In this document: positions 1 to 64,000 of the stretch, piece after piece
How positions within the stretch are numbered: position 1 is the stretch's first letter
How the letters are laid out: each line of letters begins with the position of its first letter
NCBI GenBank assembly: GCA_963779615.1
Contig: CAVZZA010000001.1
Location: 448,001 to 512,000 of the forward strand
Length of the DNA: 64,000 nucleotides
Reading direction: 5' to 3'
Source of the DNA: an uncultured Nitrososphaeraceae archaeon
GTDB taxonomy: Archaea; Thermoproteota; Nitrososphaeria; Nitrososphaerales; Nitrososphaeraceae
The notes under the pieces: model-generated
The model's input: only the letters and a program-made list of their open reading frames with translations
Database searches by the model: none
Told to the model about the DNA's origin: nothing
Program-made: the position numbers and the translations under genes

Positions 1-84
1 TTTTAGCAAATAACCTTTCAGCCACAATATTTTCAAGAATCAGCAGGATCAACAAATAGGCTGAATAGTTATTCGATGCCTTGG

Positions 85-1038
85 TTAAATAAAATTCATT
101 AATGTAAGCTGTTTTTTATCATCGGTTGATTTGTTCGTTTCAATATACCTGCTTCCAACAAGATGGGGAAAATCAAAAGACATCCCTCTGCTGCTTACCG
201 CTTCCTCTAGGTTTTCAAGTATGGTGTTTGAGTAAGCCTTGTCCACAGCAAGGTTATAGCCCTGCCTGATGGGTTCACTGAAATGGAAAAGCCTGCGGTA
301 TTCTTTAATTTTGTCATCCATATCAAGCAGATTGAGAATAGTTTTCATTCTTTCCCATATGTCTGCCCTTAGCCTCAAAGCTGCACCAAATACGTGGTGA
401 ACCCCTGCCCCAAGACAGTTGTCAAGTATGGATTCAATATCCTTTGGCGAATCTGTAACAAGTGGAATAATAGGATCTATATTAACAGCACAGCGAATTC
501 CGGCATCACTGAACCTCTTTATTGCCTCAAACATTGCAGAGGCAGGAGGGGTTCCAGGCTCTATTTTTCGTCTAATGCCATCATCACAGGTTGTGATTGA
601 CCATACAACAAAGCAATTATCTTTGTATTGTTCATGAAGTTCAAGGTCCCTTGATATTAGAGTTGATTTTGTAAACACATAGTAGGGAACACTGTATTTC
701 TGCAAAACTTTAACGCATTTTCTTGTTAACTCAAACTTTAACTCTGCTGGTTGATACGCATCCGTGGCTGATGATATCATCACTGGGTCTATGGCCTTTG
801 ATTTCCAGGCTTTCAGCTGATTTTCAAGGATTTCGGGCGCATTGCTTTTGGCGTATATTTTATCGTAGAATTCTGGTGACCATTCATATGTAGCGTAACA
901 ATAACCACACCTGTGTTGGCATCCCTGGTACAAGTTTAAGGTATTACCTTTATGCCCCCTTACGGTAAAGGGATGAAGCACTGACTTGCTAATTTTGATG
1001 TCAAAGTTTGGTGCATTTTTGCTATACCACAGACTCAT
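85..1038 (-). CDS. Radical SAM protein, spore-photoproduct-lyase-like (Rv2578c/SplB-like) family
   Basis: CxxxCxxC motif (GCQHRCGYCYA), followed by SSATDAYQPAE, FTKS and EPGTPP motifs typical of this family. Confidence 0.85.
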   Translation of the reverse strand: MSLWYSKNAPNFDIKISKSVLHPFTVRGHKGNTLNLYQGCQHRCGYCYATYEWSPEFYDKIYAKSNAPEILENQLKAWKSKAIDPVMISSATDAYQPAELKFELTRKCVKVLQKYSVPYYVFTKSTLISRDLELHEQYKDNCFVVWSITTCDDGIRRKIEPGTPPASAMFEAIKRFSDAGIRCAVNIDPIIPLVTDSPKDIESILDNCLGAGVHHVFGAALRLRADIWERMKTILNLLDMDDKIKEYRRLFHFSEPIRQGYNLAVDKAYSNTILENLEEAVSSRGMSFDFPHLVGSRYIETNKSTDDKKQLTLMNFI

Positions 1039-1595
1039 TGTAATATCTAGATAACATTAATCTGATAATTAATTCATACCATGAGTACAGGGCATGGATA
1101 CAGCACTAGCCATCATTATTAATATTATTATGATTATTGATTATGATGATGACTGTTCATTCTTTACCTCTCCCAAATTGTTGTATCCGATTATACTAAA
1201 TGCAAACTCTATCCGTATGCCACTTCTTTATTGTGCTATGATGCATATGCCTCTTCAGTGTCCGTATCCCACATAAATCAAAAACCATATGCCAGAGTTT
1301 CACGGCCATTGGACCCCGCATAATAAGACCATCATATGCAAATGACAGTAGTAGGTTTGTTCATGTCAACCAATGGATAATCGGGTTATTCAACAACGTG
1401 TGGAAATTTTGTTTTACGGATGGCAATTTGAGAGGGGGAGGGGGAGGGGGAAGGAATAAAGAAGCGCATAGGTTTGCCTGAGATGAGCTTTTGTCCCGAA
1501 TTTGATCCTTCTTGTTTTACGCAATGGCACAAGAGGATTTTCTGTAGGAAAAACCATACGAAAAAACTTTTAATCAATTGTAGTATAAAAAATAC

Positions 1596-2354
1596 ATGAA
1601 GTTAAAAGGAAAGGTAACTATTATTACAGGGGCCAGTGGTGGAATTGGAAAAACCACATCAAAAAAGTTACTTGAGGAGGGCAGTAAAGTTGTAATAGTT
1701 GGGAGAAACAAAAACAAGTTAAAAAGGGCTGCAGAAGAGCTGGATGATGATAATAACGTATTATCCATAACGTCAGATGTTTCTCATGAATCTGAGGTGT
1801 TAAATGTTGTGGAGCAAACCCTATCTGCGTTTGATAAGATAGATATCCTGATAAATTGCGCGGCAATAATCAATGACCCTGCACCTTTTCATTTAATGAC
1901 GGAGGATCAATGGACAGACCTGATAAACGTGAATTTAAAGGGAACATTTCAGCCCATCAAAGCTGTGATTCCAATTATGATTGAGCAGAACTCTGGCAAC
2001 ATAATAAACATTTCATCATTGCTAGGCATGAGAGCAATACCAAATGTCCCATTCTCGGTTTATGGGGTTACAAAGGCAGGGATAATCATGCTGACAAAAA
2101 ACATAGCCTTGGAATACGGGCAATACAACATAAGGTGCAATTGTGTTGCACCCTCAACAATACGAAGCCCATTGCTTGAGCCCTATCTCCAGGATGAGGG
2201 TGCGAAAAAGGTTTTAGAATCATCGTTTCCACTAAAGAGAATTGGTGAGCCGGAGGATGTCACTAATGCCGTATTATTTTTGTGTACTGAAGAGTCAAAA
2301 TGGATAACAGGTACGGTAATTAAGGTGGATGGAGGAATTTCAGCAAGATTATAA
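1596..2354 (+). CDS. SDR-family oxidoreductase (FabG-like)
   Basis: TGASGGIG Rossmann motif, YGVTK catalytic YxxxK, C-terminal VDGG. Confidence 0.92.
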   Translation: MKLKGKVTIITGASGGIGKTTSKKLLEEGSKVVIVGRNKNKLKRAAEELDDDNNVLSITSDVSHESEVLNVVEQTLSAFDKIDILINCAAIINDPAPFHLMTEDQWTDLINVNLKGTFQPIKAVIPIMIEQNSGNIINISSLLGMRAIPNVPFSVYGVTKAGIIMLTKNIALEYGQYNIRCNCVAPSTIRSPLLEPYLQDEGAKKVLESSFPLKRIGEPEDVTNAVLFLCTEESKWITGTVIKVDGGISARL

Positions 2355-2597
2355 CAAATATCAAAAGAATAAAAATAGGAATGAGGCTAAAACCACACAT
2401 TCAAATTAAAAACCTATAAATATATTCTAATTTTTCTGTTGTTTCTATTTTTTTTCTTTCTGCTGTATTTTTTTAGGTTTGCTAACACAGGTAAATGAAC
2501 TATCAGGATGGAAAAACGGCGGGAGGAAACCAAATTCATTTCTTAACATCACCCAATAACTCAAAAATTTAAAAATAAATTCCCTGTGATCAAAATC

Positions 2598-3626
2598 ATG
2601 GGATTAAACCTAAAACCACTGATTACCTCAAAGCCTATAAAAGTTTCAGAGCTAAACGGAAAAACGGTAGCAGTAGACGCATTTAATGTGATATACCAGT
2701 TTTTGGCAACAATCAGGGGACCGTCCGGTGAGCCATTGGCGAACAATCAAGGCCAACCCACCAGCCACTTGAGTGGTCTGTTTTATAGAAACATAAATTT
2801 GATGTGCGAGGGAATAAAACTAATCTATATTTTTGATGGGTATCCCAGTGAGTTAAAAACAGGCGAGATCGAGAGAAGGAGAAAAATAAAACAGGAAACA
2901 ACAGAAAAATACAATTTGGCATTGATTGAGGGCAGGTTGGATGACGCCAAAAAATATGGCCAGGGAACCTCAATTCTAACCTCCGATATAATCGGTGAAT
3001 CTAAAACCATTTTATCCTTGATGGGTATCCCCTTTATAGAAGCGCCATCTGAGGGGGAGTCAACAGCTGCCCATTTATCACAAAGGGAAATAGTTCATGC
3101 TTGTGTTAGCCAGGACTATGACTCCATTCTGTTTGGGGCCAAAAGGCTAATCAGGAATTTGACAATCAGTGGAAAAAGGAAAATCCCCAACAGAAACGCA
3201 TACGTAGACGTAGAGCCAGAACTGATAGAGTCTGAAGAGGTGTTAAGAAAAAACAACCTGACGCAAAGACAATTAATCGATCTTGGCATTCTAATCGGAA
3301 CGGACTTTAACATAAACGGTTTTAACGGGATTGGCCCTAAAACCGCACTAAAACTGATTCAAAAGCACAAGAGATTGGAGGATATTGACAAGATAAAAGA
3401 CGAGCTTTTGGACACACCATATAGCGAGATAAGGGAAATATTCCTGAATCCAGATGTAACCAAGATAGAAAATATTGACATTCAATTTAAGGAATTAGAC
3501 AAGGAGAAGATTATGAGTTTTTTGTGCGATGAAAAAAACTTTTCTGTTGAAAGGGTGAATAACACCATAGAGAAACTAAATAAGACCATGTTTAAAAAAA
3601 GCCAGTCGCTAGAAAAATGGTTTTGA
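2598..3626 (+). CDS. fen: Flap endonuclease 1
   Basis: AVDAFN, TSHLSGLFYR, EAPSEGE, SQDYDS and GTDFN motifs; C-terminal PIP box QSLEKWF; start set at MGLNLK. Confidence 0.97.
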   Translation: MGLNLKPLITSKPIKVSELNGKTVAVDAFNVIYQFLATIRGPSGEPLANNQGQPTSHLSGLFYRNINLMCEGIKLIYIFDGYPSELKTGEIERRRKIKQETTEKYNLALIEGRLDDAKKYGQGTSILTSDIIGESKTILSLMGIPFIEAPSEGESTAAHLSQREIVHACVSQDYDSILFGAKRLIRNLTISGKRKIPNRNAYVDVEPELIESEEVLRKNNLTQRQLIDLGILIGTDFNINGFNGIGPKTALKLIQKHKRLEDIDKIKDELLDTPYSEIREIFLNPDVTKIENIDIQFKELDKEKIMSFLCDEKNFSVERVNNTIEKLNKTMFKKSQSLEKWF

Positions 3627-3675
3627 GGCAAAATATTTGTCTATTTATTTCTCTCTGCAGACGGGCCGCCATCGC

Positions 3676-3720
3676 CATCATAATAATAATCATAATCATA
3701 ATCATAATCATAATCATAAT
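3676..3720. repeat. (CATAAT)n microsatellite between the convergent fen and thyX 3' ends
   Basis: catcataataataatcataatcataatcataatcataatcataat. Confidence 0.8.
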
Positions 3721-5360
3721 AATTTGGATTTCCTCAGGGCGCTTTTTCTTTCAGACTTAAACCTCCCCAGCTCATAGTCATTCATATCAACAAACTTTAT
3801 TCCTTCAGAGATAACAGGATTGACCTTTTTTATCAAAGCGTACATTTGCTGACAAACACGTCTGTAATCAGGATGGCCTTGTGGGGTTGTTCTAAGTTCA
3901 ATCATATGGCACGCCTCACGAAGGTTCATCTTGATGAAGTATGGGTATCTATAAGCAAAGTTTACCACATACTGGGCCTCAACTGGCATTTTTAGCGACA
4001 TTGATTTGTAGGCGTCATTGCTAACATACATGCAATCGTTGTAGTCTTTTTCCATACCAGACTCTGTTACCTCTTTGGGAGTATCGTATCCATACGATGT
4101 TGACAATAATTGCCTGCTAATGGTTAAAAGTCTATGCCTGTGAAGGTCCCTGAACGTTCCATAGTTGGTCAGCAACTCGAATGAGTACTCGATTGATTCA
4201 AAAGCCCGCCCCGGTCTGTGCCTTCTGTTTTGCCTAAATTGAGTATAAAGTCTGATTATCTCATGCCTTTTTTCATCAGGCAAGGTTTTTGCGTAATTCA
4301 GTAGAAAAGCCATGGAGGTGTCTTTGCAATGTTCATGTAAAATTGATGAAACCAGCCTTATCTCTGCATCTTCATTTGGGACATGGGAGAGAATGGCTGC
4401 AGAATCCAGGTTTACAGTGGGATGATTTTCTTTTGGCAGTATCTCCGAATCCACAAACTGGTGTATGGAATCTTTTGTTTTCGCCAAATAGTCTTTATAA
4501 AGTGAACTATACATGTTGTCTTTTGAGCGCCTGATAAACGGCTTGACATATTTTTCCAGCTCTCCAAATAAATGATTCCCTACATCTTGCAGTTCCGACA
4601 GATCGGATGAAAACATATTGAATAACAGGTATTCAAATGCTCTCCCATTTCCGCTAATTGCAAGATTGGTGAGGGTTGACGATGGAAGAAGGTTTCTCAA
4701 TATGTCTAATGTTTTGGCCTTTACTGTTGACGCATAAATTTTTTTGGCATTTTCTATGTCGGTTGGGCTTTTTAAATTGTCAAAAGTGCTCTCTTTTTGG
4801 GTATCAGAATCATCAAAATAAAGATCATTTATAGGCGTTTTTTCCTTGAGATAATTTTGCATTGGTATGATGTTCTTTGAATAGAGTTCAAATGCAAGGT
4901 CACAGGAGTGGATGTATTTATCTGCAGAGGAAGAACTCAAAATCTTTTTATCCATATAGTACTTGTAGTTACCATTGATTTTTTTGTCAAAGGCAACATA
5001 ACGGGAAGACTTTTCCAAAAAGGAAAAACCAATTCTATGGTCCTCAATTTTCTGGGCAGAAATATTGGAAACCCATTCTAAAGCGCATTGAGCTGTTCCC
5101 AACTCAGCAACAGAATCATCACCATAGTCCAGTAAAACCTTATTGTAAAACTCTGTTCCTCTATTAGGATTAGACAGGAATTCATCGATGAAAACCCGCC
5201 GCATCGTTTTGTCAGTCCTGGAATACCTGGACATTAATGCCCCACGGTCAACCTGGTTTGGAGTAATAATCACAAATACGGGTTTGTCAAAATTGGAAAA
5301 ATGAGATTCCAGCTTTTGCTTTTCATCATGGTTAAAGTTTTCCTGGTACATGTTCCCCAT
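3714..5360 (-). CDS. thyX: FAD-dependent thymidylate synthase, long two-domain form
   Basis: [33 protein letters not shown] and [13 protein letters not shown] motifs; start set at MGNMYQE. Confidence 0.9.
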
Positions 5361-5684
5361 AAGATTTCTACTGGATGTTAGTCTATAGCTCAAGGTATAT
5401 TTTTCTTTTTTATGGGGATCTTTATCTTTTCTTATTGAAAAGGGAGAGGGGAAAAACGTTACAGGAGGCGACAAATAATGCATATGCTAATGGGGGGCCA
5501 TATGCTGTAATGTATTGCCGGTTAGGCGTTATTTTTGTGTTGGGGGTGGGCGGAGGGACAGAAAGACAAACACACGGTTGTAAAATTGAGTTAACTCCAG
5601 ATGATTGCTAGCTAAACAATTATTATGAATTAATTAATTTTTGTTCACACAGTGAGCATTATACTAGCGTAGAAATGAAAACCC

Positions 5685-6569
5685 ATGAGCGAATTGAAGC
5701 TCGAATTTGTGGGTAAAAAGGTTAAGGACATGTATGGAACGTACATAGGAAAGGTTGTAGGGATTATGACTGATATTGAAGGGGCTACAGAATCAGTTGG
5801 TGTTGACTGTGGAGCTGGCGGCATAAAAAATTTACCCTATGAACAGCTTTTGGTTCAAGGAGACTATGTTATTTTCATTCCAAGATGGAGACTCGATGCC
5901 CAAAAACTTTTAAGGGAAAAATCTTTGACATTAAAAAGAATAAAGGCGTTACAGGAGATTGTTGCTGACAACGATAACATGAAAGATGACGCAGAATTAG
6001 TTCATTTAAAATATGAAAAAAGACTTGACAGTTTGAGTGAAAACACCAAAGAGATAGTCGACAAGCTGCTCCAGAGGATATCGGAACTAGACTTGGAATC
6101 CAAAAGGGTAAGAATGGTGTTGTTTGATGCGAAATTACAATACAAAAGCAACGAAATAACAGAGGACTTGTACCAGCAAATCAGCATGAACACAAACGAA
6201 CTATTGGATCATGTAAACCTGGAAAAAACGGAAATCAACAATATAATGAACAAATTAACCCAGCATACGGTAGAAAACACAGTTGCATCAAACAATGAAA
6301 CTCCAAGGGAAATCCAGATGGATGATAAAGAAGCACTTGAAAATGGCCAGATGCACGGGGGGGAGCAGCAGCAGCAGCAGCACGAAGAGGAGCTAAACAA
6401 CAGGTTTAACCAAAACCAAGATGTGGAGGAAGACATAGAAATCAAAAAGGAGGTAGAGGAGTCCATTCAGGAAATTTCTGGCATCAATGGAAATCAAAAC
6501 GAGGGTGAAAACAATATAGAACAGGAAGGTGGGGAAATCAGAACTGTGATTACACCAACCAACCAATAG
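5685..6569 (+). CDS. cdvA: Cell division protein CdvA-like
   Basis: N-terminal PRC-barrel (FVGKKVKDMYGTYIGKVV), long coiled coil, acidic tail. Confidence 0.85.
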   Translation: MSELKLEFVGKKVKDMYGTYIGKVVGIMTDIEGATESVGVDCGAGGIKNLPYEQLLVQGDYVIFIPRWRLDAQKLLREKSLTLKRIKALQEIVADNDNMKDDAELVHLKYEKRLDSLSENTKEIVDKLLQRISELDLESKRVRMVLFDAKLQYKSNEITEDLYQQISMNTNELLDHVNLEKTEINNIMNKLTQHTVENTVASNNETPREIQMDDKEALENGQMHGGEQQQQQHEEELNNRFNQNQDVEEDIEIKKEVEESIQEISGINGNQNEGENNIEQEGGEIRTVITPTNQ

Positions 6570-6817
6570 TCAGCAAGAAAAAAGAAAAAACAGCAACACA
6601 ACAAACGCTTTTATTAATTAAGCATTTTAATGTTTTATGTTTTTGTGAACAAGTAGTTGAGGGCTACATAGAGAGTGTGTATGTGTGTATGCAGAGAGTA
6701 GTTAACGAATTAACAAGGGTATTGTTTTTTTTTTGAAATTAATCTCTTTTTTTTGTAGCAGTGACAGCAAACATGAATGATTTAATTTGAATCAGGGTAT
6801 AAAAAAAGAATATATAA

Positions 6818-7075
6818 TTATTCTTGTTTTTGTGTGCTCAAAAGCTCGCCTATTTGATTATGCATTTTCAGAAAGTTTAATCCTTTTTCTGTTGTCTTGT
6901 ATGTCTGTGATCCTTCTATATATTCAATTAAATTATTTTCAATTAAAACAGATAAATATTCACGTAATTGGGCATAACTTAGAAATGCTTTGTACATGAT
7001 TTTTGTCTTTGTAGCACCGCCATTGGCTGCATCAAGGATCATTGCTACTATCTCCGTTCTACTTCTATACTTCAC
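6818..7075 (-). CDS. Small winged-helix transcription regulator (COG3432/ArnR1-like)
   Basis: MKYRSRTEI..IL..A.GGATKTKIMYKAFLSYAQL...TTEKG signature. Confidence 0.9.
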   Translation of the reverse strand: MKYRSRTEIVAMILDAANGGATKTKIMYKAFLSYAQLREYLSVLIENNLIEYIEGSQTYKTTEKGLNFLKMHNQIGELLSTQKQE

Positions 7076-7199
7076 ACTTTATTTTCGTTCTTCCTGTTTA
7101 TTTTAATTTATTGCTACAATCAAATATAAGATTCATATCTATTTTTATTATATAATCATTAAAAAAGCATTTAAGTAAATAACATTCCTACCAACTTTC

Positions 7200-9122
7200 A
7201 TGATTAACAGCTTAAGCGAAGTGGATAAAACGATTTCGCTCGAGGGGAATAAAATTGAGAAGATAAAAAATGAGGCCTTAAACAACCCTGAAAAATTCTG
7301 GGCGGAATGTGCAAATAACTTGGTATGGTTTAAACAATGGGATAAAACATTAGACTGGAACACTCCTTTCGCAAAATGGTTTCAGGGGGGAAAGATAAAT
7401 GCTGCGTATAATTGTCTTGACAGGCACCTAAAAACTGAAATAAAAAATAAAGCGGCCATTATTTGGGAGGGAGAGAATGGGGAATCGGTTACTTTAACAT
7501 TCAATCAGATGTGCTATAAAGTAAATCAATTGGCCAATGCTTTAAAAAAAATTGGCATTGGAAGGGGAGATCGGGTTACCATCTACCTTCCGATGATACC
7601 TGAACTGCCTATCTCAATGCTTGCTTGTGCAAGAATAGGGGCAATCCATTCTGTGGTTTTTTCAGGGTTTAGTTCCCAATCAATAGCCGATAGGGCAAAT
7701 GATTCTGGATCCAAAGTAATAATCACAGCAGATGGTGGTTTTAGAAGGGGAAAAATAATTCCGTTGAAAAACATAATTGATGAGGCAATAGGCAAAATTC
7801 CTTCTGTTGAAAAAGTGATAGTAGTCAAAAGAACAAATAAGGAAATAACAATGGGTGAGAAGGACCTTTGGTTTGAAGATATAATCAACAAGGAATCCAC
7901 TTTCTGCGAATCAGAATGGATGGAAAGTTCTGACCCACTGTATATTTTGTACACATCAGGAACCACAGGAAAACCAAAGGGGGTTATTCATGGCACGGGA
8001 GGGTACCTGACACATTTGTACAACTCAGCAAAATGGGTTTTTAACTTCGCAGCAACAGATATTTTCTTTTGTACGGCCGACATAGGGTGGGTAACCGGAC
8101 ACAGTTACATCGTTTATGCGCCGTTAATGCATGGAGTGACAGAGATAATGTATGAGGGGGCACCAGATTTCCCCGATCAGGGAAGGTACTGGAGAATAGT
8201 AGAAAAATATGGCGCAACTATTCTTTACACAACACCCACAGCTTTAAGGGCATACATGAGACATGGAGACGAGGTCCCTAATTCCTGCAATCTGTCTACT
8301 TTACGCCTATTAGGCACAGTTGGAGAACCCATAAACCCAGAAGTTTGGATTTGGTACTTTAACGTCATTGGGAAAAAAAACTGCCCCATTGTTGATACGT
8401 GGTGGCAAACCGAAACCGGCGGCATAATGATCAGTATGTGCAGCGGAATAGAGAACATCAAAATGAAACCAGGATCAGGAACTTTTTCACTACCAGGCAT
8501 AGAAGCAGAGATAGTGGATGAGAACGGTGAAAAAATCGAGAACGGGAAAAAGGGATACCTAACCATTAGAAAGCCATGGCCTGGAATGCTCATATCGTTA
8601 TGGAATAATGAAGACAGGTACAAGAAGGCATATTGGGAAAAGGTACCCAACCGTTATTTTGCAGGGGACTTTGCTGTTATAGATAAAGACAACTACATTT
8701 GGGTGCTGGGAAGGTCTGATGATATTTTAAAGGTCGCCGGACACAGAATGGGAACAATAGAAATAGAAAGCGCACTAATATCCCACAAGGCAGTAGCAGA
8801 GTCCGCAGTTACCAGTAAAAGTGATGAGATAAAGGGGGAGTCAATAATAGCATTTTTGGTACTCAAGTCAGGATTTGTTCCCTCTGAGCGACTGAATAAA
8901 GAAATGAATGAGCATATAAGAAACACCATAGGCCCAATTGCTATTGCCGAAAAAATTTATTTTGTGAATAAACTACCTAAAACAAGGAGTGGCAAAATAA
9001 TGAGGAGGCTTTTGAGATCGATTGTAAACAAGGAAACCATTGGGGACATAACAACCTTGGAGGATGAGGCTTCAGTAGAGGAAATACTTCATGAAATAAA
9101 TGAGATAAACAAGCATATTTAA
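7200..9122 (+). CDS. acs: Acetate--CoA ligase (AMP-forming)
   Basis: YTSGTTGKPKG, DTWWQTETGG and LPKTRSGKIMRR motifs. Confidence 0.96.
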   Translation: MINSLSEVDKTISLEGNKIEKIKNEALNNPEKFWAECANNLVWFKQWDKTLDWNTPFAKWFQGGKINAAYNCLDRHLKTEIKNKAAIIWEGENGESVTLTFNQMCYKVNQLANALKKIGIGRGDRVTIYLPMIPELPISMLACARIGAIHSVVFSGFSSQSIADRANDSGSKVIITADGGFRRGKIIPLKNIIDEAIGKIPSVEKVIVVKRTNKEITMGEKDLWFEDIINKESTFCESEWMESSDPLYILYTSGTTGKPKGVIHGTGGYLTHLYNSAKWVFNFAATDIFFCTADIGWVTGHSYIVYAPLMHGVTEIMYEGAPDFPDQGRYWRIVEKYGATILYTTPTALRAYMRHGDEVPNSCNLSTLRLLGTVGEPINPEVWIWYFNVIGKKNCPIVDTWWQTETGGIMISMCSGIENIKMKPGSGTFSLPGIEAEIVDENGEKIENGKKGYLTIRKPWPGMLISLWNNEDRYKKAYWEKVPNRYFAGDFAVIDKDNYIWVLGRSDDILKVAGHRMGTIEIESALISHKAVAESAVTSKSDEIKGESIIAFLVLKSGFVPSERLNKEMNEHIRNTIGPIAIAEKIYFVNKLPKTRSGKIMRRLLRSIVNKETIGDITTLEDEASVEEILHEINEINKHI

Positions 9123-9156
9123 TGCATTTAAGGCATTTATTTATTATTTTATGGAA

Positions 9157-9654
9157 TCATATAGAAAGTATGTCTATTTTGGAGTTGAAAGTTACGTTGT
9201 TTTGCTGAATGAAGCCTGAAGAGGCAGCTAAAATGAATTTTGACGGTTTTGTGCTCTTAAACGTACATGTGGATGGATCCAGAATATTATTGCAGGGATT
9301 CGCGTTTTTCACAGCATAAACAAGGCTCCCCTGTTGGTCAAACCACAGCAAATCCAGCGGATACCTGATATTCAACAACCAGGCGGAATACAGGTCAGGT
9401 TTGTCGTAAACCAACAACATTCCGGAATTTGGTTCCAATTTTTCATATCTGAACATTAACCATCTTTGCCTTTCACTATCCGAATCGGCTACCTCAACAT
9501 TCATAATCTTTTCATCGATTTTTATTGTTCCTACCGAAAAATCAAGGTTTCTGTTTTTGATATCTAGTGGGACAAACATCATTCCCAAAACCCCTATTAT
9601 TATGGAGGAAATAATCACAGGAACAAGGAGAGTTATTTTTTTTACCATGTCCAA
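9157..9654 (-). CDS. DUF192-family membrane-anchored protein
   Basis: VEVAD...RQRWLMFR...GMLLV...PLDLLWFD pattern; N-terminal transmembrane segment. Confidence 0.8.
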   Translation of the reverse strand: MDMVKKITLLVPVIISSIIIGVLGMMFVPLDIKNRNLDFSVGTIKIDEKIMNVEVADSDSERQRWLMFRYEKLEPNSGMLLVYDKPDLYSAWLLNIRYPLDLLWFDQQGSLVYAVKNANPCNNILDPSTCTFKSTKPSKFILAASSGFIQQNNVTFNSKIDILSI

Positions 9655-9747
9655 TCACACATTAAAAGCAAACCATTTCAATAATAGTCATTATTCAATA
9701 AGGCTATTCAAAATAAAAACTAAATGTAGATAAATATATTTAGGAGA

Positions 9748-9843
9748 TTACACCTGGGATTCTCCACAAGCTGGACACAGTTTAGTGGTTTTACACATTT
9801 TTGAACCGCACTCAATACAATATCTAATTTCATTTTTGCTCAT
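9748..9843 (-). CDS. 31-aa zinc-ribbon microprotein (absent from the ORF track)
   Basis: Translated by hand as MSKNEIRYCIECGSKMCKTTKLCPACGESQV*; two CxxCG knuckles; GGTGA just upstream of the ATG. Confidence 0.75.
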   Translation of the reverse strand: MSKNEIRYCIECGSKMCKTTKLCPACGESQV

Positions 9844-9898
9844 TCACCAATAGATATCATTTACTTCTAATATATTATTTACATTGGAAATAAACCGA

Positions 9899-10633
9899 CT
9901 AGGGTTGGGGGAAATCCAAATAGGTTTGACGTATGTTTTGATCTATCACCATTACGGACAAATCACTGAACTTTTTATTTTCCAATGTATCCATTTTTCC
10001 TTGGTACAAAGTCTCTTTTTCAATATTAGTCAGGTTTTCGAAAACCCATACATCGATTTTTGAGGTGTCCAATCCATTTTTTTTTAAAAATAATGATATG
10101 TCAGAAGGCATAAAATTCTTGGAAGGAATCGATGGCCATGGCCGGGGCACCAATATTACGCTTTTTTTATCCACCACAGATTTTATTAGCTCTAATTTTT
10201 TCTCCTCGATATCTCCTGTGACATGGAATGTCATGATTGTTGCCTTATCCAATGGCACCCGGGACCTTGCGGAAGCAATTTGGATAGAACTAACACCAGG
10301 AACTATTTCCACGTTGTCATCTCCATAAATTTCTAATAGCCTGTCAACTACCTCCGACTCGGAAAAATTTACATCGCCAGTGAATGGGACAGTGCATATG
10401 TCATTATCTTTCATCAGATTATTAAACACATGCAGATAGATTTCCTCCTGGTTTTTCATTGTTACCTCAAAAACCTGCTGTAAAGACCTATCAACAATAT
10501 GGGCGATCGTAAGCAACGTGTATTTATACCCTATAACAAAATTAGAATTCTTAATTATTTCTTGTGAATAATCAGTGAGGTATTTTTTTGATCCTGGGCC
10601 TACACCTATAACAAATAACTTTTTTTTTGTCAA
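9899..10633 (-). CDS. cbiE: Precorrin-6Y C5,15-methyltransferase CbiE (cobalamin synthesis)
   Basis: VIGVGPGS, FTGD, IVPGVSS, VFENLT and FSDLSVMV tetrapyrrole methylase motifs. Confidence 0.85.
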   Translation of the reverse strand: MTKKKLFVIGVGPGSKKYLTDYSQEIIKNSNFVIGYKYTLLTIAHIVDRSLQQVFEVTMKNQEEIYLHVFNNLMKDNDICTVPFTGDVNFSESEVVDRLLEIYGDDNVEIVPGVSSIQIASARSRVPLDKATIMTFHVTGDIEEKKLELIKSVVDKKSVILVPRPWPSIPSKNFMPSDISLFLKKNGLDTSKIDVWVFENLTNIEKETLYQGKMDTLENKKFSDLSVMVIDQNIRQTYLDFPQP

Positions 10634-10773
10634 ATTCTAACTAATCAAAATGAAAACGGTATTTAAATTCTGAGTTCTAATCTCTAAATTTTATACACTA
10701 AATGATATTTTTTTATAAAATTATAGTTTTGGATGGATATGGATAGAAAATAAAAAAAAATAATTGGATGAGC

Positions 10774-11067
10774 TTAGCCCTCTTCCCAGCCTTTTGTAAA
10801 TACGGCGTTTTTCTTTAATGGAATGGGTTGTCCTGGAGTATATTCCATTGGTCTCATCCAGAAAATTGCTTTTGTTGGACAAACACCAATACAGGCACCA
10901 TCAGAAATACATCGCTCTGGATAAAAGACAAATGCTTTGCCTCTTTTCCAACCTTCAACAGGTTTTACTCTCAATACATCTGGACCAAGAGCTGTACAAA
11001 TTTCTACACATAAAGCACATCCTATACAATGTTGTTCACTAATATCTGGAAGTATTGCAACTGGCAT
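10774..11067 (-). CDS. 4Fe-4S dicluster ferredoxin
   Basis: CIGCALCVEIC and CISDGACIGVCP motifs; conserved thaumarchaeal sequence. Confidence 0.92.
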   Translation of the reverse strand: MPVAILPDISEQHCIGCALCVEICTALGPDVLRVKPVEGWKRGKAFVFYPERCISDGACIGVCPTKAIFWMRPMEYTPGQPIPLKKNAVFTKGWEEG

Positions 11068-11141
11068 CTAATTCACTGAGGATAACTTTTCATTAAAACT
11101 ATTTAAACCCTATGGCATTTTATAACGTTGATATAAAGATG

Positions 11142-11666
11142 CTATATCGGTTTTTTTGGGATGTTTCCTATCATATTCCATTCAATCAACGCGCCAATAA
11201 ATAACATACTGATCACCAAACCAATTTCAACCAATAAATACACTATTGATTTTTTGGATATTCTCCTTTTCGAAATTTCATAAAGAAAAATACCCCCCCT
11301 GGAAAGTGCTATGCCATATGACATTAACTCTAAAATCCCAAAGGGTGTCAGAAAAACTATTAATGGATTGGGGTATTGTACATTTGACAAATTCGTTATT
11401 GAATTAAAAATCAACCCTGTAGAAAATGCAGAAAAGCTGCCTATAACGATACCTATTATAGGAATAAACATGGCTAAAGCTATTTTAAGATTATTTAAAA
11501 AGATACCAGTTTCGTTGATGCCTTGTATTTGCTCAATAAAGTTCTTGGATAACTCTTCAGAAAATGATTTGTCTATTTTGATTGAGAATCCCAATTGAAA
11601 AAGACCTAGGAAAAAGAACATAGCGATAAAGAAAAAGAATAACCTTTGTTTAAAGTCAAATAACAT
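11142..11666 (-). CDS. SpoIIM-family (DUF95) membrane protein
   Basis: IFLNN, PFGILE and GALIE motifs; multiple transmembrane segments. Confidence 0.8.
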   Translation of the reverse strand: MLFDFKQRLFFFFIAMFFFLGLFQLGFSIKIDKSFSEELSKNFIEQIQGINETGIFLNNLKIALAMFIPIIGIVIGSFSAFSTGLIFNSITNLSNVQYPNPLIVFLTPFGILELMSYGIALSRGGIFLYEISKRRISKKSIVYLLVEIGLVISMLFIGALIEWNMIGNIPKKPI

Positions 11667-11748
11667 TTAAACATAGGTGTTTTTTATCGGTATAAAAATT
11701 TGTCATTATAAAGATTTAAAAAATATCCCTTAAAAGTACAAGTGACTA

Positions 11749-13407
11749 GTGACGGTTAATAACAATTTATCTAAAATAATTTCTTTTGTAACCAGCAAAG
11801 GCTTTCAAATCCACCCTGACGCGTTATTCTTAATAGAAAAACTAAAGGATGACTATTCTCAAATTATAGAGGATATCCTTTCAGACAAGAGAAAGAAGAA
11901 AGAAGAATCAATGGTCATAATAACAGACGATATAAAAAATTTTGTAAAGGATTCATCATTTACAATATCTACTGAAAACAACAAGAACAAATTAATTGTT
12001 TCTGCAGCAGGAGCAACAGAAGAGCATGATCAATACAGTGAAGATAAGGAAATATCAAAAGAACACTCGAGTCTATATTCAACCAAAAAAGATAGACTTT
12101 ATAAACACAGGGAGATAACGGAGGAAGGTTTTAAAATCGTCTATGATTCGAACGATAAAATTAATAGCGGGGAAGGAGTAGAGGGATATGCATCGCTATT
12201 TAGAAGCAGATACGAAAAATCACTAAAGATACTTTCCCTAAGGCAAGACAGCAAGAAGGTAAAAAAGATAGAAATAATTAAACAACTGTTTAATCAGTCA
12301 AAAATAAACTATAATTCAATGTCCAAAGAACTTTCTAATAATTCGTTATTTGTGGCAGGATTGATAATGAATAAGGACATAAAAAACAACAACTATGATA
12401 TAACCATCGACGATCAAACGGGTTTGCTAACAGCTACCACCTATAATGACGAATTAAAAAAACAGATTTCCATGCTAACTGTGGATCAAATGGTCATGAT
12501 CGAGTTTGAGAATAACTTACAAAGGAAAAAGAACACAATTAAAAACTTATTTTCTTTGGATATTCCCGATAGGATTCCAAATAAATCAAAATCAGAAATA
12601 TTCAGTATTTTGATTTCTGACTTACACATAGGGAGCAAATTTTTCATGGAAAAAGAATTCCAAAACTTTTTGGAATGGCTCAATGGGAAAAAAGAGGGGG
12701 GGGAAGGGGAAGGGGAAAATAATGACGACATTATCGCTAAAATAAAATATATTTGTATTTGTGGGGATTTGATAGATGGTATTGGAATATTCCCAAACCA
12801 AGATAAAGAACTGTTGGAAAAAGATTCTTTTTCTCAAATGGACCATGCAATAAGCATTTTGTCAAAAATACCAAAACATATGAAAGTTTTCCTGATACCA
12901 GGGAACCATGATTTAGGGAGAAGAGCATTGCCCCAACCGGCTATACCAAAAAAATACGCAGAAAAATTATACTCTTTGGATAATGTTACCATGTTGGGAA
13001 ATCCATGTATGATCAATATGGAGGGAATAAAGATACTGATGTTTCATGGTCAAAGCCTAGATGACATAATTGCATCCATTCCAGGTCTTAGTTATTCCAA
13101 ACCTGCAGAAGCTATGAAAGTATTGCTAAAATCTAGGCATCTTTCACCAATATATGGTCAAAGGACACCCATCGCCCCGGAAAAGGAAGACATGATGATA
13201 ATAGAGGAGGTTCCGGATGTACTTCACTCAGGCCATGTCCATGTAATAGACGTGGATAGCTATAAAGGAACATTGCTGGTGAATTCGGGGGCATGGCAAT
13301 CCCAGACCCCTTTCCAGCAAACAATGGGCATAACACCAACACCCGGAATAGCAATAGCAATTAACCTGTCCAATTTAAAACCCTATAAAGTCGATTTTAA
13401 TAGTTAG
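11749..13407 (+). CDS. polB: DNA polymerase D small subunit (DP1)
   Basis: ISDLHIGS, GDLIDG, PGNHD, FHGQS, HSGHVH and NSGAWQ phosphoesterase motifs. Confidence 0.96.
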   Translation: MTVNNNLSKIISFVTSKGFQIHPDALFLIEKLKDDYSQIIEDILSDKRKKKEESMVIITDDIKNFVKDSSFTISTENNKNKLIVSAAGATEEHDQYSEDKEISKEHSSLYSTKKDRLYKHREITEEGFKIVYDSNDKINSGEGVEGYASLFRSRYEKSLKILSLRQDSKKVKKIEIIKQLFNQSKINYNSMSKELSNNSLFVAGLIMNKDIKNNNYDITIDDQTGLLTATTYNDELKKQISMLTVDQMVMIEFENNLQRKKNTIKNLFSLDIPDRIPNKSKSEIFSILISDLHIGSKFFMEKEFQNFLEWLNGKKEGGEGEGENNDDIIAKIKYICICGDLIDGIGIFPNQDKELLEKDSFSQMDHAISILSKIPKHMKVFLIPGNHDLGRRALPQPAIPKKYAEKLYSLDNVTMLGNPCMINMEGIKILMFHGQSLDDIIASIPGLSYSKPAEAMKVLLKSRHLSPIYGQRTPIAPEKEDMMIIEEVPDVLHSGHVHVIDVDSYKGTLLVNSGAWQSQTPFQQTMGITPTPGIAIAINLSNLKPYKVDFNS

Positions 13408-13438
13408 GATGCCTAAACACACTCACTTGCTTGCTTAC

Positions 13439-16400
13439 CTAAAGGAAATCAAGAAGGGTGGGTTGGCTTTCTTTTGTTTTAAAAATAAAATTTAATTCGA
13501 CAATCAGGGATTCAACCCGGCTTTTTAGGTAACCCGTAACTTTGAAATTATTACACAGATCTTCTGCTAGAGCCACGTATTTTTCAACGGACCCCCGTGT
13601 CACTGTTTGTAACAAGGTATTTCCACACCCCAAGCATTTACCCAATAAGGGGATTCTTCTGTATTTCTCGCCGCATTTATTACACCTAAATGACTGTGAT
13701 GAATATGAACGCATGTTACCCATTATATCAGGTATTATGTGTGTAGTTAATACCATTGAGATAACCTCGTTTGTATCTACAGAGTTTATCAAATTAGCGG
13801 TAGAAATTTGCATTTCCAATTTTTCCCTCATTGTATTTAGGGTAGAATAGGCACTACGGTTATCATTGGAAATGAGAACATTACTATGATGGGTATACCC
13901 ATAATCATAAAACTGTCTGTCCTCACCTATCCTATTTTTCAATATTTCAATCAAATTAGAGGCATCAGACGCTTTGACTCCCTGCTGCCATGTGTAATTG
14001 TAAAACTCAAGCGGGTATTTTTCATCTATATCAACAGTGTGCGCTTGCCTTTGTACCTCATGTGGCAATATGATTGGTTGGATAAGCAAAGGTGCATCCA
14101 TTAATCCACCTATTTTGTCTGGTAAAAATGAGTATGAAAAATTTAAAAATGCATCAGATAACAGCATGATGGAATCAGCATCACCATCGCAGTCCCTTCG
14201 TTTGGCAGAATGCCATATGGGGGAACCCAAGCAGACTTGTGACTCTGTAAATCCTATAATTCGCCCAATAATACCAACAGAGGTGTGGGGTGCTAGTCCA
14301 ACTATTAATTGTCCAACCAAGTCATCAACAGAGTAGGCATTGTAAAATGGAGATAAATTGTATATTGCCACTAATTCTTCATCAATGAATTTAGCAGTTT
14401 TTAACAAGTGTTTTGCAGATTCTAAAGGGATGATAACATCCTGATTTAAGAGCTCTATGACTTGGTCACTGGAATTTATTTCATTGTTGTACCAATCTCG
14501 CGTGTAACCCAGGTCATGCAGTTTTGGAATGGAAATATTAATAAAAGCGGGCATAAAATGCGTAAGAGGCTCATTTGTGGCATCGAATCTTATTGTGCCA
14601 TCTTTAAACACCGATAACCCATATTTTTGCCTTAGGACACCCTTTTCAATGGGTTCTGCTTCCTTATCTTTACCCATCAGGGATTTTACACCCTTCAATG
14701 GGGAACTTATTCTACAACCTAATTTTGTCTCGGCTTTTTCAAGGACATTTTTTAGCGGGAACTGAATTGGGGAAAATGTTTTATAATCGTTACCACATTT
14801 TATACATTTATTTTTTCTTTTATCATCATTGAGGGTGTCAAAGGAAATTTCTGATGATTCCACTTTACATACCTTGCAGATAACTTTGATAGGTGTAGGG
14901 GTGTCACAATAAATGCAATTAGTGCTTAATGATGGGATATTGCATTTACGGCAAAATCGGTTTGATTTTTCAGAGTAAAAAGAAGATGAGCCTGACGCCT
15001 TTAATATATCCCGCATAGGCCCGCCTTTGCTGCCAACTGGAAATAGGACATGAATTGGTGGTTTCATCTTACGTTCTGCGGCTTTTTCCGGCCTACCAAC
15101 TCTTACAGAAATAGAGGAAGAAAATTTTGGGCGTATTTTTATGCCAGAAACAAGGTTTAACAAATCAACGACTTTGAAATCATTCTCCTTATTTTCGGCT
15201 AAAAGGTTAATTTTGTCCTGCAGCTTGAAAATTTGTTTGTCTTTTTTTAATAGAGCAAGAAGGTCTGGTATGGAAATGGAGACGGGAAAGGCATTAGTTA
15301 AAAAATATTGGTGCTGAATTTCAGGTATGCATAAACAAATTAAAGAAACGGCCTGGGGGTGATCTGATAAAATTATAGCTTGTTTGGTACTATCAATTTT
15401 ATGGAATACACCTAGTTTCTCAAGGATAGCTTTCAAGTCATGGTTATACGAAATTTCGATTATTTGTTTACTATAACTACCTTCAGTGATAGACAATAAG
15501 GCATTTCGGATGAACAAAAACTCTCTTAGATTAATGGATTCCCAATAAAAGGAATATTTTGGATGTAGTGGGATATTAAACTGTGAAGATATCATTAATG
15601 CTTCCTCAATAGAGGGTATTTTTGTAAATGGATTTAGGCAAAACTCAACTAATTCATTATATTTTAAACCATGAGATTTATTATCGATTTCTTTTATTTC
15701 TTTTACCCTTTCAAATAATTCTAATGCCCAAATCTCTTCAACATAACTCGCAGGTAATAGCTGCGCATTATTTTCTAAAAAATCACCATAGCTTATTAAA
15801 ATGTCACCCAAATACAATATTTTATCGATTTGAGTTTTTAAGTTCTGTGCCTGTTCTTTAGTATTAATCTGTAAAACAGTCCCATCGTTTAATTTTACAA
15901 TAGGGGGTTCAATGGTGTCTATTAGGGCAATGGTTGAAGCCTTGCCCGGTACATCCATTTTTATTTGAGTGCCAACAACAATAGCATTTTGCAACAAAAC
16001 AGGGATGGTATTATGGATTCCTACTGTTGCGAAACCAGTATTAAAACATCGTCCATAACGCAACCTAAATCCTCCAATATTTTTGTTCATCGATAAAACT
16101 GGCCTCCCAGTTATAACTTCAGACATCCTATGGCTTACCGTATCATCGTTTCCGGTTTGAATTGCCCCTTTTAACCTTCCAAGCCAATCCCAGCCTTCAA
16201 TGCTTAATGTTTCTACCAATTTTGAAAGTTTTCTGCTTCTTCCAATTAAGCCATCATTCATAACTCTAAGAGCCCCACCCCTAACCCTATTAGTTTGGAT
16301 TCTCTTTAATCCGCGATGGATTACTAATTCAACGGGATCGGTATCTACCCCAGCCAGCTCAACTGGCAGGTTTGAAATGCAATTATTAATATCTTCGTCC

Positions 16401-17041
16401 AATACCTTAAATTGGAAGTTGCCTACCTCCCTTTCGTATAGTCTTAATTCCTCAATAAATCTTCCTGTTTCATCATCAAATGAATTAGCTTGATATTTAT
16501 CAAGTCCAGTAACCTTTCTAACTTGGTCTGCAATCAACATAGTAAGGGCAGCTTCGGTTCCTCCTGCTGACCGTATGGGGCCGGCAAAAGAAACGGAAAG
16601 ATAGTGTGACCCATCCTTATTGTCCTTAATCTGTACATCTGATATCCCTTGCAGGGGTGCTACAGTAACTCCCTCTGTTACAACAGCCAAGCTTACCCTA
16701 ACTGCGTTCTCTAACCGTGTTTTAAGGTCACCAGTTCCGTACTCTCCAAGTGCAATTTCCTCAGCAATTTTTAAAGCTGCCTTTTCCTTTGTGGTATGGC
16801 TTAGCAGGGACCTCAATCTATCGGAAATATCAATATTGTGCATTTTTGCTACTCTGTCAGATAGATCATATGCTATTTTTGGCTCCACAGTGGTAGTAAT
16901 ATCATATCCTTTTTGTCTCGCTTTGCGGATTTGAGCGTATAGTTTGTTGACCTGTTCCAAAATATTTATTTGGTAGTCAACATAATGCTGTGGAATTGAT
17001 ATACTTTTTAATCTTATTTTAGCTTCATCTACTAAAGTCAT
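13439..17041 (-). CDS. polC: DNA polymerase D large subunit (DP2)
   Basis: AGPIRSAGGT, GGFRLRYGR, RVGRPEKA, catalytic RRDCDGDADS, Zn fingers, C-terminal PIP box QPTLLDF. Confidence 0.98.
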   Translation of the reverse strand: MTLVDEAKIRLKSISIPQHYVDYQINILEQVNKLYAQIRKARQKGYDITTTVEPKIAYDLSDRVAKMHNIDISDRLRSLLSHTTKEKAALKIAEEIALGEYGTGDLKTRLENAVRVSLAVVTEGVTVAPLQGISDVQIKDNKDGSHYLSVSFAGPIRSAGGTEAALTMLIADQVRKVTGLDKYQANSFDDETGRFIEELRLYEREVGNFQFKVLDEDINNCISNLPVELAGVDTDPVELVIHRGLKRIQTNRVRGGALRVMNDGLIGRSRKLSKLVETLSIEGWDWLGRLKGAIQTGNDDTVSHRMSEVITGRPVLSMNKNIGGFRLRYGRCFNTGFATVGIHNTIPVLLQNAIVVGTQIKMDVPGKASTIALIDTIEPPIVKLNDGTVLQINTKEQAQNLKTQIDKILYLGDILISYGDFLENNAQLLPASYVEEIWALELFERVKEIKEIDNKSHGLKYNELVEFCLNPFTKIPSIEEALMISSQFNIPLHPKYSFYWESINLREFLFIRNALLSITEGSYSKQIIEISYNHDLKAILEKLGVFHKIDSTKQAIILSDHPQAVSLICLCIPEIQHQYFLTNAFPVSISIPDLLALLKKDKQIFKLQDKINLLAENKENDFKVVDLLNLVSGIKIRPKFSSSISVRVGRPEKAAERKMKPPIHVLFPVGSKGGPMRDILKASGSSSFYSEKSNRFCRKCNIPSLSTNCIYCDTPTPIKVICKVCKVESSEISFDTLNDDKRKNKCIKCGNDYKTFSPIQFPLKNVLEKAETKLGCRISSPLKGVKSLMGKDKEAEPIEKGVLRQKYGLSVFKDGTIRFDATNEPLTHFMPAFINISIPKLHDLGYTRDWYNNEINSSDQVIELLNQDVIIPLESAKHLLKTAKFIDEELVAIYNLSPFYNAYSVDDLVGQLIVGLAPHTSVGIIGRIIGFTESQVCLGSPIWHSAKRRDCDGDADSIMLLSDAFLNFSYSFLPDKIGGLMDAPLLIQPIILPHEVQRQAHTVDIDEKYPLEFYNYTWQQGVKASDASNLIEILKNRIGEDRQFYDYGYTHHSNVLISNDNRSAYSTLNTMREKLEMQISTANLINSVDTNEVISMVLTTHIIPDIMGNMRSYSSQSFRCNKCGEKYRRIPLLGKCLGCGNTLLQTVTRGSVEKYVALAEDLCNNFKVTGYLKSRVESLIVELNFIFKTKESQPTLLDFL

Positions 17042-17057
17042 GTATATTCAATGGAGT

Positions 17058-17795
17058 TTATGAGCGGATAGCCGCAATGATATTGGAAAATTTTTTTTCC
17101 CATTCAAGATCTTGCTCAAGCAAGGTTCCAATAACTAATATATCAGCCCCCGCATCTGTTAGCTCTTTTGCAACAACCGAATCTTTTATACCCCCACCGA
17201 CAATCAACAAGCCATCAAAGTATTTCCTTACACTAGAAACCATATTAGGAGATATATTTTTATGAGCACCAGAGCCAGCTTCCAAATATACAAACCTCAT
17301 ACCAAGGTATTGTGCGGCAAGTGAATACATAACAGCAATTTTGTTCTTCTCAAAAGGTATTCCTTTAGCACGCCCCACAAACCACGCTGTTGTATTCTCC
17401 CCAATTATTATATACCCTGTTGGCAGGGGCTCTATGCTATATTTTTTTACTAACAAAGATGCCAGTGCCTGTGCGCCTGAAATGAAATAGGGGTCTTCTG
17501 AATTCAATAGTGAGGTAAATAAAATAGCATCAGCGTTGGGAGAAACGCCTGTAACATTTCCAGGAAACAAAATAATAGGAATAGAAAGCACGGATTTTAT
17601 GGAAAGCACTAGTTTGTCTAAATCAAGCTGATCAATTGCTGATGAGCCGCCGACCAAAATGGCCGAAGCACCCAATGATTCAACCCTTTTTGCAACGTGG
17701 GAGACATCCTTAAAATTTTCAGAATCCAATAAAGCAAAGCATATCTTTTTGTGTTTTTTTAGTTCATCATTTATATAGTTTTCTACCCGTTTCAA
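17058..17795 (-). CDS. Geranylgeranylglyceryl phosphate synthase
   Basis: LVGGSS, LFPGN, YLEAGSGA and VGGGI motifs. Confidence 0.95.
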   Translation of the reverse strand: MKRVENYINDELKKHKKICFALLDSENFKDVSHVAKRVESLGASAILVGGSSAIDQLDLDKLVLSIKSVLSIPIILFPGNVTGVSPNADAILFTSLLNSEDPYFISGAQALASLLVKKYSIEPLPTGYIIIGENTTAWFVGRAKGIPFEKNKIAVMYSLAAQYLGMRFVYLEAGSGAHKNISPNMVSSVRKYFDGLLIVGGGIKDSVVAKELTDAGADILVIGTLLEQDLEWEKKFSNIIAAIRS

Positions 17796-17897
17796 CTTCG
17801 ATAATTAACTTTATTAATTATTTTTAATTTATTGATTATGCTATTGTAAACGCAATAATAAAGATATATAACAAAGCTATACAAAAATGTATAGTTT

Positions 17898-18266
17898 ATG
17901 AGTAATGACAATATTCAAAAAAATTTATTATTCTTAAAAATTGTTGAAAAATCTACATTTACAAACAGGCAAATACAAATTATTCACAATATTTGCAATA
18001 AACAGAATAGACTCAAAGGGATAAGCTCAGGGGCATACTATAGGGAGGTAAAACAATGTAAAGACAAAATAAGAAAATTGTATTATTCCCTTATCCTGTT
18101 AAGTTTAATGGACATTATTAACAATGAGCAACTTATCACGTTAAACCTGGCAGTAGAGAAGCTTTATAAATTAAAAGACAACAATCAGGATATACATCAC
18201 GATGTTCCTCTAAACTCTGTGATGGATGTTATTGAACAGATGCTTAATAAAATGATATTATTGTGA
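17898..18266 (+). CDS. Conserved hypothetical protein, origin-proximal
   Basis: Clean ORF; STFTNRQIQII..ISSGAYYR segment resembles a conserved thaumarchaeal protein (recalled, not searched). Confidence 0.65.
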   Translation: MSNDNIQKNLLFLKIVEKSTFTNRQIQIIHNICNKQNRLKGISSGAYYREVKQCKDKIRKLYYSLILLSLMDIINNEQLITLNLAVEKLYKLKDNNQDIHHDVPLNSVMDVIEQMLNKMILL

Positions 18267-18359
18267 TGTTTTGGTAAAACATTATCTAAAAAGTATAGCA
18301 CATGTTGACATATAATCACATACAATAAGGTTATATCACACCCGCCCATTAGAAAAACT

Positions 18360-19109
18360 GTGAGCAGCGATATTGCATCACTTGTCTTGGTTTACATCAT
18401 AATTCCATTTGGTTTGGGTTTGAGTTTATTCTCACTGATAATTAAAATCTACAATAAGTTAATGCGTAAAAGTATAGTAAGGCACCAGTTAGCACTGGAA
18501 ATTTCAGGACAACAAGAACAGATAGGAGAACTAAGGGAAAAAATTAATTTATTATCAGAAAACATAGAAATAATATTCTCTAGAACCAATCACACAAATT
18601 CAAAATTAGACAGCATCAATAACACACTAAAAACGCTCGAGGAAAATAGCTTGAATAAGAATTTAACACAATATCATGTAATACCATCCAAGTATACCCA
18701 TCCAAGTGACACAATCACTGAACAATCACATACAAATGATGTCAAAGCATCACACTCGCAGACAGGACAGACAGAAACGCCTAATGATGATCGCCAGAAT
18801 AGCACTATAGAATACATCTTGAAAAAATTAGAAAGTAATTCGCTAACTACAAGGGAAATACAGCAATACATAGGTAGGACCCGCGAGCACACATCGAGAC
18901 TTATGAAAAAATTATATGATGATAAATTTGTGGATAGGGATACAAGTTCTAAGCCTTTCAAATACACAATTACAAGCGAAGGTCATAGACTGTTGATAAA
19001 ATATTCTGTTTCAAAAAGTAATCATCGTTCTGTTTATCTGAAGAATAATGAGAATTTAACAGATGAGTTGGCTGGGACTGGAATTGGGTATCCTGTGAAT
19101 TCACAGTAA
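18360..19109 (+). CDS. Membrane-anchored coiled-coil protein with C-terminal winged HTH
   Basis: N-terminal hydrophobic helix, heptad region, S/T/H-rich linker, wHTH LTTREIQQYIGRTREHTSRLMKKLY...KPFKYTIT. Confidence 0.75.
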   Translation: MSSDIASLVLVYIIIPFGLGLSLFSLIIKIYNKLMRKSIVRHQLALEISGQQEQIGELREKINLLSENIEIIFSRTNHTNSKLDSINNTLKTLEENSLNKNLTQYHVIPSKYTHPSDTITEQSHTNDVKASHSQTGQTETPNDDRQNSTIEYILKKLESNSLTTREIQQYIGRTREHTSRLMKKLYDDKFVDRDTSSKPFKYTITSEGHRLLIKYSVSKSNHRSVYLKNNENLTDELAGTGIGYPVNSQ

Positions 19110-19567
19110 CATCTTTTTGAACTCTTATCAATTTATAAATCCATTCTTTTCCCCTTTTACTTCTCATCAATTTGTTTTTTTCAAAGTACCTGGATAAATA
19201 CGTGGATATCAAGCTTAATTGTAATTTTTCACCATACAGGCTTTCATAGGATTCGGTAACATTTGAAGAGGTGAAGGAACTAAAGGCAAAGTTTTTCTCA
19301 ATAAGAGCCCATATTCTTGACTCTATAGAATTTAGGGATGGGTCTATTCTACTGGTGTCTTTTAGGTACATTGTTATTGTTGGTTGAATTGTAGCTTGGT
19401 TTAGCCTCCAAAGCAATGTGGTCTTCTTTTGAAATATTTAATGATTCCACTAACTGAAGAACCTTCTGAATTTTGTCTTTTGATAGATTGCCCTCTAATG
19501 ACAGATTGTATTTTCCACCGTCATCATCTTCCAACTCTATTTTTATCTTTTTCTTTCCAGTGGACAA
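18970..19567 (-). CDS. Origin-adjacent conserved protein with C-terminal wHTH-like domain, split by a +1 frameshift near 19360
   Basis: ORFs 19349-19567 and 18970-19416 join if one A is removed from CCTAAAAGAC; the joined protein resembles the thaumarchaeal gene divergent from cdc6 (LSLISTYLSR..R.K.GKEW.Y). Confidence 0.65.
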
Positions 19568-20060
19568 TCTATCGTCTCTGTGAACTTGACAGCATGTGTG
19601 AACTTAACAATATAGTGTTAATTTAGATAACTAAAAGCTAAGTTTTTTTTTACCAAAACAAAGGTAGGTTTAACATCATTTGAAAGCTAAATGATAACAA
19701 TTTATCTGTAAATTGATTAATAAAGGTTCCAGTGGAAATAAAGGGGTTGATTCACGGTTGTTAGCTTTGTTAAAAATACAGGTACTGTTCCAGTGGAAAT
19801 AAAGGGGTTGATTCACGGTTGTTAACAGAAGATTATTATCTGTTAAGCACAATGTTAATATATAATAAAAACTCCCAGACCCCTTAGTTTCTAATGCAAT
19901 TATATTATTTTACGTTTAATTATATTAATATATATTTTAATATTTAGTTAATAAAAGTTGATTAAGTGCTTTATAAATAAATGTAAACAAAAGTTAACAT
20001 ATTTACAATGTTATTATCTTATACCATTCGAATAGAAAGAAAGGGGTGTCTGTGTTAAAA
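19555..20060. other. Chromosomal replication origin (oriC) with ORB elements
   Basis: Two copies of GTTCCAGTGGAAATAAAGGGG; inverted ORB-like element at 19878-19899; ORB-like element at 20027-20047; mini-ORB at 19555-19564; AT-rich tracts; directly upstream of cdc6. Confidence 0.92.
19726..19824 (+). repeat. Two identical 38-bp ORB-containing direct repeats (19726-19763 and 19787-19824)
   Basis: gttccagtggaaataaaggggttgattcacggttgtta, twice. Confidence 0.95.
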
Positions 20061-20091
20061 TACCGCAAACAAAGGCTGGGAGAAAGAGATA

Positions 20092-21303
20092 ATGGATTCG
20101 GACTATTTGGATAACATTTTTGAAAAGGCAGTAATTGGTAATAATTTGATTAAAAATAGAAAAACACTAACAATAGATTATGTTCCAGAAAGACTCCCAT
20201 TTCGTGATGAAGAATCAAAAACTATTGCTCAAGTATTATCTGTGGTCCTAAAAAATGGAAGACCATCAAACCTTTTGGTTTTTGGAAAACCCGGAACGGG
20301 CAAAACAGCAGTTGTGAAAAATGTAATTAACAGGTTAAAAAAAAAATCAATAGAACATGGAATAGAAATAACTGTTACTATAGTCAATGCAAAGACCGCA
20401 AATACTTCCTACAAGGTATTGTATGATATTGCAGAGGACATGGGGACAAATAAAATTGATAAAAAATTAAAAGTTTATTTTACCGGATTATCCATGGGGG
20501 AAGCAACGGATCGGATTCTTGAATACGTAAAAAAAAATAATCTTCATGTGATTCTAGTCATAGATGAAATAGATTCTTTGGTGGATAGAAACGGTGATGA
20601 CATTCTATATAGTTTTACTAGGGCCAATGAACGATTATTAGAATCAGGTTTTATGTCTCTAATAGGTATATCCAACAGTTTAACATTTAAAGATAAATTG
20701 GATCCGAGGGTCAGAAGCAGTTTAAGTGAAGAAGAATTGGTATTCAACCCATATACAGTACTTCAATTAAAAGAAATTCTGTATGAACGTGCACAACTTG
20801 CTTTTAGTGAAGGATCCATCTCTCCATCTTCAATTAATTTATGTGCTGCAGTTGCTGGAAAGGAAAATGGTGATGCTAGAAAAGCAATAGATCTTTTAAG
20901 GGTAGCTGCAGAGATAGCTGAAAGAGAGCGAGCACAAATAGTTATTGAAAAACATATTAGAGAAGCGCAAGAAAAAATAGAAAAAGACACTAATTATGAA
21001 GTAATAAAGAATTCAACAACCCACACAAAATTAGTAGTTCTTTCCATATTGAAGTCTCAAACTGGGATGACTGGAGAAGTTTATGATATCTATGTTTCAT
21101 TATGTAAAATAATAGAACAGGATACGTTGACACAACGTAGAATTACTCAAATAGTAAGCGAATTAGATCAATTGGGATTAATCACTTCAAATGTAGTAAG
21201 TCATGGACGTTACGGGCGCTCTCAAATAATAAAAATTGCAGTTTCTTCTAATACAATAACAAATGCATTAAAGGAAGATTCTTTTTTATCTGTATTATTA
21301 TGA
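20092..21303 (+). CDS. cdc6: Orc1/Cdc6 replication initiator
   Basis: Walker A GKPGTGKT, Walker B IDEID, LDPRVRSSL, GDARKAIDLLR, C-terminal wHTH. Confidence 0.98.
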   Translation: MDSDYLDNIFEKAVIGNNLIKNRKTLTIDYVPERLPFRDEESKTIAQVLSVVLKNGRPSNLLVFGKPGTGKTAVVKNVINRLKKKSIEHGIEITVTIVNAKTANTSYKVLYDIAEDMGTNKIDKKLKVYFTGLSMGEATDRILEYVKKNNLHVILVIDEIDSLVDRNGDDILYSFTRANERLLESGFMSLIGISNSLTFKDKLDPRVRSSLSEEELVFNPYTVLQLKEILYERAQLAFSEGSISPSSINLCAAVAGKENGDARKAIDLLRVAAEIAERERAQIVIEKHIREAQEKIEKDTNYEVIKNSTTHTKLVVLSILKSQTGMTGEVYDIYVSLCKIIEQDTLTQRRITQIVSELDQLGLITSNVVSHGRYGRSQIIKIAVSSNTITNALKEDSFLSVLL

Positions 21304-21322
21304 GTCAACTATTTCGATTTAC

Positions 21323-21390
21323 TATGATCAAAGGACATGATCAAATGTTCTGATCAAAAGATATGATCGAAAGAACAGCTTTTTATAAAT
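21323..21390 (+). promoter_or_regulatory. Four 13-bp TGATC-centred repeats followed by a TATA box, upstream of wHTH copy 1
   Basis: tatgatcaaagga / catgatcaaatgt / tctgatcaaaaga / tatgatcgaaaga, then ttttataaat. Confidence 0.65.
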
Positions 21391-21420
21391 ACTTGGTCAA
21401 CATTGTTCTATTCGATAATA

Positions 21421-21675
21421 ATGAAATATAGAAGTAGAACAGAAATAACTGTGTTAATTCTAGAAGCAGCAAATGGGGGAGCCACCAAGACAAAAATCAT
21501 GTACAAATCATTCCTTTCATATGCACAGTTAAAAGAGTACTTTTCAATGTTGATAGAGAATGCATTGATAGAATATGAGGATGGAACACAAAAGTACAGG
21601 ACAACAGAAAAAGGTTTGCAGCTATTAAAAATATATAATCAGATAGAAGAATTAATTCCAAATACCATCAAATAA
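21421..21675 (+). CDS. Small wHTH regulator (COG3432-like), copy 1
   Basis: MKYRSRTEITVLILEAANGGATKTKIMYKSFLSYAQL. Confidence 0.9.
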   Translation: MKYRSRTEITVLILEAANGGATKTKIMYKSFLSYAQLKEYFSMLIENALIEYEDGTQKYRTTEKGLQLLKIYNQIEELIPNTIK

Positions 21676-21716
21676 TTTTTTATTTTTTAACAAATCAACA
21701 TCTTTTTGCTATTATA

Positions 21717-22073
21717 TTACTTAACTTTCAACATATGATGATTTGAAATATCTGCCGTTCCTTCTTTATAATTTACAACAACTGTATCCCCTATATTATA
21801 ATTGCAGTTATTTATTCCTCTGGGATGGTCAGGTGTATCTACAACACATACTCCATTATTTCTATTAATTACTTTAACTTGGGCCGAAACATCTTCCCTG
21901 ATTAAATTTTTAATAGGAAAAACAAAAACTCCCAAAACAACAAAAACTCCCAAAACAACAAATCCAAATATGATAAGTAATTTTTTAGTGGAGGGCTCTG
22001 AGTTTATTTTATCATAACCAAATGACATACAATTATTGATATTGCTAGACTTAAAAAACTGTCGAAATATCAT
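21717..22073 (-). CDS. Hypothetical single-pass membrane protein
   Basis: One transmembrane helix containing an 18-bp VVLGVF duplication; small domain with a Cys pair. Confidence 0.6.
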   Translation of the reverse strand: MIFRQFFKSSNINNCMSFGYDKINSEPSTKKLLIIFGFVVLGVFVVLGVFVFPIKNLIREDVSAQVKVINRNNGVCVVDTPDHPRGINNCNYNIGDTVVVNYKEGTADISNHHMLKVK

Positions 22074-22319
22074 TCATAACCTTGATTTGCATTTGGTATT
22101 TTAACAATAATAAAATGATACTTTAGAAGCGCTTCTGGAGAAGATCTTCGCAAACGCCGTATAAAGGAATAAAAAAAAGATAAAAAAAAGAGGCATTAAT
22201 ATAGAGCAAATATCATCATTTCTAGACCGAAAAGGTACAACGCAGTATAAGAAAGTATCAGGCTTGATAGACTCTATGATAACGAACAAGCATCACTCAA
22301 TCCAATAGAACATCAACTC

Positions 22320-22870
22320 ATGTTAAACGAGTGGAATGTCTTTATTTCTTGACCTCCCTTATAGTAATACTTTTGCAAACGCATTACATAGGTTATTGAT
22401 GAGTAGTTGTTTTCAATCAATTCATCTGGAAAATAGACACAGAGAGAAAGCCAGAAAAGTATCCTCCCAGAAGAAAAAGAAAAATGATCAATGAATGTTT
22501 TTTTTATGTGTAAAAGGATAAAAACTCTTGTCATGGTTGATTCAAAGCATAACTGGTTATGGGAGGTTGTTACTTAACAAAAAGATATTACTATTTAATG
22601 AACATGTTTATTGTTCATCTTTCCTTTTGTCTTTGATTGATATATATGGCAAACATCCAGTTTCCACGAAAGGTGATGGTGTGGGACACTCCATCCTCAT
22701 GCCTAAAAAACCCTGAAGATAAAATGATCATCATCACTATCGTTTAAAAATGTATTATTGGGAGTTATTCGGTATATCCAACAATAAGATGGAATAATGC
22801 TTTAATAATTACTTTCTATCCAGTTAAAAAGAACAGGTTTAAATTAATACATGTAACATATGGGTATCTG
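22320..22870 (+). mobile_element. Degenerate IS6-family transposase remnant
   Basis: Broken frames retain IYGKHPVST.G and KYPP..K segments shared with the other IS6 relics in this window; many stops; boundaries approximate. Confidence 0.6.
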
Positions 22871-23139
22871 TATTTGCTATTATTATTATAATAATAATAT
22901 ATTGAGTTAACAGTGCCTATTTTAGGGCATTACAGCCTAATCTAAATCAATAAAATAACAATTAATTAACAGCATTTATTATTTTTCAATTTTATTGAAG
23001 ATCCTAAATAATGCCAATAATAAAATCAATCACATTTTCGATGCCACTTTTTACTATGATCAAATGTTCTGATCAAAAGATATGATCGAAAGAACAGCTT
23101 TTTATAAATACTTGGTCAACATTGTTCTATTCGATAATA

Positions 23140-23418
23140 ATGAAATATAGAAGTAGAACAGAAATAACTGTGTTAATTCTAGAAGCAGCAAATGGGGGAG
23201 CCACCAAGACAAAAATCATGTACAAATCATTCCTTTCATATGCACAGTTAAAAGAGTACTTTTCAATGTTGATAGAGAATGCATTGATAGAATATGAGGA
23301 TGGAACACAAAAGTACAGGACAACAGAAAAAGGTTTGCAGCTATTAAAAATATATAATCAGATAGAAGAATTAATTCCAAATACCATCAATTCGTCAATA
23401 CACAAAGAGCCTTTTTAA
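23140..23418 (+). CDS. Small wHTH regulator, copy 2
   Basis: Nucleotide-identical to copy 1 up to ...NTI, with a different tail. Confidence 0.9.
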   Translation: MKYRSRTEITVLILEAANGGATKTKIMYKSFLSYAQLKEYFSMLIENALIEYEDGTQKYRTTEKGLQLLKIYNQIEELIPNTINSSIHKEPF

Positions 23419-23579
23419 ATCTCTTTCTTTTTATTTATTTTTTTAATCTAAAAATTTAAGCCTTATTATTCTGATTGTTATCTTATATCATAATATCCAT
23501 AACTATTTAATTCATTATTACTAATAATAAAACTTGGAGAAGATTATCAGATTATTGAAAATTATTGATAGCAAATATC

Positions 23580-24261
23580 TTAAATTGCTTTGCTGCATAA
23601 TTAGGCCACAGATTTATCCCTCGTTCTAATACACTACATTCAATCAATCTATACAATTCTGTGTTCAGAACAATCTTTTTTATAATATTTGGAGACTCCA
23701 TTGCAGAGACACTTTTCCAAATATCTCCTCATGGCCAAAAATTTCAAATTCGGTCATCATTTACTAATGGACTTTGGGTCCTCCTTTCTCTTCTTCCTCT
23801 TTACCTAGAAGAATCCTTTGTTTTAGAAAATGAGATGATAGAGTTCTTTTTGCTATATTGATTTCCGGTTGAACCTATTTTCCTCCCAGATACTTAAAAT
23901 TAAAATTAATATTTAGGCTTCATCGGCCAAAAAATTTAATCTTGCCATTTTAGGTTGTTTTAAATGTCCTAATGATTTTTTCATTACTTGACAATCATAA
24001 TGTATCTTTTCATTTCTGTAAATTCTAAAGCAAGGTCCCTCGTTTTTTGTATTTTCTGTGCACTTTATTTTTATCCATGATTTTTTCCCCATCTTCCCAC
24101 TATAAATTTGAAAAGTCATAGGTAAAGAGGATCTCTCAATATCTTATAGGAGAACAACTTAATGAAGTCCAACATGTCATGTCTTGAAAGATGGTCTTGC
24201 GAAATGGAATTGATTGCTTTAATAAGATAAAATGGTAAAATTATGCAACAAAGCAACTTAA
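23580..24261. mobile_element. Degenerate element of about 680 bp bounded by terminal inverted repeats (IS remnant or MITE-like)
   Basis: 23-bp inverted repeats with 2 mismatches: ttaaattgctttgctgcataatt (23580-23602) and aattatgcaacaaagcaacttaa (24239-24261); only broken ORFs inside. Confidence 0.55.
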
Positions 24262-24278
24262 TTCTAAAAAATTCATAG

Positions 24279-24539
24279 TCAGTTATTATTTATGTGGGGG
24301 ATTATCTCTTCTATCTGATTATATATTTTTAATAACTGCAAACCTTTTTCTGTTGTCCTGTACATGTTTAGCATTCCATCCTCATATTCTATCAATGCAT
24401 TCTCTATCAACATTGAAAAGTACTCTTTTAACTGTGCATATGAAAGGAATGATTTGTACATGATTTTTGTCTTGGTGGCTCCCCCATTTGCTGCTTCTAG
24501 AATTAACACAGTTATTTCTGTTCTACTTCTATATTTCAT
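24279..24539 (-). CDS. Small wHTH regulator, copy 3 (inverted)
   Basis: Identical to copies 1 and 2 up to YEDG; then MLNMY instead of TQKY and a different C-terminus. Confidence 0.9.
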   Translation of the reverse strand: MKYRSRTEITVLILEAANGGATKTKIMYKSFLSYAQLKEYFSMLIENALIEYEDGMLNMYRTTEKGLQLLKIYNQIEEIIPHINNN

Positions 24540-25069
24540 TATTATCGAATAGAACAATGTTGACCAAGTATTTATAAAAAGCTGTTCTTTCGATCATATC
24601 TTTTGATCAGAACACTTTATTAGTTAAATTTTTTCAAATATTTTTCATAAGTTGTGTTGTTTGAATATCAGTCAAAGATCATACCTTCCAAATGTAACCA
24701 AGTTACAGAAGAATAAGAAAGGAGATGTAAAACAATAAAGGCAACAATATCAATAATAACAATATATTTATTTATAGCAAAATTCATACATATTGCCTAT
24801 ACAATCCTTGTAACTTTTTAATAATATGCTAGACTTGTCTTTATTTTCTTTATAAAGAATTTGATATAGGGGAGTATAAAGTAAGAAGCATTGAATTTTT
24901 TTACAAAAGAGTAATAAAATACTCTGAATAATTTCACTTGAGTGTACATATTTAATAAGCCTGTTTTGTCTGGATATACCAAAGTGTTACTTTAATACAC
25001 ACTACATAATTCATGTTGAAGGTAAAAAAATCAGATATGTTATATATAGAGAAAATCTAATAAATCAAA

Positions 25070-26083
25070 TTGCCTCCAACTAATTATGAAGAATATATTA
25101 CAGCTACAATTATTGCGTCCGTTATTTCCTTTTTAATACCTATAATCTTTATGCCCGCTTTTATCAAACTTCTCTCCTCAAAAGGATCTGTAGTAAATGA
25201 TAACCATAAACCCAATAAACCAAAGATCCCAAGGCCTGGTGGCCCCATTTTATTATCAAGCATTATTGCAGGAGAATTAATTCTATTTTTAATAACTGGT
25301 TTTTATGAAATTATAGGCATAATTATTACTACTTTTATAGCATTTGTGATTGGAATTGTTGACGATTTTAGAATAATGCCTGGATGGTTTAAACCTGTTG
25401 CTTTAATATTGGCTTCAATACCTCTTATAGTGTTTCATGTGCATGAAAACCAATTGAATGTTATTTTTGGCAATGTGTTTATACCATTATTATACATTCC
25501 ATTGATACTAATTGCAATACCATTAGTTGGAAATACGATAAATTCAATTGATGTATTTAATGGAGTTGCTACTGGATTTTTAATTATAACAATGTTTCCT
25601 TTATTAATAAGCACATTGCTATTCGGAAAACCCGAAATTTTTTTAATAGAGTTACCATTTTTTGCTACTTTATTGGGGTTTTATCGATTTCATAAGTATC
25701 CTAGTAAAATATTCCCGGGAGATTCAGGTACATTGCTAATGGGAGCAATGTATGGATCTTTTGCTATTGCTTCCAAGTCCGAGATTATTGCAATAATAGC
25801 ATTATTGCCCGCAATAATGAATTCCTTTTTATTTTTAAGCAGTGTTAAAAAAATTGTTGAACATCGACAGTTAAAAGCAAGACCAACTATCCTTAAAGAC
25901 GATTACAGACTTGAAGCTTCTAAAGAAAAAGATGCACCCATTACATTAGTAAGGTTAATTTTGTTGGATGGCTCACTTTCAGAAAAACAAATAGTAAACA
26001 AGATCTATAAATTGGGAATTTTTTCATCCTCTTTATCTATTATTACAATTTTATTACAATATTTTATATTAAACATAAAATGA
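25070..26083 (+). CDS. Polyprenyl-phosphate GlcNAc-1-phosphate transferase (MraY/GPT, AglH-like)
   Basis: GIVDD, NSIDVFNG and PSKIFPGDSG motifs; multiple transmembrane segments. Confidence 0.9.
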   Translation: MPPTNYEEYITATIIASVISFLIPIIFMPAFIKLLSSKGSVVNDNHKPNKPKIPRPGGPILLSSIIAGELILFLITGFYEIIGIIITTFIAFVIGIVDDFRIMPGWFKPVALILASIPLIVFHVHENQLNVIFGNVFIPLLYIPLILIAIPLVGNTINSIDVFNGVATGFLIITMFPLLISTLLFGKPEIFLIELPFFATLLGFYRFHKYPSKIFPGDSGTLLMGAMYGSFAIASKSEIIAIIALLPAIMNSFLFLSSVKKIVEHRQLKARPTILKDDYRLEASKEKDAPITLVRLILLDGSLSEKQIVNKIYKLGIFSSSLSIITILLQYFILNIK

Positions 26084-26352
26084 CAAAGTTAAAAAAAATG
26101 AAGTTTTTGGATCTTAGGTATTTTATTTTGTTTATGTGGGGATTGGTTCTGATAGCTTGTATTTCCATTATTTTTATTATAGCTCCGTTAAGTAAACATC
26201 AAATATACCAACTAAACTCACTAATAACCTTACAAACTTCTATTATTCAAGCGATTTTAGCAGTTATAATAGTAGGCCTATTGATATACTTACTAAATAA
26301 ATTTAAAAAAATATATCTTTTTAAAAAATTATTGGATAAAGAAAAAGATTAA
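26080..26352 (+). CDS. Hypothetical two-TM membrane protein
   Basis: ATGA overlap with the upstream gene; two hydrophobic helices. Confidence 0.6.
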   Translation: MTKLKKMKFLDLRYFILFMWGLVLIACISIIFIIAPLSKHQIYQLNSLITLQTSIIQAILAVIIVGLLIYLLNKFKKIYLFKKLLDKEKD

Positions 26353-26564
26353 TCTAATTCTGCCTTATATATTTGGATTATCTTGGAAAATCCTTTTTCT
26401 TCTACAAAATTCCATGTTTTTCCACAAATTGGACATGTAATTATTTTGTCATTCGAGGTAAATTCAAGTTGATAGTGACTACATCGGATCTGATATTCAT
26501 ATTTTAAAGATTCCAACTCTTTTATTGTACTAATATCCCTGACAGAGTTTTCTGTCAATACCAT
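26349..26564 (-). CDS. Small hypothetical protein, possible Zn finger
   Basis: CSH...CPICG motif. Confidence 0.5.
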   Translation of the reverse strand: MVLTENSVRDISTIKELESLKYEYQIRCSHYQLEFTSNDKIITCPICGKTWNFVEEKGFSKIIQIYKAELD

Positions 26565-26741
26565 TTTTTGATACTTGTATAATATAATCTATTATCATTA
26601 ATTTATTAAGTAAAATAAATTTAATGACCTATGTAAATATTTATTTCATTTTCTAATTGAAAATTATTAAAGTATATAAATTATAAATTATCTAACATAA
26701 TTTCCCACATCTATATATATTGACAATGTTCAATCTTCTTA

Positions 26742-27824
26742 TTGGATAATGTAAATTCGGATATTAGAAAAATTCAGTTTACAGGGAGATCCACCTACAT
26801 TTTGTCATTACCTAAAAAATGGATTGAAGAGATGAAGCTAAAAGCTGGCGATCATGTTTCAATATCTAGAAATTCAAATAACTCATTATGCATTACACCA
26901 GAGCAGGAAAAAAAGATACATGATTCAATAGATGAAGTTACAACTTTAGTTTTAATTGATGAAGGTCCAAATACATTAAAAAGAAAAATAGTGTCGATTT
27001 ATCTGTCAGGCTATAATTTAATTAATCTGAAATCAAAAATAGGAAGAATTCAACCAGTGCAAAGAGAAGCAGTTAGAGAAATAGTACAAAGAAGCTTGAT
27101 TGGAACAGAAATCATTGCAGATTCAGCTGATATAATTACAATCCAAGTTTTATTAACATTACCTGAATTATCGGTTAACACTGCAGTAAGAAGAATGTTT
27201 TTGATAGCATCTTCAATGCATAAAGACGTCATAATTGCACTAAAAGAAAAAAGTTCTGAAATAGCAAATGGGGTGATTGAGTCAGATGATGAAGTGGATA
27301 GATTCAGCTTATACATAATGAGAAATTTAGTAATGGCCACAAATAATGAAAGAATTTTGCAAGAGATAGGATTAAAAAACCCCTCAGATTGCTTGAGTTA
27401 TAGGGTTACTGTAAAAAGTATTGAAAGAGTGGCCGACCATGCGACTAGAATTGCAATAAAGTCCATGGAAATTCATAGCACTATTCCTGTTAAAACAATG
27501 GAGAAACTTGAAAAATTAAGTAGTTTGGCATTAGATGTATTAACCTCGTCTGTGGAAGCATTCTTGAGAAGAGATTATAATTTAGCAGATAAAATAGCCG
27601 ATAAATCGGAAAACGTGTTAAACTTTGAAAAAGAATCCATGAAGTTTTTTGATTCTCTAGAAAACAAAACTGCAAACAATCAAAATACAAGTGCTAATAT
27701 TAAATTAATATTAGAAGATATTCGTAGAACTGTAGAACATGCTAGCGATATTGCAGAATCTGCCATGAATCAAACTGTAGGAGAGGTAATTAAAATAGAA
27801 AAAAAATTAGGTATTACTTTGTAG
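26742..27824 (+). CDS. phoU: Phosphate uptake regulator (AbrB-like DNA-binding domain plus PhoU domains)
   Basis: RKIQFTGRSTYILSLPKKW, DDEVDRF and ERVADHA motifs. Confidence 0.92.
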   Translation: MDNVNSDIRKIQFTGRSTYILSLPKKWIEEMKLKAGDHVSISRNSNNSLCITPEQEKKIHDSIDEVTTLVLIDEGPNTLKRKIVSIYLSGYNLINLKSKIGRIQPVQREAVREIVQRSLIGTEIIADSADIITIQVLLTLPELSVNTAVRRMFLIASSMHKDVIIALKEKSSEIANGVIESDDEVDRFSLYIMRNLVMATNNERILQEIGLKNPSDCLSYRVTVKSIERVADHATRIAIKSMEIHSTIPVKTMEKLEKLSSLALDVLTSSVEAFLRRDYNLADKIADKSENVLNFEKESMKFFDSLENKTANNQNTSANIKLILEDIRRTVEHASDIAESAMNQTVGEVIKIEKKLGITL

Positions 27825-28029
27825 GTAGATTTCATTTATTTTAAAACAAAGAATACAATGGACATTGCAATTATCATGCAGACATATTGATTGAAGAGAA
27901 TTGCAATTAAAACACCATACTTGTTTATTCATAACGTAAAAAAAATAGTAATCATTATAAATATTACGAATAATTAGATCTTAAATTACTTTACAATTAA
28001 TTGTTAAAATTTAAAATAAAAAATAAATA

Positions 28030-28368
28030 TTAAAGGGCAGTTTCTCCTCTTGACTTTGTCCTTATATCAACCGCTTCTTGAATATCAGATATAAAGATTT
28101 TTCCACCAATTTTATTACTTAATTGATCTAATAAGCTTGTGATAATAGTCTCCACCATTTCGTCTTTAACCACAGTTTCAACCTTTGTTCTTGGAATAAA
28201 TTCCGGAGTATATTGCATAGTACCTCGTCCAATTGAGACTGGCTCGGCTTTAGTTTTTCCTTTTCCTTCAATACGGTAGTGGTTCATTCCTCCAATATTT
28301 TTATCCTTAAAAATTCCACTAACTGTTTGCAATTCCCTATCCGGTATAATTATCTCAATTTTTTTCAT
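28030..28368 (-). CDS. glnB: P-II family nitrogen regulator
   Basis: MKKIEIII, T-loop and GKIFISDI..AVDIRT..RGE motifs. Confidence 0.88.
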   Translation of the reverse strand: MKKIEIIIPDRELQTVSGIFKDKNIGGMNHYRIEGKGKTKAEPVSIGRGTMQYTPEFIPRTKVETVVKDEMVETIITSLLDQLSNKIGGKIFISDIQEAVDIRTKSRGETAL

Positions 28369-28788
28369 TATTACTAATCAACCATCCTCTCTTTTATATA
28401 AGAAGTTTAAATGATCAATGTGTTCTTTGCATTGCACTGCAATATTATCATAAAAAAGGCTAAATATATAATATTTATAAATTAATACATACTTGTATAT
28501 CATTCCAATATAAAAGGATTTAAAGAAAATTAATGGTTTTAATTAATAAAATGGTTGTTTGTAATAGTATTTTACAATAGATTGCCCTGGGTTAATTATC
28601 AAATTCTGATTCCTCTCCGTTTAAATAAGATTTGCAAAAAACGTCACCGTTTACTTATTACCAGCTTTACATTTTACAATTTGATTTTTACTTTAGTTAG
28701 TTTCTAAAAGAACACTATTTTATTCATGCATAATAGTTGCATTAGTAAAATACCATTAGAATTCTAAAGTGCGCATTATAAAGTATGA

Positions 28789-29883
28789 ATGTTTTATTTT
28801 CTTGTGTACATATCAAATACAACACGTACTTTTGCAATCGTATTTTTGTTCATAACCTTGGTTTACTTTTTTCCTTCTAAAGCTATCGTTTCATACGAAA
28901 TATCAAATTCAAAGCCTGATAATTCATTTATTACAAAAACTACTGATTGTATAACCAGTATGATGACAAGTACTATTATCGGTACCGAAGCTGATTGTTT
29001 TAATATTTTGGATATAAAAGATTACAATTCTAAATATAATATCAGTGCGATAAATGATAGTAATTCTCCAAGTAAAAATAACTCATTTTACTTTAATTTT
29101 CAGAATATGCAAAATAAAACTAATGCTAATACCTCTGCCATCCCAATAGGAGCAATAAATCCGGTGAATACCAGCCCTGTCAGCAGCAGTTCTGCTGCCC
29201 CTCCTTTACCACCACCGGATAACCCCTCAACATTAGCGAATCCGGTGAATACCAGCCCTGTCAGCAGCAGTTCTGCTGCCCCTCCTTTACCACCACCGGA
29301 TAACCCCTCAACATTAGCGAATCCGGTGAATACCAGCCCTGTCAGCAGCAGTTCTGCTGCCCCTCCTTTACCACCACCGGATAACCCCTCAACATTAGCG
29401 AATCCGGTGAATACCAGCCCTGTCAGCAGCAGTTCTGCTGCCCCTCCTTTACCACCACCGGATAACCCATTAGAATCTATTACTTCTCAGCAACAAGACC
29501 AAAATCTACCTTCTGCTAATTCCTCAGCTAAAGACACGAACAATGACAACAATTCATCTGATGACGGAAATGACAACAATTCATCTGATGACGGAAATGA
29601 CAACAATTCATCTGATGACGGAAATGACAACAATTCATCTGATGACGGAAATGACAACAATTCATCTGATGACGGAAATGACAACAATTCATCTGATGAC
29701 GGAAATGACAATTCAGTGAATACCAGCCCTGTCAGCAGTTCTGCTGCCCCTCCTTTACCACCATTAGATAACCCATCAGCTAAAGACACGAACAATGACA
29801 ACAATTCATCTGATGACAATGATGACAATGATGACAATGATGACTCTGATGACAATGATGACGGAGATGACAATGATGATTAA
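28789..29883 (+). CDS. Secreted or surface low-complexity protein with Pro/Ser and Asn/Asp repeats
   Basis: N-terminal hydrophobic segment; in-frame tandem repeats. Confidence 0.65.
   Translation: MFYFLVYISNTTRTFAIVFLFITLVYFFPSKAIVSYEISNSKPDNSFITKTTDCITSMMTSTIIGTEADCFNILDIKDYNSKYNISAINDSNSPSKNNSFYFNFQNMQNKTNANTSAIPIGAINPVNTSPVSSSSAAPPLPPPDNPSTLANPVNTSPVSSSSAAPPLPPPDNPSTLANPVNTSPVSSSSAAPPLPPPDNPSTLANPVNTSPVSSSSAAPPLPPPDNPLESITSQQQDQNLPSANSSAKDTNNDNNSSDDGNDNNSSDDGNDNNSSDDGNDNNSSDDGNDNNSSDDGNDNNSSDDGNDNSVNTSPVSSSAAPPLPPLDNPSAKDTNNDNNSSDDNDDNDDNDDSDDNDDGDDNDD
29158..29469 (+). repeat. 81-bp tandem repeat, about 4 copies (NPVNTSPVSSSSAAPPLPPPDNPSTLA)
   Basis: Seen directly; a partial fifth copy lies near 29716-29775. 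Confidence 0.95.
29542..29712 (+). repeat. 27-bp tandem repeat, about 6 copies (NDNNSSDDG)
   Basis: aatgacaacaattcatctgatgacgga repeated. Confidence 0.95.
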
Positions 29884-30062
29884 CCTATTAATGAATAGAC
29901 GATAGGAAGTTGTCCATGTTTTAATATTTTTTATTTCTTATAATGATTTATATGGTTCAGAAAAAATTAATCGCGTTAAAGATAATATAGCATCTTTAAT
30001 TTTTATTTGTCTTTGATTCAGAATACCTTTATAGCGAATATAAATATAAAATAAAATGCTAG

Positions 30063-30293
30063 CTAATCTGTTGCAATTATAACTATGTTCTCTCCTTTGA
30101 TAAATATTTCTCCCATTTCTTGGGTTTGATCTTTTAAGATTTCTGTAGCATTTTCTATTGTTAAATTCATATATTGATCAAAACTTTTTAGTTTTCCTTT
30201 CAGAGTTCTTTTTCCTTTTAATTTGATGGTTATATTTTTATGTAAACTGCCTTGCAAAATATTGGATTGATTGTTCTGAGGTGATGATGACAA
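30063..30293 (-). CDS. Sm-like (LSm) RNA-binding protein
   Basis: Sm1 motif GKLKSFDQYMNL and Sm2 motif IFIKGENIV. Confidence 0.92.
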   Translation of the reverse strand: MSSSPQNNQSNILQGSLHKNITIKLKGKRTLKGKLKSFDQYMNLTIENATEILKDQTQEMGEIFIKGENIVIIATD

Positions 30294-30363
30294 TAAAGGA
30301 TAAAACTATTTTTTGTTATTTAGGTTTAACTTAATTGCCATGTATTAAACGAAACAAGAATGG

Positions 30364-30681
30364 TTATATCCATGACCAGGGCTCAATTCCACGCAGTTCA
30401 CATTGTTTTCTTATTATCATCTTTGAGCGATTAATTGATTCTTCTTCGCTCATAGTGCCTTTTTTTAAATACTGTATAAATACTTCTTCAAATAGTTTTT
30501 TTGCTCTTTCCTCATTGAATTCCTTATAACTTTTTGACTTTACATAATTCTCTTTCTTTATATCCGTCTTATCGCTATTTTCTGGTTTTATCATATTGGT
30601 TCCTTTTAAAATGTTATATTCTTCCTTACATAGATGGCAACTCCACTCAAAAAAAAAATTATGAATGTTGCATTTGGTCAC
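30364..30681 (-). CDS. Hypothetical protein
   Basis: Clean ORF with CxxH..CxxC and C-terminal RGIEPWSW. Confidence 0.55.
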   Translation of the reverse strand: MTKCNIHNFFFEWSCHLCKEEYNILKGTNMIKPENSDKTDIKKENYVKSKSYKEFNEERAKKLFEEVFIQYLKKGTMSEEESINRSKMIIRKQCELRGIEPWSWI

Positions 30682-30755
30682 AATTATTAAAAAAATATAT
30701 TATTATTTAACTTTTTCATAAGATGAATACACCAAAGAAAATTGGTAAAACTGGT

Positions 30756-30829
30756 GCCATAATAGCTCAGCTTGGCAGAGCGAGGGTTTCGTAAACCCTA
30801 GGCCGTGGGTTCAAATCCCACTTATGGCT
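30756..30829 (+). tRNA. tRNA-Thr (anticodon CGT)
   Basis: Acceptor stem GCCATAA/TTATGGC, anticodon arm AGGGT-TTCGTAA-ACCCT, T arm GTGGG-TTCAAAT-CCCAC; no intron and no encoded CCA. Confidence 0.97.
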
Positions 30830-30862
30830 TATAATCACAGTTATAATATGATAGTCTTTTAG

Positions 30863-31247
30863 TTATGTTACTATCAATCTTACCTGGTCCATTTTTCTAT
30901 TTCCCTGAAATTTTTTAGTCATATTTTTTATATCTTTTGAGTCGCCATAAAGTACAAAAAATCTCTAAACATCTGTCTTTATCAATTTTATTATGTATAT
31001 GTGTATTAATTATTTTGTCATAATCATGACGCATTTCACTAATTTCCTGATCGGATTTTTCATCATGAATTACCAAAAGTACTGAATGCAGGATGCCATA
31101 AAGTTCTTCAATTCTTTTTTCTTCTAAAAGTAAATTCCTCACACTGGCCCTTACAATCTCCGATCTCCCTGAAAAACCCAAAAGCTTTTGTAACTTATCT
31201 AACTCTTGAATTATATTTTCATTTAGTGAAATACTTATAATTGGCAC
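30863..31247 (-). CDS. NikR-like CopG/RHH metal-responsive regulator, with a +1 frameshift in a T run near 30956
   Basis: IISISL..GFSGRSEIVR, HIH..CLEIF; removing one T gives VLYGDSKDIKNMTKKFQGNRKMDQVRLIVT*. Confidence 0.85.
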
Positions 31248-31411
31248 TATTTTCTATTATGTTTTTATTATATTATTTAATTTTTTCAATTCTTTTATGA
31301 ATGTTAATTAATATGGTTAATTATAATAAAATATATTTTATTAAAATATCTATCTAAGGTTATTAACAGTTATTATGAAAAGTTTATATTATTAATAACC
31401 AGAATTTCATT

Positions 31412-32392
31412 ATGAATGATAAACTTTTTTTAAATATTGTTTGCTCTTCTATATTATTCATACTTATATTTATTCCATATTTTGAATTAAAAGCGGCAGA
31501 CGCATCCAATGGGTCTACATATAACAATGCCACCAACTTGTCTGGTACTACCAGATTAAATAGTTCCGACAATAAAGATGATAAATTATCTAATACTGAG
31601 CCATTAAAAATTTTTGCTTCATTTTACCCAATTTATGACTTTGTAAAAAAAATTGGCAAAGATAAGATTGATGTCTCTGTTATAGTTCCTGCAGGTATTG
31701 AACCTCATGATTTTGAACCGACTGCCAAACAAATCATTGATATGCAAAAGGCCAGTGCCATTTTTATTAATGGAGCTGGATTTGAATCATGGCTTAATAA
31801 ATTAGATAATGTCCCTATCATTGATTTAAGCAAAGATTTACCTTTGGAAAAAAATGGGCAAAATTATAATCCTCACATATGGCTTGATCCAGTTATGGTA
31901 AAGGTACAGGCAAAAAACATAGTCGATTCTTTGACTCATTTAGATCCGCATAACAAACTCTATTATTATAGTAATTATGATCAATTTATTAAAAATCTTG
32001 ATAAACTAAATGTTGATATTGTTTCCGGCCTAAATAAATGCAAGCTTCACGATTTCCTTTCTTTTCACGATGCCTTTGCTTATTTTTCCAAACGATACGG
32101 AATAAGCCAACATGCAATACAGGGCTTATCCCCACAAGCAGAAGTTCCCCCACAAAAAATAAAAGAAGCTATAGATCTTTCAAAACAATTGGGCATAGAT
32201 GTTATTTTTGCTGAGGATCATGTAGATCCAAGATTACCTGATTTAATAGCAAAAGAAATAAATGGACAAGTTTTAACCTTAAGTCCAATAGAAATAATTT
32301 CAGATGCAGAAAAGCAAATGAATAAAGATTACTTTTCAAAAATGCATGATAACTTAAACAATTTAAAAATAGCTTTAAAATGCACAATTTAA
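31412..32392 (+). CDS. znuA: Zn/Mn ABC transporter substrate-binding protein
   Basis: EPHDFEP, NPHIWLDP and FHDAFAYF motifs. Confidence 0.92.
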   Translation: MNDKLFLNIVCSSILFILIFIPYFELKAADASNGSTYNNATNLSGTTRLNSSDNKDDKLSNTEPLKIFASFYPIYDFVKKIGKDKIDVSVIVPAGIEPHDFEPTAKQIIDMQKASAIFINGAGFESWLNKLDNVPIIDLSKDLPLEKNGQNYNPHIWLDPVMVKVQAKNIVDSLTHLDPHNKLYYYSNYDQFIKNLDKLNVDIVSGLNKCKLHDFLSFHDAFAYFSKRYGISQHAIQGLSPQAEVPPQKIKEAIDLSKQLGIDVIFAEDHVDPRLPDLIAKEINGQVLTLSPIEIISDAEKQMNKDYFSKMHDNLNNLKIALKCTI

Positions 32393-32443
32393 CTTCAAAT
32401 TTTTTTGTAACATCATTGTTAAAAATAAATAAAATGAATATAT

Positions 32444-33286
32444 ATGCTTGAAATATTACAATATGAGTTTATTCAACGTGCATTAATTTCTGGTATAGCA
32501 ATATCTATTAGTTGTTCCTTGTTGGGGCTATTTTTAGTACTCAAAAGATTTTCCCTGTTTGGGGATGCAATATCTCATGTCGCTTTCGGAGGTCTTACTT
32601 TAGGATTGTTTCTAAAATCCAACCCAATTTGGATTTCCTTTATCGTGTCAATTATAGGAGGATTGGCGATGGTAAAATTGAATTCAAGCAAAAGAGTATA
32701 TTCTGATTCCTCTGTTGCAGTTTTATTATCATTTGGATTAGCCATTGGCCTGGTTTTAATTGGATTATCTGGCGGTTTCTCTATAGATATTACAAGTTAT
32801 CTATTTGGGAGTATCTTTTTAGTTAGTTACGATGAAACCCTGATAATTGTGTTTCTTGGTATTGTTATTATTTCATTTGTTATTGCGTTTTATAAAAGAC
32901 TGGTTTATTTAGTTTTTAATGAAGATCAAGCAAAAATAAGTGGATTGAACGTTACGTTATTGAACTATTTATTTATTATACTAGCAACAATTAGCATTGT
33001 TATTTCTATTAGATTGATTGGCGTATTGATGGTTTCTTCATTATTAATAATTCCTAACGTTGCAGCTTTATTGCTTGGATATGGATTTAAAAGGACTCTT
33101 TTACTTTCAGCATGTTTTTCCTTACTATCTGTTGTATTGGGAACACTTTTATCATATGAAATAAATGTTACACCTAGTGGAATGATAGTTTTAATGTCTA
33201 CTGGAATATTTTTTTCATTAAGCGTCTCAAAATATGTTTACTCTAAATTGTTCCATAACAAAAAACTTGTAAATCATTCTACCTGA
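32444..33286 (+). CDS. znuB: Zn/Mn ABC transporter permease
   Basis: GDAISHVAF and YLFGSI motifs; multiple transmembrane segments. Confidence 0.92.
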   Translation: MLEILQYEFIQRALISGIAISISCSLLGLFLVLKRFSLFGDAISHVAFGGLTLGLFLKSNPIWISFIVSIIGGLAMVKLNSSKRVYSDSSVAVLLSFGLAIGLVLIGLSGGFSIDITSYLFGSIFLVSYDETLIIVFLGIVIISFVIAFYKRLVYLVFNEDQAKISGLNVTLLNYLFIILATISIVISIRLIGVLMVSSLLIIPNVAALLLGYGFKRTLLLSACFSLLSVVLGTLLSYEINVTPSGMIVLMSTGIFFSLSVSKYVYSKLFHNKKLVNHST

Positions 33287-33372
33287 TCTTTACTTAATTT
33301 GCTACTATTTTTATATAATCCTTAAATCGATATTATTATTTACTAGATAAAAGATACCATATTATAAGAATA

Positions 33373-34245
33373 ATGGTATTTAATTCTAAATCATGTGTAA
33401 TAACACTTATCGTTCTTTCTTCTTTCTTCTTTCTTCTTATTCTTAATTATCATGTATTTTCTATATTCTCAAAACAATTAGGGGCAAATTTAGGTGAAAA
33501 TGATCCTTTTGGTATAAAAAAAATATATCCCACAAAACAAGGCGGTAGAGAATGGTTCATGAATATGTCTAATCCAAAAAATGATCCAAATGTATCCTTT
33601 ACTTTTAATCCTAATCTACTCAAACAAAATGATAGTTCGTGGAAGCTTGACAAAAACGATAAAGTTAGAATTAATGTCGAAACACCAGATAGTTTACCCG
33701 AATGGAAAAATGTAGAAATAACAGGGTATGTAAAAATTGATTCTCTTGTTAAACCGAACGATACAAATATCATATCCGATATTGATTGGGTCTCGAGAAC
33801 AGACAGACATAACGAAAACCTGCCGTGTTATGGTTTATCTTTACATGGCGGCATTTACCCTGATGGCACTGTTGCTTGGAAAAAAGAAATCTGGTTTACT
33901 GGAGGATATACCAAAGAAAGATCCGTACCGAAAATAACTGAACCAATTATCGATAGATGGATAGGCTGGAAAGTAGTAGTGTATAATACAAATAACGATT
34001 CTGCAGTGAAGATGGAATCATATTTAGATAATTCTACTTCAAATCATTGGGTAAAGGTTTTTGAAACGACCGACAATGGTAAATGGTTTGCAAACAGTTC
34101 CGATGATGAATTTTATAGTGCAAATTGTGGGAGGTCCAAAGATCATATCGTTCTAAATTCGGGGCCAATTGTAACTTTTCGAACAGACAATGTGGTTTTA
34201 AACTTTAAAGACTTTAGCATAAGAGAAATAGATCTCCCCTCTTAA
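33373..34245 (+). CDS. Secreted Nitrososphaeraceae-type hypothetical protein (beta-rich)
   Basis: Signal/TM segment, then DPFGIKKIYPTK.GGREW, WKNVEITGYVK and RWIGWK. Confidence 0.7.
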   Translation: MVFNSKSCVITLIVLSSFFFLLILNYHVFSIFSKQLGANLGENDPFGIKKIYPTKQGGREWFMNMSNPKNDPNVSFTFNPNLLKQNDSSWKLDKNDKVRINVETPDSLPEWKNVEITGYVKIDSLVKPNDTNIISDIDWVSRTDRHNENLPCYGLSLHGGIYPDGTVAWKKEIWFTGGYTKERSVPKITEPIIDRWIGWKVVVYNTNNDSAVKMESYLDNSTSNHWVKVFETTDNGKWFANSSDDEFYSANCGRSKDHIVLNSGPIVTFRTDNVVLNFKDFSIREIDLPS

Positions 34246-34675
34246 AAATAAACATGAATTAAAAATTATCGGAAAGCAAATTCAAATTTCTTTGTTGATT
34301 GTAGTAATGCATGTGCTACTATACCATTAACCAATTGATATGAAACCGATATCATTGAATATATTTGAAACACTTGTTGCAGAGGGTTAGATCATATCGT
34401 TATTTTAATGGTATATTACAACTAAAATGGGATAATCCCCATATATGGTGGTCTAGGTACAATGGTGGTAATAACTGGGCCATAGATTCTGCTACACCAG
34501 AATTTCAATTCAGATACTATCGACTACAAGTTTGATTAAAATTAAAATGGGAGTTTTCCCCTTGAACTTATCTGTTTATGCTTGTGATAAAGAAACTTAC
34601 AAATCTCAAGATAATAAATCCTATATTAAAATGAAATAAATTAATAGGTAAAGTACTTTTAATTTTTATTTATAC

Positions 34676-36814
34676 ATGCTGATAAATTTGGATAATGATA
34701 AAATTTCTTCTTTTCTTTCATTTATGGGTTATAATTCTTTTTATCCTCCCCAACAATTAGCTATAGACAATGGTTTGTTAGATGGGACTAATACTTTAGT
34801 TACTACTCCTACAGCGAGTGGAAAAACACTGATATCTATACTAGCCGCTATTAAGGCACTAGAAAAAAATAAGAAAGTAGTGTACATGACCCCATTGAGA
34901 TCCCTTGCCTATGAAAAATATGTAGATTTCAGTAATATAGATAAATCCAAAGTATTTCCTAAAAAAATCAAAATAAAAATTAGCACGGGTGACTTTAACG
35001 CCTCAAATAACGAGTTAGGAAATTCTGATATTATCATTCTAACTAATGAGAAACTGGACTCAATCCTTAGACAGGGCGGTTCATGGTTATCTAATGTTGG
35101 TCTTTTTATCTCAGATGAAATTCATTTAATCGGGGATGCAGATAGGGGACCAGTACTAGAAATGGCTCTTACAAAAATAAAAAAATTTTATCCCTCTTCT
35201 CAAATTCTTGGTTTAAGTGCTACTGTAACCAATTCTTTTGACTTGTCTGATTGGCTAGATTGTAAATTGATTGAAAGTTCTTGGAGACCAACAAGATTAT
35301 TGGAGGGAGTTTATTCTGATGGTATTATTTACTACAACGACAATTCCAAAATAAAAGTTTCTGAATCAGGAAAAGATGCCACGTCGATGACACTGGATTT
35401 AATACTAAATTCTATAAATGATAATGGCCAGAACCTCATATTTGTTGAAACAAGGAAAAGATCAATCTCTTTAGCCAAAACATCTTCTGAAATAATTTAC
35501 AAGACTCTAACTTTGGAAGAAAAAAAATCCGCGCTAAAATATTCTAAATTACTCTTAGACAACAACGATGACACTGATCTGACAAATGCTTTATCAAATT
35601 TGATATCGCTAGGTGTTGGTTTTCATCATGCAGGATTAAGTTTATCTAGCAGAGAGATAGTTGAAAAAGCTTTCAAAAACGGAATAATAAAAGCACTATT
35701 TGCTACACCTACTTTAGCCGCTGGGATAAATCTTCCTGCTCGACGAGTTATTATTACAAATGTTTCTCGATATGATTTTAGGTATGGGGCAACTCTTCCG
35801 ATAAGTGTTCTGGAATATAAACAACTTTGCGGAAGAGCGGGGAGGCCTCAATATGATACCTATGGAGAATCAATAATAATATCTGATTCACGTACATCGC
35901 ATGAAGATATATATGAGCACTATATCTTAGGCACTCCGGAACCATTAAGATCTAAATTTGAAAATACCATTGCAATAAAAATCCATTTACTTGGGACCGT
36001 CTCCTCCTTTCATGGAATAAGTATTGATGATATATATGACTTATTTTCTAAAACATTTTATTCTTTTCAAAACAAAAATAACTCTTCCCTTTACTACAAA
36101 ATAGACGCATCTTTAGATAACTTTTTGGATGAAGATTTAGTCAGATTTGAAAATAAAAAATATTATGTTACCCCATTTGGTAAACTGGTGTCTACTTTAT
36201 ACCTTAATCCTGAAACTGCTGTAGCTTTTAAAAAAATCATCAAATCGATAAAACCTCGTTCCTTAAAAACAGACAATATTTTTGGTTTTTTGCATATGAT
36301 TACTACATGCCCTGATTTTTACCCTAAATTCTCCTTTAGGAAACAGGATATCGAAGAATTTAGCATGATCTTTTATAATAATTACGACGAGTTTTTTTTT
36401 GATGTGGAATTGATGGATTGTTCCAGAAGTATGTGGGCTTTATATGAGTGGATTAACGAATCTACTGAAAAAAGAATTCATGAAAAGATTGGAGTAGATC
36501 CAGGTGATGTTCATAGAGTTGTTGAAGTTTCAAATTGGTTAGTCTCGTCTATCTTTGAAATAACTAAATTGCTTGGAAGAAATGATTTGCTCCATACCAT
36601 TTTTTCGCTTGAGAGTAGGATAAGGCATGGAGTCAAGACAGAACTTGTTCCATTGGTTCAGATTAAAGATATCGGTAGAGCAAGAGCGCGTTCTCTATAT
36701 TCGTCTGGAATCCATATCCCTAATGATTTATCAATAATGCCCGAATCCAAATTGTCATCAATTCCAAAAATAGGGCCCAAATTAGCTAAAAAACTGAAAA
36801 AAGCATACAGTTGA
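34676..36814 (+). CDS. hel308: Hel308/Hjm Ski2-like DNA helicase
   Basis: PTASGKT, DEIH, LSAT, FHHAGL, TPTLAAGINLPA and GRAGRP motifs; C-terminal HhH. Confidence 0.95.
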   Translation: MLINLDNDKISSFLSFMGYNSFYPPQQLAIDNGLLDGTNTLVTTPTASGKTLISILAAIKALEKNKKVVYMTPLRSLAYEKYVDFSNIDKSKVFPKKIKIKISTGDFNASNNELGNSDIIILTNEKLDSILRQGGSWLSNVGLFISDEIHLIGDADRGPVLEMALTKIKKFYPSSQILGLSATVTNSFDLSDWLDCKLIESSWRPTRLLEGVYSDGIIYYNDNSKIKVSESGKDATSMTLDLILNSINDNGQNLIFVETRKRSISLAKTSSEIIYKTLTLEEKKSALKYSKLLLDNNDDTDLTNALSNLISLGVGFHHAGLSLSSREIVEKAFKNGIIKALFATPTLAAGINLPARRVIITNVSRYDFRYGATLPISVLEYKQLCGRAGRPQYDTYGESIIISDSRTSHEDIYEHYILGTPEPLRSKFENTIAIKIHLLGTVSSFHGISIDDIYDLFSKTFYSFQNKNNSSLYYKIDASLDNFLDEDLVRFENKKYYVTPFGKLVSTLYLNPETAVAFKKIIKSIKPRSLKTDNIFGFLHMITTCPDFYPKFSFRKQDIEEFSMIFYNNYDEFFFDVELMDCSRSMWALYEWINESTEKRIHEKIGVDPGDVHRVVEVSNWLVSSIFEITKLLGRNDLLHTIFSLESRIRHGVKTELVPLVQIKDIGRARARSLYSSGIHIPNDLSIMPESKLSSIPKIGPKLAKKLKKAYS

Positions 36815-36848
36815 TTATTTGATAAAAAAATAAAATAAATAAAAAAAT

Positions 36849-37586
36849 TCAATGGGTGTTAACAATTCCAACATTGCCAATTTCTGAACCTATTCCATAC
36901 CCCAATAGCGCTATGCCTGTTCCTAACAAAGACATTTCTAATCCTCCTTTCACCCAATTTTTCTTTGCTAATTTGCCTTTAACTGCGCCTATGACAAAAG
37001 AAAATAACAAACTAATGGATATGGCAATCAATAATGCTATAGAATTTGTAATCAATCCTGTTTTGACAATAAAATATGGAATTATGGGGAGAATACCTCC
37101 TATTAAAAATGACACAAACATAACCAGCGCCCCTTTGACTGGCGATCCTATTATTTCCAAGTTTAAACCCAGTTCCTCAGTAAGCATTGTTTTTAACCAA
37201 ACTTCTTTATTTGATGTGATTTTATTTACAACCATATCCAGCTCCTCACCAAAAAAACCTTTAGATTTATAAATTTCTTCTATTTCTTCTCTTTCTTTAT
37301 CAGGAGTATGTTTTATTTCATATTCTTCTCTTTTTATTTCTGATTCAAGAATTTCTTTTTGAGATTTTACCGCAAGGTAGTTTTGAACCGCCATTGCCTT
37401 TGCGCCGGTAAACATGCCTATTAATGCTGCAAGAATAACGATATCCACTCCAATAGACGCCCCTCCTATGCCTGCCACTATACCTAATGAGGTATTAACT
37501 CCATCCCCAAATCCAAACACTATATCTCTGATGTAATTACTTTCTTTGATGTGAGGCTCAACATGGAAACTTGATTCTTTTTTCAA
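36849..37586 (-). CDS. VIT1/CCC1-family metal transporter
   Basis: IRDIVFGFGDG, EIKRE..E and EELGL motifs. Confidence 0.9.
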   Translation of the reverse strand: MKKESSFHVEPHIKESNYIRDIVFGFGDGVNTSLGIVAGIGGASIGVDIVILAALIGMFTGAKAMAVQNYLAVKSQKEILESEIKREEYEIKHTPDKEREEIEEIYKSKGFFGEELDMVVNKITSNKEVWLKTMLTEELGLNLEIIGSPVKGALVMFVSFLIGGILPIIPYFIVKTGLITNSIALLIAISISLLFSFVIGAVKGKLAKKNWVKGGLEMSLLGTGIALLGYGIGSEIGNVGIVNTH

Positions 37587-37759
37587 TTATGTATTTGTGT
37601 ATTTTCCAGACAGGATATAATCTTTCAATATAGTTTTTATCCTTATAATTATACTCTGCAAATATCGTCGATTGTTAATAATTTTGTGTTGTTATATGTC
37701 ATCATCAAGGAGTTCACATCCCCAAAACACTAAATCTAAAGATAAAGGCACTATTTCCT

Positions 37760-38410
37760 TGATGGGTTCAATAAACGGAAAGAACACCCGCCCCATTTAA
37801 TGTATCTTTTGTGGATTACACCAGTGTTTTTGGGGTTTGTAGCCAATAAAAAGAAGGATATCAGAAAGTCTATTATCTGGTTTATAAAAAAAAGTCTTTC
37901 CTGTACAAAAACCTGGAACTAAATGCAAAAATACAATCCTCAAAAGATATCCACAAAGGGGGAAAATTGCAGAATATCAGCGTATGTAATAACAAGACAT
38001 TACTCAAAAATGGTGGTGACCCTGATTTGATACAGTTGTTATGATGCCTGTTACTATAAAGAATCAAAAGCTAAAGTAATCCTTTATTCTAAAAAGCACA
38101 CCAATGTAAAGAAACACAATGCCCATCGCAGAGAAGTTTATTAACAATTAATTAATATCCATGGTAAGCACTATTTCCACACATGGGGATTTGGTACTCA
38201 TTAGACTTGTAAATCCTGAAAATGGAACACCACACACATTTTGCCTCCGGGATGAGCATCATAATTGAAAGGACCACCACTGTATAAAGCATAAAATAGA
38301 TGGAACTGAAAAATGCTTTGGTGATTGCTATTCCTATGAAAAAAAGAAGAATTGCAGATTAAAGCATGCAGTGAATTGGGCGATATGTTTGTTGATTATC
38401 GTAATGAGGA
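37760..38410 (+). mobile_element. Degenerate IS6-family transposase remnant
   Basis: Fragments RTP..GLH, MQKYNPQKIS, HGKH, SIIERT and KNCRLKHAVNW across broken frames. Confidence 0.7.
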
Positions 38411-38508
38411 GAGATTACTTGAGAAAGGAGCCCACAAATGATATTAAATAATTTAATAGTACCATAAAATATTACAAGATCTGTCATGATGTTATGGAGA
38501 AATAAAGC

Positions 38509-38907
38509 ATGGATTATAATAAACTAATACCAGAGGAAGAAAAATCTTTTGTAAATAAAGCAACAGAAGATCCTTTTGAGGGTGAGTACAGCAATTTTTA
38601 TGGAGATGGGGCATATATCTGTCAAAGGCGTAATACTACTCCCTTTCCATCAAAAAGCAAGCTTGATTCAGGATGTGGGTGGCCAAGCTTTGATGAAAAC
38701 TTGTCAAATGCAATAAAAACTACAGCCGATTTCGATGGGCTGCGAACAGAAATACAATGTACAAACTGTAAAGCTCATTTAGGACATGAATTTGTAGGTG
38801 AAGAACACTTTACAGATAAAAATACTAGGGAATGCGTTAATTCAGATTCATTATCTGTATTTTTTATCCCAAAGGAAAAGGGGTTGCCAAAAACAATTCA
38901 TGAATGA
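38509..38907 (+). CDS. msrB: Methionine-R-sulfoxide reductase (possibly decaying)
   Basis: GCGWPSF, RTEI.C..C.AHLGH and RECVNS motifs; the first CxxC reads CQRR. Confidence 0.85.
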   Translation: MDYNKLIPEEEKSFVNKATEDPFEGEYSNFYGDGAYICQRRNTTPFPSKSKLDSGCGWPSFDENLSNAIKTTADFDGLRTEIQCTNCKAHLGHEFVGEEHFTDKNTRECVNSDSLSVFFIPKEKGLPKTIHE

Positions 38908-39451
38908 CAATACTGAAATCGCAACACTTGCCAATGGGTGTTTCTGGTGTTCCGAGGCTGTCTTTAAAAGACTTAAAGGTGTCGAATCCGTTCTACCTGG
39001 CTATGCAGGAGGAACAGTAAAAAATCCTTCTTATGACGAGGTATGCATGGAAAATACAGGGCATGCAGAATCAATTCAAGTAAAATTTGATCCAAAGATC
39101 ATTTCTTTTGAAAAGATCCTCAACGTTTTCTGGCATACTCATAATCCAACTACTCTTAACAGACAAGGTAATGACATTGGTACACAGTACCGATCTGCAA
39201 TCTTTTTTCATGACGAAAAACAGAAAGCGATTGCCGAGAAATCAAAACAAGATCTTGAACAAGCAGGTCTTTACAAAGATCCCATTGTGACAGAAATTAC
39301 TCCCTTTGAAAATTTTTATATTGCAGAGGATTATCACAAAAACTACTACGACAAACATCAAGAAGTTTCCTATTGCAATTTTGTGATAGACCCCAAAATC
39401 CACAAACTGCTTAAGCAGTATAGAAGTGATATAAAAGAAGAATACAAATAG
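38900..39451 (+). CDS. msrA: Peptide methionine-S-sulfoxide reductase
   Basis: GCFWC, GHAE, RQGND.GTQYRS and AEDYH motifs; start set at MNDNTE. Confidence 0.95.
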   Translation: MNDNTEIATLANGCFWCSEAVFKRLKGVESVLPGYAGGTVKNPSYDEVCMENTGHAESIQVKFDPKIISFEKILNVFWHTHNPTTLNRQGNDIGTQYRSAIFFHDEKQKAIAEKSKQDLEQAGLYKDPIVTEITPFENFYIAEDYHKNYYDKHQEVSYCNFVIDPKIHKLLKQYRSDIKEEYK

Positions 39452-39499
39452 ATTTCATTAAGTAGGAAAGGAAGAAGGAAGGAGTATAAAATGAGATTG

Positions 39500-40090
39500 T
39501 ATTTGCGTTACCTAGGCAATCTCCATTTGACTTCAATACGAGAGCATGCTTTAATTTTGCATTTTTTCTTGTTTCTACATGGAAGGTAATCAAAGTTTTC
39601 TATCCTATCTTTTAAATATTGAAGTTCTTTCAATAATTCTTTTCCCATTCTTGTACACAAGAAAATGAATGAGACGACTAATCTTTAAGAACTTGCAGGC
39701 TTGAGGATACCAGGTACCACCGTCGGCCTAAACTGGGTGTTCTCCATATTCACCTGCAACTTGACAAAAACGTTTTGCCACAAACGTATCCCTCTCCTTT
39801 GACAATCCTGACAATTTTAAACCAAGTATCTCTTTTTCTACAGCTCATTAGCAATAAACAACAAAATTGATTCAGAGCCAACTTGATTAAAGTTTATCAA
39901 TTATATATATAGAACAGATTGTTTTCTTTTGTTTGTGCTTTCATACCAATTTCCAAACTATACATGGCTTATTTTGATAATATGTAAAAAAGAAGACATT
40001 GGGGGGTGTTTCTAAAGATAAACCCAGAAAGTACAAGCAACCCATTGCCAATGAATTCTGAAGGTGTTCTGTTATTTTAATAACCATGTT
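39500..40090 (-). mobile_element. Degenerate IS6-family transposase remnant
   Basis: Minus-strand fragments NRTPS..LYFLGLS, IKVGSE and EYGEHPV*ADDGTWYPQACKFLK. Confidence 0.8.
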
Positions 40091-40426
40091 GGAGTTAGGG
40101 CATCTTTTACTATGTGATTTTCCTTAAGTTAAAGGCGCCTTTTTATAAATTGAAAACTTTATACCTTATCTCGCCTAGAATTAGAATCTATTTCAAGGAC
40201 CGATATCCGCACTAAACCCCGGCAATTTCAATACTTGACATTTCTTAACCCAGTCCTTATTTATTTGCACCAGATGAATACCACAAATCTGCAGAATAAA
40301 ATCCAATGGTTTCAATAAGAGATTTGTATATTGTATATTGAATAGGCATCGAAAGACAATCTGGATATCAATCTCCAAATTGATTAGTTTTTAAATTTAG
40401 AGAGCTCAAATATGGAAGAAGACCCT

Positions 40427-41012
40427 CTATAAGGATGACACACCGTCAAAGTTATCTATCTTTGTCCTCAATCCATCAATTTCCTTTTCAAGTTGCAGTT
40501 TCTTTGAGTGCAGATGCAAAATATGGTTATTGTACAGGTCCACCTGTTTACGCAAGTCCAAAAGGCGATTTTGGGTCTCCAAGAGTTCTGTGATTCCCTG
40601 TTTACTCAATCCCTCTTTTTTTATACGCCTATACAGATGCACAAGGAGTACAAAGTCTTCACCATTTAACTCATTGTAAATGTTTACCAGACCCCCCATT
40701 CTTGACAGCCGCAGGTAGTCGCCATGATAATCGAGAATGGCATCGGCATCTATATCCAGCTCAATTGCCACGTCTACAAGGGCCTTTTTTGTCTTTGAAC
40801 AACCTAAAGGCCTGGGCACAGGGGGACAAATTCTTAAGGCGCCTTTCTTTATCCTCTTCTTCAATAGTGACGTCATCACCGGTTACTCGATTCATTATTT
40901 CTCCAATGGCTCTAAATGATATGTGTACCTGTTTGGCTATTTCACGGGTGGTCCTGCCTTCATTGGCAAGTTTGACAACTAGTTCTTCCTTTTCACTCTT
41001 TTTTAAAATCAA
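40427..41012 (-). CDS. Nitrososphaeraceae HTH plus coiled-coil protein, +1 frameshift in an A run near 40787
   Basis: [36 protein letters not shown] joins [10 protein letters not shown]; paralogous to 58313-58876. Confidence 0.7.
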
Positions 41013-41052
41013 ACCATCTATACATATAGCAATTAGTTTATATATAAGGCAA

Positions 41053-41418
41053 CCTGGTTCCCCTGGTTCCCCTGGTTCCCCTGGTTCCCCTGGTTCCCCT
41101 GGTTCCCCTGGTTCCCCTGGTTCCCCTGGTTCCCCTGGTTCCCCTGGTTCCCCTGGTTCCCCTGGTTCCCCTGGTTCCCCTGGTTCCCCTGGTTCCCCTG
41201 GTTCCCCTGGTTCCCCTGGTTCCCCTGGTTCCCCTGGTTCCCCTGGTTCCCCTGGTTCCCCTGGTTCCCCTGGTTCCCCTGGTTCCCCTGGTTCCCCTGG
41301 TTCCCCTGGTTCCCCTGGTTCCCCTGGTTCCCCTGGTTCCCCTGGTTCCCCTGGTTCCCCTGGTTCCCCTGGTTCCCCTGGTTCCCCTGGTTCCCCTGGT
41401 TCCCCTGGTTCCCCTGGT
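41053..41418. repeat. Perfect 9-bp tandem array (CCTGGTTCC), about 40 copies
   Basis: 366 bp uninterrupted, no spacers. Confidence 0.98.
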
Positions 41419-41732
41419 ATAAGCGGTCACAATATTCGTTGATAGGCCTTCTAAATTATCCTAGGAAAAAAAGGTGGGGTGAGGTGCTAGCGGTAGGGTA
41501 GAGGTAGAGAGGAGATTCAGTCCAAATTAAATTCTTTACTGTGAGGACCCTAACCACTTTTAATTCTACATTTTGAGGACAAGGAGGTAGTTTTGGACTT
41601 GGAGGAAAACCACGTAGGGGTGAATAGATCTGATTGTAGTCGTGGTATTAATTGCAGTATCAGAGAAATAGGTAATCAAGTTCTCCCACTGATTGAAAAG
41701 ATAGGACCTGATCTTATTGATGAATGTATTAC

Positions 41733-42533
41733 CTGTTTTATTTCTGTAGAAAAAACCCAAATTAACTATTCTTTACAAATTTAAAAACCCTGTGTCAAAA
41801 CCCATGACTAGGATGGAGGGAATGGGATTTGAACCCGCTACTTGCATTCACGGGTTCATATGAAAATATCTCCATTTAATTTTCAACTACAAGTAGATTC
41901 TAGGTATTAAAGCAATTATCCAAGAGGAGAGAGGGACTTAAATCCTGGCGGTAAGTCGGTTCTAACACTTTTTAAAACGATTGTCGAGGGTCTCATCATT
42001 CACAAAACAGGCCATAAGAAAGGAAAAAGGCATGACTATGACATCTATAAGAAGAATCATCCCGTAACTCCAAAAGAAGTGATAAATGTGTTTGACCTTG
42101 GCTAGCTTGGGGTTTGGAAAGACTATCCAGGGCAACTATCATCTTTACCATATAAAAAGAAGAAAGATCAAGGGCCATGTGCAGAAGAAAAGGATACAAC
42201 CAGAACCACTCCAGAAAAAGGGTAGTGATAGAGCACACCATTTGCAGGGTTGAAATAAGCACAGGATTATGGGCGATGTCTTCAGAAACAGGTTATGAAA
42301 TTACGACAAGGTATCTGAAATAGTATCAGGACTGGTAAACTACAGAGCATTGTAATCTTTTTAGATGGCTACTATCAGTCATTGCCATACTGATAGGACA
42401 TGCAGATTATAATTATGCAGGAGATCTATATATTGACTGTTTTGTTTCTGTAGAAAAAATCCAAATTAACTATTCTTTACAAATTTAAAAACCCTGCGTA
42501 AAAACTCGTAAAGAGTTGAGGGAATGGGATTTG
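41733..42533. repeat. Imperfect direct repeats of about 100 bp (41733-41837 and 42437-42533), each ending in a tRNA 3'-end-like fragment
   Basis: Shared ctgtttt.tttctgtagaaaaaa.ccaaattaactattctttacaaatttaaaaaccctg...gagggaatgggatttg; the reverse complement reads GGGTTCAAATCCCATTCCCTCCA. Confidence 0.8.
41988..42429 (+). mobile_element. IS5-family (ISL2/DDE_Tnp_4-like) transposase remnant
   Basis: GLIIHKTGHKKGKRHDYDIYKKNHP..VFDLG*LG..RVVIEHTICR; putative right end ttatgcaggagatcta. Confidence 0.8.
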
Positions 42534-42630
42534 TTTACATGTTAGGCAGTAATCTTTTAATAGGCTATAGTTGATTTTAATTGTCTTGCATTGATGCTAA
42601 TTGTTAATGAAATAATTCAAAAAAATAGAG

Positions 42631-44376
42631 TTATATCTTGACCTCCGTTCCATCAAACCTTGTAAATCTGATTTGCTTTGTAAAATTCTCATTGTAAGTT
42701 AGTTTCTGTTCTTGTAATATTCCGATTGATATTGCTTCCCCCAGTCTCAATGAGTTCCAATAATCACTTCGGTAGTGAACACCTGCGCCATTTCTACCTA
42801 TAGCAACATTTGCGGCTAATTTATTTAACTCCCCTCCCAACGTTAGTTGGTTCTTATCTGATCCTTCGTAATCGTGAAGTCCATTACCTGAATCATTAGC
42901 TTCCACAGGATTATCAATCTTGAAAGTATTATCAAACCAAGCTTTCAGGATAGTTACACAGGCACCAGCTACAGTTGCATGTCCTGCGCCATATGAAGGG
43001 TGAGCAGGTGATCCCTCTGGAAATGCTAAAGGAAGCAAATAAGTACCTCCGGTTTGTTCTCTATCCTCATTTTGTTTCTCATTATGTTTGAATATTTTTT
43101 GAAGAACAGATGAATTCAACGCATCTATATGGATAGGATAGTTGACGTTACTTGCCTTTTTAATATGAATTAATCCTGCTATAGCTTCTGGCCTTAATCG
43201 GCGATATAAGAACCATTTCGTATACCATACTGATTTCAACGCCCTTGTTGCTACCTCGCAGACCAAACTTAATATATGTGGACCACCAAAGGTTCCGAAT
43301 CCATATTGAGTTTTAAACTGCGTTGTCGAGTTATCTTTGTAAGGATTACCTTCATTTAGTATTTTAGCACCCACATTGGCGTCATCAGATAATCTGAGTA
43401 AATACATACATGCTGAAAGATATGCTTGATATAGTGCATCATAATGTACAAAAGTAGCCAAATCTCTTAGATTACGCAAGAACTTGGGTTTGTTTTCAAA
43501 GTAGCTTAATGGATCTCTATCATCATTCTTATAGAGTGGGCTAATATCCCGCTTCTCTCCTCGTTGAACTGAAATCCATGATTTATAATTTGTAACGAAG
43601 TCTTTACCAGGAACTGCCACTACGTGTCTTTGGTCAATTGCGCAGGTCCCATACTTAAGCCATCCATCATCTTCGTCACGATTTAGGACAATATCTTTAT
43701 TGCCTTTAAGCATAAATTGTGAGATATATGGGCCCACAAGATCGCCGTCAGTCGAACCTCTAAATATGCTTTTTTCAGTCACCTTGCCACCAATTTTTGG
43801 CCCATGAAAATCAGATAATTTATTCAAATCCGTTATAGCATCTTTCACCAAGTTATCAGTTCGATAATCAGTAAAATGTACATCTCTAATAAGGGACATC
43901 CAATATAATTCCACTATTTCACCTGCGGCTTCTGCTGAATTTAGCTTTGGTGGAGATGGAAATGGAAAATAGCTGTTGATATCATTTAGATCGGTTGATC
44001 CTTTCTTTATTAAGGCAACTGCATGGCCATCGGGACCCTCTAATTCATATGCTAATCCTGACTGAGGATTTGTGAGTTTTTTGTTGCCTCTGCCATTAAC
44101 AAATGATTGATCTAGAATAATATTTTGAAAGTCAATAGGGTCACCGCTTTGTATTGCTTTGAGAAAGCTTTGATATGCGGCTACATCAACTTCTCCTGAA
44201 TCTTGATGAGGCAAACTCTTGTGAAAATTGGCGATGAGATTAGGATAAGTTTGCTCCTCTTCATTAGGAGGCCCTATCTGTAAGTCCTTACCAAAATGTG
44301 GTCTACTGTTGGCAAGGTTTGTCGCGTCATCTCTAATTTTTTTGGCATTGTTTTTTCTTTGCATAGGATCGTTCAT
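42631..44376 (-). CDS. Vanadium-dependent haloperoxidase
   Basis: All three vanadate-binding motifs: KWFLYRRLRPE, HPSYGAGHATVAGAC and GELNKLAANVAIGRNGAGVHYRSD; also ELYWM and YISQF. Confidence 0.93.
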   Translation of the reverse strand: MNDPMQRKNNAKKIRDDATNLANSRPHFGKDLQIGPPNEEEQTYPNLIANFHKSLPHQDSGEVDVAAYQSFLKAIQSGDPIDFQNIILDQSFVNGRGNKKLTNPQSGLAYELEGPDGHAVALIKKGSTDLNDINSYFPFPSPPKLNSAEAAGEIVELYWMSLIRDVHFTDYRTDNLVKDAITDLNKLSDFHGPKIGGKVTEKSIFRGSTDGDLVGPYISQFMLKGNKDIVLNRDEDDGWLKYGTCAIDQRHVVAVPGKDFVTNYKSWISVQRGEKRDISPLYKNDDRDPLSYFENKPKFLRNLRDLATFVHYDALYQAYLSACMYLLRLSDDANVGAKILNEGNPYKDNSTTQFKTQYGFGTFGGPHILSLVCEVATRALKSVWYTKWFLYRRLRPEAIAGLIHIKKASNVNYPIHIDALNSSVLQKIFKHNEKQNEDREQTGGTYLLPLAFPEGSPAHPSYGAGHATVAGACVTILKAWFDNTFKIDNPVEANDSGNGLHDYEGSDKNQLTLGGELNKLAANVAIGRNGAGVHYRSDYWNSLRLGEAISIGILQEQKLTYNENFTKQIRFTRFDGTEVKI

Positions 44377-44519
44377 GTAATTTCACTCAATTGATATTGG
44401 TTTATCATTGCAATAATTAACAATAACTATTATATATAGTTTGTGAAATATTGGATATTCTTGCCAAAATTAAATATTATTGTATATTGTAAGACTTGAA
44501 CAATGATAAGAAATTGAGC

Positions 44520-44655
44520 ACTTCCCAAAATTATCTTTCTGTAAATAATGATACTGCATGATAGTTGCACCAGGCAAGATAATTCTCGGATTTCTTTTCG
44601 TATCTTGTGAACAGTTTCCTGAATCTGTTGTGCCATGAGTTTTCCTGTCTACAAT
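44520..44655 (-). mobile_element. IS5-family transposase C-terminal fragment
   Basis: NSWHNRFRKLFTRYEKKSENYL(fs)LVQLSCSIIIYRKIILG. Confidence 0.75.
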
Positions 44656-44952
44656 CCATCACCTGTTTTTTGCAGGAGTGCCTCATGAAATAATATAATG
44701 TATTTTCTATGCAATGAATCAAGAAATACTAGAATTTTTAAATGTTAGATAATCAATGATACGAATTCACATCGAGATGCCTCATATCCTGATAAGTTTA
44801 TTTAGATTCGTTTGCTAGGAGGTATAGCAAAATAAAAAAATCAGATTAACAGGACATGATCAGAGGCTGCTGTGATTGATTACACATCTTTGTATCAATG
44901 TTTAGTCAAATATGGAAAAAACCTTAAATCATTTATTTTTTTATAAGATAGA

Positions 44953-46651
44953 GTGGTTCTAAAGATAAAAGGCAATCGTTATTTATCGTTTTTTGTTTAT
45001 GGACTTGCAGCTGGACTTGTTGCTTTTGCATTATCGATTTTCTTAAAAATAACTATAAATGGATTGTTTATTCCTGAACTGGCGTCTCAAGGCTTGATAT
45101 CGATTACTTCTGGGGAAATTGAATCTCAAGCTGTACTTACTCTTGGACCATTAGCAAAATATTCCACATTTATTGGTGCAACGGTGGTTAGCATCTTACT
45201 CTATGGAATAATAGGCATAATTTCAGGCGCATTATTTGATAGATTAAAAGTGAATAGATACATCATTAGAACCGGCCTATCAAGACTTAATTTCTTATGC
45301 AATACTAATTTTTATCGTTGTTATCTTTGTTACGTTAAGTACAGTTCCAGGACAACCTGTTTTGATCCCTTATAGCTCGATAGCAAAATTCGTACTGCCC
45401 AATATTGGTTTTGGATTAATAATTTCATTATTGTTAAGAAAAGGAAGTGAAAAATCAAATTCAATCAAACCTGTCCCAAATGAAGGAGAAGAGAGGGTAA
45501 TCTCTAAAGATAATGAAAATCAATCTATAGATTACAATAAGAGGAACATGATCCGGGCCTTGATAATATCTGCTATTGCCCTTCCGTTAATTTATTTTGG
45601 TTTCAATAGAATCCTTCACAGCGCGGAACAACAATCAGGATCGGAACTGTCACAACAAGCTCAAAATAACGCTACACAACAAATATTGCAGTCAAATACA
45701 AGACCTGTTGGTTTTGAAGATCCACGGCTGACCCCATTACTGGATGCCGAGATTACTCCAGCTTATCTTTTTTATCGAATAGATATTAATGCAATTGTCC
45801 CTGTTGTTAATGCTCAAGATTGGAACCTCTCAATAAAAGGGCTAGTGGACAATCCTCTAGTGATTAACTATAAAGAAATTAAAAGTATGGATCCAGTTGA
45901 GCAATTCTCTACTTTGGTTTGTGTGAGCAATAAAATTGGTGGAAATTTGACCAGCACTGCCTTGTGGAAAGGCATACGTCTCAGAGATCTGATATCCAAA
46001 GCAGGGATAAAACCAAATGTCAAGTATGTTGTTTTTAGATGCTCAGACGGCTATGACGTTGGAATACCCTTTGAGAATGGCATGATGGATGGAACTATTT
46101 TAGCATATGATATGAATAGGTCACCGCTAACCAATGAACATGGATATCCTATTCGAGCAATAGTGCCTGGTTTCTATGGAATGATGAATCCGAAATGGAT
46201 AACAGAGATAGAATTGGTAGATAAAACATATGAAGGATTCTGGCAGAGAAAAGGCTGGACAAATGACAGTATTAAAAACATCTATTCATCAATCGTGGTT
46301 CCAGGAAGCCAGCCTATTACGGACCGATTTCCTCATACAGTCACAGATAATTCCTTTACAGTTGGAAAAAGTATTCCAATCGCTGGAATTGCTTTTTCTG
46401 GGGACCGAGGAATATCCAAGGTTGAAGTCAGTACAGATGGCGGAAAAACGTGGAAAACAGCGGTAGTTAAAGATCCATTGTCACAATATACCTGGGTGCT
46501 ATGGACCAGCCAGTTTACTTCTGAGAGTAAAGGCGCATTCGACATTGTAGTAAGAGCAACAGACAAAACAGGGCAGGTCCAAACCTCCAAGTTAGAAAAT
46601 CCGTTTCCCAAGGGTGCTAGCGGATACAATCAAATAGATTTAAACATATAA
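44953..46651 (+). CDS. Membrane-anchored molybdopterin oxidoreductase (sulfite oxidase/MsrP family), +1 frameshift near 45287
   Basis: FYRID, TLVCVSN (Mo-ligand Cys), HGYPIRAIVPG.YGMMNPKW and VEVSTDGG motifs; the N-terminal TM part rejoins the frame if one base is removed. Confidence 0.85.
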
Positions 46652-46789
46652 TGTTAGTTAGATCCTTCTTTGCCCATTTGTTTAAGCAACTAAAATGTAT
46701 TTAATGACAATATTCCTTGCAAAATAGAATCAAATGATGTATAAAAAAAACAAACCAACATAAAAGAAATTTACAAAAAGAATGGAAAA

Positions 46790-46960
46790 TCCAGCGTGTG
46801 TCATTGATGAAGAGTCTCATTGAAAGGACAATGCAACACATCAGGGCAGAACCGAAAGTTTCAATGATTGCTTTCCATGTAGGAGAAAGAATTGTAAACT
46901 AAAGCATGTAAAAAATTGGCTGTGGTTTTTTGTAGATTACCATAACAATGAGTTAAAAAT
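46790..46960 (+). mobile_element. IS6-family transposase 3' fragment
   Basis: KSLIERTMQHI / RTESFNDCFPCRRKNCKLKHVKNWL. Confidence 0.75.
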
Positions 46961-47084
46961 GCATAAGTGAACAGAGCCTCCTATAATAATAAAAAACCAA
47001 TCTAATTGACAATGGTGTCTGTCTTCATTTAGTATTTGAAGATAGAATGGATCCTACTAATCAAGTCTATTTAGTATTATCATT

Positions 47085-47891
47085 TTATTGTGTTCCCCTA
47101 AGCAATTTTTTAATTACACTCTGGAATTGTTTTTTATAATTTGGTGTTGAAAACTTGTTTACCGAATTGCTAATCAAGGCCCTTTCAGAATATGGAATAT
47201 CCAAGGCCGACACTATGATTTTTACCGCTTGTTCCAACGTATGGTATTGGAATTTTGAAGGTACGAATTCTGTTTGTCCCCCTATATCAGGTACGACAGG
47301 TATCAAGCCTGCACTCATAGACTCGGAATTAGTAAGCACAGTGGAATTTTTTATCATGTTATCATATGCATATTTTAGCCATTCCAAATATCGTTTCCTA
47401 TCAAAATCAACAGCATTGCTTTGATTATTGTTGTCTTCTTTTATGGCATTGGAATCAGTAGGGATTGAGAATGATGGCGAGTCTCTTGCAACTTTAAGAT
47501 ATTTTTCAAGATATTCTTTATCTTCTGATTGTATAAGAAACTTTGCAGAGGAAAAATGGCAATATGCAATAGAGTTATTCTTTGAAAAGGATTTATTGTA
47601 ATATGTATCGATATCGCCATGTGTATTTATTATAAGGTCATACCCATTCTTCACATTATCGCGGATACTTTGCTCATCAAACATCGACAAAACATTTACT
47701 TTTTTTATATCACTTATGACAGAAGCAAGATCTTTACCGTAGGCATTCTGCAATTTTGCCATATTGGGTTCTTCCAGTGTTGTTAGCTCAATATCAATAC
47801 CCATTTCCAATACCGCTTGCATGGTCACAAGGGTAAAACACTCGCCACCTCCACAAGGGTTTAAATCAGAATATACAAAATTTGCCTTCAA
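47085..47891 (-). pseudogene. GT-B (GT4/ALG11-like) glycosyltransferase with an in-frame internal deletion
   Basis: N-domain (LNPCGGGE, INTHGD, YCHF) ends at VLTNSE and is fused directly to SMSAGLIPVVPDIGG; most of the nucleotide-sugar-binding domain is missing. Confidence 0.7.
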
Positions 47892-48007
47892 TTAGGAATT
47901 AGGATAACATAGACAACATATATTTCAAAAAAGAAGAAAAAGAAAAAGGATTCATCAAATTAAATGGCTATTTCATCTAAAATATTATTTTATGATTATG
48001 GAAATTA

Positions 48008-48600
48008 ATAGGTCTCTTGCATTGTTAGAAACATTTTACCCGTTTTCCATCAGTGCTTTAACTTTCTATCCATCTAGATTTGATTTGTTATTCTATAGTC
48101 TATAGTTGATATTAAATCTGATATCCCATTACACGTTATCCTTTTTTCGAATGCATTATTCATTACTTTATGCTTTTTTACAATGATTTATGATCCATCG
48201 TTATTCTGATTTAAAATGACCCGCTAATTGTACTCTTTTTATTCTTGAAGCAGATATTGTTTTCTCATCCATCTGTTTGGCATGAATGACCTTTGGTCAG
48301 GAAAGTCTTTCTTCTTTCCAAAATAACCAGGTCAAACACGTTAACAGTTTGTTTGGAAGTCACAGAATGATTATTTTTATATATGATACAGTCATGCTGA
48401 TGTCCTCTCTTGTGTTCTGTTTTATGATTGATAATGCCTTGATTGTTAACAATAGGTTAGTTCTTGAATTATGTTTCTTTTTCTTTTGTACAACGTCCTC
48501 TCACATGATTTTTTATATCCTGTCCTTTGCAAAAAAATGATTTTGATTAATAATAACCATCAAAAAAACTGTATTTCAAATACTGTGTTCTGTTTTGCGG
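48008..48600 (-). mobile_element. Degenerate IS5-family (ISL2-like) remnant
   Basis: VNNQGIINHKTEHKRGHQHD..YKNNHSVT..VNVFDL; end taggtctcttgcat resembles the end of the 42.0-42.4 kb element. Confidence 0.7.
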
Positions 48601-48899
48601 TTTACAAACACAATATTTTCAATCTTGTAGTTTTTGCCGTATTAACAAAGCAGGGCCCGGAGGGATGCGGTTCAATAGTGAATGAAACCTAAACCAGGTT
48701 TATTTGCATTTTAATAAAATTATTAACCCTTGACTTTAAATTAAATATTTAATTTTAATACAGAAATAAACTATGTTTTTGCTTTGGTGCAGCTGTTGTG
48801 TAATATCACAATCTAAAGAAAGATTAATTGGATAGGCTCTTGACATTTAGAACCGCAATGTTAAATGACTTTAATATTACATTCTAAACCAAGTATGAT

Positions 48900-49892
48900 G
48901 TGGTAAATTTAATAATTTTTACAATGACAGTATTATTCATATTATTTTTTTATATTGGCGATGATGGTGGCTTAGCCGTTATCTTTGCGCAGACCAATGA
49001 GGAAAAAACCGTAACAATACCTAAGGGGTCGGCAAACCCTGAAGTTGACATGACAAAATTCACACTAAAGCAATGGTACAAGCCAGCAGAAGTCACAATC
49101 AATGTAAATGATACCGTAAGATGGATTAACTATGACACAGAACCCCATACAGTGACGAGCGGCATGGGCGGGGGCTTGGCCAGTGCAGGAACTAACTCAA
49201 AGGGAAAACCCAACGGCCTGTTTGACAGCGGGCTGTTCAAGCCTGGTGATTCATGGTCCTTTAAATTCAACAGGCCAGGAACATTCAACTACTTTTGCAC
49301 CATACACCCATGGATGGAGGGAGTTGTCAATGTCAAAGGCGAAAGCACAAACATACCCCCTTATGCGGTTGACAAAAACGGAAGCAGAATTGACAAGGTT
49401 CCCTCATACGTTTTATCCAATGACAAAAAGTTTGAGACGGGCCTCTCTTGGAGTCCATCATCAATAAAAACAAACGAACCAATCAACTTCATAATTGACT
49501 TTTTTGAAATGCCCAAAAACACCAAACTGCATCTGTGGCCCTACAATTTTGTTTTGATTCAAAACGGAAAGGAAATCTACAGGACAACCGGTATCACCCA
49601 AATAGGCTCCAGCGCGGTAAAATACGCATTCAGCGCCCCTGGCAATCTAACCATCAAAATTGAAAGCAACCAGGACCCAAGTTCCTTTTCACAGTATGGC
49701 ACAATAGTATACGATAATCCCCATCCAACCTCTCACAACATGTCTGGCCCCATGCAAAATTCACAGGCACAGTCCTCACCATTGGGATTCATAAACACAT
49801 TGACCCTTGTTTACTCCGTATACGCAATCATAATAGGGATACCGATAGTTTTGGTTGTGTTTGTCATACTCATCAAGAAAAGGATAATTTAG
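48900..49892 (+). CDS. Membrane-anchored blue copper (cupredoxin/plastocyanin-like) protein
   Basis: PHTVTSG and FCTIHPWM type-1 copper ligands; signal peptide and C-terminal TM. Confidence 0.9.
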   Translation: MVNLIIFTMTVLFILFFYIGDDGGLAVIFAQTNEEKTVTIPKGSANPEVDMTKFTLKQWYKPAEVTINVNDTVRWINYDTEPHTVTSGMGGGLASAGTNSKGKPNGLFDSGLFKPGDSWSFKFNRPGTFNYFCTIHPWMEGVVNVKGESTNIPPYAVDKNGSRIDKVPSYVLSNDKKFETGLSWSPSSIKTNEPINFIIDFFEMPKNTKLHLWPYNFVLIQNGKEIYRTTGITQIGSSAVKYAFSAPGNLTIKIESNQDPSSFSQYGTIVYDNPHPTSHNMSGPMQNSQAQSSPLGFINTLTLVYSVYAIIIGIPIVLVVFVILIKKRII

Positions 49893-50210
49893 AAAAAAGA
49901 CGGGAATACCTTTAAAATCAGGATTGCCATTATTTTGGAATTTGGATGGGTTGGGCTTTGCTCCGTTTTTCAAATGGCAATTAGGGCTATAACGCCTTTT
50001 TGGCAAATCGCATCAAATTATGGCCATGGTTTGCTTTGCAAATACCAACTAATATGCGACAGGAGCAACTGCCAAATTAACTTAAAAAGCAGACAATAAA
50101 ACAAGAGACGAGGCACCATCATGGTAACATTAACTGTATTGCACCCCCAATTCCGTAAAGAAAGAGCCTAAAAAAATGAATGCATAACCAATTGGTATTT
50201 GAAAAAAAAG

Positions 50211-51269
50211 TTATTGAGTAGGCGGCATCAGCATTTTTGACATGTCCATCGGAGCCCCCGAAGACTTGGAGCCATTTTTGGATGGGATGAGGGTAAAGTC
50301 CATCGTTGAAGAAGAAGCATTGTTCGATGAAGTCGGGTTATGCTTGCTTGCTATTTGCAAAACCACTGGCTTTGTGAGCATGAAATGAGCTACATCCTGT
50401 GTTTTGTTGGACCCATCCACCACCAGGTTGTCAGTTACATCCACCCCATTAACAAGTCCGGTGTAACTACCTGTGGCGGACAAAGCGCTCGGTTTTGGCA
50501 CATATATCTCCTGATGGATATACACATTGTTTTCTTTAGCGTTCAACCTGTTCATGTCATAGCTAAACGGCATATCAAACGAAATCGCATTTGATTCTGG
50601 CACATAGGTGATATTGCCTATCTTATCGTAATAGCCAAGTATCTTGACGGGGAGAGGTTTGCCGTCAATGTTAAAATCTTTTTCTTTGTAGGCACCAACA
50701 CTAAGCCAGCCGTTGAATTCAGGTTGCTTGTCATCAGGCAGAATTGTCCTGGAAAAATCGACAGTGACAATCCTCACAGTAAAATGGTATAACCCACCCT
50801 CAGAAAATATTGGGCCCGAGGCTACCACATGTCCGGAACCTTGGCTGGTGTAGGCATTTAGAATTGGGTCAAGCTCTCCGGATACCGTAATGTGGCTCGT
50901 GTTTCTGGGCTGCATTTGGAGCAAGAGGTCCCCATTTGGATTGTAAAACCAATCGGCCAGCAACTGTTTCCCGTTTTTCTCAATTGTGATAAAGTAGGTG
51001 ACCTCTTTGAATGTCTGGTTGGTTTTTGAATCATATAGCTTAAACTCTATCACCGGCTGTTGACCCTGTTTTTGAATCAATTCGGTAGTTACCACAGGTG
51101 GAGACATCTTTATCAATAGATTTGCCTGGCGGTCTCCGAGTGACCCGGCCAACTCCTCCATAAACAACCCATCTCCAAAAACGTTGCTAAATGTAAATGA
51201 ATAGCTTGCAAATGATGTGATTAAAAGCATAAAAAAAAGACAAAAAGAAAAAACATTGCCCATAACCAA
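50211..51269 (-). CDS. Secreted thaumarchaeal conserved protein (resembles PEFG-CTERM-type surface proteins)
   Basis: Signal peptide; GDGLFMEEL, MSPPVVT, GPIF.EGGLYHF and YYD motifs; Met-rich tail. Confidence 0.65.
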   Translation of the reverse strand: MVMGNVFSFCLFFMLLITSFASYSFTFSNVFGDGLFMEELAGSLGDRQANLLIKMSPPVVTTELIQKQGQQPVIEFKLYDSKTNQTFKEVTYFITIEKNGKQLLADWFYNPNGDLLLQMQPRNTSHITVSGELDPILNAYTSQGSGHVVASGPIFSEGGLYHFTVRIVTVDFSRTILPDDKQPEFNGWLSVGAYKEKDFNIDGKPLPVKILGYYDKIGNITYVPESNAISFDMPFSYDMNRLNAKENNVYIHQEIYVPKPSALSATGSYTGLVNGVDVTDNLVVDGSNKTQDVAHFMLTKPVVLQIASKHNPTSSNNASSSTMDFTLIPSKNGSKSSGAPMDMSKMLMPPTQ

Positions 51270-51722
51270 TTATTGTCTATGCAACTATTTATTTTTAAAA
51301 ACAGTATCTGAAATAAAGGCGAATCAAAAAGTACGTTTACTAGTTTTAATGTTTGATATTTGTTATCTTTCAAAGGCTTGATTGCTCTCCATTTGACGAA
51401 ATCATGTGGCTTGAAGATGCTCCATTTTCTTGTGAATTTTAGAAAAAGAGCACCTTCACAATAAATTGGCATGGCTTGTTCTTTTATTTTTCAGGTTTAT
51501 CATCAGAAAGGCTTCTGATAGGCTGGCCTGATGCTTTATCAAACAAGAAATGTTTCCATTGGAATTGGATACAAAATTACAAACCAAAGAGGCAGACTGT
51601 TTTGTTTGGTCGTTGAGAAAAGGTGCAATATTTACAACATGGATTCTTTTGGAAACCTGCTTGAGTGTATTGTTTGGAAAAATATTTAAGGTGATTTTTA
51701 AAGGAATATACAGGTTTGACTT

Positions 51723-52937
51723 TTATTTGGTCGTCGCTGGCAGTTCTTTTTGATATATCTTCTTAAGCCATATTGGTGTTATTACGGTAGTTAGTGCCAC
51801 CATGATGATAATGGCCGTGTAGATATCAGTTGATAGTGCCCCGCTTGTCACTCCCACACCGGCAACAATTAACCCAACCTCCCCTCTGGAAATCATCCCT
51901 ACTCCAACCCTCATTGACTTTGCCTTGTCCTTGAGGAATATCCACGAAGGCAAGCCGCATCCCAAAAGTTTTGTGGAGATTGCAATCGCAACAACTATTC
52001 CGGCAATTAAAATGACATTGAGGTTTATGCCCCTCAGGTCCACCTGTGCGCCTATTATGGCAAAGAAAAGGGGGGCAAAGATAAACTGAAGTTTGTGAAC
52101 ATACTCTTCAACCTGCTTTATCAATCTGGTACTGGCAATGGCCATTCCAACTGCAAAGGCACCAACAATGGGCGACAACCCAACATAGGCAGCTATCCCA
52201 GCTGTCCCAAAGAAAATCGCAGTTGTGATTCCCTCAATGCTTCCCTTTGACCTCCACAGTTTTTCGCGGTGCAGTATCCTTGGAACGAGGAATATGGCAA
52301 CTATGAGCAGGATTGCAAACAATCCCAGTATTTTCAGAATAAGAAAAGTAATTTCCATAATGTCCGGTGTGATGTTCCCAGACTGGACCATGGTAACCAC
52401 AACAGACAATACGGCAATCGCAAGGATATCGTCAACTATTGCGGCCCCCAGAATAAGCCGTGCCTCTTTTGATTGCATTTTTCCAAGTTCTGTTAACACC
52501 TGAATGGATATAGCTATGCTCGTCGCTGTCAGGGCAGTAGCGATCAAAAGGGTTTCAAATGCATTTAACCCATAGACAGAAAATACACCAAATCCTACAA
52601 AGAAGGGTATAACTACTCCAAGTGCGCCCACGGTAAACGAAGCTGCGCCTCCCCTAAGGAATTCCCTTGGCGTTATTTCCAACCCTGCGACAAACAAAAT
52701 CACAATGGCAGATAGTTCACCGATGTGCTTGACGGTCTCATCCAATACCACTAACGGCCCTCCATCAAACAGTGGCAGTCCACCCAAAGCATATGGCCCT
52801 ACCATTATCCCTGCCAGCAGCTCACCCAATACCACTGGCAATTTTATTCTCTGGAAAATCTCGGCAAACACTTTGGCACTGAATAATAATATGGAGAGTG
52901 AGATTATCACATGGATGAATACAGATTCCGCAGCCAT
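51723..52937 (-). CDS. Cation:proton antiporter (CPA2/NapA-like)
   Basis: GELLAGI..GP, LFVAGLE, ATSIAI, AAIVDDI and MISRGEV motifs. Confidence 0.93.
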   Translation of the reverse strand: MAAESVFIHVIISLSILLFSAKVFAEIFQRIKLPVVLGELLAGIMVGPYALGGLPLFDGGPLVVLDETVKHIGELSAIVILFVAGLEITPREFLRGGAASFTVGALGVVIPFFVGFGVFSVYGLNAFETLLIATALTATSIAISIQVLTELGKMQSKEARLILGAAIVDDILAIAVLSVVVTMVQSGNITPDIMEITFLILKILGLFAILLIVAIFLVPRILHREKLWRSKGSIEGITTAIFFGTAGIAAYVGLSPIVGAFAVGMAIASTRLIKQVEEYVHKLQFIFAPLFFAIIGAQVDLRGINLNVILIAGIVVAIAISTKLLGCGLPSWIFLKDKAKSMRVGVGMISRGEVGLIVAGVGVTSGALSTDIYTAIIIMVALTTVITPIWLKKIYQKELPATTK

Positions 52938-53057
52938 TGACCATTAAACAGGAATTATTTTCAAGGAGCTAATATAACACATGCTTTTTAGGTATGGAGA
53001 TTAGGTTTTAGTGTATGGTGTTCTTAGAAAATGGCGTGAATATTATAGTTATACTCT

Positions 53058-53468
53058 TCAGTCACTAAACAGGCTTTTTGGTATTTCATCCATATCGTAA
53101 TAGTATCCCAATATGTTGTCTATTGTGTGTCGGAGTTGGGTATTACTGTTCACCACAACCACGACAGTTCTGTCTTTCTCAATTATTTTTAGTACCCTTA
53201 CATTCTCATACTCTGAAACAACCCATCTTAATTTGCCCAGTAGTTTGTTGTCATAATCTGTTCCTTTTTGTTCTCTTACAACTCTATCGTTTTCATCAAG
53301 GCCAATGGCATCAAAAATAGAATCAATATATTTTCTGTCAATATTTGCATTGTTTGCAATATACAAATCCCTAATTTGCGATGACTCTACAATAAAAACG
53401 GCCAATATGTCATCATCTACCTCTACAAGGTGCTTGACTTTATCGTAATTGGCATCACTTTTTTTCAA
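53058..53468 (-). CDS. Hypothetical protein
   Basis: Clean 136-aa ORF, co-oriented with the antiporter. Confidence 0.55.
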   Translation of the reverse strand: MKKSDANYDKVKHLVEVDDDILAVFIVESSQIRDLYIANNANIDRKYIDSIFDAIGLDENDRVVREQKGTDYDNKLLGKLRWVVSEYENVRVLKIIEKDRTVVVVVNSNTQLRHTIDNILGYYYDMDEIPKSLFSD

Positions 53469-53674
53469 TGTTTCAATGTCAGTACAGGAGAATATATGAC
53501 TTTGTTGACAATAATTGCTATTCGGTTTGGAAGTGCATGTGTGTTATAGTTGAGTGATGACCCATTTTTCTTTATTGTTATCTGCCACCTTTTTTGTTTT
53601 TTGTTCAAAATCCGGACTTGCAAAATTGCGTTATAGTGCTCGAATGGCTTGAACTTAACCCGCAACATACATTT

Positions 53675-55144
53675 ATGAACCGTCGTTTTTCAGGGAAAAC
53701 AACAAATTTGCATAAGAAATACACCATTGGCCTCATCATAATATCAATCTACGCCATCGCCCTCTTTACGGTCCCACCCCTACTGTTGGACAAGGATGTC
53801 ACTCCCATCCTTGCTTCCATCACTTTGGTCATGGTTGCAGTGTATGTTTTGCTTGGGCTTGAGATTGTCCACAGGACCGTTCTTGCGGCTTTTGCTGCCA
53901 TCCTTTCCATCATTTTGGCGATTACCTTGGGCTCCATACCAGCTGAGGAAAGCCTTGACTTTGTAATTGAAGCCATTGACTTTAACACCATTGGCCTCCT
54001 GTTGGGAATGATGATTATAGTGGCCATCCTTGGTGAGACAGGCGTATTTTACCAGGTAGGAATAAAGTTGGGCAAGGCCAGCAAGGGCAATGTCTGGACC
54101 TTGATGCTGCTTCTTTGTGCGTTTACCGCTGTTGCCTCAATGTTCGTTGACAACGTCACCACGATTTTGCTCATGGTGCCGGTCACCCTGTCAATAACAA
54201 GGACACTAAAGGTGCATCCAATCCCGTTCATAATAGCTCAGGTCTTGGTGTCAAACATCGGAGGGGCCGCCACCTTGATTGGTGACCCTCCCAATATTCT
54301 TATTGGTTCAGCCGCTGGAATTGACTTTAACTCTTTTCTTATCTATATGGGTCCCACCATGGCAATCATATTCGCCATTTCTTTGCTGCTGTTAAGGTTG
54401 TTCTTCAAAAAAGAGCTAAAGGGGGAACAGAGCCTGGAAAAGGAGTCCGATGTACAGGTGCTGATGCACAGGGATGAGGACGCCATAGTTTCGCACAGCA
54501 AAGGACTGCTGACAAAATCAATGATTGTGCTGATAGGGGTTATCGTTCTGTTCTCACTGCAGGGTGTAACTCATCTGGAGGTCTCCATAGTCGCAATAGG
54601 GGGAGCCGCTGTCTTGCTTGCCGTTACAAGAATTCCCTTGGAGAAGATACTGCATGAGGTTGATTGGTCCACCCTCTTGTTCTTTATAGGCTTGTTTGTT
54701 TTGGTGGGGATGGCAGAGCATGCAGGCCTTATAACCATACTGGCAAAACTCGCCATTGGCATAACCGGCGGCAATCCCTGGCTCACTTTTGTAATGATAG
54801 TGTGGCTGTCCGGCATCGCAAGCGCCTTTGTTGACAACATCCCGTTTACAACCACCATGATACCGCTGGTTCATTCACTTATCGACACTCCAAGCATTGC
54901 CTCAACATTTGGCACTGCGTTTCACATTAGCCCATTGTGGTGGGCTTTGGCCCTGGGGGCAGATTTGGGCGGTAACGGAACTTTGATTGGCTCAAGCGCA
55001 GGGGTGGTTGCCGCGGGTTTGAGCATGAAATTTGGGCACGGAATATCCTTTATGAGATTCTTCAAGATAGGGTTTCCATTTATGCTCATTACCCTGGCAG
55101 TAGGAACTGTAGTGCTTTACGGATTGCTATCGTTTCTGTATTGA
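53675..55144 (+). CDS. ArsB/NhaD/SLC13-family ion transporter
   Basis: VDNVTT, SNIGGAATLIGDPPN, VDNIP and LGGNGTLIGS motifs. Confidence 0.92.
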   Translation: MNRRFSGKTTNLHKKYTIGLIIISIYAIALFTVPPLLLDKDVTPILASITLVMVAVYVLLGLEIVHRTVLAAFAAILSIILAITLGSIPAEESLDFVIEAIDFNTIGLLLGMMIIVAILGETGVFYQVGIKLGKASKGNVWTLMLLLCAFTAVASMFVDNVTTILLMVPVTLSITRTLKVHPIPFIIAQVLVSNIGGAATLIGDPPNILIGSAAGIDFNSFLIYMGPTMAIIFAISLLLLRLFFKKELKGEQSLEKESDVQVLMHRDEDAIVSHSKGLLTKSMIVLIGVIVLFSLQGVTHLEVSIVAIGGAAVLLAVTRIPLEKILHEVDWSTLLFFIGLFVLVGMAEHAGLITILAKLAIGITGGNPWLTFVMIVWLSGIASAFVDNIPFTTTMIPLVHSLIDTPSIASTFGTAFHISPLWWALALGADLGGNGTLIGSSAGVVAAGLSMKFGHGISFMRFFKIGFPFMLITLAVGTVVLYGLLSFLY

Positions 55145-55255
55145 CAAATAAGGAAACCTGTGATTACATGCCACCATTATCCTGGTTTGACTATTCATAC
55201 CATACTTGAAAAAAAAGAGATTAGTCAAGGTGTACTGCACTTGATTGCAGACCTT

Positions 55256-55510
55256 TTACTCGTAAATGGAGGAATGGTTTCTTTGTGATGGATTGCTGAA
55301 CTTGAGACCCTTAGGTAACTTTGCCATGCCTTCCTTATTCGTTGCCTTTTTCTTTTTGTATTTTTCTTCGAATTTTTTCTCTTCAGTTTTTTTATGCAGG
55401 TCACTGTTTCCCTGAAGCACATCATAAGGAAGAGAAAGGGCGTCTTCGTTTAGAAATGTGTAACCGCCATTATCCGATTTATCTTTCAATATTCTTATTT
55501 TCTTTTTCAT
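55256..55510 (-). CDS. Small basic hypothetical protein
   Basis: ORF evidence only; LPKGLKFS segment. Confidence 0.4.
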   Translation of the reverse strand: MKKKIRILKDKSDNGGYTFLNEDALSLPYDVLQGNSDLHKKTEEKKFEEKYKKKKATNKEGMAKLPKGLKFSNPSQRNHSSIYE

Positions 55511-55793
55511 GTCCTTTTGCGCCTATTTGGGATGAATACAATGGGTTTGTTTTCTCAGTGAATTTCTTTTCCATAGCTGTTTATCTGAAGCAAAATTAGT
55601 TTACAGGCAAAACATATCCGCAAACTGCTGCAGAATATTGGCACAACTAGTAAGACTAATCTTGAGCTAAAATACTAAGTGAAAAGATTCATGGATTGAA
55701 CCTAAAGGTATTCAACAAGTGGTTATAGTTCCAGAAATACTTAAGGTTTCCTCACGGTTATTTTTTGATATTCCTCAAACTTGCGGTGTTTGT

Positions 55794-56702
55794 TTATTGT
55801 GAGAATTCTTGCTGTATCAAGTCGGTGTTTACCCCCACAGCAGCCCGGCTTCCTTCGGCTGCCGCATAAATCAATTGAGACGGAGCAATCACGGATGCAT
55901 CCCCTGCTGCATACACCCCTTGGATGTTTGTCCTGCCAGAAGAGTCCGTCGCAATACCGCCCATCAGGTTGTTTTCGCAACCCATCTGTTTGCCAAAACC
56001 GGAAGATTGGACCAATTGTGGAAGGACAAAACCATTTTTTCTTGCCATGGTCTCCCCGTCTTCAAACACTACCTGTTCCAGCAGCCCCTCCTGTCCAACA
56101 AGGCCCTTGATTCGCTGTTCCATGACTTTGATTCCCTTGCTTTGGAGTAAACGTTTTTTCTCCGAATCCAAAATCACTTTACCATTGGTGCATACAACCA
56201 GGTCCTTGCTCCAGTTGTAAACTGTTTGGACATAATGAAGGACATTCTTCTGGTCTTCTATGATTACCACCAAAGGCCTGTCCCTTAACTCCCATCCGTC
56301 ACAGTATGGGCAGTTAAACAGGCTTTTGCCGTAAAACCTGGAAATGTTATCTATATCAGGCAATACATCTTTCAATCCTGTGGATATGATGATTGTTTTG
56401 GATTGGTGCTTTTCACCATCAGAGGTTATCAAATCAAATGACTTTTCATTTTTGGTTACCGAAGTTACTTCATTCTTCCTAAATTCAATGGAAGGGTATC
56501 TGCTTAGTTCATCATGGGCAATCTGTCTAAACTCACCAGGGTTTGTTCCATCCCTTGTGATAAAACCATGGGACTCGTGTGTAACGGCGTTCCTTGGTTT
56601 GTTGTTGTCAAACAGAATAATGTTTCGCCTTGCCCTGCCCAACACCAGTGCAGCACTCAGGCCAGCAGGACCCCCGCCAATTATTGCACTGTCAAGCAAC
56701 AC
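55794..56702 (-). CDS. Thioredoxin-reductase-like FAD/NAD(P) oxidoreductase
   Basis: GGGPAGL, CPYCDGWE and GVYAAGD motifs. Confidence 0.92.
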   Translation of the reverse strand: MLLDSAIIGGGPAGLSAALVLGRARRNIILFDNNKPRNAVTHESHGFITRDGTNPGEFRQIAHDELSRYPSIEFRKNEVTSVTKNEKSFDLITSDGEKHQSKTIIISTGLKDVLPDIDNISRFYGKSLFNCPYCDGWELRDRPLVVIIEDQKNVLHYVQTVYNWSKDLVVCTNGKVILDSEKKRLLQSKGIKVMEQRIKGLVGQEGLLEQVVFEDGETMARKNGFVLPQLVQSSGFGKQMGCENNLMGGIATDSSGRTNIQGVYAAGDASVIAPSQLIYAAAEGSRAAVGVNTDLIQQEFSQ

Positions 56703-57061
56703 GCCAATTAATCTGTATTATGTTACTTAATCTTTATCCGGTATTGCTTGAGCAGGGTTTGTGTTACAAACAATTTCGCCATTTATGAAGAGCGGGATTT
56801 GTGTTAAGGTGGAATATTAGAAATAACAAATTTGGTCAGGAAGGGGTAAAGGCGATGGAGAAGGTTCTTGATGGATTGTATAGATGGTTTGACAAATCTT
56901 TGTCATTAGATTGGATAGATGAGTCCTATTGGCATACACATCGCAAAAAGAGCACTAGTCCATGTGACTGTAAAACCTACAGAAAAAAAATGATAAAGCA
57001 TTATGTTAAACAATTAATAATTTAACTATTTTATTTTCTTGACAGTAGGAAGAACAATGAT

Positions 57062-57610
57062 TTGAAACAAGACGACAATGACTATAGTAATGGTAAACGT
57101 TTTAAACCACTTTACAAACACCTCTTGATAATCTGTATTGTGGTAGTCACCTTGGTCGGAATAAGCGCCTATGCCGAATTACAGATAGGAAAGTCCGACA
57201 TTAAAGAAAAATCCTTCAGAAATGACCCGTTTGTGTTGCGTGTTCATTCGCACTTGACAATCATGATGGATAATAAATCCATTACCACACCCAGCCAAAT
57301 AGGCATAGATAAACCATTGTGGAAAGGTCATACGCTTGATAAATATGGAGCACCTGGAATGCCAATGCAAGGAATGGTGATGCCAGGTATGGCGCCAATA
57401 TATACCACAGACAATAGCGGTCTAATCCATGTAGGCTCAGTAGTCAATAGGAACTATACATTGGGTGAGTTTTTCCAGATATGGGGGTTGGATTTGGATG
57501 GTAAAACAATAAAAGCCACGGTTGATGGGAAACCAGTGCCCGATTTTAAGAACATCATTTTGAGAGAGGGTCAGCAGATTCACCTTGACATCACCAGTAA
57601 AAATGGATGA
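57062..57610 (+). CDS. Hypothetical membrane-anchored protein
   Basis: TM segment, then VHSHL, PSQIGI and YTLGEFF.IWG motifs; Met-rich loop. Confidence 0.65.
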   Translation: MKQDDNDYSNGKRFKPLYKHLLIICIVVVTLVGISAYAELQIGKSDIKEKSFRNDPFVLRVHSHLTIMMDNKSITTPSQIGIDKPLWKGHTLDKYGAPGMPMQGMVMPGMAPIYTTDNSGLIHVGSVVNRNYTLGEFFQIWGLDLDGKTIKATVDGKPVPDFKNIILREGQQIHLDITSKNG

Positions 57611-57631
57611 TTTTTATAATATCACATCATA

Positions 57632-58107
57632 ATGGTATCGATTATTGGCAAAATCTCCATGGCCCATTTTAACCCGCTGTGACTTTGGGCTTTCTGATTA
57701 CAAAGCACATAACGAAAAGACAGTTACTCCTTTACATATCTGCAGATATAACGGGGGCGCTATTGGCAAACTTGTTTGTAAAATATGCCATAGGGAATGA
57801 GGCATTCCTTGGAGCCGATTCTCCAAACTATGCGTATCCTCTGCCTTTGATAATCGGGGTGGAGATGTTGGCTTCTGCCCTGCTGATGGCTGTGATATTG
57901 ATTGTTGTATATACAAGGGGCCTGAGAGGCTTTGGTGGAATAGTTATTTGTGCTGTGGTTGGCTTGGACATTTTCTTTTTGCCCTTTGTGTCAGGGGCAT
58001 CAATGAATTCTGCTCGTTCATGGGCCCCTGTCAGTGTCTGGCCAAATGGGAAACCTGTGGGTTTTACTCATAAGCCACCTTTGCTGGAACACCGCCAACA
58101 ATCGTAA
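57632..58107 (+). pseudogene. Aquaporin (MIP) pseudogene
   Basis: ISMAHFNP is frameshifted before AVT; the second motif reads GASMNSARS; both ends truncated. Confidence 0.8.
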
Positions 58108-58312
58108 CGGTATTTGGTAGAAAATTTTCGCATACATTATTGTTTTAATAATGCCGTTAAAGACTATGTTGCCCCACACCAAAAAGCAACATAAAAAACA
58201 GCATGTGTAGCAGTAAAAAATGCGGTAACAGGGATAGCGGCCAAGAAATGGCCGTAACATGGGTATAAAAACTCATCTGCTTATATACCATCTCAATAAC
58301 AATGGTTGGCGC

Positions 58313-58876
58313 ATGCCACCAAATGAAAAGGACAAAGAAAAACTTGTTATCGACCTGCTGAAAAAAGGTTACAAAACAAGGGAGATTGTAAAGCTGGCAC
58401 ATGTTTCGAACACCACCATCAAGAAAATAAAAATGAAACTAACTGGAGAGGTTAATAAAGAACAGGAGCCTGATGACACCAAGAAAAAACCATTGTCCGT
58501 TTCATCACAGGCCTTCAATCTTTTTTTGGAGGGCAAACCTGTTGTCAAGGTGGCCATTGAACTTGATTTAACAACAGACCAGGCACTGAAAATCAGCTCT
58601 GACTACCTGGTATTATGGAACATGGGAATGGCGTCTCGCGTCTTGATGGAAAACAAGAATAATCTTGGGGCATATTTGAAACTGCTTGATTTTCTGGACG
58701 GAAACAAAATAAAGATGAGGGATTTGAACCATGCTGTCGATTTGGCGCAAAACATAGACAATATGAAGAAAGAGAAATCGCAACTAGAATTCGACATAGA
58801 CACGCTGATTGACTTAAAAAAGTGGTATGAGAAGGAACTAGACGAAATCAAAAGAAAATACTACAAAATCCGTTAA
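58313..58876 (+). CDS. Nitrososphaeraceae HTH plus coiled-coil protein
   Basis: KEKLVIDLLKKGYKTREIVKLAHVS..SQAFNLFLEGK.VVKVAIELDL; same family as 40427-41012. Confidence 0.75.
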   Translation: MPPNEKDKEKLVIDLLKKGYKTREIVKLAHVSNTTIKKIKMKLTGEVNKEQEPDDTKKKPLSVSSQAFNLFLEGKPVVKVAIELDLTTDQALKISSDYLVLWNMGMASRVLMENKNNLGAYLKLLDFLDGNKIKMRDLNHAVDLAQNIDNMKKEKSQLEFDIDTLIDLKKWYEKELDEIKRKYYKIR

Positions 58877-59078
58877 AAAAATACATGTATTGAACAGTTA
58901 ATTCTACCCTCTGCAGTCACCTAAGAAGACAATAAACTGCATGAAAGCAAATTGTGAAAATGTCTCTGCCTTTTTTTACTTAACGATTTGTTGTACGTTC
59001 ATCATTAGCATTCGTTAATTAATATTATATCGCAATCATACCATGGAAGGTAAAGCAAGTTTTACGTGTGAATATGCT

Positions 59079-59372
59079 TTAGTGTGTTTCCCAATACATT
59101 GTCATCCACTGCCTAGAGTACATCTTGATGCCCGCAACATCCTCTTTCTCATCATTGTCAACTGTAATGTACGCATTATCAATCAGGAACCTGAGGGATT
59201 CGTCTACCTGCGCTTTGTCCCTGCCGCCATAAACCCTTTCAACATCCTCTCCATGGATTAACACGTTCCAGTCATCGTTGTGGCATTTCTTGTCCCACAA
59301 CAGGGTCAGTATTGCGTAGGTTGCCATTATTTCCTGCGGGGCGTCTTTCAGTATGTCTGAATCGGATTTCAT
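59079..59372 (-). CDS. Hypothetical protein
   Basis: 97-aa ORF with protein-like composition. Confidence 0.45.
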   Translation of the reverse strand: MKSDSDILKDAPQEIMATYAILTLLWDKKCHNDDWNVLIHGEDVERVYGGRDKAQVDESLRFLIDNAYITVDNDEKEDVAGIKMYSRQWMTMYWETH

Positions 59373-59424
59373 TCCCTACGATTTTTCTTATGTGTTTTGG
59401 TACCTTAGGTTTTCCATCAAATAC

Positions 59425-59790
59425 ACTCCTCAATATTGGAATATGCTTTTTGGTTTGACGGCAGAACCAAACAAGGTATGGGCAAAAAACGCCGCACTGA
59501 TTGTTGTGGTTGCCTCAAACAAACATTTTGACATCAACGGAAAATACTCCATAATGCACCAGTTCGATACTAGGGCCACCTGGAAAAACTTGGCCTTGGA
59601 GACATCAGCAATGGGATTGGTGACATGGCATGCAGAGATTTGACTATGAAAGGAAAAGGGCAGACTTGAGGATTCCGGACAGCTTTGGTGTTATGGCCAC
59701 GATTGCGAAAGGAAAAGGGCAGACTTGAGGATTCCGGACAGCTTTGGTGTTATGGCCACGATTGCGAATGGAAAAGACGACCAAAGGAAT
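59425..59790 (+). pseudogene. Nitroreductase-family remnant containing a 59-bp tandem duplication (59648-59768)
   Basis: NKVWAKNAA, HQFDT.A.W.NLALE..AMGLV and FDYE..RADLRIPD fragments; N-terminus missing. Confidence 0.75.
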
Positions 59791-59897
59791 GTATTGTATT
59801 TAATAATGATTAAGGAATTGGAAACCTTTAATTTAATGCAGAATATATTATTGAAATGTATAGTAAATCAAATCCTAAGTTTTATGATGAGGGGAGA

Positions 59898-60809
59898 ATG
59901 GCATTTATGTCATATTTTGCTATAGGGTTACTATCATTGTTCGCTCTGACCGTTGTTGCTAACGATGTAAATGCTCAGGGTGAAAATGTCACCATTAACA
60001 CAACAAAATTGTCTAACAATACATATATGCTTGAAGGGTCGGGAGGAAACATTATTGTTTCTGTTGGACAGGATGGCGTTTTTATGGTGGATGATCAATT
60101 TGCGCCCCTTACAGAAAAAATTAAAGGGGCGATCTCAAACATAACTGACCAACCCGTAAAATTTGTGATCAACACTCATTGGCACTCCGACCACACAGGG
60201 GGAAATGAGAATTTTGGTGAGTTAGGCTCGATAATAGTTTCGCATGATAATGTCAGAAAACGCCTGAGTACAGAGCAATTCTCGGCATTCTTTAATCGAA
60301 CGATTCCACCCTTGCCAGAAAAGGGTCTACCAATCATCACCTTTTCAGATAACATGACTATCTTTCAGAACGGCGACGAGATAAAGATAATTCATGTAGA
60401 TAATGGCCACACCGATGGCGACTCTATCGTCTACTTTACAAAGGATAATGTAATCCATGTCGGAGACGACTTTTTTGATAAATCATATCCAGTGATCGAC
60501 ATATCAAGTGGTGGCAGCATAGATGGATTCATTTCATCGTTACAGAAAATATCATCAATAATTGATGATGAAACAAAAGTAGTGTCCGGTCATTCAGAAA
60601 TATCCAATAAAACAAAAGTCAATGACCTTGAAAATATGCTAAAAGACGTGCGCCAGAACGTTAGTCAAATGATAGCGGATGGAAAATCTCTGGAAGAAAT
60701 AATTGCCTCGCAACCAACATCAAAATACGATGGAATCTATTATGACAATAGCACAATAAAACCAGAAGATTTTGTAACAGTTGTGTATCAAAGCCTCACC
60801 AAGAAATAG
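59898..60809 (+). CDS. Secreted MBL-fold metallo-hydrolase (cyclase-like)
   Basis: NTHWHSDHTGGN, GHTDGD and SGH motifs; signal peptide. Confidence 0.92.
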   Translation: MAFMSYFAIGLLSLFALTVVANDVNAQGENVTINTTKLSNNTYMLEGSGGNIIVSVGQDGVFMVDDQFAPLTEKIKGAISNITDQPVKFVINTHWHSDHTGGNENFGELGSIIVSHDNVRKRLSTEQFSAFFNRTIPPLPEKGLPIITFSDNMTIFQNGDEIKIIHVDNGHTDGDSIVYFTKDNVIHVGDDFFDKSYPVIDISSGGSIDGFISSLQKISSIIDDETKVVSGHSEISNKTKVNDLENMLKDVRQNVSQMIADGKSLEEIIASQPTSKYDGIYYDNSTIKPEDFVTVVYQSLTKK

Positions 60810-61347
60810 ACACATGTAGAGACCTGATAAAATATTTCTTTTCCTTTTCCTTTTTATTTGTCCAAATCAATAGAAATAAGAACTTGATTATCTGTTTTTA
60901 TGTTGGGTGCCGGATAGAATATCATCAATATAGATATCAGTATTCATATTTCAAAATACAGTTCCTTGCCGTAGATTATGACGTCCCAAAGATTGAGCCT
61001 TTTGCCGGCAAAGTCGCTCCCAAATGCGCTATCATGCATTAATCCAACGAGCCTATTGATAAATAATGATGTTTGACGCGACCTAATTATGATTCAAAAA
61101 TACATAAAACAACTGTCAGAACCGTCCAACCGTCAAAATATGCAATAATAATATTTGTATAGTAATACCTAAAGCATAACCAAGAGCAAGATAACAATTT
61201 ATTTGCAACATAATTTTTCTATTTTTCTGCTTTATGCCTTTATGATTAGGATATTATGCTACATATCCATTTCTGTAAGCAAATACAAAAAATATGTAAA
61301 GTAAATAAAAACCCCCCAGGCCTACGGAGGCATTGGATGTGATAATT

Positions 61348-61920
61348 CTACTGTGTCAGTGAAGTGACTATGCCAAATCGGGGAACTGAAAAATAGCCCC
61401 CTGTTTTGAAAGCATCCAAACTCAAATTTGCTAATTTGCCATTTATTAGGTATAAAGTGACTGGCACGTCATTAAAAGCGGTCTTACCGTTGATATTTAC
61501 ATCTGCAATACCACGGAATGATGTGCTGTTGCCTGTCAATTGTATATTGTTGTTAGAACTAGGCAGAATAGCACCTGTGGAATTGCGAATTTCACTAATG
61601 GAAAAAAAGCCGTTTACCTTACCGTTTAATGCAATTGCTTCTGCATTCCATTTAAAGTCCTGTAGTTGACCGCCACTGACTGCAAAACTCCAATTCCCTG
61701 ACAGTATTGAACCTTGAGGTGGAGCTATACCAAATTGCAAAATTGATTCGCTAGCCTGTGGCATGCCTCCAGGCAGAACAAATACCTGGCCTGTATATCA
61801 GGATGCACTAAATGTGTCAACAGGTACTGTTCGCCTGTGCTGATGCATTTTGCAGGATATTATTGTTCAACACTGACATACCTGCCACAAAAAGTAAAGG
61901 CAATACAAGCACAGTCATAA
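61348..61920 (-). pseudogene. Secreted hypothetical protein, split
   Basis: The signal-peptide ORF (..VMTVLVLPLLF..NASAQ) is interrupted before the domain ILSGNWSF..FGIVTSL. Confidence 0.5.
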
Positions 61921-62364
61921 CAAAACGTTTATCATAACTATATGATGCTGGAATCATTATTTGTATCTGGTTATCAAAGTTTAAATATTTAGCCATCATA
62001 AAGCAAATACTTTACAGACTCAAAAAGAAATATTGTAAAGGATATAGAATCATCAAGTTCTGAAAGAAGTTACCCATTAGGAAATCTTGGTGAAATTAAA
62101 AAATATATATTATTAGGCTTTAGTTGATTGAGGTCGAATAAGATAAAGAAAAAAGAAAAACACGTTATATGACTTGAACAACGTGAAACAATCAAATACT
62201 TAAAAAATGTTTTATTAAAGTTGGTTCCCATAGTACCCCTTCAATGATGGCTACAAAAAATTCAAAAATGAAAAACATGGGTATTTCATTCACAAAAAAA
62301 CTCCATATTTACAAAACCCAACAATAACGAATTGACGGTAGTTTGGACGGTTATTTGAGAACCG

Positions 62365-62955
62365 TCAATTTTTGCTATTGCACACGTGGTGCTTCATAAA
62401 GTGTATGTCTCCCCTTTGAGGACATTTGTCGCATTCAAAAGTGTCTGAATAACCAAGTCTGTGTATATGAGGATTAAACAACGACCCCTCGTCAACTTTA
62501 TTCAAGATTTCTGTACTATCCATCTTTCTTTGCAGTTTCCTTATCTTGATGACTCTGTGTCCTTCGCCATTTTTTTCACCAGTGATGATTTCGATACCCT
62601 TCTCCTTCAGGTTAGGCACGATTTCGTTTATCTTGAATGTCAGTTTGTTTGAGGCTTTGGGCCACAGGTTGCTTCGTTTTAGTTCGGGTTTTATTTGGTC
62701 TATTACATCGCCCAAGTCTTTGTGAAGCCTTGTGGGCGTTCCCTCCCAATGATAACTGTCTTCCTTTTCGCCAATAAAAAGAAGCAATGCCTCGGCAACG
62801 GGCGACGACTCTATCACCTCATCGTTTTGGTTGTCAAAGTTTTCATGGTATGCATTGATAAACTCAGTGTCTTTGTTTTCTAAACAGCGTGAAATGATTT
62901 CTCCTCAATCTGCAAAGTCGGCCATTCTCGGAGAACCTTTCAGTATTTTTTCCAT
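62365..62955 (-). pseudogene. C-terminal fragment of a mobile-element primase/helicase-associated protein
   Basis: PRMADFAD*GEIISRCL...WEGTPT..WPKASNKL..EIVPNLKEKGI; in-frame TGA; N-terminus absent. Confidence 0.6.
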
Positions 62956-63039
62956 ATAGTTACTTTTATTAGTATTAGAAATTTGACATGAATTAAATGT
63001 GTTATAACTTTTATGTACTAATCATGAATGAATGAATCA

Positions 63040-63933
63040 TTAAAACCATTTGGTCAAATCATTTGTTTTCCCAATTGTAACGTCGAATGCGTCATTCAAT
63101 AAGTTTTTATCAATTTTGTTAATCCTATTTTCCATTGCTGAAAAAACGTTGGAAGCCCCTCTACTCCTGCTGGCTAAGATTAAATCGTATCTCTGACCAT
63201 CTGTTTCTACCTTCGAGGAGAAAACATTGTATTTTTCATCTTTACCCTCACATTCTATTTTATTGCGATAAAGTGAAATTATATCATCCATGGTGTTAAA
63301 TTCTGTATTAATTCTTTCACCAAAAAATAATTCTAACTTTAATTCAGATTGTTTAGCATTTGTATTCCTGTATATCCCTTCACTATGTAGTGTCATGATT
63401 ATATCCACTGCCCCATAGTTAAGTAATAATTTCATTGATTTCCATTGAATGTCTAGCCCAAAAGGATCTAAAAAGACTAAAAATCCTTCTTTCTCTTTCG
63501 CAATTGTACCAAACAATTCATTAATTTTTTCATTTACGTCTTTTTTTTCTATAGATATGAGATTATTATGACCTAAGCTATGGCCATTAATTCTTTTTTG
63601 TATTAAATTGATGTATTTTTTAGAGATGTCTGAAAGAATGTATTTATCAAATCGATATTTGTTATATAGTGCTACTAATGATGAGCCTGGGAACCTGTAC
63701 TTATTATCTATGGTATACAACCCACTTCCACAGAAGGGGTCGACAAAAATAGGATTGTAACCATTTTTTCTATAAATTTTGATGCAGGGTTCGATATAAT
63801 AGTCTAATGCAATTAATTTTTTGATTGACCATGTGCCATGATTTGGTGTTGTTTCATCTTTATCTTCCCAGTTGCTTACATTAGAATAGAGGCTTTTTAT
63901 TCTGTCTTTGGTCCACGTATAAATATCAACCAA
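63040..63933 (-). CDS. tcmP: Three-Cys-motif partner protein (TcmP-like methyltransferase fold)
   Basis: G.WS.KKL..L.YY, FVDPFCGSG, GSSLVAL and FLVFLDPFG motifs. Confidence 0.8.
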   Translation of the reverse strand: MVDIYTWTKDRIKSLYSNVSNWEDKDETTPNHGTWSIKKLIALDYYIEPCIKIYRKNGYNPIFVDPFCGSGLYTIDNKYRFPGSSLVALYNKYRFDKYILSDISKKYINLIQKRINGHSLGHNNLISIEKKDVNEKINELFGTIAKEKEGFLVFLDPFGLDIQWKSMKLLLNYGAVDIIMTLHSEGIYRNTNAKQSELKLELFFGERINTEFNTMDDIISLYRNKIECEGKDEKYNVFSSKVETDGQRYDLILASRSRGASNVFSAMENRINKIDKNLLNDAFDVTIGKTNDLTKWF

Positions 63934-64000
63934 ATAATGTTAATTGATTATTCGCTGCCTTAATTTCAATACTCTGTTTAACTGGAAATCCATCCCATAT

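Follow-up and report, generated by a model that had tools for sequence, protein, structure and literature searches.

Three genes beside a predicted archaeal replication origin most likely form an origin-linked regulatory module. In the window, the whole 64,000-nucleotide stretch of DNA analyzed here, whose source genome is a Ca. Nitrosocosmicus, we established how the genes of this trio (ORF1, ORF2 and ORF3) are structured, the domain architecture of their products and that their linkage is conserved, and we give about an even chance to the trio being an ancient, vertically inherited, origin-flanking nucleic-acid-binding cluster with the oriC/cdc6 control region as its site of action. None of the three protein families is named in databases, and literature searches found no paper on ORF1, ORF2 or ORF3. 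A first-pass annotation had placed three uncharacterized genes between GGGP synthase/polD and oriC-cdc6, and the flanking genes identified with Pfam bear this out. The gene order is polD-GGGPS-ORF1-ORF2-ORF3-cdc6, with an ORB-bearing oriC preceding cdc6:

13439-17041, minus strand: polD DP2, the flank opposite cdc6.
17058-17795, minus strand: GGGP synthase (PcrB E 5e-49), a context gene with common synteny, outside the module.
17898-18266, plus strand: ORF1, 122 aa, a small all-helical protein of a family without a name.
18360-19109, plus strand: ORF2, 249 aa, with TM helix, coiled coil, linker and wHTH.
19567 to 18970, minus strand: ORF3 as a whole, an N-domain of beta-hairpin and helix followed by a BlaI-like wHTH, in the assembly interrupted by a frameshift.
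20092-21303, plus strand: orc1/cdc6 initiator gene (Cdc6_lid 3e-24, Cdc6_C 6e-22).

ORF3 lies directly upstream of cdc6 in all 20 loci from the same order, in all 20 sampled from further orders of the class and in 13 of 20 from other classes, and it keeps to that upstream side whether divergent from cdc6 or in tandem with it, so that its homologues in relatives are not unlinked from origins, in keeping with what the first-pass annotation had proposed. This conservation across relatives is a new result, and the tie to the origin is very strong. The ORF3 homologues of other classes that bear names belong to Bathyarchaeia or Methanomethylicia. Within the class, ORF3 is single copy in 136 of 151 genomes and in 110 of the 111 high-quality ones, counts that include the unpublished genome G169 (135/150 and 109/110 without it); across the phylum it is present in 134 of 201 genomes, and the 67 genomes in which the family was not found are concentrated in eleven families. 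ORF1 and ORF2 together share the ORF3-cdc6 locus in at least 15 of 20 order loci, 14 of 20 class loci and about 10 of 20 phylum loci, with ORF2 there in 20/20 order loci, and by a hand tally of coordinates no more than 5 kb separates ORF1 from ORF3 in 47 of the 69 genomes from outside the order in which the two occur. In some lineages (6 of 20 class loci; the families coded f34 and f40), ORF1/ORF2 have moved away from ORF3-cdc6. The adjacency of ORF3 and cdc6 outlasts every other adjacency in the block and is kept through inversions. Since GGGPS and polD belong to the same conserved block, synteny alone is no proof of origin function, and much of it could reflect a gene arrangement inherited around the origin; GGGPS, which has no link to replication yet holds its place in the same conserved order, is an observation that counts against a regulatory module.

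ORF1, with the conserved motif T..Q...G.Y.R..KQ, is probably co-transcribed with ORF2 as one operon. Its homologues comprise 401 representative clusters at E<=1e-3 among 1.84 billion, and it is present in 105 of 201 genomes of the phylum. Searches of Pfam and NCBIfam gave no match to ORF1, a Pfam scan of ORF1 and its 149 best-scoring listed matches (150 proteins) gave no family common to more than one member, and designed helical bundles were the sole matches of its profile among PDB sequences. One weak Atlas row (Sigma70_r4, score 0.83) is the lead toward an HTH. Compared by hhalign, ORF2 had no specific relation to either ORF1 or ORF3.

The architecture that the first-pass annotation had read for ORF2, namely a TM helix, a coiled coil, a flexible linker and a wHTH, was upheld by hydropathy, heptads, AlphaFold2 and TrmB matches:

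18381-18455, plus strand: predicted TM helix, aa 8-32.
18480-18668, plus strand: coiled coil, aa 41-103, from the heptad pattern.
18669-18782, plus strand: disordered linker, aa 104-141, from AlphaFold2.
18783-19022, plus strand: wHTH, aa 142-221, from AlphaFold2 and profile matches.

Kyte-Doolittle hydropathy and flanking charges indicate an N-out/C-in topology, and within residues 41-103 the a/d heptad positions are 67% hydrophobic, compared with 30% overall. The AlphaFold2 model (pLDDT 79) has a single helix at 2-103, disorder at 104-142 and a wHTH at 142-221 (H142-159, H164-171, H175-187, E191-194, E201-204), and the H-H-H-beta-beta fold, along with its matches, places the C-terminal domain in the wHTH superfamily. 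Residues R175, E176, H177, R180, R193, P199 and Y202 are invariant, and the recognition helix (REH..R) is unchanged across the order. Foldseek matched the model to SmtB, MepR and YodB at E 6e-4 to 1e-3, and 20 of 21 ORF2 orthologues matched TrmB at E<=0.1 (best E 7e-7). Assignment to the TrmB/MarR family proper was rejected, with 16-20 bits for the window's protein against Pfam gathering cut-offs of 24.6-27. ORF2 is single copy in genome G000. Its TM helix is kept across Nitrososphaeria (19 of 20 order loci and 14 of 15 class loci), so this part of the earlier reading is not refuted; among homologues from other classes 5 of 12 have no TM helix, and anchoring is therefore not essential to the family.

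ORF3, which the first-pass annotation described as a second, convergent wHTH-like gene, does encode a wHTH and is divided here into ORFs of 72 and 148 aa in different frames:

19349-19567, minus strand: 5' piece, 72 aa, the conserved N-domain and then an N-rich linker into the frameshift.
19424-19567, minus strand: conserved N-domain, aa 1-48, beta-hairpin and helix.
18970-19416, minus strand: 3' piece, 148 aa, in the other frame, wHTH and C-terminal extension.
19123-19329, minus strand: BlaI/Fur/PadR-like wHTH, from the structure model and profiles.
18973-19122, minus strand: genus-specific C-terminal extension, overlapping the ORF2 3' end by 140 nt.

The gene is a single intact ORF in all 20 relatives examined, where one base fewer at 19367 joins the two frames, and one base is likewise missing at 19367 in all three public runs that cover the site. 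The N-domain evolves as slowly as Cdc6 (within-genus identity 0.91 and 0.89, respectively). The structure model contains one wHTH (79-144) and a beta-beta-alpha N-domain; Foldseek and VIA searches with the ORF2 and ORF3 models returned generic wHTH regulators only, the VIA rows excluding the ORF3 N-domain. Penicillinase_R was matched by 11 of 22 ORF3 members (best E 1e-7), with the window's protein below the curated cut-off. Two family assignments were rejected: BlaI/MecI/CopY (PF03965), for which matches were sub-threshold and the wHTH is C-terminal, and, by domain organization, a WhiP/Cdt1-like initiator, given one wHTH in place of two tandem winged-helix domains. No protease domain that could mark a BlaR1/MecR1-type partner was found among neighboring ORFs at 17058-22073, and Cdt1 was absent from the matches listed for the ORF3 profile against PDB sequences. 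RNA-library contigs from two studies span ORF3 and parts of ORF2, leaving ORF1 and the origin spacer uncovered, a gap that does not point to silence, and end at 19558/19571, beside the ORF3 start, where a DNA run extends past; they give a weak hint that ORF3 is expressed from a leaderless mRNA. The generic wHTH folds, the displacement of ORF1/ORF2 in some lineages and the frameshift of ORF3 in the assembly are further observations against a regulatory module.

Between ORF3 and cdc6, and just inside ORF3, the window carries the following elements:

19555-19564, plus strand: 10-nt ORB-core match TTCCAGTGGA, inside codons 1-4 of ORF3, with no G-string.
19579-19609, plus strand: two 13-nt near-palindromic direct repeats, TGTGAACTT[G/A]ACA (GTGAACTT repeats), 18-nt spacing, a candidate operator.
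19604-20058, unstranded: ten TGTTAA/TTAACA hexamers, clustered across the ORF3-cdc6 spacer.
19726-19763 and 19787-19824, plus strand: ORB1 and ORB2, identical 38-nt repeats that are conserved in 10 genus sequences.
About 19876-19899, unstranded: inverted degenerate ORB, with invariant columns in 10 genus sequences.
About 19900-20020, unstranded: AT-rich putative unwinding region, GC about 0.25, which with the degenerate ORBs on either side makes up 19870-20047.
20022-20047, unstranded: degenerate ORB, with invariant columns in 10 genus sequences.

The cdc6 domains, two exact and two degenerate ORBs and the AT-rich stretch together point to an Orc1/Cdc6-ORB origin of the oriC1 type, predicted here from sequence, of which the mapped N. 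maritimus origin is the analogue in the accounts cited (PMC4010727, PMC5797428). The 3.17-Mb genome has just two copies of the 20-nt ORB core, both at the predicted oriC, and GC skew across the 64 kb gave no clear switch. The first-pass annotation had the convergent gene start inside a mini-ORB; a 10-nt core match does overlap its first four codons, with nothing beyond the core. Of 10 genus members, 8 carry this match exactly, and it is not encoded outside the genus. The 13-nt direct repeats precede the ORF3 start by 12-42 nt and are partly conserved in the genus alignment. It had also been claimed that both wHTH genes lie in or near clusters of short motifs. This holds for the ORF3-cdc6 spacer, with 10 TGTTAA hexamers against 1.25 expected and 0 of 300 shuffles reaching 10, and no cluster in ORF2 was statistically clear. 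The TGTTAA cluster is absent at the origin in L022-L031, all of which have ORF2 and ORF3; as the enrichment fails to follow the presence of these genes, the hexamers cannot be assigned to either protein. This failure to track ORF2/ORF3, like the 5 of 12 other-class ORF2 homologues that have no TM helix, stands against a regulatory module.

Lying beside the origin and the initiator gene in the soil archaeon studied here as well as in most distant relatives, ORF1, ORF2 and ORF3 are good candidates for origin-control or origin-positioning factors; DNA binding by the trio, its target and any effect on replication are inferred. In the regulatory module that we favor, ORF3 would bind the ORB-bearing spacer between its own gene and cdc6, and would control transcription of both genes, use of the origin, or both; according to Korbel et al. 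in 2004, conserved divergent gene pairs reportedly consist typically of a regulator and its target. ORF2 would be a single-pass membrane protein, N-out and C-in, whose dimerizing coiled-coil stalk and flexible linker would place the wHTH head in the cytoplasm just beneath the membrane, such that whatever ORF2 binds would be held there.

A rather doubtful alternative is that these proteins act as ordinary transcription factors on targets elsewhere, and that their position, like that of GGGPS, reflects inherited gene order around the origin. Conservation of the entire polD-GGGPS-ORF1-ORF2-ORF3-cdc6 block, including the unrelated GGGPS, is consistent with this, as are the generic folds of the ORF2 and ORF3 wHTH domains and the precedent of haloarchaeal oapABC, which is origin-associated by synteny yet has a vesicle-forming function by the account in PMC10927574. 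However, the adjacency of ORF3 and cdc6 at class depth (20/20, compared with 11/20 loci for GGGPS) survives inversions, and ORF3 is single copy and nearly universal.

We consider it unlikely, while still a live hypothesis, that the trio is a physical origin-to-membrane tether or segregation device in which ORF2, alone or via ORF3/ORF1, anchors or positions oriC through clustered sites; a membrane tether is possible and is not the best-supported reading. Membrane attachment of ORF2 is predicted from its TM helix, topology and AlphaFold2 model, and since model and topology give it no extracellular domain, ORF2 resembles an anchor more than it does a sensor. Conservation of the TM helix across Nitrososphaeria and of the oriC linkage, the unique short-motif cluster at the origin and a bacterial analogue with the same logic, RicO, as described in bioRxiv 10.64898/2026.03.06.710092, argue for a tether, as does the poor understanding of archaeal segregation, for which SegAB alone is described in the relevant part of a 2024 review (PMC7617429). 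Against it, no ParA/SegA-like NTPase motor is encoded in the cluster, the TM helix is missing in 5 of 12 distant homologues, ORF2 is tied to the origin less tightly than ORF3, no site is assigned to ORF2, and oapABC, also origin-associated, proved to drive vesicle formation as reported in PMC10927574. The first-pass proposal that the module could anchor or organize oriC at the membrane is partly supported, and neither the linkage check nor the TM-helix check refutes it. Decidedly unlikely is the broader proposal that the trio is a previously unrecognized origin-organizing system, in which ORF3 marks the oriC/cdc6 spacer and ORF2 with ORF1 holds the origin at the membrane, and which would span the Thermoproteota classes Nitrososphaeria, Bathyarchaeia, Methanomethylicia and others. 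If true, replication initiation and chromosome partition would be coupled to the envelope in archaea without known segregation machinery, by a system equivalent to RacA/RicO yet made of unrelated components. Finally, it is highly improbable that ORF2 is a membrane-sequestered transcription factor whose wHTH is freed by linker proteolysis on an envelope or cell-cycle signal, an idea of pure inference to which the long disordered linker between stalk and wHTH, tolerant of indels (9-nt in-frame among related strains), lends itself, and against which stand the absence of a protease gene from the cluster and of an extracytoplasmic sensor part from ORF2.

To our knowledge, control of origin firing and chromosome positioning or segregation in archaea are largely unknown outside Sulfolobales, and for ammonia oxidizers the initiator, ORBs and one mapped origin are all that is on record. 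Against this background, three protein families without a name persist beside oriC/cdc6 in at least three Thermoproteota classes, one of them nearly universal and single copy and another predicted to be membrane-anchored, and cultured AOA (Nitrososphaera, Nitrosopumilus, Nitrosocosmicus) should carry the trio too. Even as plain regulators, they would include in ORF3 a strong candidate for a transcription factor controlling orc1/cdc6.

Among known systems, RacA-DivIVA of B. subtilis is a bacterial origin-membrane anchor, and it shares with RicO of S. aureus the logic proposed for ORF2, in which a sequence-specific DNA-binding domain and a membrane element are combined with origin-proximal repeats. 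The likeness is one of logic, with no homology claimed: in RicO the DNA-binding domain is N-terminal and an amphipathic helix lies at the C-terminus, as described in bioRxiv 10.64898/2026.03.06.710092, whereas ORF2 has a true TM helix at its N-terminus, a coiled coil and a C-terminal wHTH. Sulfolobus SegAB is also archaeal, with small genes and clustered DNA sites, yet SegA is described as a ParA-like ATPase (PMC7617429) and the trio cluster encodes no ATPase; a SegAB/ParAB-type partition system was rejected, with a ParA/CbiA-type match in 0 of the 8 ORFs scanned at 17058-22073. ORF3, with a single wHTH and a beta-beta-alpha N-domain, differs from Sulfolobus WhiP, which has two wH domains. In the account of PMC12141716, WhiP (Cdt1-like) and UBP are both non-Orc1 archaeal origin binders, the former a winged-helix protein encoded beside its origin and the latter a beta-rich saddle rather than a wHTH. 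Haloarchaeal oapABC (now ArvABC) is likewise a small conserved cluster, by oriC1/orc1, for which a replication role was first suspected from position alone; its proteins, a small GTPase, DUF2073 and a Zn ribbon as described in PMC10927574, with no wHTH or TM-coiled-coil protein among them, are unrelated to the trio, and OapA is needed for vesicle formation by the same account. An oapABC/ArvABC identity (small GTPase, DUF2073, DUF2072) was rejected, ORF1-3 having no such Pfam matches. The BlaI/MecI/CopY (Penicillinase_R) and TrmB/MarR regulators have the wHTH fold and weak profile matches in common with ORF3 and ORF2; ORF3 differs from the former in its reversed domain order, with a C-terminal wHTH, and in having no BlaR1-like partner, and ORF2 differs from the latter in its additional TM helix and coiled coil.

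The window (G000:C1:448001-512000) belongs to a genome of 3.17 Mb in five contigs, and the records of close homologues carry the name 'Candidatus Nitrosocosmicus'. ORF calls and domain matches bear out the first-pass annotation in placing three uncharacterised genes, ORF1 to ORF3, between GGGP synthase (GGGPS)/polD and oriC-cdc6.

Features of the locus (window coordinates)
13439-17041, minus strand, polD large subunit
17058-17795, minus strand, GGGP synthase (PcrB E 5e-49)
17898-18266, plus strand, ORF1
18360-19109, plus strand, ORF2
19567 down to 18970, minus strand, ORF3, split into two ORFs in the window
19579-19609, two 13-nt near-palindromic repeats just upstream of ORF3
524 bp, spacer from ORF3 to cdc6
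19726-19763 and 19787-19824, two exact 38-nt origin repeats (ORBs)
near 19876-19899, inverted degenerate ORB
within the spacer, AT-rich stretch, GC about 0.25
20022-20047, degenerate ORB
20092-21303, plus strand, orc1/cdc6 (Cdc6_lid 3e-24, Cdc6_C 6e-22)

By its sequence the locus is an oriC1-type origin, since the ORBs and the AT-rich stretch beside orc1/cdc6 are all kept in ten genus sequences and the genome has just two occurrences of the 20-nt ORB core, both in this spacer. A site of this type fires in N. maritimus (Pelve et al. 2013, as related in the available parts of PMC4010727 and PMC5797428). GC skew across the 64-kb window was uninformative.

The adjacency of ORF3 and cdc6 is the most durable of all, unbroken by inversions. 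Within the order, ORF2, ORF3 and cdc6 keep the window's arrangement in all 20 loci sampled (9 from the genus, 11 from other families), with GGGPS in 19, polD in 15 and ORF1, by tblastn, in 15. Of 20 class loci sampled outside the order, 19 have ORF3 adjoining cdc6, and in the twentieth ORF3 closes a circular record that opens with cdc6, such that the origin linkage proposed from the window alone holds in 20/20 loci at both depths; 14 of these class loci also have ORF1 and ORF2 alongside, and 11 have GGGPS. At phylum depth, with 20 loci sampled outside the class, ORF3 adjoins cdc6 in 13, 11-12 have ORF2 and 10 have ORF1; the homologues there that bear a name belong to Bathyarchaeia and Methanomethylicia. 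ORF3 invariably lies at the upstream side of cdc6 and is mostly divergent from it; in the tandem exceptions (relatives' loci L026, L045/L073, L046 and L053) it is co-directional, 150-240 nt upstream, and may share an operon with cdc6.

ORF3 occurs as a single copy in 136/151 class genomes and 110/111 high-quality ones (135/150 and 109/110 excluding the unpublished genome G169), and is present in 134/201 phylum genomes, with misses concentrated in eleven families. ORF1 is present in 105/201 phylum genomes and lies at most 5 kb from ORF3 in 47 of the 69 genomes outside the order having both (coordinates tallied by hand). Single copy and nearly universal, ORF3 evolves about as slowly as Cdc6, with mean genus identities of 0.91 for its N-domain, 0.80 for its wHTH and 0.89 for Cdc6; the ORF2 wHTH (0.69), ORF1 (0.53) and the ORF2 stalk (0.37) complete the series.

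The convergent second wHTH-like gene of the first-pass annotation does contain a wHTH, but what was read there is a gene split by a frameshift: ORF3 is a single uninterrupted ORF in all 20 order relatives excised, and in the window a linker frameshift leaves ORFs of 72 and 148 aa. A base at 19367 is missing in all three public runs covering the site (one DNA and two RNA libraries; contigs from strains about 98% identical to the window), and with one base fewer the frame arithmetic joins the two pieces; the extra base is either a genuine mutation or an artefact of assembly. In the AlphaFold2 model (pLDDT 69.5), an N-domain of ~48 residues, built of a beta-hairpin and a helix, is followed by a variable linker and then the wHTH, which has weak Penicillinase_R (BlaI/MecI) matches in 11/22 rows (best 1e-7); other structural matches were generic. 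RNA-library contigs from two studies cover ORF3 over 19081-19571 and ORF2 in parts. They stop at 19558/19571, close by the start codon of ORF3, whereas the DNA run extends into the origin; expression of both genes in soil and a leaderless ORF3 mRNA are thereby weakly hinted at.

A C-terminal extension of ~50 residues, confined to the genus (window 18970-19122, minus strand), stays an open frame in 9/9 genus relatives and in the 3' piece found in the window, and 71-149 nt of it overlap ORF2 at the 3' end (18970-19109 in the window, where ORF2 is on the plus strand). Its final 15 residues are conserved, but the opposite strand there encodes the final helix of the ORF2 wHTH, itself conserved, and the constraint may therefore come from that strand. 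Near its C-terminus the tail reads Q..L..VY, which we take to be a loose likeness to the PIP box consensus; the window's polD protein ends in Q..L..FL.

ORF2 matches its earlier description as a TM helix, coiled coil, flexible linker and wHTH by hydrophobicity, heptads, AlphaFold2 and TrmB matches. Flank charges around the hydrophobic helix (residues 8-32; net -1 on the N-terminal side, +3 on the C-terminal side) indicate a predicted N-out/C-in topology, and residues 41-103 follow a heptad pattern (67% hydrophobic at a/d vs 30% overall). The model (21-row alignment, pLDDT 79) runs as a single unbroken helix from 2 to 103, is disordered through 104-142 and folds as a wHTH of TrmB/MarR/ArsR type at 142-221, with Foldseek matches to SmtB/MepR/YodB at about 1e-3. 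TrmB is matched at E<=0.1 by 20/21 orthologues (best 7e-7), the window's own ORF2 scoring under Pfam cut-offs, and recognition-helix residues R175, E176, H177 and R180 are invariant across the order. In two public runs, closely related strains lack 9 nt of the linker at 18759 with the frame kept, which fits a length-tolerant tether region.

Conservation of the TM helix holds throughout Nitrososphaeria (19/20 order loci; 14/15 class loci, the exception being a fragment at a locus edge) but not in other classes, where only 7/12 homologues keep it. The order homologue without the helix (L024:3457-3936, minus strand) is possibly truncated or mis-started; four from other classes (L054, L055, L059, L066) seem to be soluble coiled-coil wHTH proteins.

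ORF1 belongs to a compact, helical family of 120-160 aa; a search of 1.84 billion proteins places 401 representative clusters in it at E<=1e-3. A Pfam scan of ORF1 and its 149 best-scoring listed matches found no family common to more than one of the 150 proteins, NCBIfam has no model for it, and a sigma-70 region 4-like HTH is suggested by one weak Atlas row only.

The spacer's TGTTAA cluster is real and old: ten hexamers lie within 19604-20058 against 1.25 expected (reached in 0/300 shuffles), at the sole such hot spot in 64 kb, and the same excess is seen in the spacers of the window and its 9 genus relatives (10/10), in that of L021, and in around a dozen spacers at class or phylum level (many, not all, Nitrososphaeria and Bathyarchaeia). 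It is absent from L022-L031, where both ORF2 and ORF3 are present, and from other spacers; the excess does not follow the occurrence of those two genes. The cluster may be an origin element. The 'mini-ORB' in which ORF3 was said to start survives as a 10-nt core match inside the first four codons, exact in 8/10 genus sequences; it is just 10 nt long and genus-confined, being impossible elsewhere because the ORF3 N-terminus differs.

Downstream of cdc6, a 300-nt direct repeat (21337-21636 and 23056-23355, 100% identical) holds in each copy most of a 90-98-aa HTH_45 wHTH gene (21403-21675 and 23122-23418; PF14947 E 1e-21), with a small TM-protein gene between them (21717-22073, minus strand). 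Genus relatives likewise carry two HTH_45 copies, which points to a duplication that has been kept up or to gene conversion, provided that the repeat is not an assembly artefact.

We give about an even chance to an origin-linked regulatory module, in which ORF3 would act on the shared oriC/cdc6 spacer and ORF1-ORF2 would form a DNA-binding pair held at the membrane. Of the refuting conditions named in the first-pass annotation, the two open to computation leave the proposed module standing, since origin linkage persists in relatives and the TM helix in Nitrososphaeria. Position is not function, however, given that GGGPS sits in the same block and that haloarchaeal oapABC, according to the available part of PMC10927574, had a replication role presumed from position, OapA being a vesicle GTPase. 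Both points favour unrelated regulators held in place by inherited gene order, a reading we rate as rather unlikely; against it stand the ORF3-cdc6 adjacency, which outlives every other through inversions, and the single-copy, nearly universal state of ORF3. A true origin-membrane tether, RicO- or RacA-like in action, we regard as unlikely, and a factor released by proteolysis as very improbable.

The domains of ORF1-3 are ordinary, and homologues are annotated 'hypothetical' or 'predicted transcriptional regulator' in all sources. Our searches found neither a Pfam or NCBIfam model nor a paper on these families or their cdc6 linkage; the families themselves, the ORF2 architecture (TM-coiled-coil-wHTH) and the multi-class origin linkage appear undescribed so far. 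Among known systems, RacA works as an origin-membrane tether. For a tether reading of the ORF1-3 module, RicO would be the model (bioRxiv 10.64898/2026.03.06.710092, in the part available), and oapABC, as far as the available part of its report goes, resembles ORF1-3 in origin-side gene position.

Follow-up and report, generated by a model that had tools for sequence, protein, structure and literature searches.

What is an apparent vanadium-dependent haloperoxidase (VHPO) gene of the Corallina and Acaryochloris bromoperoxidase type doing between the remains of insertion sequences (IS) in a soil archaeon that oxidizes ammonia, and does it still encode a working enzyme? The gene sits on a 709,742-bp contig of an uncultured Nitrososphaeraceae archaeon, and we analyzed it within a stretch of 64,000 nucleotides of that contig (the window). 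Overall, our results are best explained by a functional, cytoplasmic VHPO of this type that has moved laterally among soil ammonia-oxidizing archaea (AOA), which we consider quite probable. The gene and the region preceding it are located as follows.

42631..44376, minus strand: coding sequence of the putative VHPO (P0001), 581 aa, with an ATG start and an uninterrupted ORF
44377..44467, minus strand: upstream region of about 90 nt conserved with a congener (G020), at whose end (44467) the blastn homology stops

An earlier note on this DNA described an intact 581-aa ORF that has all vanadate-binding motifs and lacks an obvious signal peptide, and both the reading frame and an alignment of 116 homologs agree with this description. 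The stop-to-stop frame (583 aa) extends just two codons beyond the ORF, making a hidden N-terminal extension or signal peptide impossible, and the ORF itself has no signal peptide. The N terminus is hydrophilic and forms a helix at residues 4-23 in the AF2 model, and the conserved blocks HPSYGAGHATVAGACVTILKA and GELNKLAANVAIGRNGAGVHY are both present in the translation. That the host is an ammonia oxidizer, as the earlier note also claimed, is borne out by an archaeal amoA gene (PF12942; E 1.6e-117) on another contig of the genome (C3). That VHPO is native to this host genome is supported by other genes in the window (encoding CdvA, PolD, Cdc6, and PcrB), by the GC content of the VHPO gene, which at 0.37 matches that of its surroundings, and by the length of its contig.

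The proposed family assignment is carried by full-length homology to biochemically characterized vanadium bromoperoxidases (VBPOs). In a phmmer search against the PDB, VHPO matched 5lpc at an E value of 2.5e-106 and 7qvw, 1qhb, 1up8, and 8vgx at 4e-100 to 6e-98 over its residues 29-581; such values for 5lpc, and 1e-98 to 4e-100 for the Corallina enzymes, show that the frame did not arise by chance. The AF2 model (pLDDT 94.5, pTM 0.95) has the all-helical VHPO fold, and its top Foldseek matches were 1qhb (TM 0.84/0.82), 8vh0, 5lpc (0.80), and 1qi9 (0.82/0.85), with 5aa6 also among the matches in the TM range 0.80-0.85. By sequence and by model, then, the ORF is predicted to encode a VHPO of the Corallina/Acaryochloris bromoperoxidase type, as had been proposed from the letters of the sequence. 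Domain databases were less informative. No NCBIfam family was matched, and a local Pfam scan returned PAP2 (PF01569) alone, below threshold (18.1 bits versus a cutoff of 27.2; E 0.0023); PF22778, which is listed in the precomputed annotation of the protein collection, was absent from that scan.

In their apo-form, VHPOs have phosphatase activity, and their active-site motif is also that of PAP2 enzymes; because of this overlap, sequence alone leaves room for a role of VHPO in the cell as a PAP2-like acid phosphatase or phosphoesterase whose vanadate site binds phosphate. The motif (K..RP, PSxxxGH, R-x5-H-x3-D) is present in VHPO, together with the weak Pfam score, and such a role would also fit the JGI label "membrane-associated phospholipid phosphatase" on several homologs and the occurrence of 3bb0, in which a phosphate intermediate is trapped in apo-chloroperoxidase, among the distant Foldseek matches. 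However, the 581-aa architecture matches VBPOs and not the PAP2 phosphatases of about 220 aa, which are found only at a TMq of about 0.15 and E values above 0.2, the second histidine of the haloperoxidase site is invariant, and the nearest characterized relatives are all haloperoxidases. We therefore regard a phosphatase role as improbable, and membership in the PAP2 acid phosphatase family itself was rejected, since the score is below gathering level and the compact fold of about 200-250 aa is unmatched.

The predicted vanadate site of the putative haloperoxidase consists of K387, R395, H459, G465, H466, R528, and H534, all invariant among the 116 homologs, while conservation is 90% or higher at A464 and W384. 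H534, R528, K387, and R395 align with the equivalent residues of 5lpc and 1qhb, and the (S/A)-G-H catalytic histidine and the second histidine of bromoperoxidases are both in place, with alanine at position 464 as in 5lpc. K387 aligns with Lys428 of the Acaryochloris marina enzyme (AmVHPO), which is named as the active-site lysine in a mutant study (PMC11871015), and H459 aligns with His513 (counted from the phmmer alignment by its offset from R425 and Lys428), termed "active site His513" in the same text (PMC11871015).

It had been suggested that the A-G-H motif may affect the halide range. The motif is no peculiarity, however, but the norm for this prokaryotic clade: Ala464 is found in at least 90% of the homologs, and the active Acaryochloris enzyme is identical there. 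Trp384, which occupies the halide specificity position, is more informative. The Ascophyllum nodosum VBPO and the Curvularia inaequalis chloroperoxidase (VCPO), both with a tryptophan three residues before the active-site lysine, are described as chlorinating (PMC11871015). According to the same source, however, placing tryptophan at this position of AmVHPO (R425W) did not confer chlorination (10%), and the halide range of the archaeal enzyme is therefore not predictable from this residue (PMC11871015).

Where the gene came from is best approached through its relatives. In our trees, whose rows did not include the PDB sequences, VHPO falls into a 15-row clade (SH-aLRT 100) that contains only Nitrososphaerales and unnamed metagenomic sequences, and the nearest relatives outside this archaeal clade are filamentous cyanobacteria. 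The trees rule out a red-algal origin. The phylogeny called for in the earlier note thus recovered cyanobacteria as the closest outside relatives but placed VHPO itself among neither algal nor cyanobacterial sequences; its proposal of horizontal acquisition stands with respect to lateral movement and falls with respect to direct import from algae or cyanobacteria. Judged by these trees, VHPO belongs to a clade specific to the Nitrososphaeraceae and is not a fresh import from either group. Homologs were found in 27 of 238 host-family genomes and split into four separate phylogenetic groups, two of which carry Tat export signals, so that one soil AOA family holds a diversified set of leaderless and Tat-signal forms. 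Within the genus, distribution is patchy (3 of the 33 other genomes).

Comparison with the ortholog in the congener G020 points to lateral movement of VHPO among related archaea. The two proteins are identical at 517 of 581 residues (89%), compared with 75.9% and 74.8% for the housekeeping proteins DP2 and AcsA, and pS between the two genomes is 0.635 for VHPO versus 0.791 for DP2 and 0.775 for AcsA, the latter two being saturated. There is also no synteny with the G020 locus: the neighbors differ, the homologs of the MsrA and Mo-enzyme genes lie on other G020 contigs, and blastn homology is confined to 42631-44467, that is, it stops at the gene borders. High identity of VHPO relative to the housekeeping level of about 75 to 76%, together with the lack of synteny, leads us to suggest lateral movement among these archaea, and the most recent step appears to have taken place between members of one genus. 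The argument is built on a single congener, with two housekeeping proteins as controls, and a gene that evolves unusually slowly would produce part of such a signal as well.

The conserved region upstream of the gene contains a TATA-like CTATATATAATAG along with a 26-nt block in which the two genomes do not differ. This region is probably an archaeal promoter with its operator and 5' leader, which traveled together with the gene. A scan for sigma-70 promoters and terminators was set aside because the host is an archaeon. A divergently oriented TPR gene lies beside VHPO in G020, G015, G002, and G207, and no full-length TPR partner was found in the host genome. Lateral transfer between related soil AOA, or relocation among them, probably brought VHPO to its present site; it lost its usual TPR neighbor and landed in a region full of IS debris. 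The elements on its two flanks are listed here.

41719..41831, plus strand: direct repeat copy 1, about 115 nt, with an 83-nt block at 89% identity and an exact 16-nt block (families D2 and D4)
41987..42430, plus strand: degenerate multicopy IS relic of the HTH_Tnp_4/DDE_Tnp_4 type (IS5/Harbinger-like) downstream of VHPO, with a broken frame
42423..42533, plus strand: direct repeat copy 2, separated from the stop codon of VHPO by about 100 nt
44523..44673, minus strand: short, frameshifted relic, upstream of VHPO, that derives from the C terminus of an IS5-family transposase of the DUF4096 and DDE_Tnp_1_2 type

Both relics are multicopy: the downstream one has 36 other matches in the genome (69-81% identity) and the upstream one has 24 (71-88% identity). 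Too degraded to match Pfam themselves, the fragments that flank VHPO were typed from other copies, one with HTH_Tnp_4 and DDE_Tnp_4 (L007, itself two overlapping ORFs) and one with DUF4096 and DDE_Tnp_1_2 (L014). The description of IS5 relics on both sides of the gene is thereby supported, with the addition that they derive from two different elements. A composite transposon with VHPO as cargo was rejected, as each relic belongs to another IS type and the gene is not bracketed by long terminal repeats. The direct repeats bracket the DDE_Tnp_4 relic, and copy 1 ends in the tRNA T-arm-like GGGATTTGAACC; integration into a tRNA gene was considered and dismissed, since ARAGORN finds no tRNA within 10 kb and the sole one lies at 30756-30829. 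The piece 41817-41954 is itself a dispersed repeat. An apparent empty site on contig C4, where both flanks match, proved to be a duplicated Mo-enzyme gene plus a dispersed 139-nt repeat, the Mo-enzyme gene beside VHPO being duplicated there at 98.5% identity (44824-46682 corresponds to C4:3876-5734).

Such surroundings raise the question of whether VHPO is a passenger stranded between IS relics, unexpressed or useless and in decay. In addition to the IS debris, a frameshifted duplicate gene adjoins VHPO, internal stops interrupt the homologs in three or more other genomes of the family (among them G058, G062, and G041), and distribution within the genus is patchy. The gene itself gives a different picture: its frame is intact and its catalytic residues are all kept, the region upstream is conserved with G020, and the comparison with the G020 copy (dN 0.06, dS 1.41, dN/dS 0.043) indicates strong purifying selection. 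Moreover, contigs from soil RNA libraries of three studies cover the ORF with nearly identical sequence (0-9 mismatches per 114-286-nt piece), which hints at expression, although the runs were selected with the VHPO gene and such contigs can stem from carried-over DNA. Among these contigs the flanks of VHPO are uncovered, a few pieces fall on the Mo-enzyme gene, and one falls on an IS relic, a pattern that says nothing about relative expression because of the way in which the runs were chosen. Further runs (X5-X21) contain no more than small shares of the sequence words of the gene and support no claim on habitat. Taking both sides into account, we find it very doubtful that VHPO is a decaying passenger.

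If the functional haloperoxidase that we favor is active, what might it do? VHPOs use peroxide and a halide to form reactive hypohalous acid. By analogy, vanadate would be held by His534, with hydrogen bonds from Lys387, Arg395, Arg528, and the Ala464-Gly465 backbone, roles that (other than that of K387) we take to be those usual in the family. Binding of H2O2, aided by His466, would give peroxovanadate, and attack by halide would free HOBr or HOI as the hypohalous acid. With Trp384 at the specificity position, as in chlorinating enzymes, VHPO may accept chloride too. The acid may then halogenate nearby electron-rich compounds or react with a second H2O2, resulting in net peroxide consumption. 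The likeliest roles would be oxidative-stress handling or production of a diffusible oxidized halogen. An earlier argument for a peroxide sink, based on the H2O2 sensitivity of AOA, is weakened by our finding of two Mn-catalase genes in the host genome, with which such a role for VHPO is not needed.

It is also conceivable that VHPO is a substrate-selective halogenase dedicated to one natural product, comparable to NapH1 or the Streptomyces Mcl enzymes. Selective VHPOs do exist, a substrate pocket has been shown for an AmVHPO mutant in the study cited above (PMC11871015), and the TPR neighbor conserved in four other archaeal loci might be a partner. Yet no biosynthetic partner genes were seen in the window, in G020, or in 18 archaeal loci (flanks of at most 1.5 kb on each side), enzymes of the NapH type are remote in fold (E of about 1e-3, TMq of about 0.2), and VHPO is under purifying selection here even though the TPR neighbor is missing, all of which makes a dedicated halogenase very unlikely. 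More speculatively, lineage-specific AOA haloperoxidases, whether cytoplasmic like VHPO or Tat exported as in sister clades, might make hypohalous acid in ammonia-rich surroundings, where it would immediately form haloamines with ammonia and amines, linking nitrification to soil halogen cycling, with chlorination possible through Trp384; the products could serve as a weapon or signal quencher against competitors or feed a peroxide-driven side route from ammonia to hydroxylamine. We consider this a long shot, but if it were true, the Nitrososphaeraceae would be unrecognized soil producers of reactive halogen and organohalogens.

The simpler prospect of an active VHPO, and with it of organohalogen chemistry in a nitrifying archaeon, would add abundant nitrifiers to the organisms that make reactive halogen from halide and peroxide in soil, with a bearing on natural organohalogen formation, microbial antagonism, and H2O2 handling by AOA. 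With its natural tryptophan at the specificity position, the archaeal clade is also well suited, as it stands, to testing which features govern the use of chloride by VHPOs.

The archaeal VHPO does not represent a novel type of system, and homologs are already annotated publicly. Three NCBI entries named [quoted passage not shown] (P0006, P0027, and P0105) belong to the same archaeal clade and are 59%, 51%, and 48% identical to it; the names are automatic and stand on MAG proteins. In the literature searched, we found biochemically studied VHPOs from algae, fungi, and bacteria and none from archaea, and no paper that discusses or tests the archaeal homologs. The enzymes that share its tryptophan are more distant: the A. 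nodosum VBPO (1qi9) matches well in fold, with a distant sequence (E 5.9e-59, 28-29% identity), and the C. inaequalis VCPO (1vnc) is far more remote (E 0.026 by Foldseek).

AmVHPO (5lpc; mutants 8q20-8q22) is the best sequence match and has both the A-G-H motif and the HPSYGAGHATVAGACVT block in common with the archaeal protein, whereas identity in the structural alignment is just about 36% and the specificity position is arginine (R425) in place of Trp384. As crystallized, AmVHPO has 666 aa, with insertions in its N-terminal half that split the phmmer match in two (7-176 and 198-579). The Corallina officinalis and C. pilulifera VBPOs (1qhb, 1up8, 7qwi, and 8vh0) are co-linear with the archaeal protein over residues 29-581 and are its best fold matches (TM 0.83-0.84), close to it in length (596-598 aa) and likewise without a signal peptide. 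In contrast to the archaeal protein, these red-algal, eukaryotic enzymes are only about 37% identical to it, read S-G-H, and carry arginine at the specificity position in the wild type (1qhb), 7qvw being an engineered tryptophan mutant. Both the Corallina and the Acaryochloris enzymes are dimer-based homo-oligomers, dodecamers in which two subunits together form the active-site channel.

The gene at 42631..44376 on the reverse strand is best read as encoding an active vanadate-dependent haloperoxidase (VHPO), a prediction that draws on its frame, its matches and its modeled fold. The ORF listing gives an uninterrupted frame of 581 aa with an ATG start, and the stop-to-stop frame is just 2 codons longer, so that there is no space for a missed leader; the intact protein without a signal peptide described in the earlier note is thus confirmed. 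Its N terminus is hydrophilic and forms a helix in the AlphaFold2 model (mean pLDDT 94.5, pTM 0.95), for which a 116-sequence alignment was the input. Both sequence blocks that had been quoted as resembling Corallina-type and cyanobacterial bromoperoxidases were found in the translation, and the resemblance was borne out by phmmer against all PDB chains, where every match was a vanadium haloperoxidase: the Acaryochloris marina enzyme (AmVHPO; 5lpc) and its mutants (E 2.5e-106), four Corallina-type bromoperoxidases co-linear with residues 29-581 (E 4e-100 to 6e-98), and two Ascophyllum enzymes (E 6e-59 and 5e-53). In Foldseek, the model superposes on 1qhb (Corallina bromoperoxidase), 8vh0, 7qwi, 1up8, 5lpc, and 1qi9 at TM 0.80-0.85. 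That the protein is a phosphatase only, as its sole local Pfam match (PAP2, sub-threshold) might suggest, is very improbable, and PAP2 acid phosphatases reached the model only with E above 0.2 and TMq about 0.15. The NCBIfam scan assigned no family, and the precomputed field of the protein collection lists PF22778 for the protein and its relatives.

A contaminant or chimeric origin of the region, which the earlier note had named as a way for its reading to fail, is unlikely, because archaeal genes surround the VHPO gene, its GC of 0.37 matches that of its surroundings, the contig extends over 709,742 bp, and homologs occur in 26 further genomes of the family. The genome (G000; 3.17 Mb, 5 contigs, 92.5% complete) contains archaeal amoA, and the window encodes CdvA, both PolD subunits, Cdc6, GGGP synthase, and plastocyanin-like proteins. 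Immediately past the Cdc6 gene, a very AT-rich stretch (GC 0.28-0.30) holds three paralogous small winged-helix (HTH_45) genes (21403-21672, 23122-23415, and 24282-24557). Elsewhere, an aquaporin-like (MIP) match at 57062-58107 covers profile positions 74-196 only, in a 142-aa ORF preceded by a 182-aa ORF without a match; this region may be a split gene.

The surroundings of the VHPO gene are a mosaic of IS remnants and duplicated segments, made up of the following features.

41987-42430, broken IS copy downstream of the VHPO gene, matching 36 other places in the genome
44523-44673, frameshifted C-terminal end of an IS upstream of the VHPO gene, matching 24 other places in the genome
41719-41831 and 42423-42533, direct repeat of ~115 nt that brackets the downstream relic
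44824-46682, duplicated segment past the upstream relic, 98.5% identical to C4:3876-5734 on another contig of the same genome

The IS relics reported on both sides are real: a copy of the downstream element (L007), which is also broken up, into two ORFs that overlap, has HTH_Tnp_4 and DDE_Tnp_4 domains, and a copy of the upstream element (L014) has DUF4096 and DDE_Tnp_1_2. Since the relics are of different types, a composite transposon carrying the VHPO gene was ruled out. The segment on C4 holds a sulfite-oxidase-like Mo enzyme as a single intact 565-aa ORF; the window copy adjoining the VHPO gene (44953-46651) is frameshift-split into 140 + 429 aa, and in relatives the frame is open over 568-581 aa. 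The pair is explained either by a recent duplication of the segment, with decay of one copy, or by misassembly. Nearby, a dispersed 139-nt repeat (41817-41954), 90% identical to C4:6155-6293 and with weaker copies elsewhere, holds tRNA T-arm-like strings (GGGATTTGAACCC), and ARAGORN called no tRNA in it. A perfect 9-nt tandem repeat at 41053-41418 (about 41040-41430) separates the IS debris from a gene for an HTH protein, with ~40 or more copies of the unit TTCCCCTGG on the plus strand and all six frames open (GSP, WFP, GNQ, and GTR repeats).

Comparison with the congener G020 indicates that the split between the two VHPO copies is younger than that between their hosts, and that relocation of the G000 copy left a TPR partner behind.

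Divergence between G000 and G020 for VHPO and two control genes
Gene; aa identity; nt identity; pS; dN
VHPO; 89% (517/581); 81.8%; 0.635 (dS 1.41); 0.06
PolD large subunit (DP2); 75.9%; 71.3%; 0.791 (saturated); 0.163
Acetyl-CoA synthetase (AcsA); 74.8%; 72.9%; 0.775 (saturated); 0.152

Synteny of both controls is kept between the two genomes, and each of five congeners tested stands at the same distance from G000 (75-76% for both DP2 and AcsA); the conclusions above draw on these two control genes and one congener. DNA homology between the VHPO loci is confined to 42631-44467, i.e., the gene and ~90 nt upstream, and the neighbors differ. In G020, G015, G002, and G207, four other archaeal genomes that represent two VHPO clades, a TPR protein of ~290-306 aa is encoded divergently upstream of the VHPO gene.

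L123:12019-12936, TPR gene
L004:3577-4449, TPR gene
L005:3622-4500, TPR gene
L019:195-1064, TPR gene

These proteins are 56-72% identical between loci (90% for G015 versus G002), and the TPR protein may act as a functional partner of VHPO or regulate it. A full-length copy was not found in G000, where the best match is 34% over part, with a stop. We consider it highly unlikely that the VHPO gene is a decaying passenger: the G000/G020 pair has a dN/dS of 0.043. In the non-coding upstream region 44377-44467, a TATA-like element is conserved, as is a 26-nt block that is identical in both genomes although 63% of VHPO synonymous sites have changed; it contains a near-palindrome around TGCA and is a candidate operator.

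Homologs are scattered across the host family. In a survey of samples of each group (E ≤ 0.001), matches were found in 3 of 33 other genomes of the genus (G020, 89% identical; G015 and G002, 41-50% depending on method), in 27/238 genomes and 10/18 genera of the whole family including G000, and in 18 of its 116 genomes that are ≥90% complete. Internal stops occur in at least three of the family homologs (G058, G062, and G041). An even draw from the class, again including G000, gave 10/401, of which the host family contributed 8/78 and one other family 1/4; none was found among the 223 genomes searched from the largest family (E ≤ 0.001). VHPO relatives are numerous in the protein collections: of 8,000 candidates scored, 7,914 reached E ≤ 1e-10, and 1,027 clusters at 50% identity reached E ≤ 1e-30, with named relatives from Nostocales and other cyanobacteria, Actinomycetota, Acidobacteriota, and others. 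NCBI names P0006, P0027, and P0105 [quoted passage not shown]. Searches of the accessible literature, supplements aside, on haloperoxidases or bromoperoxidases in ammonia-oxidizing archaea (AOA), Thaumarchaeota, Nitrososphaera, and Nitrosocosmicus gave no link between VHPO and AOA, and the available parts of PMC13519999 and PMC4926216 do not assign a VHPO to AOA. The gene is already auto-annotated, yet, as far as these searches show, unstudied.

Two unrooted trees, both without PDB sequences, place the query among archaeal relatives. The FastTree tree of 129 rows comprised 94 sequences taken from loci and spanning 480 or more residues of the query (shorter fragments left out), 28 of P0002-P0030 (P0015, under 480 aa, left out), six named proteins, and the query, which falls in a 34-row clade (SH-like 96) of family genomes, one Nitrososphaerales MAG, and unnamed metagenome proteins only. 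In the IQ-TREE tree (LG+C20 PMSF; 57 rows hand-picked to represent clades), the query's 15-row clade (SH-aLRT 100) holds Nitrososphaerales and unnamed rows only, and a 21-row clade (97) joins it with filamentous cyanobacteria (Floridaenema and Coleofasciculus) and a second archaeal group. There are four archaeal groups in total, one nested among Acidobacteriota. Forcing the 26 archaeal and unnamed rows into a single group lowered lnL by 51.8 and was rejected by an AU test (p-AU 0.0045); this set was chosen after the first tree was seen and includes 7 unnamed rows.

Twin-arginine motifs of the S/T-R-R/K-D-F-L/I-K kind start the proteins of two archaeal groups (L003/L025/L027/L041 and L028-L030/L042), and a leader of this type is absent from the query's clade; therefore, judging from these leaders, the family appears to have both cytoplasmic forms and, in AOA relatives, exported ones. 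In one genus, Tat genes lie beside the VHPO gene.

L029:1-909, TatC and TatA directly upstream of VHPO
L030:68-967, TatC and TatA directly upstream of VHPO
L042:369-731, TatA directly upstream of VHPO

There is a hint that the VHPO gene is transcribed in soils, perhaps as a signal from close relatives. Four soil metatranscriptome runs (X1-X4, from three studies) held 17-31% of its sampled 31-mers, in libraries that may contain DNA and were picked using this gene. Among the contig records listed for these runs, 17 of 21 lay within 42589-44386, and full-length pieces there were 114-286 nt with 0-9 mismatches.

An active enzyme would convert H2O2 to HOBr or HOI, perhaps HOCl, in the cytoplasm. 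Of the two roles proposed earlier, peroxide sink or halogenating enzyme, the former is weakened by two Mn-catalase genes in G000 (C1:50110-50931 and C1:155394-156215); a heme catalase was searched for in this genome and not found. A selective halogenase is scarcely probable, and no biosynthetic cluster adjoins the gene in the window, at G020, or within short flanks of the other archaeal loci examined. Next to each other and 3 kb from the VHPO gene are msrB and msrA (methionine sulfoxide reductases; 38509-39451), and close to the G020 copy is a gene for a thioredoxin-like DUF899 protein. Both are compatible with an oxidative-stress setting; neither is a conserved neighbor, and the msr pair is not beside the G020 copy.

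K387, R395, H459, G465, H466, R528, and H534 are invariant in 116 homologs, and likewise in a 19-sequence alignment, and align with their counterparts in 5lpc and 1qhb; we take His534 to be the vanadate ligand and His466 the acid-base residue. Trp384, three residues ahead of K387 and at least 90% conserved in the prokaryotic clade among the 116 homologs, is more informative than the A-G-H motif. In the available part of PMC11871015, Lys428 is the active-site lysine of AmVHPO, corresponding to our K387, and by the same offset its "active site His513" corresponds to H459. There, the bromoperoxidases of Corallina and Acaryochloris have Arg at the position of Trp384, and the enzymes of Curvularia and Ascophyllum, which chlorinate, have Trp; chlorination was raised by Arg-to-Trp/Phe in the C. 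pilulifera enzyme, and by R425S but not by R425W in AmVHPO (PMC11871015). Given a conserved Trp384 and these mixed results, chloride use is possible but not predictable. The A-G-H motif, flagged earlier as a possible influence on halide range, proved ordinary, with conservation of Ala464 at 90% or more across the 116 homologs: the Corallina enzyme reads S-G-H, whereas our protein shares A-G-H with the Acaryochloris enzyme.
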